Assembly (NCBI GenBank): GCA_035429665.1
Contig: DAOMFF010000001.1
Location: 1-33,224 of the forward strand
Direction: 5' to 3'
Length of the DNA: 33,224 nucleotides
Origin: Azonexus sp.
Lineage (GTDB): Bacteria; Pseudomonadota; Gammaproteobacteria; Burkholderiales; Rhodocyclaceae
Position 1 is the first letter of the stretch, and every line of letters begins with the position of its first letter. Positions 1 through 33,224 of the stretch are shown here, piece after piece. The position numbers and the translations under genes are program-made. The notes below the pieces were generated by a model. It was not told where the DNA came from, did no database searches, and worked only from the letters and a program-made list of their open reading frames with translations.

Positions 1-2
1 CG

Positions 3-497
3 GGGGCCGACAAGCGTTATCTGGTGCTGGTCAAGGGGCGCTGGATGAACACTACGCAGCACGTCAAACTGCCGCTGCACAAGTCTCTGACGGAAGGCGG
101 CGAGCGGCGAGTATCGGTCAATCCGGAGGGCAAGGCCGCGCATACGGTTTTCCGCCTGCTGGCGCGCTGGCCGGAGATCAGTCTGCTCGAAGCCCAACTG
201 AAAACCGGGAGAACCCATCAGATCCGGGTGCATCTCGCGCATCTGGGCTTTCCGATTCTTGGCGACGAAAAATACGGCGATTTCGCGCTTAACCGGGATC
301 TCAAACGCGCCGGACTCAAACGCATGGCCCTGCACGCCTGGCGCATTTCACTACGGCACCCGCTGAACGGAACACCTCTGGAATGCACCGCTCCACTGCC
401 GGAGGCCATCGCCAGCTACATTGCCGCGGTCGACGGCGAAAAAGCGCGCGAATTCAGCGCCGACGGTCTGGAACAAATTATCGGCAAGGGGCCCTGA
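3..497 (+). CDS. rluC: RluA-family 23S rRNA pseudouridine synthase, RluC-like (5'-truncated by window edge)
   Basis: Frame is open from the window start (GADKRYLVLVKG). Motifs TGRTHQIRVH, PILGDEKYG and RMALHA. Typical rluC-HAD-Rieske-sppA context. Confidence 0.85.
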   Translation, partial: GADKRYLVLVKGRWMNTTQHVKLPLHKSLTEGGERRVSVNPEGKAAHTVFRLLARWPEISLLEAQLKTGRTHQIRVHLAHLGFPILGDEKYGDFALNRDLKRAGLKRMALHAWRISLRHPLNGTPLECTAPLPEAIASYIAAVDGEKAREFSADGLEQIIGKGP

Positions 498-502
498 AGC
501 GC

Positions 503-1153
503 ATGAAATACGATCTGGTGGTTTTCGACTGGGACGGGACACTGCTTGATTCGGCGGGAGCGATTGTCCAGGCGATCCAGGCTGCGTGTCGCGACATTGG
601 TCATCCCCCGCCGGGCGACGACAGGGCCCGGCATGTCATCGGTCTTGGTCTGGCGGATGCGATGCGCCATGCGGCGCCGGATCTGCCCCCGGAACGCTAT
701 CAGGCGATGGTTGATCGCTACCGTTTTCACTATCTCGGTGCAGATCATCGACTGACCTTGTTCGAGGGAATCCCAGAATTGCTGGCCGAATTGCAGTCAG
801 CAGGCCACATTCTGGCGATTGCCACCGGCAAGAGCCGCCTTGGGCTGGAACGGGCGCTCGATCATTCCGGGTTGCGCGCGCTGTTTCAAGCCTCGCGCTG
901 TGCCGATGAATGCCATTCCAAGCCGCATCCGCAGATGCTCGAGGAACTGATGGCAGAGTTCGGCGTTGCCGGCGAAGCGACCCTGATGATCGGCGATACC
1001 TCGCACGACCTCCTGATGGCGCAAAATGCGGGCGTCGCTGGTCTTGCTGTCACCTACGGCGCGCATCCGCACGACCATCTGCTCGAACACAGCCCCCTGG
1101 CTTGCCTGCATACCGTTGCCGAACTCGGCACATGGCTCAGGACAAACGCCTGA
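503..1153 (+). CDS. HAD-IA family hydrolase (phosphoglycolate phosphatase-like)
   Basis: Motif I VVFDWDGTL, motif II ATGK, KPHP and MIGDTSHD. Start set at ATG 503, just after the rluC stop. Confidence 0.88.
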   Translation: MKYDLVVFDWDGTLLDSAGAIVQAIQAACRDIGHPPPGDDRARHVIGLGLADAMRHAAPDLPPERYQAMVDRYRFHYLGADHRLTLFEGIPELLAELQSAGHILAIATGKSRLGLERALDHSGLRALFQASRCADECHSKPHPQMLEELMAEFGVAGEATLMIGDTSHDLLMAQNAGVAGLAVTYGAHPHDHLLEHSPLACLHTVAELGTWLRTNA

Positions 1154-1491
1154 TCTGCGCCAGTGCCGATCTGGTCGACGCGGGTAACGGTTTCCGCTTC
1201 CGGGTCAGCCACACAGGGCGCGAGGCAGATGCCTTTGCCGTTCGCTTTCGTGGGAAGGTCTTCGGCTACATCAACGAATGCGGCCACATTCCGGCGCAAC
1301 TTGATTGGCTACCGGGAGAGTTCTTCGATGATTCCAAGCTATACTTGATCTGCTCGGTTCATGGCGCGCTTTATGCTCCGGACTCGGGTCGGTGCCTTGG
1401 CGGGCGCTGTCAAGGCAAAGGCCTGGCGGCACTCGCGCTCGACGAGGCTGATGGTCAGGTCTTTTTGGTACAAGAAAACGTTCATGGATAA
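1132..1491 (+). CDS. Rieske [2Fe-2S] ferredoxin-domain protein
   Basis: Rieske ligand motifs NECGH and ICSVHGA. Start at ATG 1132 (MAQDKRLIC), overlapping the HAD gene end. Confidence 0.88.
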   Translation: MAQDKRLICASADLVDAGNGFRFRVSHTGREADAFAVRFRGKVFGYINECGHIPAQLDWLPGEFFDDSKLYLICSVHGALYAPDSGRCLGGRCQGKGLAALALDEADGQVFLVQENVHG

Positions 1492-2446
1492 TCCCCAAGC
1501 CCCCAACAATTCCCCGGACTGGGAGCGGAAGACGCTCGAGAAGCTGTTGTTCTTGACGCTTGAAGAACAGAAGAACCGGCGGCGTTGGGGAATCTTCTTC
1601 AAGTTTCTCGCTTTCGGCTATCTTGCCCTTGTTCTCGTTGTGCTAGTCGACTGGGGAACCGAGGCATCGCATCAGGAGCGCCATACGGCATTGATCGACG
1701 TGACCGGCATGATCGAAACGAAAGGCGCGTCCAATGCCGAAAAGATGATCGAATCGCTGCAAAGTGCGTTCAAGGAGAAGAACGTTGCCGGGGTGATCCT
1801 GCGCATCAACAGTCCGGGTGGCAGCCCCGTTCAGGCAGGATTGATCAATGACGAGATTCGCCGGCTTCGCTCCAAGCATCCTGAGACCCCGCTTTACGCG
1901 GTGGTCGAGGACATCTGTGCTTCAGGCGGTTACTACGTGGCTGCAGCCGCGGACAAGATTTATGTCAACAAGGCCAGTATCGTCGGTTCTATCGGCGTGC
2001 TGATGGACGGCTTCGGTTTTACCGGGACGATGGAGAAACTGGGCGTCGACCGGCGCCTGCTAACCGCAGGCAACAACAAGGGGTTCCTCGACCCGTTCTC
2101 GCCGCAGAATCCAAATCAGACAGCGCACGCCCAGGTCATGCTCGACGACATCCACCAGCAGTTCATTGACGTGGTCAAGACCGGCCGCGGTGCGCGCCTC
2201 AAGGAAACCCCGGAAATGTTTTCGGGGCTGATGTGGACCGGTGACCAGAGCGTCAAGCTCGGTCTGGCCGACGACTTCGGCAGTGTCGATTCCGTGGCGC
2301 GCGACGTGATCAAGGCCGAGAAGGTGCTCGATTATTCGGTCAGGGACAATATTGCCGAGCGCTTTGCCAGGCGCCTCGGGGCTGGCGCGGTCAACAGCCT
2401 GTGGAAGGGGTTTTTCGAGACCTCGGCTGGCGTCAGCCTGCGCTGA
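1484..2446 (+). CDS. sppA: S49 family peptidase (signal peptide peptidase SppA, short form)
   Basis: N-terminal TM segment, INSPGGSP, CASGGYY, SIVGSIGV and MFSGLMWTG motifs. Confidence 0.88.
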   Translation: MDNPQAPNNSPDWERKTLEKLLFLTLEEQKNRRRWGIFFKFLAFGYLALVLVVLVDWGTEASHQERHTALIDVTGMIETKGASNAEKMIESLQSAFKEKNVAGVILRINSPGGSPVQAGLINDEIRRLRSKHPETPLYAVVEDICASGGYYVAAAADKIYVNKASIVGSIGVLMDGFGFTGTMEKLGVDRRLLTAGNNKGFLDPFSPQNPNQTAHAQVMLDDIHQQFIDVVKTGRGARLKETPEMFSGLMWTGDQSVKLGLADDFGSVDSVARDVIKAEKVLDYSVRDNIAERFARRLGAGAVNSLWKGFFETSAGVSLR

Positions 2447-2452
2447 AGCCGC

Positions 2453-3160
2453 TTACGCCAGCAGCAGGAACACCGTCGGACGCCGCTCGATTGCGGGCGG
2501 AGTCTGCTTTTTCCACTCCCGGATCGCGCGGGTCACGACCGATTCACCTGGCAGCGTGAGGTCGGTTGCCAGGGTCAGGCGGGTTGCCGGATCGCAGACC
2601 TGCAGGGTTGTTGTGAACAACTGCTGGTTTCGGTAAGGTGTTTCGATGAAGATTTGCGTTTGCTGCCGCTTTCGCGATTCGCTCTCGAGGTCGCGCAAGG
2701 CTTTTGCCCGCTCGGTTTCCTTTGCCGGAAGATAGCCGTGGAAGGCGAAACGCTGTCCGTTCAGGCCGGAAGCCATGAGCGCCAGCAGCAGCGAGGAGGG
2801 GCCGATCAGTGGGGCGACGCGGATGTGTTCTTGGTGGGCGAGCGCCACCAGGTTGGCCCCGGGGTCGGCGACAGCCGGGCAGCCCGCTTCCGAGAGCAGG
2901 CCAACGTCATGGCCAGCGCGCAATGGCAGCAGCAGGCGTTCCAGAGCTTCCGGCTGGGTGTGCTCGTTGAGTTCGGCAAGCTGCAATTCCTGCAACGGCA
3001 CGTCGGTGGCGACCGCCTTGAGGAAGGCGCGGGCACTCTTCGGCTGTTCCACGATGAAGTGGGCGAGCGGGCGCACCGCAGACAGCACGCTTGCCGGCAG
3101 CGATTCCTCAAGCGGTGTCGGGCCGAGCGGCACGGGGATCAGATAGAGCGTCCCGGCCAT
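2453..3160 (-). CDS. RsmI-like SAM-dependent methyltransferase (tetrapyrrole methylase fold)
   Basis: GTLYLIPVPLG, LLSEAGCPAVADPG, GPSS, ASGLNGQRFAFHGYLP and FIETPYRN motifs. Confidence 0.85.
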   Translation of the reverse strand: MAGTLYLIPVPLGPTPLEESLPASVLSAVRPLAHFIVEQPKSARAFLKAVATDVPLQELQLAELNEHTQPEALERLLLPLRAGHDVGLLSEAGCPAVADPGANLVALAHQEHIRVAPLIGPSSLLLALMASGLNGQRFAFHGYLPAKETERAKALRDLESESRKRQQTQIFIETPYRNQQLFTTTLQVCDPATRLTLATDLTLPGESVVTRAIREWKKQTPPAIERRPTVFLLLA

Positions 3161-3741
3161 CAGGGCACCGCCACGCCCTGTCTTCTAAGGAGGGCGCAGA
3201 GAGCGATCAGGGGCAGGCCCACCAGCGCATTCGGATCATCACCGGCGATACGGCTCAGAAGCCCGATTCCGAGACCTTCCGATCTGGCGGATCCGGCGCA
3301 ATCATAGGCCGGCTCGCGCCGCAGGTAACGTTCGATCTCTTCATCCGTCAGATTGCGGAAGGTAACCAGGGTTGGGACACCGCAAACCTCGACCACACCG
3401 GTGCGGGTGTTGTAGAGGCAGAGACCGGTATAGAAATTGACCGTCTTTCCCGAGAGGACACGCAATTGGTCGACTGCGCGCTCGTGGCTTCCCGGCTTGC
3501 CATAGATCAGCCCATCGACCGTGGCAACCTGGTCACTGCCTATGATCAGTGCGTCCGGATGGGCAACGGCGACGGCCCGCGCCTTGGCTTCGGAGAGACG
3601 CAATGCCATTGCTTCCGGACTCTCGCCGGGCAAACGACTCTCGTCGGTTTGCGGGCTGGCAACTGCGAACGGCAAGCCGAGGCGGTGCAACAATTCGCGA
3701 CGGTACGGCGAAGTCGACGCGAGAATCAGGGTCTGTGACAT
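3160..3741 (-). CDS. maf: Maf family nucleoside triphosphate pyrophosphatase (YceF-type)
   Basis: [36 protein letters not shown] and LVGLPL. TGATG overlap with the downstream gene. Divergent from yceD, as yceF is. Confidence 0.9.
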
Positions 3742-3795
3742 GAAAGTTCCAATACAACAAAGTGTTGCCGCAATTTCTTAAAGTAGCACTTTGTT

Positions 3796-3824
3796 TTGAC
3801 TTGGCGAGCAAGAGATATTATCAT
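3796..3824 (+). promoter_or_regulatory. Sigma70 promoter for the yceD-rpmF-plsX-fab operon
   Basis: TTGACT (3796-3801), 17-bp spacer, TATCAT (3819-3824). Confidence 0.75.
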
Positions 3825-3852
3825 TGCACGTTTGAGTCGCAACAGCTTCAAA

Positions 3853-4341
3853 TTGAAAAGGATTTCGGACGCATTCGCGTTTTCCCGGGGAGGTCGTGCT
3901 GTCGAAGGGATGCTGGCACTGTCCCGTCTTGAACGCCTACATGACCTGCTGGCCGAACTGGCTGGAGAGGTGAGCTTCCGTATCAGTGGACTAATTGGGG
4001 ATCGGGGAGAGTCGATGCTGCGTCTGGAGGTTTCGGGATCGCTCCCGCTGGCCTGTCAGCGTTGTCTGGAAGCCATTTCTTTCGACCTCGATGTCGACAT
4101 TTTTCTGGAACTGCTTCCAGAGGGTGCCGAGATGTCGCAGGACGAGCTGGAAGACGACACCCGTGATTTCCTGCCAGTGGCGGGCAAACTGGATGTGGCC
4201 GAATTGGTGGAGGACGAAATCCTCCTGGTCCTGCCGGTTGCGCCAAGGCACGAAAGATGTGGGTTGCCGGGCACGGCCGATGCGGGCGAGCGGATTCACC
4301 CGTTCGCGCAGCTGACCGGACTCAGAGGCAAGCCGAACTGA
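3853..4341 (+). CDS. yceD: YceD/DUF177 family protein (large ribosomal subunit biogenesis)
   Basis: CQRCL motif and LVEDEILLVLPVAPRH...HPFAQL, directly upstream of rpmF. Start is uncertain (TTG 3832 or TTG 3853). The ORF-track start at 3796 coincides with the -35 box. Confidence 0.85.
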   Translation: MKRISDAFAFSRGGRAVEGMLALSRLERLHDLLAELAGEVSFRISGLIGDRGESMLRLEVSGSLPLACQRCLEAISFDLDVDIFLELLPEGAEMSQDELEDDTRDFLPVAGKLDVAELVEDEILLVLPVAPRHERCGLPGTADAGERIHPFAQLTGLRGKPN

Positions 4342-4359
4342 TTTTTTTGGAGTATTGAC

Positions 4360-4539
4360 ATGGCTGTTCAACAGAACAAGAAATCCCCTTCCAAGCGTGG
4401 CATGCATCGCGCTCACGACTTCCTGTCCAATCCGCCGCTGGCCGCTGAGCCTACCACCGGGGAAGTACATCTGCGGCACCATATTTCGCCGAATGGCGTC
4501 TATCGCGGCAAGAAGGTTCTCAAGGCCAAGGGCGAGTAA
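4360..4539 (+). CDS. rpmF: 50S ribosomal protein L32 (Cys-free type)
   Basis: Manual translation gives [59 protein letters not shown] (59 aa). GGAG RBS upstream. Not in the ORF track. Confidence 0.95.
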
Positions 4540-4552
4540 TCGTTCAATGAAG

Positions 4553-4590
4553 GGCAGGCTGTCCGTTCCGGGCTGCCTGTCTTTTATTTT
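4553..4590 (+). terminator. Imperfect hairpin plus T-rich tail between rpmF and plsX (possible partial terminator)
   Basis: GGCAGGC...GCCTGTC stem followed by TTTTATTTT. Confidence 0.45.
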
Positions 4591-4593
4591 GCC

Positions 4594-5625
4594 ATGACAG
4601 CCCGCATCGCCATCGATTGCATGGGAGGAGACCACGGACCGTCGGTGACGGTTCCGGCGTCCCTGCGTTTTCTCGAAGACCATCCGGCCGCCAGCCTGAT
4701 CCTCGTCGGCCGCGAGGAGATGCTGCAACCGCTGTTGGGCAAATGGGCCGCGAATTCCCGCCTGCGCATCGTCCACGCTTCGGAAGTTGTGGAGATGCAC
4801 GAATCGCCAGCGCTTGCGTTGCGCAACAAGAAGGATTCGTCGATGCGGGTGGCGATAAACCTCGTCAAGAATGGCGAGGCCGATGCCTGCGTGTCGGCGG
4901 GCAACACCGGTGCGCTGATGGCGATTTCACGGTTTGTCATGAAGATGATGCCGGGAATCGAGCGACCGGCGATCTGTGCGGCCGTGCCGACGGCCAAAGG
5001 GCATACCCACATGCTCGACCTTGGTGCCAATGTCGATTGCGGACCGGAACATCTGCTCCAGTTCGGCATCATGGGCGCCATGCTCGTCGCCGCGATGGAG
5101 CACAGCGATCGCCCGACGGTCGGCATCCTCAATATCGGTGAGGAAGAGATCAAGGGCAACGAAGCGGTCAAGGCCGCCGCCGAGCTTCTCCGCGCGTCCG
5201 ATCTCAATTTCATCGGCAACGTCGAGGGCGACGGCATCTACAAGGGCGATGCCGATGTCGTCGTCTGCGACGGTTTCGTCGGCAATGTCGCCCTGAAGGC
5301 GTCGGAGGGACTGGCGCAGATGCTGGGTTCATCGCTGCGTGGCGAGTTCAAGCGCAACTGGCTGACCAAGCTGGCAGCCGTCATCGCGATGTCTGTTCTC
5401 AACAATTTCAAGCAACGCTTCGACCATCGCCGTTACAACGGGGCCATCCTGCTGGGCCTGCGCGGCATTTCGGTCAAGAGCCACGGATCAGCCGATGCTT
5501 TCGCCTTTGGCTACGCCGTTGGCCGTGCCTACGATGCGGCCGAGAACCGCGTCCTCGAGCGGATCGCCGCGCGAATCGCATCGATGGCCGATACGCAGGT
5601 TGCCAGAGTCGAGGAGAGCGCCTGA
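4594..5625 (+). CDS. plsX: Phosphate acyltransferase PlsX
   Basis: [39 protein letters not shown] and KSHGS. Confidence 0.96.
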
Positions 5626-6588
5626 ATGTATGCGCGACTGACCGGCACCGGCAGCTGCCTTCCCGGTAACCCGGTGAGCAATGACGACCTAGTGCTGCGC
5701 GGCATCGATACCAGTGACGAGTGGGTTGTTTCGCGTACCGGAATCCGCAGTCGGTTCTTGGCTGCGCCGGGAACGACCTCGAGCGAACTGGGTCTTGTCG
5801 CCGCGCAGCGGGCGCTGGAGATGGCCGGCATCGCGGCCAGCGACATAGACCTGATCATCGTGGCGACATCAACTCCAGATTTCATTTTTCCCAGTACCGC
5901 CTGCCTGATCCAGGGCCGGCTGGGCAGCAGTAAGGGCGCAGCCGCGTTCGACGTCCAGGCCGTCTGCAGCGGCTTTGTCTACGCTCTGGGGATCGCCGAA
6001 AAGTTCATCCGCTCGGGCAGCAACAGCAAGGCGCTGGTGATCGGCGCCGAGGTGTTTTCGCGGATTCTTGACTGGAACGATCGCGGCACCTGTGTGCTTT
6101 TCGGCGACGGGGCAGGCGCGGTGGTCGTCGAGGCTTCTGAAAAGCCAGGGATCCTCGCCACGGCGATGCATGCCGATGGCAGCCAGAACGGCATTCTGAA
6201 TGTTCCGGGTCAGGTTTGCGGGGGCCAGGTGACCGGCGACCCATTCCTGCGCATGGACGGTCAGGCGGTCTTCAAGTTTGCCGTGCGTGTTCTGGCGGAG
6301 GTTGCCGAAGAGGTGTGCGTGGAGGCGGGCATCCACACGAACGCGGTGGACTGGCTGATTCCGCATCAGGCAAATGTCCGCATCATGGACGCCACAGCAA
6401 GAAAACTCGGCGTCGACCGCGGCAAGGTGATCATCACCGTCGATCGGCACGGCAATACTTCCGCGGCTTCGGTTCCGCTGGCGCTCGACGAAGCCGTTCG
6501 TGACGGACGCATCCGGACCGGGCAAAAGGTGCTGCTGGAAGGCGTCGGCGGTGGCTTCACCTGGGGCGCGGCGCTGCTCGAATTCTGA
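5626..6588 (+). CDS. fabH: 3-oxoacyl-ACP synthase III
   Basis: AVCSGF (catalytic Cys), [13 protein letters not shown] and GNTSAAS. Confidence 0.96.
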
Positions 6589-6605
6589 TCCGGGAGAGGA
6601 AAAAG

Positions 6606-7532
6606 ATGTCTTTCGCTATCGTATTTCCAGGCCAGGGCTCCCAAAGCGTTGGCATGATGGCTGCCTACGGCGAGGCTGCCGTGCTTCGCGCTACCTTCGA
6701 CGAGGCTTCCGGCGCACTCGGCGAAGACCTGTGGGCAATGGTCGCCGATGGTCCGGCGGAAGTCCTTGCCCAGACGGTGAATACGCAGCCGGTCATGCTG
6801 ACTGCCGGTATCGCGGCTTGGCGGCTATGGCGTGAGAGGGGAGGTCGCATGCCCGCCGTCGTCGCCGGTCATAGCCTCGGCGAGTATTCGGCGCTGGTCG
6901 TCGCCGGCGTTATCGAACTCAAGGATGCCGTGCTTCTCGTTCGGCTGCGCGCGTCTGCCATGCAGGAAGCCGTTCCGTTTGGCGCAGGCGCCATGGCGGC
7001 AATTCTTGGCCTCGATGACGCGGGCGTTACCGCCGCCTGTGCCGAGGCCGCCCAGGGCGAGGTTGTCGAACCGGTCAATTTCAATGCCAATGGCCAGACG
7101 GTCATTGCCGGGCACAAGAACGCGGTCGAGCGCGCCATGGAAGGCTGCAAGGTGCGGGGCGCCAGGATGGCCAAGGCGCTGCCGGTTTCCGCGCCGTTCC
7201 ATTCGTCGTTGATCCGTCCGGCAGCCGACAAACTGGCGGCGCGTCTGGCCGAACTGGATTTTCTGACGCCGGTTGTTCCGGTGATCAACAATGTCGATGT
7301 CGCAATCGAGAGCGAACCGGAACGCATCAAGGACGCGCTGATCCGTCAGGCCTATAACCCGGTACGCTGGGTCGAGACCATCCAGAAAATAGCCGCTCTT
7401 GGCGTGTCTACCGTAGCCGAGTGTGGTCCAGGCAAGGTGTTGGCCGGACTGACCAAACGCTGCGCCGATGGTGTTGCCGGCGTGGCTCTAGCGGATGCCG
7501 CTTCGATCGAAGCCAACCTGGGTCTGGAGTAA
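6606..7532 (+). CDS. fabD: Malonyl-CoA:ACP transacylase
   Basis: FPGQGSQ, GHSLGEY, VSAPFHS and PVRW. Confidence 0.96.
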   Translation: MSFAIVFPGQGSQSVGMMAAYGEAAVLRATFDEASGALGEDLWAMVADGPAEVLAQTVNTQPVMLTAGIAAWRLWRERGGRMPAVVAGHSLGEYSALVVAGVIELKDAVLLVRLRASAMQEAVPFGAGAMAAILGLDDAGVTAACAEAAQGEVVEPVNFNANGQTVIAGHKNAVERAMEGCKVRGARMAKALPVSAPFHSSLIRPAADKLAARLAELDFLTPVVPVINNVDVAIESEPERIKDALIRQAYNPVRWVETIQKIAALGVSTVAECGPGKVLAGLTKRCADGVAGVALADAASIEANLGLE

Positions 7533-7535
7533 GTC

Positions 7536-8276
7536 ATGCTGAACGACAAGGTCGCTTTCGTCACCGGCGCCACCCGCGGCATCGGTCGCGCCATTGCGCT
7601 GGAACTCGGCAAGCAGGGCGCGACGGTGATCGGCACGGCGACCAGCGAAGACGGGGCCGGCAAAATATCCGCTTATCTCGCCGAAGCCGGTATCAAGGGC
7701 AAGGGAGTCATGCTAGACGTCACCGACAACGCCCGGACCGACGTCGTCCTGGCAGATGCTGCCAAGGAGTTCGGTGTCATCACCATCCTGGTCAACAATG
7801 CCGGGATTACCCGCGACAACCTGGCGATGCGCATGGGCGACGACGAGTGGGACGCCGTGATCGACACGAATCTGAAGGCGGTTTTCCGTCTCACGCGCGC
7901 TGTCATGCGTGGAATGATGAAGGCGCGCTTTGGGCGCGTGGTCAACATAACTTCAGTGGTCGGCTATTCAGGAAACCCGGGCCAGGCCAACTACTGCGCG
8001 GCGAAGGCTGGCGTTGCCGGTCTCACCCGATCGCTGGCACGGGAACTGGGAAGCCGCAATATCACGGTCAACTGCGTGGCTCCGGGCTTTATCGCTACCG
8101 ACATGACGCATGCCTTGAGCGAAGAGCAGAGGCAGGCCATGCTGGCCGCGATTCCGCTCGGTCGTGCCGGCACTCCGGAAGATATCGCCGGTGTCGTGGG
8201 CTTTCTTGCGTCCCCGGCAGCCAGCTATGTTACAGGCACGACAGTGCATGTGAATGGCGGCATGTTCATGGATTGA
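7536..8276 (+). CDS. fabG: 3-oxoacyl-ACP reductase
   Basis: TGATRGIG, NNAGITRD, YCAAK (YxxxK) and VNGGM. Confidence 0.96.
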   Translation: MLNDKVAFVTGATRGIGRAIALELGKQGATVIGTATSEDGAGKISAYLAEAGIKGKGVMLDVTDNARTDVVLADAAKEFGVITILVNNAGITRDNLAMRMGDDEWDAVIDTNLKAVFRLTRAVMRGMMKARFGRVVNITSVVGYSGNPGQANYCAAKAGVAGLTRSLARELGSRNITVNCVAPGFIATDMTHALSEEQRQAMLAAIPLGRAGTPEDIAGVVGFLASPAASYVTGTTVHVNGGMFMD

Positions 8277-8296
8277 TTTCCCGAAGCCCCAGCTTT

Positions 8297-8305
8297 TGGT
8301 AAACT
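8297..8305 (+). promoter_or_regulatory. Possible extended -10 promoter element for acpP
   Basis: TG-G-TAAACT in the fabG-acpP spacer. No strong -35 seen. Confidence 0.4.
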
Positions 8306-8350
8306 ATCAACGTTTTTTTACGCACCCCCAAGAGGGAAGGAGTTTTTCTA

Positions 8351-8587
8351 ATGGATAACATCGTAGAGCGCGTCAAGAAGATTGTCGCCGAACAGTTGGG
8401 CGTCAATGAAGCGGACATCAAGAACGAGTCATCGTTCGTTGACGATCTGGGGGCGGATTCGCTGGATACCGTCGAACTGGTCATGGCGCTCGAAGAGGAA
8501 TTCGAGTGCGAAATTCCTGACGAACAGGCTGAGAAGATCACCACGGTCCAGCAGGCGGTCGACTATATCCTGGCCAACAAGGCCTGA
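8351..8587 (+). CDS. acpP: Acyl carrier protein
   Basis: [20 protein letters not shown] phosphopantetheine site. AAGGAG RBS. Confidence 0.97.
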
Positions 8588-8605
8588 TACATATCGTCTG
8601 ATTCA

Positions 8606-8645
8606 GCGACAAGGCCGGCCCCATGGTCGGCCTTGCCGCATTTGT
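8606..8645 (+). terminator. Strong hairpin between acpP and fabF (terminator or mRNA-stabilising stem)
   Basis: GCGACAAGGCCGGCC-CCAT-GGTCGGCCTTGCCGC followed by ATTTGTATT. Confidence 0.6.
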
Positions 8646-8659
8646 ATTCGGAGTTTACC

Positions 8660-9901
8660 TTGACACGTCGCAGAGTCGTAATCACTGGTCTGGGCCTTGT
8701 TAGTCCGGTCGGAAATACCGTCGAAGAAGGCTGGCAAAACATCGTAGCTGGCCGCTCCGGCATTGGCCATGTCAGCAAGTTCGATACGTCCACCTTTCCG
8801 GTACGGATTGCCGGCGAGGTCAGAGGTTTTGACATTACCCACTACATTTCGTCCAAGGACGCGCGCCGCATGGATAACTTTATCCATTTCGGCATGGCGG
8901 CGGGGATTCAGGCGGTGCGAGACGCGGGTCTGGACAAGGAAAATGTCGCCGACCTCGAGCGCGTGGGGGTGGCAATCGGTTCGGGCATCGGCGGCCTGCC
9001 GCTGATCGAAGTGACCAAGGACGAATACAATGCCGGCGGTGTCCGCAAGGTGTCGCCATTCTTCGTTCCTGGCTCGATCATCAACATGATTTCCGGCAAC
9101 CTGTCGATCATGTACGGTTTCAAGGGTCCGAATATCGCGCTGGTGACCGCCTGCTCGACCGGCACCCATTCGGTAGGCGAAGCCGCGCGCATCATCGAAT
9201 ACGGCGACGCCGACATCATGGTCGCCGGAGGTGCGGAATCGACCGTGTCACCCCTTGGCTTGGGGGGGTTCTGTGCCGCCCGTGCGTTGTCAACCCGCAA
9301 CGACGACCCGACGACTGCCAGCCGGCCGTGGGACAGGGATCGCGATGGCTTCGTTCTCGGTGAAGGTGCCGGTTGCATGGTGCTCGAGGAGTACGAGCAC
9401 GCGAGGGCTCGGGGTGCGAGGATCTACGCCGAAGTCGCCGGTTACGGCATGAGCGCCGATGCCTATCACATGACGCAACCGGCCGAGAGCGGCGACGGCG
9501 CCCGGCGCTGCATGCTGGCGGCGATGAAGAATGCCGGGCTGTCTCCGTCCGACGTCCAGTATGTCAATGCCCACGGCACCTCGACGCCGCTTGGCGACGT
9601 CGCGGAGACGATGGCGGTCAAGAGCGCTTTCGGCGACGTCGTGAAGAATATTGTGGTCAACTCCACCAAGTCGATGACCGGCCACCTGCTTGGCGCAGCG
9701 GGCGGAATTGAAGCGGTTTTCACGGCGCTGGCGATTCACAATCAGATTTCGCCGCCGACCATCAACATCTTCAACCAGGATGCGCGTTGCGACCTCGACT
9801 ATTGTGCGAATCAGGCGCGCCCGATGAGGATCGATGCCGCGCTTTCGAACTCGTTCGGTTTTGGCGGCACCAATGGCACAATCGCCCTCAAACGCATCTG
9901 A
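8660..9901 (+). CDS. fabF: 3-oxoacyl-ACP synthase II
   Basis: RRVVITGLG, TACSTG (catalytic Cys), NAHGTST, GHLLGAAG and NSFGFGGTN. TTG start at 8660 with GGAG RBS. Confidence 0.96.
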   Translation: MTRRRVVITGLGLVSPVGNTVEEGWQNIVAGRSGIGHVSKFDTSTFPVRIAGEVRGFDITHYISSKDARRMDNFIHFGMAAGIQAVRDAGLDKENVADLERVGVAIGSGIGGLPLIEVTKDEYNAGGVRKVSPFFVPGSIINMISGNLSIMYGFKGPNIALVTACSTGTHSVGEAARIIEYGDADIMVAGGAESTVSPLGLGGFCAARALSTRNDDPTTASRPWDRDRDGFVLGEGAGCMVLEEYEHARARGARIYAEVAGYGMSADAYHMTQPAESGDGARRCMLAAMKNAGLSPSDVQYVNAHGTSTPLGDVAETMAVKSAFGDVVKNIVVNSTKSMTGHLLGAAGGIEAVFTALAIHNQISPPTINIFNQDARCDLDYCANQARPMRIDAALSNSFGFGGTNGTIALKRI

Positions 9902-9935
9902 TCTCGCGTAACACTGCGGCAGCCGGCAGGGAACG

Positions 9936-10370
9936 GTGCAGTTTCCGATAACCATCGGACTGCACCGTTCGCGCTTTGTCGACGGGATCCGTCTCGTTTC
10001 AACCGTCATCGGCCTTCTTGCGCTTGCGTTTACAAGCTGGTCCCTGGTCACTTCCTGCCTGCTCGCGGTCGTGACCCTGCTTGCGACGTTCTCGGCTGCG
10101 CGCGCATTGACGCCGCGAATCCGGGCCTTGCGCATCGCTGAAGACGGGCGCGTCAGTTGTCTGGTCGTCGGTGAGTCGGAGTTCTCCCCTGTTCGCCTGC
10201 TGCCCGGTGCAACGGCGCATCCCTGGCTGGCGGTCATGCGTCTCGCTCACGCGGAAGGCAAGTGGCTCATGGTGGTTGCACCGGATTCTGCAGCGTCCGA
10301 GGAATTCCGACGCCTGCGGGTCTGGTTGCGCTGGCGCGCTTCAGTCAGCGACGGCTCAGGCGATTTCTGA
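9936..10370 (+). CDS. YgfX/CptA-like small membrane protein
   Basis: Two hydrophobic helices and C-terminal PDS...[11 protein letters not shown] motif. Overlaps the convergent nadB 3' end by 26 bp. Confidence 0.7.
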
Positions 10371-11925
10371 GAATCGTGCTTTTCGCGTGCGGCAGCGTTT
10401 CCGGATAGTCACGTGAAAAGTGCAGCCCGCGGCTTTCCTTGCGCCGCATGGCGCAACGGATGATCAGGTCGGCGGTGACGACCAGATTGCGCAGTTCGAT
10501 CAGGTCATGACTGACCCGGAAGTTGGCGTAGAACTCCTCGATTTCCCACTTCAGCAAGCGGATGCGATTCTGTGCCCGCTTGAGCCGCTTCGTGGTGCGG
10601 ACGATGCCGACGTAGTCCCACATGAAGCGACGCAATTCGTCCCAGTTGTGGGAGATGACCACTTCCTCATCGGCATTGGTGACGCGGCTTTCATCCCATT
10701 GGGGCAAGCGGGGAGGGCGGCTGGTTTTGCGACCCAGGATATCGTTGACCGCAGCTTCGGCAAAGACCAGACATTCGAGCAGCGAGTTCGAGGCCAGTCG
10801 GTTGGCGCCATGGAGGCCGGTGCATGAAGCTTCGCCGGCAACATAGAGGCCCTTGACGTCAGTGCGCCCGCGCAGGTCGCTGATGATGCCGCCGCAGGTA
10901 TAGTGGGCCGCGGGTACGACGGGAATCGGCTCGCTGGCGATATCGATGCCCAGTTCGAGGCAACGGGCATGGATATTCGGGAAATGCGCCCGGATGAATT
11001 CCTCGCCCTTGTGGGTGATGTCCAGATAGACGCAGTCCACGCCGCGCTTCTTCATTTCGAAGTCGATGGCGCGAGCGACGATGTCACGCGGCGCGAGTTC
11101 GGCCCGCTCGTCATGCCTCGGCATGAAGCGGGTGCCATCGGGCAGTCGAAGCAGGCCGCCTTCGCCGCGCACCGCTTCGGAAATCAGGAAGGACTTCGCC
11201 TGCGGGTGATACAGGCAGGTCGGGTGAAACTGGATGAATTCCATATTGGCGACCCGGCAGCCGGCCCGCCAGGCCATTGCCACTCCATCGCCGGTGGAGG
11301 TATCGGGGTTCGTCGTATACAGATAGACCTTGCCGGCGCCACCCGTCGCGATAAGGGTGTTGGGAGCGCTGATGGTTATGACATCGCCGCTTCGACTGTT
11401 GAGGACGTGAGCTCCGAAACAGCGGTTCTCGCCGGTACCCAGTTTGGCGCCGGTAATCAGGTCGATCGCGATATGGTTTTCAAAAACCTTGATGTTGTGG
11501 GTGGCGCGCACCTGCCGGGTCAGTGTTTCCTGAACCGCCGACCCGGTCGCATCGGCAACGTGAATCACCCGCCGTGCGCTATGTCCGCCTTCGCGGGTTA
11601 GGTGATATCCGGATTCATCCTGGGTGAAGGGAACGCCTTGGGCAATCAGCCAATCGATGGCACGACGACCGTTTTCGACAACGAAACGTGTCGCTTTCTC
11701 GTCATTGAGCCAGGCGCCGGCGACCAGGGTGTCGCGGATATGAGCCTCGATCGAATCCTGGCTGTCGAGAACGGCGGCAATGCCCCCTTGCGCCCAGCCG
11801 GATGCCGAATCCTCAAGACCGCGCTTGCTGACAAGCGCCACCCGGCAATGTCCGGCCAGTCGGAGCGCGGCTGACTGTCCGGCGAGGCCACTGCCGATGA
11901 TAAGTACATCGAAATTCTGCAACAC
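10345..11925 (-). CDS. nadB: L-aspartate oxidase
   Basis: [14 protein letters not shown] motif, [39 protein letters not shown] and ESRGLH. GTG start at 11925 with AGGG RBS. Divergent from rpoE. Confidence 0.95.
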
Positions 11926-12018
11926 TATTTCCCTAGCGGGATTGCACAAAGCCAAATATAGCATGGCAAAAATGGTTCTTGCCGTTACAGATGGTCACAA
12001 TTAAGGGCAACTACGTAT

Positions 12019-12047
12019 CTGCCCGAGTAATTCGACTGGGATATACT
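12019..12047 (+). promoter_or_regulatory. Possible sigma70-type promoter upstream of rpoE
   Basis: CTGCCC, 17-bp spacer, TATACT (12042-12047). The -35 is weak. Confidence 0.35.
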
Positions 12048-12096
12048 GCGCTCGACGAAGAGACCGGTGAAAATCTGACCGAGCATGCAAGAGCTT

Positions 12097-12696
12097 ATGA
12101 GCGAGCGCGAGATTGACCAGATACTGGTCGAGCGGGCGCAAGCTGGCGATCGACACGCCTTTGATCAGTTGGTTAGCAAGTATCAGCGCAAGCTGGGGCG
12201 TCTGCTATCGCGCTTCATTCGCGATTCCGCCGAAATCGAGGATGTGACGCAGGAAGCCTTTATCAAAGCCTACCGGGCGTTGCCGTCGTTTCGCGGCGAC
12301 AGCGCCTTCTATACCTGGCTTTACCGGATCGGCATCAACACGGCCAAGAATTACCTGGTCGCCCAAGGCCGGCGCGCACCGACATCGACCCAGTTCGACA
12401 GCGAGGAAGCGGAGACTTTCGAGTCCGCCGATCAACTGCGCGATATCAACACCCCGGAAAGTCTTCTGATGTCGAAGCAGATCGGGGAAACCGTCAATTC
12501 CGCCATCGACGCGTTGCCCGAGGAGTTGCGCAGGGCGATTGTCCTGCGTGAAATTGACGGGCTGTCCTACGAGGAAATCGCGGACATGATGGATTGCCCG
12601 ATCGGCACCGTGCGCTCGCGCATCTTCCGCGCCCGTGAGGCGGTGGCCCTGAAGCTGCGGCCCTTGCTCGATATCGCGCCGGATCGCCGCTGGTAA
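12097..12696 (+). CDS. rpoE: ECF sigma factor RpoE (AlgU)
   Basis: DVTQEAFIKAYRAL, FYTWLYRIGINTAKNYL and LSYEEIADMMDCPIGTVRSRIFRAR. Start at 12097 or 12085. Confidence 0.96.
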   Translation: MSEREIDQILVERAQAGDRHAFDQLVSKYQRKLGRLLSRFIRDSAEIEDVTQEAFIKAYRALPSFRGDSAFYTWLYRIGINTAKNYLVAQGRRAPTSTQFDSEEAETFESADQLRDINTPESLLMSKQIGETVNSAIDALPEELRRAIVLREIDGLSYEEIADMMDCPIGTVRSRIFRAREAVALKLRPLLDIAPDRRW

Positions 12697-12699
12697 TTG

Positions 12700-13137
12700 A
12701 TGAATTCCGAACCAAGTACGGTCCGCGCCATCGTCCGCGAGATCAACCAAGCCGATGCCCTGGTCGAGATAGAGCAGGGAGGTTGCGGGCGCTGCCACGA
12801 ACCGGGCGGCTGCGGCGGTCAGCAGCTAACCCAGATGTTCTGTTCGACGCCGAAAACCTATCGGGTCGCCAACGAAATCGGAGCCGGGGTCGGCGATCGT
12901 GTAACGGTCGAGATAGCCGCGGGCAGCGTTCGCCGGAGCGCGAATTTGGCCTATGTTCTGCCGTTGACCGCAACTATCGCCGGCGCGGTGCTCGGGATGC
13001 TTCTCGGAGACGATCCAGGGGCGATGCTTGGTGGTCTGGCCGGTTTGCTTGTCGCGTTTCTTCATGTCCGCCGCCGTGCGGCAGCGGGTACTGGTTTTTC
13101 CGCAAATCATCCCCATATCGTTTCCCGTTCGTCTTAA
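12700..13137 (+). CDS. rseC: RseC/MucC family protein
   Basis: GCGRCHEPGGCG Cys motif, VGDRVTVEI, AYVLPL and two C-terminal TM helices. Confidence 0.85.
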   Translation: MNSEPSTVRAIVREINQADALVEIEQGGCGRCHEPGGCGGQQLTQMFCSTPKTYRVANEIGAGVGDRVTVEIAAGSVRRSANLAYVLPLTATIAGAVLGMLLGDDPGAMLGGLAGLLVAFLHVRRRAAAGTGFSANHPHIVSRSS

Positions 13138-13159
13138 GCAATTCAGGAGGTACACGCCA

Positions 13160-14578
13160 ATGAAGCGTTTTCTGGCTCTCTTTTCATTCCTTCTTGTTTC
13201 TTCATTGGCGCTTGCGCAGACCCGTGGTCTGCCTGACTTCACCGAGCTGGCCGAGAAACAGGGACCGGCCGTCGTCAATATCAGCACGACGCAGGTGATG
13301 CGCGGCAACCAGGGAATGCCCTTTCCGTTCGACGAGAGCGACCCGGCCTTCGAATTCTTCAAGCGCTTCATTCCCCGGGGACCGGGAGGCAGCACACCGC
13401 GCGAGTTCGAGAACAAGTCGCTCGGGTCGGGCTTTATCATGAGCCAGGACGGCTATATTCTGACCAATGCCCATGTCGTCGACGGCGCGGATGAAGTGAC
13501 CGTGCGCCTGACCGACAAGCGTGAATTCAAGGCGAAGATCATCGGCGCCGACAAACGCACTGACGTCGCGCTGCTGAAGATCGAGGCCGGTGGACTCCCG
13601 GCCGTAAAAATGGCGGATCCCGCGCAGCTCAAGGTCGGCGAGTGGGTTGTCGCCATCGGTTCGCCGTTCGGTTTCGACAATTCGGTGACGGCGGGTATCG
13701 TTTCGGCCAAGGGCCGTTCATTGCCGCAGGAGAACTACGTCCCCTTCATACAGACGGATGTCGCGATCAATCCCGGCAATTCCGGCGGTCCGCTGTTCAA
13801 CATGCGCGGCGAGGTGGTCGGCATCAATTCGCAGATCTACAGTCGCAGCGGTGGCTACATGGGCGTCTCCTTCGCCATTCCGATCGACGTTGCCATGGAT
13901 ATCCAGAACCAGTTGCGCGTCTCGGGCAAAGTCAGCCGCGGTCGTCTCGGCGTGGTGATTCAGGAAGTCAGCAAGGAACTGGCGGAGTCACTGGCGTTGA
14001 GCAAGCCGATGGGTGCCGTCGTAAATGCGGTCGAAAAGGGCGGGCCGGCCGACAAGGCGGGACTCGAGCCGGGTGACGTCATCCTCAAGTTCGATGGCAA
14101 GCCGATCAATGCTTCCGCCGACCTCCCGCGCATGGTGGGTGCAACCAAGCCGGGAACCCGATCGACGCTTCAGGTCTGGCGCAAGGGCGCGACCCGCGAC
14201 ATCGTCGTAACCGTGGGCGAGATGAGCGACGAGAAAGTGTCTGCCAGTCGTCCTTCCCGTGGGGGTAAGCCTGCGGAACAGCAGGCCAATCGCCTCGGAC
14301 TGGTGGTGAGCGAACTCACTGCAGAGCAGAAGCGGGACCTCAAGATGTCCTCCGGCCTGCTGATCCAGGATGTTCGCGGTGCCAATGCGCGGGCCGATCT
14401 GCGTCCCGGCGATATCATCATCGCGCTGATCAGCAAGGGGGCAACGACCGAAGTCACGACGGTCGAGCAGTTCAACAAGTTGCTGGCGCAGTTCGAAAAG
14501 GGCAGCAACATTACCCTCCTGATTCGCCGTGGCGAGATGCAGTCCTTCGTGACCATCAAGGGTCTCAATGGTAATTGA
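13160..14578 (+). CDS. degP: DegP/DegQ (MucD) periplasmic serine protease
   Basis: Signal peptide, LTNAHVV, TDVALLK, INPGNSGGPL and two PDZ-like domains. AGGAGG RBS. Confidence 0.92.
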   Translation: MKRFLALFSFLLVSSLALAQTRGLPDFTELAEKQGPAVVNISTTQVMRGNQGMPFPFDESDPAFEFFKRFIPRGPGGSTPREFENKSLGSGFIMSQDGYILTNAHVVDGADEVTVRLTDKREFKAKIIGADKRTDVALLKIEAGGLPAVKMADPAQLKVGEWVVAIGSPFGFDNSVTAGIVSAKGRSLPQENYVPFIQTDVAINPGNSGGPLFNMRGEVVGINSQIYSRSGGYMGVSFAIPIDVAMDIQNQLRVSGKVSRGRLGVVIQEVSKELAESLALSKPMGAVVNAVEKGGPADKAGLEPGDVILKFDGKPINASADLPRMVGATKPGTRSTLQVWRKGATRDIVVTVGEMSDEKVSASRPSRGGKPAEQQANRLGLVVSELTAEQKRDLKMSSGLLIQDVRGANARADLRPGDIIIALISKGATTEVTTVEQFNKLLAQFEKGSNITLLIRRGEMQSFVTIKGLNGN

Positions 14579-14813
14579 CCTGACTCTTCTCAGCCGTAGT
14601 TACTGCCACCTTTGTCAAGAGATGGAGGTGGCATTGGCACCGCTGGCGGAAGAATTTGGCGCTTCGGTGACGGTTCTCGATGTCGATTCCGATCCCCAGC
14701 TCGAAGCCAGATATGATGAACTGGTACCCGTTCTGCTGCATGGTGAAAGCGAAATCTGCCATTACTTTCTGGACGAGGTCAAAACCCGTGAATACTTGGC
14801 CGGAATCCGCTAG
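14568..14813 (+). CDS. Glutaredoxin-like protein (DUF836)
   Basis: SRSYCHLC (CxxC) and YDELVPVL. Usual position between degP and lepA in Betaproteobacteria. Confidence 0.82.
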
Positions 14814-14836
14814 AATTCAAGGCCTTCTGAACAAGG

Positions 14837-14864
14837 AAGGGCGCTGCAAAAGCGCCCTTTTTTT
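14837..14864 (+). terminator. Intrinsic-terminator-like hairpin immediately upstream of lepA
   Basis: AAGGGCGCT-GCAAA-AGCGCCCTT followed by a T-run (7 T in total). Confidence 0.65.
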
Positions 14865-14874
14865 ACTCGCATCA

Positions 14875-16665
14875 ATGGATCACATCCGCAACTTCTCCAT
14901 AATCGCCCATATCGACCACGGGAAATCGACACTTGCCGATCGCATCATCCATCTTTGCGGTGGACTGTCGGACCGCGAGATGGAGGCCCAGGTTCTCGAT
15001 TCGATGGATATCGAACGCGAGCGTGGCATCACCATCAAGGCGCAGACTGCGGCGCTGCAATACAAGGCACGTGACAGCAAGGTCTACAACCTGAACCTGA
15101 TCGACACGCCGGGACACGTTGACTTCTCGTATGAGGTTTCGCGTTCATTGTCCGCCTGCGAAGGTGCTCTTCTGGTTGTCGACGCCTCGCAAGGTGTCGA
15201 GGCGCAAACCGTCGCCAACTGCTACACGGCGCTTGAACTCGACGTCGAGGTTGTGCCGGTGCTGAACAAGATCGACCTTCCCTCGGCTGACCCCGACAAT
15301 GCGCGACAAGAGATCGAGGACGTGATCGGCATCGACGCAACCGACGCCATCCTTGCGTCGGCGAAGACGGGACGGGGGGTTGACGATATCCTTGAAGCGG
15401 TGGTTGCACGCATTCCGCCACCCAAGGGCAATCCGGAAGGGCCGCTCAAGGCCTTGATCATCGACTCGTGGTTCGACAACTACGTCGGCGTTGTCATGCT
15501 GGTGCGGGTGGTTGACGGGGTCATGCGGCCGAAGGACAAGCTTCTTTTCATGGCGAGTGGTGCCCAGCAGCTGTGCGAACAGGTCGGCGTATTTTCCCCG
15601 AAGTCGGTTTCGCGCGACGCACTGCGCGCAGGCGAAGTGGGGTTCGTCATTGCCGGGATCAAGGAATTGCAGGCGGCCAAGGTCGGCGACACGATCACCA
15701 GGGTCGACCGCAAGGCGAGCGAACCCTTGCCGGGGTTCAAGGAAATAAAGCCGCAGGTGTTTGCCGGACTCTACCCGGTCGAATCCAATCAGTATGACTC
15801 CCTGCGCGAATCGCTGGAAAAGCTGAAACTCAACGATGCGTCGCTGCACTACGAGCCAGAGGTTTCGCAGGCGCTTGGTTTCGGTTTCCGCTGCGGATTT
15901 CTGGGCCTGCTGCACATGGAAATCGTCCAGGAGCGCCTGGAACGCGAATTTGATCAGGATCTTATCACCACGGCGCCGACCGTCGTCTACGAGGTCGTCA
16001 TGCGCGACGGCTCGGTCGTTCAGGTCGAAAATCCGGCCAAACTGCCGGAACTGAGCAAGGTCGAAGAGGTGCGCGAGCCGATCATCACCGCCACGATCTT
16101 CGTGCCTCAGGATTATCTGGGAAACGTCATCACGCTGTGCAACCAGAAGCGTGGCAATCAGGTCGATATGCATTACCACGGCCGTCAGGTAAAGCTGGTT
16201 TACGAAATTCCGATGGCCGAAGTGGTGATGGATTTCTTCGACCGCCTGAAGTCGTGCTCGAAAGGCTACGCGTCGCTTGACTACGAGTTCAGGGAATACC
16301 GCGCAGCCGATGTGGTCAAGCTGGATATTCTCATCAACAACGAGAAGGTGGACGCCCTGTCGCTGATCGTGCATCGCGCCAACTCGCAGTATCGCGGCCG
16401 CGAACTGGCCGCCAAGATGCGTGAACTGATTCCCCGCCAGATGTACGACGTGGCGATTCAGGCAGCGATCGGATCGCATATCGTTGCCCGCGAGAACGTC
16501 AAGGCGATGCGCAAGGACGTTCTGGCCAAGTGCTATGGCGGTGACATCACACGCAAGAGAAAACTTCTGGAAAAACAGAAGGCCGGCAAGAAGCGCATGA
16601 AACAGGTCGGCAGCGTGGAAATTCCGCAGGAGGCCTTCCTCGCCATCCTGCGTGTCGATAGCTGA
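14875..16665 (+). CDS. lepA: Elongation factor 4 (LepA)
   Basis: [35 protein letters not shown] and [10 protein letters not shown]. Confidence 0.97.
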
Positions 16666-16676
16666 GATTTCAACCA

Positions 16677-18380
16677 ATGAATTTTGCCCTGATTCTTTTC
16701 GTGCTGACAGTCGTGACCGGTGTGCTCTATGCGGTCGACGTGCTGAAATTCCGGAAGTTGCGTGAGCGGAAGTACGCGTCCTTCTATGGCTTGACCAGCA
16801 AGCCCTTCCTGGCAAACCCCGATTCGAAGTTCTATTTTCCCAGCGAGGCACATCTGCGTGCCACGGCGTATCTCGATTACGGCATGCAGCAGAATGAGGG
16901 CTTCGTCATCATTACCGGGGAATCAGGCACGGGCAAGACGACGATCATTCGCAGGATGCTCGAAAGTCTGGATCCGGACAAGGTAATCGCGGCGCATCTC
17001 GTGAGTACCCGGGGCGATGCCGACAACACCTTGCGTCTTGTCGGCGCGGCATTCGGTATTCACACCAAGGGTGTCGAGAAATCCGAAGTCCTCCAGTCCC
17101 TTGAGGCGTTCCTAATCGGCCTGACGAGCAAGGGCAAGCGCTGCCTGCTTATCGTAGACGAGGCGCAGAATCTGACTGTCAAGGCCGTCGAGGAATTGCG
17201 CACGCTTTCGAATTTTCAGTTCGGCAACCAACCCCTGCTGCGAAGTTTTCTCGTCGGGCAACCCGAATTCCGTGAAATCCTGCAGAGCCCTCAATTGACG
17301 CAATTCAGGCAGCGGATCATTGCCTCCTACCACATCGAGCCGATGAGCGAGGCGGAGACGTTTGACTACATCGGGCACCGGCTCAAATGCGCCGGGGCAA
17401 GTGGATGTCCCAGCTTTACGCCGGATGGCCTTGAGGCAATATTCAAGGCCACAGGCGGGATTCCCCAGCGTATCAATTCACTTTGCGATCATCTGCTGCT
17501 GTTTGGCTATCTCAACAACAAGAAGGAATTCGACGCCAAGGACGTCGAGGAGGTTGGCAAAAAAGCTACAGGTACCCGGGGCTCAGCATCGGGCCGGGCA
17601 CAACGCGCCGCAGGCCAAAGTTCCGGATCCGGATGGATGCAGGCCTTTGCCGATCGGGTTCTGGATGGGCAAGGTGAGTCCAACGAAGCCAAGGAACCGC
17701 TGTGGGTGGAATGGGGCGCCAGTTTCTTCCCGGTCATCCTGGTCGTCTTCTTGCTGCGCTCCTTCCTTTTCGAGCCGTTCAAGATCCCCTCGGGTTCGAT
17801 GATTCCGACCTTGCAGGTTGGCGACTTCATCCTGGTCAACAAGTTCATCTATGGCATCCGGTTGCCGGTCATCAACAAGAAGATCATCGACATCAAGTCA
17901 CCACAGCGGGGCGACGTAATGGTTTTCCGCTACCCGGAGGATCCTTCGCTCGATTACATCAAGCGCGTCATCGGGCTGCCGGGCGATACAGTTGCCTATC
18001 AGAACAAGCGTCTGAGCATCAACGGTCAGCCTGTCGAAACGACGAAGATTTTCGACTACCATCATCCGGAACGCCTCTACTACTCGGAACAATATGTCGC
18101 TAGAATTGGCGATGTCGAGTACAGGTACCTGAACGACAGTGATGCACCGGCGTTGATCCCCGATGCGACCCGGTTTCCGTATAGGGACAATTGCACCTAC
18201 AATGCGGCCGGTGTCATCTGCAAGGTACCCGCCGGGCATTACTTCATGATGGGCGATAATCGCGACAACAGCCGCGACAGTCGATTCTGGGGTTTTGTGC
18301 CCGAGCAGAATATTGTGGGCAAGGCATTCTTTATCTGGTTGAACCTGAGCAGTCCCAGCCGGATCGGTTCCTTCAAGTAG
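16677..18380 (+). CDS. lepB: Signal peptidase I with an in-frame inserted ExeA/PEP-CTERM-type AAA+ ATPase domain (567 aa)
   Basis: TM1 is aa 1-22 and TM2 about aa 343-365. Catalytic Ser374 (IPSGSMIPTL), Lys429 (DYIKR) and MGDNRDNSRDSRFWGFV are present. aa 32 to about 295 carry YASFYGLTSKPF, Walker A GESGTGKT and Walker B LLIVDEAQNL. Confidence 0.9.
   Translation: MNFALILFVLTVVTGVLYAVDVLKFRKLRERKYASFYGLTSKPFLANPDSKFYFPSEAHLRATAYLDYGMQQNEGFVIITGESGTGKTTIIRRMLESLDPDKVIAAHLVSTRGDADNTLRLVGAAFGIHTKGVEKSEVLQSLEAFLIGLTSKGKRCLLIVDEAQNLTVKAVEELRTLSNFQFGNQPLLRSFLVGQPEFREILQSPQLTQFRQRIIASYHIEPMSEAETFDYIGHRLKCAGASGCPSFTPDGLEAIFKATGGIPQRINSLCDHLLLFGYLNNKKEFDAKDVEEVGKKATGTRGSASGRAQRAAGQSSGSGWMQAFADRVLDGQGESNEAKEPLWVEWGASFFPVILVVFLLRSFLFEPFKIPSGSMIPTLQVGDFILVNKFIYGIRLPVINKKIIDIKSPQRGDVMVFRYPEDPSLDYIKRVIGLPGDTVAYQNKRLSINGQPVETTKIFDYHHPERLYYSEQYVARIGDVEYRYLNDSDAPALIPDATRFPYRDNCTYNAAGVICKVPAGHYFMMGDNRDNSRDSRFWGFVPEQNIVGKAFFIWLNLSSPSRIGSFK
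16770..17561 (+). other. AAA+ ATPase domain (ExeA/GspA; XrtA/PEP-CTERM-associated ATPase-like) inside lepB
   Basis: Family-type motifs: YGLxxKPF, AYLDYG..EGFVIITGESGTGKTT, DEAQNL..VEELR.LSNF, FLVGQPEF, RQRI, YIGHRL and GGIPQRIN. Confidence 0.85.
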
Positions 18381-18388
18381 GAGAAGAA

Positions 18389-18739
18389 ATGAAATATCAA
18401 CGTGGGGTGGCTCTTTCGGGACTCATTTTCTGGGGCGTCGTGATAACGCTGGTGGCCGTGCTGGGGATGAAGGTCGTGCCGACAACAGTCGAGTACTACA
18501 AGATTCTCAAGGATATCAAGGCAACGGTTAACAAGGTGGGGCCCGAAGCGACGGTTGCCGATGTCAGAAGGACTTTCGACAACTTCGCCAATATCGATCA
18601 ACTCGACTTCAAGCCGGAACAACTCGATGTTTCCAAGGAGCGGGGCAAGATCGTGGTTTCATTTGATTACGACAAGCGCATTCCGCTCTTCGGCAATGTC
18701 AGCCTGGTGATCAACTACAAAGGTTCGACCGCCGACTGA
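18389..18739 (+). CDS. DUF4845 family protein
   Basis: Pilin-like N-terminus (QRG plus hydrophobic helix) and YDKRIPLFGNVSLVI. Conserved lepB-rnc position. Confidence 0.82.
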   Translation: MKYQRGVALSGLIFWGVVITLVAVLGMKVVPTTVEYYKILKDIKATVNKVGPEATVADVRRTFDNFANIDQLDFKPEQLDVSKERGKIVVSFDYDKRIPLFGNVSLVINYKGSTAD

Positions 18740-18746
18740 GCCCCAG

Positions 18747-19418
18747 GTGATTGACTTGTCGACGCTGGCGGCGGCGTTGGGGCATGTCTTTGCCGATCGC
18801 GAGTTGCTGCAGACTGCGCTGACACATCGCAGCTTCGGCAACCCCAACAACGAGCGGCTCGAATTCATCGGCGATGGGGTTCTCAACTGCGTGATTGCCG
18901 TGGCGCTTTTCAGGCGCCATCCGGATTTGGCGGAAGGCGAGCTTTCGCGGTTGCGTGCCAATCTGGTTCGTCAGGATGCGCTGCACAGGTTGGCCGTTAT
19001 GCTGAATATCGGCACCTACCTGCGTCTGGGCGAGGGCGAACTGAAAAGCGGTGGCAGCGAGCGGCCGTCGATTCTGGCCGATGCTGTGGAGGCGCTGATC
19101 GGAGCCGTCTATCTCGATGGTGGCTTCGACGCCGCGCAATCGCTCATCGCTCGCCTTTACCTCCCCATGTTCGACGAACTGACGCCGGGCCAACTCGGCA
19201 AGGATGCCAAGACCCGCTTGCAGGAGTGGCTGCAGGGCCGAAAGAAGCCGTTGCCGCGCTATCAGGTCATCGAGGCCAGCGGCGCGGCCCATGATCAGCG
19301 CTTCGAGGTCGCTTGCGAAATCGAGAATCCCGCCTTGCGCACGATCGGGCAGGGCAGCAGCCGTCGTCTGGCCGAGCAGGCCGCTGCCGACAGCGCACTG
19401 AAGGCACTCAAGGCATGA
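18747..19418 (+). CDS. rnc: Ribonuclease III
   Basis: [32 protein letters not shown] and dsRBD ([12 protein letters not shown]). Confidence 0.96.
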
Positions 19419-20299
19419 CGAAGATCCGTTCCGGGTACATCGCCATCGTTGGCCGTCCCAATGTCGGCAAATCGACATTGCTCAACGAACTTGTCGGCGA
19501 GAAGATCAGCATCGTTTCGCGCAAGGCGCAGACCACCCGGCACCGGATCACCGGCATCGTCACCAACGACGACGCGCAATACGTGTTCGTCGATACGCCA
19601 GGCTTCCAGACCAGATTCACCAATGCCTTGAACCGGACAATGAATCGCGGCGTGACGCAGACCCTGAGCGAGGTCGATCTGGTGCTCTTCGTCATCGAGG
19701 CCGGTTCCTACGACGCCAAGGATCAGGCGGTCGTCAGGTTGCTGCCCAGAGACCGGCCGGTCATTCTGGTCATCAACAAGACCGACCGCTTGAAGGATCG
19801 CGCGGCGCTGTTGCCATTCATCGCCCGGGTCTCCGCAGAGCATGATTACGCGGCCATTGTGCCGATCAGCGCGACCAAGGGGCGCCAGACCGGGGAATTG
19901 CTTGCCGAAGCGCGCAAGTATCTGCCCAACGAAGGTCTGATGTTTCCGGAGGACGATCTGACCGACAAGAGCGAACGCTTTCTCGCCGCCGAATACCTCC
20001 GTGAAAAGGTCTTCCGCCTCGTTGGCGACGAACTGCCCTATGCGACGACGGTCGAGATCGAGAAATTCGAAATCGAAGGCAATCTGCGGCGGATTTTCGC
20101 GGCAATCGTCGTTGACCGCGAGGGTCACAAGGCGATCGTCATCGGCAAGGGCGGCGAATCGCTTAAGCGCATCGCCAGCGAGGCCCGTCAGGACATGGAG
20201 CGCCTGTTCGACGGCAAGGTCTATCTTGAGGTGTGGGTCAAGGTCAAATCCGGCTGGAACGACGACGAGCGCCTGCTGAAGAGTCTCGGTTACGAATGA
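19415..20299 (+). CDS. era: GTPase Era
   Basis: [22 protein letters not shown] and KH domain (VIGKGG). ATGA overlap with rnc. Confidence 0.96.
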
Positions 20300-21024
20300 A
20301 CCTGCGCAGCAAAGTCGATGGCCAGCCGGCCTACGTCTTGCACGCCTACCCGTTCCGGGAAACCAGTCTCATCGTCGAAGTCTTTTCCCGTGACTTCGGG
20401 CGCATGGCCCTGCTGGCACGCGGGGCGCGCCGCCCACGTTCAGCGATTCGCGGCCTGTTGATGGCATTTCAGCCCCTTGAACTGGGCTGGGCCGGCAAGG
20501 GTGAAGTTCTCACGCTGATGAAGGCCGAATGGCAGGGCGGGCAACCCTTGCTGGCGGGTGCAGCACTTTTTTGCGGGTATTACCTCAATGAACTGCTGAT
20601 GCACCTGCTGCCGCGCGAGGATGCCCACGAGAAACTCTTCGCGCGCTACGTGGAAACGCTCTCGCGGCTGGCCGAAGATGCCGGGGCCGGGGAGCGCGAG
20701 GCCGATCTCCGCCGCTTCGAGAAGGCACTGTTGCAGGAGCTCGGCTACGGACTGACCTTGAATCACGACAGTAGCGGCAAGGAAATCGTTCCCGCAGCCC
20801 ATTACACCTACCGCATGGAACACGGTCCGGTGCGGCTGGAGCATGCGGGTGCCGCCGCCCAGGCGGTGAGCGGCAAGACCTTGCGCGATCTTGCGGCCGA
20901 GGATTTCTCGGATCCGCGATCGCGCGGCGAGGCCAAGCAGCTGATGCGCACGCTGATGGCTTATTATCTCGGCGGCAAGGAACTGGAAACACGCAGAATA
21001 TTCAAGGAGTTGCAGGAACCATGA
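20296..21024 (+). CDS. recO: DNA repair protein RecO
   Basis: [29 protein letters not shown] and [14 protein letters not shown]. Follows era. Confidence 0.93.
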
Positions 21025-21776
21025 TCGAACTTGGCGTCAATATCGACCACATCGCCACACTGCGGCAGGCGCGCCTTACCTACGAACCCGATCCCGTCTG
21101 GGGCGCCGTCGAGGCCCATCTTGGTGGTGCCGACGGCATTACGGTTCATCTCCGTGAGGATCGTCGCCATATCCAGGACGCCGATGTCCGCCGATTGCGC
21201 GACCTGACCCAGATCAAGTTGAACCTTGAAATGGCCGCGACCGAAGAAATGGTCGGCATTGCCTGCGGCCTGAAGCCGGAGATGGCGATGTTGGTGCCGG
21301 AAGGTCGCCACGAGGTGACCACCGAAGGCGGACTCGATATCCTCGCCCAGGAGGCTCGTCTGGCCGAGGTCATTGCCCGTCTGACCGACGCCGGCATCAT
21401 GACCAGTGTCTTCATCGATGCCGAGATTCCGCAGATCGAGGCGGCGGCGCGCATTGGCGCCCGCGTCTGCGAAATTCATACCGGCCCGTATGCCCATGCC
21501 TTCCACGCCATGGGCCGCGACGCCGAAGCACAGGCGGTGATCACCGAACTGGGCAAGATCCGTCAGGCCGGCGAGCGTGTTCGCAAACTCGGCATGCGTT
21601 TCAATGCCGGCCACGCGCTCAATTACTACAACGTCCAGCCGGTCGCCCGGCTGGCCGGGGTCCGCGAACTGCACATCGGCCACGCCATCGTCAGCCGCGC
21701 GGTATTTGTCGGCCTGCGCGAAGCCGTCCGCGAAATGAAACAGTTGATGCGCGAAGCCGCCGAGCGTGGCGAATGA
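21021..21776 (+). CDS. pdxJ: Pyridoxine 5'-phosphate synthase
   Basis: [36 protein letters not shown] and LHIGH. Confidence 0.96.
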
Positions 21777-22150
21777 TCCACGGCATCGGCACCGACATTG
21801 TTGCGGTCAAGCGTCTGCAGGGGATGTGGGAGCGGCACGGTGAGCGAGCGCTGGAAAAGCTGCTCGCTCCGCAAGAACTCACGGAATTTGCCCAAGCTGG
21901 CGCCAAGGGACGGTTTCTCGCCAAGCGCTTTGCCGCCAAGGAGGCGTTCTGCAAGGCGCTGGGCACCGGCGTGCGCCCGCCGGCCGTCCTGCCCGCCATT
22001 GCCGTCGCTCACGACGAACTGGGCAAGCCCATACTGGCCTTTCGCGGTCAACTGGCTGAAATGATCGAAAACCAGGAGCTCACGGTTCACCTTTCCCTGA
22101 GCGATGAAGCCGAATACGCCATCGCCTGCGTCATTCTGGAACGCCCATGA
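21773..22150 (+). CDS. acpS: Holo-ACP synthase
   Basis: [25 protein letters not shown] and HLSLSD. Confidence 0.95.
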
Positions 22151-23163
22151 AGCAACTCGCCATCGGTCCCCTGATGATCGACATCGCCGGCACCCGACTT
22201 GGCGATCTCGATCGCGAGCGCCTCTCCCACCCGCTGGTTGGCGGGATCATCCTGTTTTCCCGGAACTATGAGAATCCCGGGCAACTGGAAGCGCTGACGC
22301 GCGAGATCCACGCGCTGCGCAATCCGTTCCTGATCACCGTCGATCATGAAGGGGGCAGGGTGCAGCGCTTCCGTGAGGGATTCACCAAGCTGCCAGCGAT
22401 GGCTGCCCTCGGGCGGCTTTGGGATCAGCAACCCGAAGCAGCACTCGATTCCGCGCGCCAGTTGGGCTACGTGCTCGCCGCCGAACTGCGCGCGCGCGGG
22501 GTCGATTATTCGTTTACCCCGGTTCTCGACCTCGACTACGGACCGTCGCGGGTGATCGGCGATCGCGCGTTTCATCGCCAGCCGGATGCCGTCATCGCGC
22601 TGGCCAGGGCGCTGACGGCTGGCTTGCGTGACGGTGGCATGGGAAGCTGTGGCAAGCATTTTCCGGGGCATGGCTACGTGATTCCCGATTCGCATGTCGA
22701 ACTTCCCGTCGATGACCGCAGCCTCGAGGCAATGCAGGACGACCTGCTTCCCTACCGCAGGCTCGACCTCGATGCGGTGATGGCCGCGCACGTGATTTAC
22801 AACTGTATGGATTGCAATACGGCTGTATTTTCAAATAGATGGATAGACTATTTAAGGAATGACATAAAGTTCTATGGCGTCGTCTTCACCGACGATCTGT
22901 CGATGCAGGGCGCCGGAGTCGTCGGTGGCATGCTCGATCGCGTCGATGTGGCCTATCGTGCCGGTTGCGACATGTTGCTTGTGTGCAATTCCCCGGATGC
23001 CGTGGGCGAGGTTCTGGCTGACTGGCATCCGGCGGTGGATCCGGCCAGAGGCAGGCGGGTCGAAGCCTTGTTGCCGAAGCAGGCACCGATGGACTGGCAA
23101 ACGCTTCAGGCCGACCCGCGCTACCGCGCAGCGCTGGAAACCGTTGCGCGATTGACGGACTGA
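22147..23163 (+). CDS. nagZ: Beta-N-acetylhexosaminidase NagZ (GH3)
   Basis: VDHEGGRVQRF, KHFPGHG..PDSH and FTDDLSM. Confidence 0.95.
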   Translation: MKQLAIGPLMIDIAGTRLGDLDRERLSHPLVGGIILFSRNYENPGQLEALTREIHALRNPFLITVDHEGGRVQRFREGFTKLPAMAALGRLWDQQPEAALDSARQLGYVLAAELRARGVDYSFTPVLDLDYGPSRVIGDRAFHRQPDAVIALARALTAGLRDGGMGSCGKHFPGHGYVIPDSHVELPVDDRSLEAMQDDLLPYRRLDLDAVMAAHVIYNCMDCNTAVFSNRWIDYLRNDIKFYGVVFTDDLSMQGAGVVGGMLDRVDVAYRAGCDMLLVCNSPDAVGEVLADWHPAVDPARGRRVEALLPKQAPMDWQTLQADPRYRAALETVARLTD

Positions 23164-23205
23164 TTCACGAGCGATGCCGTCACCGGCGGAACCGGCGACA
23201 TGAAC

Positions 23206-23231
23206 GAAAACGGGCAGCCGAAGCTGCCCGT
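23206..23231 (-). terminator. Intrinsic terminator of efp (possibly bidirectional)
   Basis: Minus strand reads ACGGGCAGC-TTCG-GCTGCCCGT-TTT, with a C(UUCG)G tetraloop. Confidence 0.7.
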
Positions 23232-23255
23232 CCAATGCAAGCAACAGACCACCGA

Positions 23256-23813
23256 TTACTTGGCGCGGCTCTTGTACTCGTCGGTACGGGTGTCGATTTC
23301 GATCTTGTCGCCGATGCTGATGAAGGCCGGAACCGGCAATTCGAAACCGGTGGCGAGGCGCGCCGGCTTCAATACCTTCCCGGAGGTGTCGCCTTTGACC
23401 GCGGGTTCGGTGTAAACGACTTCGCGGACCACGCTGTTCGGCAGTTCGACCGAAATTGCCTTGCCGTTGTAAAAGACAACCTCGCAGGCGAGACCGTCTT
23501 CGAGGTACTTGAGCGCGTCGACCATGTTCTCCGCTTCAACCTCGAACTGGTTGTACTCGGCGTCCATGAATACGTACATCGGATCGGCGAAGTAGGAATA
23601 GGTGACTTCCTTCTTTTCGAGGACGACGACCTCGAACTTGTCGTCGGCCCGATAGACCGCTTCCGAAGCGGCGCCGCTCAAAAGATTCTTGAGCTTCATC
23701 TTGACCACCGACGCATTGCGGCCGGACTTGCTGTACTCGGTCTTCTGGACAACGAGCGCGTCGGAGCCAACCATGATGACGTTGCCGGAGCGGAGTTCCT
23801 GTGCGGTTTTCAT
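23256..23813 (-). CDS. efp: Elongation factor P (Arg32, rhamnosylated type)
   Basis: [11 protein letters not shown], loop KSGRNA with Arg at the modified position, PAVKGDTSG and DTRTDEY. 185 aa. Confidence 0.96.
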
Positions 23814-23849
23814 TCGAAGTTCCCAAGATGCCAAAAAAGTAAGCTTGAA

Positions 23850-23855
23850 ATTATA
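23850..23855 (-). promoter_or_regulatory. Perfect -10 box (TATAAT) overlapping the earP stop codon, likely efp promoter
   Basis: Minus strand reads GGTATAATTTC about 37 bp upstream of the efp ATG. The -35 is weak. Confidence 0.5.
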
Positions 23856-24942
23856 CCTTGGTGGCACAGAACTTGACGAGCGCTGCACACAGGTCTGGGC
23901 GCTCACCAAGACCTTGGCTCCAGCGGCGTGTGTGCGCCGTGATTTCCATCCTCGCTGCGAGAAAATCCGCCCAGGCGTGGCGAAGGTGGCTGCCAGAATT
24001 CCATGCCTTGAACAGGTTGACCGCGGCAGTCGCCGCGAAATCATCCATCCCGGCAGTGTAGCGCTCGAGAAAGGCATCCAGCTTGACCAGATGGGCGCCG
24101 GCCTCCTGGACGTAAGGCTGCCAGACAAATGCCTTGCCGGCCCATTGTGCACGGACGAAGGAATCTTCGCCGCGAACGAAATTGATATCGCAGCGCCACA
24201 GCAACTCATCGTACTCATCGAGCGGCAGGGGGTCGAACCGAATTACCCGCAAGTCGCCGAACTGCCATGGGTCTTTTCCGCCGCAATGGGTCTGGACGGC
24301 AGCCAGCGGCTTGCCGGCGGCGACATGGACACGAACCGGACTCGGTGAGCCCGCCAAAACGTCGAGCAGTTCACCCACCGGCGCGTTGTCGTAACAGAAC
24401 AGGCTGATATCGATGCCCTCGCGAGCAGGACGGCGCGTTGCAACCGCATCGCGTCGCGCAAGCAGACCCTTTTCACATAACAGACCGCCCGTGGCAGCCG
24501 AAAAGCCCGGAAAATAAAAATATTTGGTCAGCGGCAGGATCGGGTGAGGTGAAGCCACGCCGTGGCAACCTTCAATCCAGGATTCGGCGGTGAGGTATTC
24601 GAGATTGATCCAGCAAGGCTTGGTCGCCGCCTGCGCCATCGCCACCAGGTAATTTTCCGGAAGCTTGCAGCCGAAGCCCTCGATAATCACCTCGCCAACG
24701 CGGTCCACCGCAACATTTCCGGCCCAGCGACGAATTTCGACGCCCTGGCAATGCTGTTTGTCTCTTGCGACATCGACTGCAGGGCACAGTAGCCGCAGGC
24801 CATCCACATCGTCGAGCCACAGCCGCACCTGCTTGCCATGCTCCGCCGCCAGTTGCCGGGCGAGCCGCCAGCAGACGCCGATATCCCCTTGATTGTCGAT
24901 TGCGTGGCAGAAGATGTCCCAATGAAGCTGCATGGACGGCAT
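23851..24942 (-). CDS. earP: EF-P arginine rhamnosyltransferase EarP
   Basis: [37 protein letters not shown] and [14 protein letters not shown]. Adjacent to efp. Start at 24942 or 24933. Confidence 0.93.
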
Positions 24943-24957
24943 GCTACCATCGTCGCC

Positions 24958-25605
24958 ATGTCGTCATTCCATGATCCGCAGGACTGTACCGCGTGCCCGC
25001 GCCTGGCAGGGCACCTCGCCATTATCCGCCGGCGCGATCCGGACTGGCACGCGCTGCCGGTCGCGGCCTTCGGTCCGCTGGACGCCGAACTACTGGTGGT
25101 CGGACTCGCGCCAGGCGAAAAGGGAGCCAACCGGACCGGTCGTCCGTTCACCGGTGACGTCGCCGGTGAATTGCTCTATCCGGCACTGCACCGCTTCGCC
25201 TTTGCCACCACGGACGCGCCTCTCGGGCCGGACAGCCGGGCCAATCCGGCGATGCGCCTGGTCAACTGCCGGATCACCAATGCCGTGCGCTGCCTGCCGC
25301 CAGCCAACAAGCCGACGACCGCCGAGATCCACGAATGCAATGCCCATCTTCAGGCCGAACTGGCGGCGATGCCGCGCCTGAAAGTCATCGTCGCCCTCGG
25401 TGCCATCGCCCATCAAGCGGTGCTTCGCGCCTACCGCCTCAGGCCGGCGGGCCACGTGTTTGGTCACAACGTCAGCCATGCCTTGCCGGATGGCCGCCTG
25501 CTGGTCGACAGCTACCACTGCAGCGGCTACAACTGGCGGACGGGGCGCCTGTCGCGTGACAGCTTCGAAGCCGTCTTTGCCGGCGTCAAGGCGCGACTCG
25601 GGTAA
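24958..25605 (+). CDS. Uracil-DNA glycosylase, family 5-like (4Fe-4S type)
   Basis: CTACPRL, GLAPGEKGANRTGRPFTGD, ITNAVRCLPPANKP..EIHEC and SYHCSGYN. Confidence 0.88.
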   Translation: MSSFHDPQDCTACPRLAGHLAIIRRRDPDWHALPVAAFGPLDAELLVVGLAPGEKGANRTGRPFTGDVAGELLYPALHRFAFATTDAPLGPDSRANPAMRLVNCRITNAVRCLPPANKPTTAEIHECNAHLQAELAAMPRLKVIVALGAIAHQAVLRAYRLRPAGHVFGHNVSHALPDGRLLVDSYHCSGYNWRTGRLSRDSFEAVFAGVKARLG

Positions 25606-25617
25606 TCCGGAAGCGGC

Positions 25618-27429
25618 ATGAGTTTCGATGCCCGCGAGTTTCTCGCCTCGCTGACCGAGTTGCCCGGGGTCTACCGGATGCTCGATGCCGGCGGCGCCGT
25701 ACTCTACGTCGGCAAGGCGAAGAACCTGAAGAAACGGGTTTCATCCTATTTCCGCGAGAACCTGGCGAGTCCGCGCATCGCCCATATGGTCAGCCAGATC
25801 GCCGCCGTCGAAACGACCGCGACACGTACCGAAGCGGAAGCGCTGCTTCTCGAAAACAACCTGATCAAGTCGTTGTCGCCGCGTTACAACATCCTGTTTC
25901 GCGACGACAAATCCTATCCCTACATCGTCCTCACCAGGGACGAATTTCCCCGGCTCGGCTTCTTTCGCGGCAATCCCGATCGCAAGGCGGACTATTTCGG
26001 TCCATATCCTTCGTCGTGGGCGATCCGCGACAGCATCCATCTGTTGCAGAAGATGTTCCGACTGCGCACCTGCGAGGATTCGGTGTTCGCCAATCGCTCA
26101 CGCCCCTGCCTGCTCTACCAGATCAAGCGCTGCAGCGGGCCGTGTGTCGGTCACGTCAGCCCCGAAGCCTATGCGGCGGACGTTCAACTGGCGTCGATGT
26201 TCCTGCTCGGGCGCCAGCAGGAGGTCACCGGGCGCCTGACGAAAGCGATGGAGGCGGCATCGGCGAGACTTGCGTTCGAACAGGCGGCGGTGTACCGCGA
26301 CCAGATACAGTCCCTGCGCCAGGTTCAGGAAAAGCAGTACGTTTCCAACAGCAAGGGCGAGGACATTGACGTCGTCGTCGCCCTGCGCGAAAGCGGGCAG
26401 CTTTGCGTCAATCTGGCCATGGTCAGGGGAGGCAGGCATCTGGGAGACCGGCCGCAATTTCCGGTCAATGGCGGCGACTGCTCGCCGGCCGAGGCCGTCG
26501 CGGCATTCATCCGGCAGCACTACGCCGCCCACCCGGCACCCGCCAGAATAATCGCGCTGCCGTCTCCCGAGCAGGAAGAGGGGAGCGATGTCGGGCAACT
26601 GCTTGCCGAACTGGCCGGGCGGGCGGTGCCCTTCATCGAGGCGCGTTCGGTCGTGCACCGGGCGTGGGCCGACATGGCTGTACAGAACGCTCGACTCGCC
26701 ATCGTCGCCCGCAATCAGGCGTCGGCCCAGCAGGAACAGCGCCTGCTGGCGCTGCAGCAGGTCCTGGCGCTGCCTGACGCAATCCGGCGCATCGAATGTT
26801 TCGACGTCAGCCATACGCAGGGCGAGGCCGCCGTCGCATCGTGCGTGGTCTACCAGGAAAACGGCATGAAAAAGGCTGACTACCGGCGCTTCAACATCCG
26901 CGACATCGAGCCCGGCGACGATTATGCCGCCATGCGCCAGGCCGTCAGCCGGCGTTACGAGCGTGTGGCTGGCGGCGAAGGCATGGCGCCGGACCTGATC
27001 CTGATCGACGGTGGCAAGGGGCAGGTCGCGTGTGCGCATGCGGCGCTCGCGGAACTCGGACTGGGAGAACTGGCGATGATCGGAGTCGCCAAGGGCGAGG
27101 GGAGAAAGCCCGGATTGGAAACGCTGGTTTTCCCGGATGCCCGCGAGCCGTTACAATTGCCGGCGGAACATCCGGCATTGCACCTGATCCAGGAAATTCG
27201 CGACGAAGCGCACCGCTTTGCCATCACCGGCCATCGGGCACGGCGCGGCAAGGCCCGCAGGACTTCAAAGCTCGAAGATCTGCCGGGCATCGGTGCGGCC
27301 CGTCGCAAGGCTCTGGTCGCGCGTTTTGGTGGCCTGGCCGGTGTCCTTGCAGCATCGCCGGACCAACTGGCCGAAGTTCCCGGAATCAGCCGGAAACAGG
27401 CCGAAGAGATATTCGCAGCGCTACACTGA
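25618..27429 (+). CDS. uvrC: Excinuclease ABC subunit C
   Basis: PGVYRM..LYVGKAKNLKKRV (GIY-YIG), RIECFDVSH, DDYAAM, LIDGGKGQ, RDEAHRFA and C-terminal HhH. Confidence 0.96.
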   Translation: MSFDAREFLASLTELPGVYRMLDAGGAVLYVGKAKNLKKRVSSYFRENLASPRIAHMVSQIAAVETTATRTEAEALLLENNLIKSLSPRYNILFRDDKSYPYIVLTRDEFPRLGFFRGNPDRKADYFGPYPSSWAIRDSIHLLQKMFRLRTCEDSVFANRSRPCLLYQIKRCSGPCVGHVSPEAYAADVQLASMFLLGRQQEVTGRLTKAMEAASARLAFEQAAVYRDQIQSLRQVQEKQYVSNSKGEDIDVVVALRESGQLCVNLAMVRGGRHLGDRPQFPVNGGDCSPAEAVAAFIRQHYAAHPAPARIIALPSPEQEEGSDVGQLLAELAGRAVPFIEARSVVHRAWADMAVQNARLAIVARNQASAQQEQRLLALQQVLALPDAIRRIECFDVSHTQGEAAVASCVVYQENGMKKADYRRFNIRDIEPGDDYAAMRQAVSRRYERVAGGEGMAPDLILIDGGKGQVACAHAALAELGLGELAMIGVAKGEGRKPGLETLVFPDAREPLQLPAEHPALHLIQEIRDEAHRFAITGHRARRGKARRTSKLEDLPGIGAARRKALVARFGGLAGVLAASPDQLAEVPGISRKQAEEIFAALH

Positions 27430-27433
27430 ACCA

Positions 27434-28012
27434 ATGCCCTTCAACCTGCCCATCCTGCTGACCTGGCTGCGCATCGTCGCCATACCCTTGCTGATAGCGG
27501 TCTATTATCTGCCCGCCGGCTGGGTTACAGGCCATGAGCGCGATGTGGCGGCGACCTCGCTGTTCATCGCAGCGGCAGTTACCGACTGGGCCGACGGTTT
27601 CCTGGCGCGCAGGTGGAACCAGACATCGGCGTTTGGCGCTTTTCTCGATCCGGTTGCCGACAAGCTGATAGTTGCAGCGGCCCTGATCGTCCTGGTTCAG
27701 TTGGGACGCACAGACGCCATCGTCGCCGCGATCGTTATCGGGCGTGAAATCACCATCTCGGCATTGCGCGAATGGATGGCCGGGATTGGTGCGTCGAGGA
27801 GCGTGGCGGTATCGATGCTGGGGAAGATCAAGACCGTCGCGCAAATGGTCGCAATTCCGATGCTGCTCTACTACGAGGAATTTCTGGGGATTGACTGCCG
27901 GCTTCTCGGGAGCTGGCTGATGTGGGTCGCCGCGCTTCTTACCTTGTGGTCCATGGGCTACTACCTGAGGATGGCCTGGCCGGAAATAGCTGCGCGTAGC
28001 AAAGACCATTGA
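27434..28012 (+). CDS. pgsA: CDP-diacylglycerol--glycerol-3-phosphate 3-phosphatidyltransferase
   Basis: NLPILLTWLRI, TDWADGFLAR..GAFLDPVADK, REITISALRE and GKIKT. Confidence 0.95.
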   Translation: MPFNLPILLTWLRIVAIPLLIAVYYLPAGWVTGHERDVAATSLFIAAAVTDWADGFLARRWNQTSAFGAFLDPVADKLIVAAALIVLVQLGRTDAIVAAIVIGREITISALREWMAGIGASRSVAVSMLGKIKTVAQMVAIPMLLYYEEFLGIDCRLLGSWLMWVAALLTLWSMGYYLRMAWPEIAARSKDH

Positions 28013-28064
28013 TTACCTTGACGTACAAAAAGCCTGTTGCGCTTCGGGTGGATTAGGCGTAAAA

Positions 28065-28215
28065 AGGAATTGCAGTTTCGTATAGCTAACCACTTGGAGA
28101 GCGATTATTGAGAATGCAACTTCCTCAGGATGACTAGTCAGTACCCAGACGGGGAAACCCGATAACCGGTGCACAAGGCACCGATACAAAACGCCGCTCA
28201 ACGCGGCGTTTTCCG
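28065..28215 (+). ncRNA. Candidate structured small RNA of unknown family
   Basis: Non-coding gap with several consecutive hairpins ending in a terminator. Possible promoter TTGCGC-17bp-TAAAAA at 28037-28065. No family recognised, and the strand is inferred. Confidence 0.4.
28188..28212. terminator. Bidirectional intrinsic terminator
   Basis: AAAACGCCGC-TCAAC-GCGGCGTTTT: a perfect 10-bp stem with A/T tails on both sides, between convergent units. Confidence 0.8.
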
Positions 28216-28255
28216 TTTACGTTCGTTTTCAGCACTTTCCGCGTTGTTCGAGGAC

Positions 28256-28618
28256 TCAGAGCAGGGTCGTGTCGTCGTGCGAATACGCCGGAGCACAGCA
28301 GCACAGGATGTGCAGCGCATCCGTGTCGGCATTCTCGACGCAATGCGGCGTGCCGGGCGCAATCGCGATGCTGTCGCCGACCGCGATCGCAAACGTCTCC
28401 ACCCCCAGCGTCATTCGGCCGCTGCCCCGCGTCACGTGGTAGATCTCCTCGCTGGTTTCGTGGCGGTGCAGCCGGGTTTTGGCGCCGGGCGGGACGACCG
28501 CTTCGGCGAGGCTCTGGTTGCGCACGGGATGCACGCTCGGGTGCAGCAGTTCGCGGATCTCCGAGCCGTCCCGGGTGATATAGGGTGCGATGTCGCCCAA
28601 CGATGTCCTGCCGCTCAC
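28256..28618 (-). CDS. Cupin domain protein
   Basis: YITRDGSEIRELLHP, HRHETSEEIYHV..G and IAPGTPH cupin motifs. GTG start overlaps the creA stop. Confidence 0.85.
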   Translation of the reverse strand: MSGRTSLGDIAPYITRDGSEIRELLHPSVHPVRNQSLAEAVVPPGAKTRLHRHETSEEIYHVTRGSGRMTLGVETFAIAVGDSIAIAPGTPHCVENADTDALHILCCCAPAYSHDDTTLL

Positions 28619-29079
28619 TTGCCCCCCCACGGCTGGATCGGCACCGTCGAGATGGCGTTGGCGGGCGCGCCCTCGATGATCTTGCGGCTGATCGCCAGAT
28701 AGACCAGCACATTGCGCTTGCGGTCGACGAAACGCGTGATTTTCGTTTCCTTGAAGATCAGCGAGGTGTTTTCGCTGAAGACGACATCTTCGTCGGGGAG
28801 ATTCGCCGGCAGGGTGATCGGCCCGACCTGGCGGCACGCCAGTGAAAACTGTGACGGGTCTTCGGCCAGCCCGAAACTGCCCTTGACGCCGCCGGTGCGC
28901 GCCTGGCTGACGTGGCAGGTGACGCCGGGAACCTTCGGGTCGTCGTAGGCATAGACGCAGACCCGGTGGTTGGCGCCGATCAGCTTCCAGGCGGTGGTGG
29001 CGCAGCCGATCTCCTCGGCCGCGACAGAAAGACTGGGCAAGGCGAGGGTGGCGACAAGCAGTGTGTTGTAGGGTTTCAT
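28615..29079 (-). CDS. creA: CreA family periplasmic protein
   Basis: Signal peptide, DDPKVPGVTCHVSQARTGGVKGSFGLAEDPS, ACRQVGPI and NAISTVP. Confidence 0.9.
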   Translation of the reverse strand: MKPYNTLLVATLALPSLSVAAEEIGCATTAWKLIGANHRVCVYAYDDPKVPGVTCHVSQARTGGVKGSFGLAEDPSQFSLACRQVGPITLPANLPDEDVVFSENTSLIFKETKITRFVDRKRNVLVYLAISRKIIEGAPANAISTVPIQPWGGK

Positions 29080-30482
29080 CTCAGAGTTACTCCAGGATTG
29101 GCAGGGCGAGCGAATATCAACGGAATCATCTTCGCCACGTACTTGACGACAATCTTGTAGGTGTCTCGGTCGAATGGCGGGCGGCCGGCATCGAGCAGGG
29201 CCTGGATTTCCTCGTCGGATCGCACAGTGCCGAGGTAGCGCCAAGCGTGGATCACGTGGGCTTCGTCGCCTTCGCGGATCAGCGCGAGGCCAGCGAATGG
29301 CCAGGAAACGAGCTTGAGCCGGGCCAGTGCGGCGACCAGGCGCAGCGTGTGCTTGGCGAATGGCTCGTTGCCGATGCAGGCACCCCGGCAACGCTTGATC
29401 TGGTAGCCGAAGCAGGGTTTGCCGGGGACTGTCTTTTCCAGACCGAGCAGCGCGTCGCACAGATTGTGCTCGACGGCCAAGGCGCGCAGCGTTTCGCCGG
29501 CTTCCCTGGCGCTCTTGAACAGGCCGTAGCACGAGGCACCACTGCCGAAGTCGAGATTGCGCGCCGCGGCGAGTTCCGGGCGCAGCCAACCGTTACCTTC
29601 GTCGACCAGTGTCCACGTGCAGATATCTTCGTTCCGGCGCAGTTGGCGGTTATGGCTGGGCTGAAGTTGTTTGACCAGTGCGGCTTCCTTGAGCAGGGCG
29701 CCGATCTCGCCGGCGGTTTCGATCCAGTCGATGCGCCTGACCTGCTGGGCGAGGTTCATTTCCCTGGCCGAACTGTGGTCGGCCGAGAAATGCGAGAGCA
29801 CCCGCTGGCGAATGTCCCGGGCCTTGCCGACGTAAAGCGGCAGATCGTTGTCGGCGTAGAAAAGATAGACGCCTGGAGTGTCGGGCAACTCGTCGACGAT
29901 GCCAGCGTCGAGGTGCGGCGGCAGGCTGGGGCGGCCGTTCTGCGCCTTGAGCGCAGCCTCGATTTCGTCGCTGCTGCGGTCGACGTGGATTTTTTGCCAG
30001 AATTGGCGGATCAGTTGCGCATCGGCCAGTGCCCGGTGGCGAGCGCCGACTGCCAGATTGTGACGCTCGATGAGCGAATCCAGATTGTGCCGCTGGTGTT
30101 CCGGGAACAGGCTGCGCGACAGCTTGACCGTGCACAGCACCGGCGCCCGGAAGGCGACGCCGAGGCGCTTGAACTCGTTCTTCAGGAAGCCATAATCGAA
30201 GCGCGCGTTGTGGGCGATGAACAGCCGGCCCTCCAGTCGGCGCAAGGTTTCGTCGGCAACATCGGCGAAGGCCGGGGCAGCGGCCACCAGCTCGTTGCTG
30301 ATCCCGGTCAGTTGCTCGATGAACGGCGGGATGCGGGTGCCCGGGTTGACCAATTGCTGCCACTCGCGCACCGATCCATCCTCATCCACTTCGATGATGC
30401 CGATTTCGGTGATGCGGTCGCTGGTGGCGGTGGCGCCGGTGGTTTCGAGGTCGACGAAGGCCAGGGGCCAGCAGGCACTCAT
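29076..30482 (-). CDS. DEDDh 3'-5' exonuclease (DnaQ-like) fused to a GIY-YIG (Cho/UvrC-like) endonuclease domain
   Basis: FVDLETTG, AHNARFD and HRALADA, then PGVYLFY..LYVGKA..RQRVLSHF and Cys cluster (LC..PCFGYQIKRCRGAC). Confidence 0.88.
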   Translation of the reverse strand: MSACWPLAFVDLETTGATATSDRITEIGIIEVDEDGSVREWQQLVNPGTRIPPFIEQLTGISNELVAAAPAFADVADETLRRLEGRLFIAHNARFDYGFLKNEFKRLGVAFRAPVLCTVKLSRSLFPEHQRHNLDSLIERHNLAVGARHRALADAQLIRQFWQKIHVDRSSDEIEAALKAQNGRPSLPPHLDAGIVDELPDTPGVYLFYADNDLPLYVGKARDIRQRVLSHFSADHSSAREMNLAQQVRRIDWIETAGEIGALLKEAALVKQLQPSHNRQLRRNEDICTWTLVDEGNGWLRPELAAARNLDFGSGASCYGLFKSAREAGETLRALAVEHNLCDALLGLEKTVPGKPCFGYQIKRCRGACIGNEPFAKHTLRLVAALARLKLVSWPFAGLALIREGDEAHVIHAWRYLGTVRSDEEIQALLDAGRPPFDRDTYKIVVKYVAKMIPLIFARPANPGVTLR

Positions 30483-30491
30483 CGGTGACCG

Positions 30492-31712
30492 TCAGATCGT
30501 CTGCGTTGCGGCGCGAAAGCTGCTGTCGAGGTCTTCACGGGCGAGGGCGACGATGTCCGGGTCGAGAATTCCCTTGCCGGCGAATTCTCCCAGGGTGCAC
30601 GATATTTCGTCGAGCCGCTGCGCGCCGCGGTAGGGGCGCACCTGGGCCAGCGCCTGGAAGACGTCGGCGACGGCGATGATGCGCGCTTCCGGCACTAGGG
30701 TCGGCGCTGAGCGGCGGAACGGGTAGCCGTGGCCATTGAGCGCTTCGTGGTGGAAGGCTGCCCATTCGGCAACTGTCTCCAGACCGGGGACATGGCGCAG
30801 GATCTGGAAGGTTTCGAAACTGTGCCGTTCCATGACCGAGAACTCGGCGACCGTCAGGCGCGCCGGCTTTTCGACGATTTCGTCCGGCACGCAGAGCTTG
30901 CCGATGTCGTGCATCAGCCCGGCGATTTCCATCTTGGCCAGCGAATCCGGCGCGAAGCCCATGCGCTCTCCGAGATAGCGCGACAGTTGCGCGACACCGA
31001 GCGAGTGGGAAGCGGTGAAGTGACTCTTGGCATCGACAATGCTGGAAATCAGCCGCGCCACGTGGCGGAACTGCGGGAATTCGATGGTGACTGCCCACAA
31101 AGGCAATTCAAGTTCGTTCAGGTAGGTCTGCACGTGGCGCGGCACGAGCGAGATCCAGAACGCCTCGCGCGAGGCGGCGGCCAGGAAGGCATCGACCACA
31201 TCCGGCTGCAGCACGCTGCCCGAAAGCGCGGAAATCTCGCGGCAGATATCCGTGCTGTGAAACAGCGGGTTCTCCAGACCATGCCGCAGCAGCAGCGTAT
31301 CCACCCGGTCGGCCAAGAGGATCAGGTTGCTGTCGATGGCATCCGCCTCGCCGAGGCCGACCGGCAGTTCGGTCCATGGCGTGTGGTGATGGCGGACGGC
31401 GTTGGCCAGCAGCGAGAGGTGGGCGAACGGTTGCATGAGATGGAAGGCACGCTCGCAGTGCGCCTGCCTGTCGACGTCAGGGTCGTCGGAGACCAGTCGG
31501 CGGTGCTCGGCGGTCGAGGAAACCCCCATGTCGTGCAGCAGACCGGCGAAGACAAGATTCTCCAGGCGCGCTTCGGGCAGACCGAGCAGCAACGCCGTCT
31601 CGCGGGCGATCATGGCAACGCGCTTGCCGTGCTGGAAATCGCTGACGCCGACTAGATCGAGGGCATCCGAGACGGCAAACACGGCACTTTTCAGGTTGAT
31701 CGTGATCGGCAT
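30492..31712 (-). CDS. Tandem HD-domain / HD-GYP phosphohydrolase (putative cyclic dinucleotide phosphodiesterase)
   Basis: N-terminal HGKRV..LLHDMG..HHH. C-terminal HSLGV..MHDIGK..HHEALNGHGYP..VADVF..RPYR. Confidence 0.87.
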   Translation of the reverse strand: MPITINLKSAVFAVSDALDLVGVSDFQHGKRVAMIARETALLLGLPEARLENLVFAGLLHDMGVSSTAEHRRLVSDDPDVDRQAHCERAFHLMQPFAHLSLLANAVRHHHTPWTELPVGLGEADAIDSNLILLADRVDTLLLRHGLENPLFHSTDICREISALSGSVLQPDVVDAFLAAASREAFWISLVPRHVQTYLNELELPLWAVTIEFPQFRHVARLISSIVDAKSHFTASHSLGVAQLSRYLGERMGFAPDSLAKMEIAGLMHDIGKLCVPDEIVEKPARLTVAEFSVMERHSFETFQILRHVPGLETVAEWAAFHHEALNGHGYPFRRSAPTLVPEARIIAVADVFQALAQVRPYRGAQRLDEISCTLGEFAGKGILDPDIVALAREDLDSSFRAATQTI

Positions 31713-31900
31713 CGATCGCTCGGCTGGGCTGGGTAAAGAAGAAGGATACCACTACCACGGGCTGCTGAAATGGTGTTCGCAAGGGGTGGGGCGAAACGCG
31801 GCGAACCGGCCATTTCAGACTTCCGCCAGCATATCCAATATCGCTTCAGCCACCGGCGCCGGCGGCCCTCCGATCGCTGCCGGCCCTGCTTGGAGCCGGC

Positions 31901-32680
31901 TCAGGTGCCGGTGAAAACCGGTTTCCGCTTTTCCTTGAAAGCGTGAATGCCTTCCTTGTAGTCGTTGCTGTCATAGACCACGCGGCGCAGACCCTGAATC
32001 CGCTCGAAGCCCTGCGGACTCATCGGGTGGGCCCCGGCGAGAATGCGCAACTGGTCCTTCATCACCGATATCGACAACGGGGCATTGTGCGTGATTCCCC
32101 GTGCCATCTCGTAAGTGAATTCCTCGATCTGGTCGTTATCCACGACATAATTGATCATCCCGACCTGCTCGGCACGCTGGGCGCTCACCGGCTTGGCGGT
32201 GAAGGCCATTTCCTTGACCAGGCGATAGGGCGCCGCGTTGAAGAAGGTCAGCACGCCGCTGACGTTGTACGGCACGCCAAGCCGCGAGGGGGTGACGGCG
32301 AAGGTGGTGCCCGGTGACGCAATGATCAGGTCGCAGGCGAAGATCGTCTCGCAGGCGCCACCCCACACCGACCCTTCGATCATGGCGATTACCGGCGCCG
32401 GAAATATCTCGATTTCACGGATCAGCGAACGCAGCGGATCGTCCCAGCCCAGTGGATCGCGCCCGTCCACCGGCAGTTCCCAGACATCGTGCCCGGCCGA
32501 CCAGACTTTCGCCCCCGGTTTGGCGCGCAGCACGACCACTCGCGCCTTGCCGCGCCGGAATTCGTTCAGCGCCGAGATCACCGCTTCGACCAGTTCGGTC
32601 GACAGGGCATTGAGCTTCTCCTTGTGATTCAAGGTGATGGTGCCGATGTGATCGGCAAGTTCCGACTGAACAATATCCAT
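31901..32680 (-). CDS. scpB: Methylmalonyl-CoA decarboxylase (biotin-independent, crotonase fold)
   Basis: KLNALS, SAGHD..ELP..GRDPL..DDPLR, EGSVWGGA.E, LGVPYN and FERIQGLRRVVYDS closely match E. coli ScpB/YgfG as I recall it. AGGAG RBS. Confidence 0.9.
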   Translation of the reverse strand: MDIVQSELADHIGTITLNHKEKLNALSTELVEAVISALNEFRRGKARVVVLRAKPGAKVWSAGHDVWELPVDGRDPLGWDDPLRSLIREIEIFPAPVIAMIEGSVWGGACETIFACDLIIASPGTTFAVTPSRLGVPYNVSGVLTFFNAAPYRLVKEMAFTAKPVSAQRAEQVGMINYVVDNDQIEEFTYEMARGITHNAPLSISVMKDQLRILAGAHPMSPQGFERIQGLRRVVYDSNDYKEGIHAFKEKRKPVFTGT

Positions 32681-32892
32681 GCTTCTTCTCCTGGGGCTTT
32701 CCGTGGATGAACGTGCTGCAGCGGCGGTTTATCGCTGCGCAACAGATTGCGCCTTCGAACCATATCGTCGGATGGTGAAGATGAAGAATTACGGATTCTA
32801 CGTAACTTCATTGCGCAAACCGGGCCAAGCGATCAATTTGCCGCCTCAGGCAGCCTCTCGGGCAACCCCGGTTCGCCCTGCATTGCCTCAGG

Positions 32893-32898
32893 TATAAT
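32893..32898 (+). promoter_or_regulatory. Perfect -10 box upstream of purL
   Basis: TATAAT ends 34 bp before the purL ATG. No convincing -35. Confidence 0.5.
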
Positions 32899-32932
32899 TC
32901 CTGCCTCTCCGCCCGACCCGACTCACCTCCCC

Positions 32933-33224
32933 ATGGCCGACATTCTTCGCCTCAAGGGCGATGCCGCCTTTTCCGCCTTCCGCCTGCAACGCCTGCTCGC
33001 CCGCCTGGTCGCGGCGGTCTCGGACATCGAATCGGTTGCTGCCGACTACTGGCATGTCGTGGCGCAGAAAGGTGCGCTGAACGCCGACGAGCGCGCCAAG
33101 CTGGCGACACTGCTGGAAGAAAAGGCGGCCGGCAGCGAAGCTGGTGAAATGTTCCTCGTCGCCCCGCGTATCGGCACCATTTCGCCGTGGTCGTCGAAGG
33201 CCACCGACATCGCCTGGAACTGCG
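32933..33224 (+). CDS. purL: Phosphoribosylformylglycinamidine synthase (5' part, runs off the window)
   Basis: Manual translation MADILRLKGDAAFSAFRLQRLL...VAPRIGTISPWSSKATDIAWNC matches the large-PurL N-terminal signature. Confidence 0.92.
   Translation, partial: MADILRLKGDAAFSAFRLQRLLARLVAAVSDIESVAADYWHVVAQKGALNADERAKLATLLEEKAAGSEAGEMFLVAPRIGTISPWSSKATDIAWNC

Follow-up and report, generated by a model that had tools for sequence, protein, structure and literature searches.

How does a signal peptidase I come to carry a complete ATPase in its cytoplasmic loop, and does the ATPase contribute anything there? The question is posed by a lepB gene in the 33,224-nucleotide stretch of Azonexus DNA analysed here, referred to as the window (Table 1). 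The original prediction, a LepB with a TIGR03015-type ATPase inside the loop between its two transmembrane helices, is borne out by profile searches. TIGR03015 covers aa 33-293 with 364.2 bits, above its curated cut-off of 324.5, and TIGR02227 covers aa 348-556 (174.6; cut-off 47). PF10502 reaches 198.4 (cut-off 22.9), and Pfam places AAA_22 at aa 72-202 and Peptidase_S26 at aa 343-554 of the same 567-aa ORF; the narrower PRK10861 model stays under its cut-off (257.8 vs. 277). The Walker motifs, GQPE, RQRI, Ser374, Lys429 and the GDNRDNSRDSR box all lie where they had been predicted, and alignment with normal alleles shifts the junctions, first put at about 16767 and 17678, only to 16765 and 17679. 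The gene occupies a housekeeping operon position in the order lepA - fused lepB - DUF4845 - rnc - era, i.e. the predicted operon location holds, but one small gene separates lepB from rnc. With GC3 values of 0.71 vs. 0.75 the insert shows no GC anomaly.

Table 1. Features of the fused lepB gene and its neighbours in the window
Feature	Position	Strand	Description or basis
Fused lepB	16677..18380	+	567 aa, 63.6 kDa, one open frame: TM1 - AAA+ insert - linker - TM2 - periplasmic S26 peptidase
LepB TM1 (~aa 1-23) and basic flank KFRKLR (aa 24-29)	16677..16764	+	native lepB sequence; hydropathy, match to normal genus alleles
In-frame insertion, 915 nt, 305 codons	16765..17679	+	junctions relative to normal lepB alleles and to DNA upstream of free ATPase
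TIGR03015/ExeA-type AAA+ domain, aa 32-298	16770..17570	+	complete alpha/beta core and lid; TIGR03015, AlphaFold, fold matches
Walker A GESGTGKT, aa 81-88	16917..16940	+	motif read in sequence
Walker B LLIVDE, aa 157-162	17145..17162	+	motif read in sequence
RQR, aa 211-213	17307..17315	+	putative arginine-finger motif; QFRQR conservation
Gln264	17466..17468	+	sensor-2 arginine position; alignment with RFC2 (weak), model, family comparison
Low-complexity linker, aa 299-335	17571..17679	+	derived from the linker that the donor ATPase already had; almost neutral
LepB TM2, ~aa 343-365	17703..17771	+	hydropathy
Periplasmic S26 peptidase	17772..18377	+	Pfam/TIGRFAM models, motifs, PDB match
Ser374	17796-17798	+	peptidase motif
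Lys429	17961-17963	+	peptidase motif
GDNRDNSRDSR box	18252-18284	+	peptidase motif
lepA (EF4)	14680..16665	+	upstream operon partner; TIGR01393, model match from ORF residue 68
DUF4845 gene	18389-18739	+	downstream neighbour of fused lepB
rnc	18747-19418	+	downstream, after DUF4845 gene

The fused protein has two hydrophobic peaks (19-residue windows beginning at aa 1-8 and aa 341-353), and a basic flank follows TM1. LepB is described with an N-out TM1 and a periplasmic catalytic domain (PMC7396858), and by analogy with E. coli LepB the two helices would be oriented in the same way; the earlier judgement that the fusion is topologically viable appears right. An in-frame start with a Shine-Dalgarno-like stretch is present only at Val344, within TM2, and was considered as an internal start that would yield a LepB without TM1. 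The AlphaFold model of the full-length protein, based on 17 sequences, has a pLDDT of 41.

Could lepB and an ATPase gene have been joined wrongly during assembly? The source genome is 68% complete and consists of 377 contigs, and one odd record (P0028) looks chimeric. Yet both junctions are spanned by single DNA contigs of run X5 (16622-17986) and run X6 (16581-17741), each run being flagged as possible source of the assembly and the four runs compared representing four studies. Among the RNA libraries, in which DNA carry-over is possible, X15, X17 and X19 have contigs across each of the two junctions and X20 across the 3' junction. Moreover, the fused gene occurs in 8 of 129 genomes of the genus (Azonexus/Dechloromonas), in 17 metagenome loci and in a named isolate record (L035); the 50 distinct full-length sequences are 71-100% identical and form 14 groups at 95% identity. 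Chimeric assembly is ruled out by the bridging contigs and the other carriers and, given also the codon-level selection on the insert described below, an artefact is next to inconceivable. The doubts that accompanied the original prediction, i.e. a chimera, a singleton or a neutral insert, were all resolved in favour of the fusion.

Comparison with 25 normal alleles of the genus (261-270 aa) places the insertion point within the Ala codon of 'LR-A-KDAKEP', in a loop that comprises about 12 residues in normal LepB and 305 more in the fused protein. The insert begins with a few bases from upstream of the donor's start codon, the ATG of which has become AAG (Lys32); all 50 fused proteins have K or R at this position. 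The fused linker can be aligned with those of free ATPases (P0030, P0031, P0036, P0037). The free proteins end in a conserved C-terminal tail, which the fusion lacks. As 17 fused inserts and 14 free paralogs fall on opposite sides of one branch with 100/100 support, the insertion, judged from this tree, happened once. The source would be the ATPase gene of an exopolysaccharide (EPS) locus, probably transferred by illegitimate recombination at microhomologies of one to two bases. Neither a target-site duplication was seen on inspection of the junctions nor a splicing or mobility domain in the insert, which is fully covered by ATPase and linker, i.e. we found no sign of a self-mobile element such as an IS or intein.

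With the whole protein or the peptidase region as query, the 120 best of 8000 scored candidates contained no independent fusion, and neither did the 150 best entries from a library of 50%-identity representatives, which hides fusions and from which the fused LepB family itself is absent. A junction query (E 1e-25) revealed no second origin in 400 family genomes; the DNA-pattern search required a genus-type LepB start and is blind to distant fusions. Searches of the openly accessible literature on signal peptidase or LepB with ATPase, PEP-CTERM or Azonexus listed no paper on the fusion, in line with the apparent novelty claimed for the architecture, and a search for TIGR03015 by name yielded no paper.

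Between distant carrier lineages dS of the insert is 0.64-1.08, close to the values for lepA in the same pairwise comparisons, and by this measure the insert is old. Its dN/dS of 0.125-0.13 indicates purifying selection (lnL -4495.9 vs. -4838.4 with dN/dS fixed at 1) and rules out neutral decay. The adjoining linker, which serves as an internal neutral control, has a dN/dS of 0.74, and the peptidase part one of 0.049. Likewise, the 252-residue core is free of indels in all 50 proteins, whereas the linker differs in length by up to 19 residues and has a 1-base indel in two fused loci (G042, L054).

Selection on the insert may, however, merely keep the domain folded. A permissive loop would have tolerated the insertion, its removal would require an exact deletion or the replacement of the allele, and folding, perhaps with a nucleotide as stabiliser, would protect the membrane insertion and stability of an essential peptidase. 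We regard such a trapped passenger as a tentative but serious possibility. It is favoured by a constraint about 4-fold weaker than in the free paralogs (0.13 vs. 0.035) and by similar selection in three subsets with or without EPS and PEP-CTERM genes (0.098, 0.121 and 0.137). In related LepBs (P0277, P0278) different inserts are found in this loop, and this ATPase family fuses readily elsewhere, e.g. with UDP-GlcNAc epimerase, deacetylase and DnaJ domains. If the domain were a passenger, though, large in-frame deletions should be harmless, yet none is found in the 50 proteins over a dS of about 1, and shortenings are confined to the linker.

What has been preserved within the domain bears on the same issue. 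Walker A, Walker B (VDEAQN) and QFRQR are intact in all 50 proteins; from family knowledge we take the RQR to be the arginine finger. On the 17-sequence tree K87, T88, T89, D161, E162, Q164, N165, E197, R211, Q212 and R213 have not changed at all, compared with a mean of 2.0 changes at four-fold sites. ATP binding is thus likely to have been kept, as far as these residues tell. Two points count against reading the pattern as an active module: 128 of 263 insert sites are unchanged on the tree, so that unchanged catalytic residues do not stand out within the domain, and the same picture would result if bound nucleotide stabilised the fold. A monomer, on the other hand, should not need the trans-acting RQR, the invariance of which argues against a mere passenger.

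The sensor-2 position behaves differently. Its Arg is found in 95/95 free ATPases, but only in 31/50 fused proteins, the other 19, including the window's, having G (10), Q (6) or W (3); with five changes it is among the four most-changed sites on the tree, as would be expected of a passenger. Gln264 is assigned to this position by alignment with the Arg of the RFC2 GDMR motif, a weak match (E 0.04), and lies at the start of the lid helix in the predicted model. The free ATPases have 161 positions with an invariance of 98% or more, of which only 85 are kept across all 35 fused segments. Because of this loss and the exchange of Arg264 for Gln, the inserted domain is, on the evidence of the alignments, an altered ATPase rather than an unchanged copy. 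Q112, Q189, H71 and H185 are replaced in every fused segment, and GQPE is changed in two of the 35 (AQPE, GRSE). Family-invariant polar residues are kept less often at aa 110-151 (3/14) than elsewhere (32/59; Fisher p 0.04, region picked post hoc); polar and non-polar invariant residues have suffered comparable losses (p 0.27), which, like the changes in GQPE, counts against a functional module.

AlphaFold predicts a full AAA+ module for the isolated domain (pLDDT 93), the nearest folds being Cdc6/ORC, MuB and TnsC (PDB 1FNN, 8XVB, 7PLH; Z 20-21) with an rmsd of about 3 Å over 227-252 residues, but only 14-17% identity. A profile search of the PDB was dominated by fused epimerase domains and was uninformative about the ATPase. 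AAA+ proteins of the Cdc6/ORC, MuB and TnsC type are described in PMC3894238 as oligomers that depend on ATP and whose arginine finger works in trans, and an oligomerising role of the inserted domain is plausible from the model. Whereas these proteins bind DNA, the fused domain shows no sign of DNA binding.

The peptidase half is intact in its motifs. All 50 proteins have the Ser-Lys dyad and the GDN..S.DSR box, and the PDB catalytic domain of signal peptidase I matches with E 1e-52. With E. coli-type LepB (S26A; PDB 1T7D, 1B12) the fused protein shares the lepA-lepB-rnc position, both predicted transmembrane helices, the dyad and the GDNRD box; it differs in the loop, where the 305-residue insert harbours a folded AAA+ domain. 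In a 100% complete carrier (G071) the only other S26 match is a short protein (E 1.9e-17), presumably a conjugative TraF/TrhF-type peptidase, and no second S26 match was found in G016, G040 and G063. As no other housekeeping-type lepB was found, the fused LepB must serve all substrates and, as part of our main reading, is predicted to cleave preproteins as the housekeeping enzyme, with indirect backing from the peptidase dN/dS of 0.049 and its sole-copy status. Signal peptidase I is essential and ATP-independent, and is not known to be controlled from the cytoplasmic side.

The original prediction went further and suggested as a possibility that the signal peptidase is devoted to PEP-CTERM and floc proteins or gated by ATP for them, i.e. 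a Rosetta-stone link between the ATPase family and signal-peptide processing. The donor family is indeed located in XrtA loci, PEP-CTERM proteins bear cleaved N-terminal signal peptides according to PMC9850573, and the window's genome has two PEP-CTERM matches above cut-off. However, no exosortase, PEP-CTERM protein or PrsK was found in G071 (100% complete), where an unbroken contig covers the usual place of xrtA and does not contain it, or in G092 (90%) and G063 (74%), which also yielded no EPS chain-length gene. Exosortase genes were detected in four of the eight carriers, the fourth genome without one being G000 (68%), which nevertheless has PEP-CTERM genes. Conversely, the full system of XrtA and PEP-CTERM genes is present in three relatives with a normal lepB (G052, G032, G044). 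A tblastn search with ten locus proteins of G016 found no XrtA-locus genes in the window's genome, which is incomplete and has PEP-CTERM genes, so that this does not amount to absence. Moreover, the only housekeeping-type lepB found cannot be reserved for one class of substrates, and a Rosetta-stone argument needs recurrence, whereas the 400 family genomes and the top matches of the protein searches gave one origin. A PEP-CTERM-specific role is excluded as general explanation by the carriers that lack the system, and we consider this reading very unlikely altogether.

A further possibility is that the fused domain forms joint assemblies with the free ATPase of the EPS locus as its membrane-tethered partner. 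It would then either bring LepB to the machinery for polysaccharide export or, as a hydrolysis-poor subunit, damp the free enzyme. The free gene is kept in G016, G040, G042, G071 and G106, in G016 and G071 within a Wza/chain-length/TIGR03016 locus. The free paralogs score 413-420 on TIGR03015 and are about 67-72% identical to the fused domain, with which they share Walker A, Walker B and RQR, and the putative assembly face is conserved. Unlike them, the fused domain sits in the lepA operon outside the EPS locus, is tethered to the membrane, has no start Met, often lacks the sensor-2 Arg and persists without exosortase and PEP-CTERM genes. We consider co-assembly improbable, since in G092 (90%) and G063 (74%) neither free paralog nor chain-length gene was found while the insert is at least as well conserved (dN/dS about 0.08), and since the free protein's C-terminal tail is missing.

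Carriers do not form a clade on rpoB or gyrB (AU p < 1e-44), and normal alleles are nested among them, which makes the insert dispensable and fits a passenger. In one case the two alleles occur within one species, as the fused locus L040 and G052, which has the normal allele, share 99% identity in the region around lepB. In this pair the exchange took in the complete lepB body, given a peptidase dS of 0.88 compared with 0.03 for lepA; loss in G052 is mildly favoured, although the identities leave the direction unfixed. The presence of the insert on two peptidase backgrounds, the 262- and 270-aa types, suggests that it also spread between lineages, which speaks against a passenger.

Taken together, we favour, with a probability of roughly 0.5, a housekeeping signal peptidase I that has exapted an ATP-binding, probably self-assembling AAA+ module, as sequences and models suggest; the restriction to 8 of 129 genomes that are not a clade, the presence of both alleles within one species and the 1-base linker indels count against it. 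With TM1 N-out, the AAA+ domain would lie in the cytoplasm and the protease in the periplasm, giving the ExeA-like order of ATPase, transmembrane helix and periplasmic domain. ExeA belongs to the same ATPase class, but its periplasmic part is a peptidoglycan-binding domain instead of a protease, the fused LepB has an additional N-terminal helix, and its gene is flanked by lepA, DUF4845 and rnc rather than by exeB or a secretin gene. For Aeromonas, PMC4098917 reports that complex formation needs the cytoplasmic ATPase of ExeA and that ExeAB builds large multimers. In a similar way, ATP-dependent head-to-tail assembly via the conserved arginine-finger face may cluster the peptidase in the membrane. 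The loss of sensor 2 might weaken hydrolysis or its coupling, the original role in exopolysaccharide export has likely been lost, and the benefit would be accessory, with catalysis independent of the insert. We think it unlikely, but worth stating, that the AAA+ domain of the sole signal peptidase I gathers the enzyme into rings or filaments, cytoplasmic ATP setting the clustering, stability or activity of a periplasmic protease, and that this swappable allele spreads between lineages.

If the domain assembles or senses ATP, this would be a new mode of protein-export control; where feast and famine alternate, as in sludge and sediment, a nucleotide-responsive signal peptidase would be of use. 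Should the domain be a passenger, the locus offers an unusually clean case of natural domain trapping in an essential gene, where the neutral linker serves as internal control and the two alleles coexist in one species. Either way, a 30-kDa AAA+ domain is carried in frame under selection across several activated-sludge Azonexus lineages, and the contrast between the kept nucleotide site and assembly face and the lost sensor 2, aa 110-151 and tail may map the EPS-specific surfaces of the uncharacterised TIGR03015 family. In databases the fused proteins are annotated as plain 'signal peptidase I' or 'ATPase', which conceals their architecture.

The fused lepB is a single uninterrupted ORF in the gene order lepA - lepB - DUF4845 - rnc - era, its product belongs to the signal peptidase I family, and the motifs named in the original prediction are all found at their assigned positions. 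A junction query detects the fusion in 8/129 genomes of the genus (carriers: G000, the 68%-complete source of the window, G016, G040, G042, G063, G071, G092 and G106) and in 0/400 sampled genomes of the family, and the junction DNA pattern occurs in 7 GTDB records, including the isolate record L035, and in 17 metagenome loci. Loci and database proteins pooled, truncated and frameshifted loci being omitted, yield 50 distinct full-length fused sequences with 71-100% identity to the window protein (14 groups at 95%, 9 groups at 90%), i.e. the fusion is not a singleton. Both junctions are covered by single DNA contigs in two runs; in RNA-library runs the 5' junction is bridged in 3/4 and the 3' junction in 4/4, although such contigs do not show a transcript. 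The runs containing the window stretch are mostly labelled sludge metagenomes, and its named relatives assign the organism to Azonexus/Dechloromonas. The fusion is real, the probability of an artefact being negligible. A 1-base indel in the linker of the fused loci G042 (whose 18 kb include 13 N) and L054 is probably a sequence error in each case. As in the original prediction, which knew of no LepB with this architecture, no description of a LepB-AAA+ fusion was found in the literature searched. Contig L036, from a Rhodospirillales-labelled bin, encodes a fused protein identical to that of the window and is probably mis-binned or mislabelled. Protein P0028, a sole member on one 2-kb contig, starts with LepB TM1 and the front half of a fused-type ATPase, runs on into a different free-type ATPase that has its own tail, lacks a peptidase, and is probably a chimeric assembly.

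Features of the window, the fused protein (residues of the 567-aa product) and related loci
Feature	Location	Strand	Description
Fused lepB	window 16677-18380	+	567 aa, 63.6 kDa
TM1-coding DNA	window 16677-16763		third codon positions, with homologs, unusually conserved among fused alleles
Insertion	window 16765-17679		+915 nt, inside Ala codon of loop
TIGR03015 match	residues 33-293		364.2 bits (cut-off 324.5)
Signal peptidase I model matches	residues 343-556
rpoE region	window 12085-14578		rpoE, then directly rseC and DegP-type protease; no rseA/rseB ORF in between
Nuclease gene	window 29076-30482	-	DEDDh exonuclease and Cho/UvrC-type nuclease domain in one protein, near uvrC
Unfused counterpart of L040 (L092)	G052:C14:28000-42000		one species with L040 (flanks 99% identical), natural fused/unfused pair
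EPS locus of G071 (L059)	G071:C1:4000-23500		near-complete; free TIGR03015; no exosortase/PEP-CTERM/PrsK
EPS locus of G047 (L064)			near-complete; free TIGR03015; no exosortase/PEP-CTERM/PrsK
Non-LepB fusions of TIGR03015-type ATPases	P0030, P0134, P0140, P0144, P0145, P0153, P0221, P0208

Normal lepB alleles of the genus encode 261-270 aa; their loop is short and usually reads KFRKLR-A-KDAKEP, which the insert interrupts. The first insert bases match the few bases preceding the start codon of many free-standing TIGR03015 genes, the donor ATG has become a codon for Lys or Arg in 50/50 fused sequences, and the linker is that of the donor ATPase itself, whose conserved C-terminal tail is missing. 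As there is no target duplication at the junctions and only 1-2 bases are shared at each end, the sequence suggests insertion by illegitimate recombination. The 17 fused inserts all cluster together, apart from the 14 free paralogs (support 100/100), and insert dS between distant carriers (0.64-1.08) is similar to that of lepA; thus, the insertion event is old. Two related LepBs (P0277, P0278), 74% identical in the peptidase, carry a different insert of ~105 residues without Pfam match in the same loop.

The peptidase dyad and boxes are intact in 50/50 fused proteins, and the peptidase dN/dS is 0.049. Among five carriers searched for a second lepB, G016, G040 and G063 have none, i.e. exactly one S26 match each, whereas extra matches, all weak and short, occur in G071 (one; 100% complete) and G042 (three). 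We take these to be conjugation-type from their appearance. The fused peptidase is the housekeeping copy of an enzyme described as indispensable for secretion (PMC9360617). In fused alleles third-position conservation is 0.82 in TM1 vs 0.68 in the peptidase (normal alleles: 0.61 vs 0.59), and TM1 DNA is, for example, 98% identical between fused lineages whose lepA is 87% identical; gene conversion or mRNA-level constraint is possible.

Codon models on 16 complete genes put dN/dS at 0.125 in the insert, at 0.74 in the linker and at 0.065 in TM1; with 17 inserts the value is 0.130 (lnL -4495.9 vs -4838.4 under neutrality), so that the insert is not neutral, and free paralogs are at 0.035 (n=14). 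In 50/50 fused proteins the insert core is free of indels and retains intact Walker A, VDEAQN and QFRQR; these motifs show no tree changes (four-fold sites average 2.0), but 128/263 insert sites are equally unchanged. The 95 free ATPases share 161 positions of at least 98% invariance; 85 of these are retained throughout the 35 fused segments. Position 264, the sensor-2 site, aligns with the Arg of the RFC2 GDMR motif (weak match) and lies at the start of the lid helix in a confidently predicted structure (pLDDT 93); Arg is found there in 95/95 free vs 31/50 fused proteins, with 5 changes on the tree. Within aa 110-151 polar residues are preferentially lost (3/14 kept vs 32/59; p 0.04, post hoc). 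The solved folds nearest to the insert model are Cdc6/ORC, MuB and TnsC. Judged by general AAA+ knowledge (in part PMC3894238 and PMC11208146), the fused proteins conserve the nucleotide site and the face that acts in trans, but neither the lid sensor nor the probable partner-binding face. The insert is under selection yet altered, and we consider it the best reading (probability about 0.5) that the housekeeping signal peptidase carries an exapted module which likely binds ATP and self-assembles; a trapped folded passenger is a less probable alternative.

E. coli LepB is described with TM1 N-out and a periplasmic catalytic domain (PMC7396858), and with the same topology the inserted ATPase would face the cytoplasm. 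Fused LepB would then resemble the layout of ExeA, described as a multimer-forming cytoplasmic ATPase with one TM and a periplasmic domain (PMC4098917), but is not itself an ExeA.

The original prediction linked the ATPase family to PEP-CTERM signal-peptide processing via the fusion, and this link fails. Exosortase and PrsK are present in 4/8 carriers (G016, G040, G042, G106), whereas G071 has no exosortase, PrsK or PEP-CTERM match, and the non-carriers G052, G032 and G044 possess the whole PEP-CTERM/exosortase system. In G071 xrtA is missing from its usual place on a continuous contig, and the EPS locus and free ATPase are retained; in G000 PEP-CTERM genes are present, the XrtA locus not being found in the incomplete assembly. 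In G092 (90%) and G063 (74%) no exosortase, PEP-CTERM, PrsK, chain-length gene or free ATPase was found, absences weakened by genome incompleteness, yet the genes concerned sit at several unlinked places. Their inserts are still at dN/dS 0.08. A role of the fused protein as tethered partner to the free paralog, conceivable where the latter is present as in G071, is unlikely. Signal peptides of PEP-CTERM proteins are described as cleaved and the proteins as important for flocs (PMC9850573; bioRxiv 10.64898/2025.12.21.693542), but nothing in our analysis connects the fusion with them; a PEP-CTERM-dedicated peptidase is unlikely. The free paralog lies in a Wza / chain-length / kinase / TIGR03016 / epimerase locus, which in G016 also holds xrtA. 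As non-carrier G047 has a free ATPase without exosortase, the free family seems tied to EPS/polysaccharide export, not PEP-CTERM sorting. The TIGR03015 family is ancestral to the insert, which nevertheless lacks the family's locus and co-occurrence features. TIGR03015-type ATPases often carry a C-terminal UDP-GlcNAc 2-epimerase-like domain, and once each a polysaccharide deacetylase and a DnaJ domain; these fusions hint more strongly at a Rosetta-stone link for the family than the LepB fusion does.

The carriers do not group as a single clade on lepA (5 changes), nor on rpoB (AU p 1.6e-67) or gyrB (AU p 1.4e-45) among genomes with the respective marker. The fused locus L040 matches normal G052 at 97-100% identity on either side of lepB but at ~85% across the peptidase (dS 0.03 in lepA, 0.88 in the peptidase), the lepB body being exchanged from the TM1 end to the last codons, and the insert is present on two peptidase types. 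Judged from these comparisons, the insert can be dispensed with and travels by allele exchange, with both losses and horizontal gains likely. The architecture is surprising, real and directly testable, and concerns an essential enzyme, yet it is narrow and dispensable. Two near-identical normal lepA-lepB loci in G032 (contigs C15 and C20; 6% contamination) probably represent two strains.
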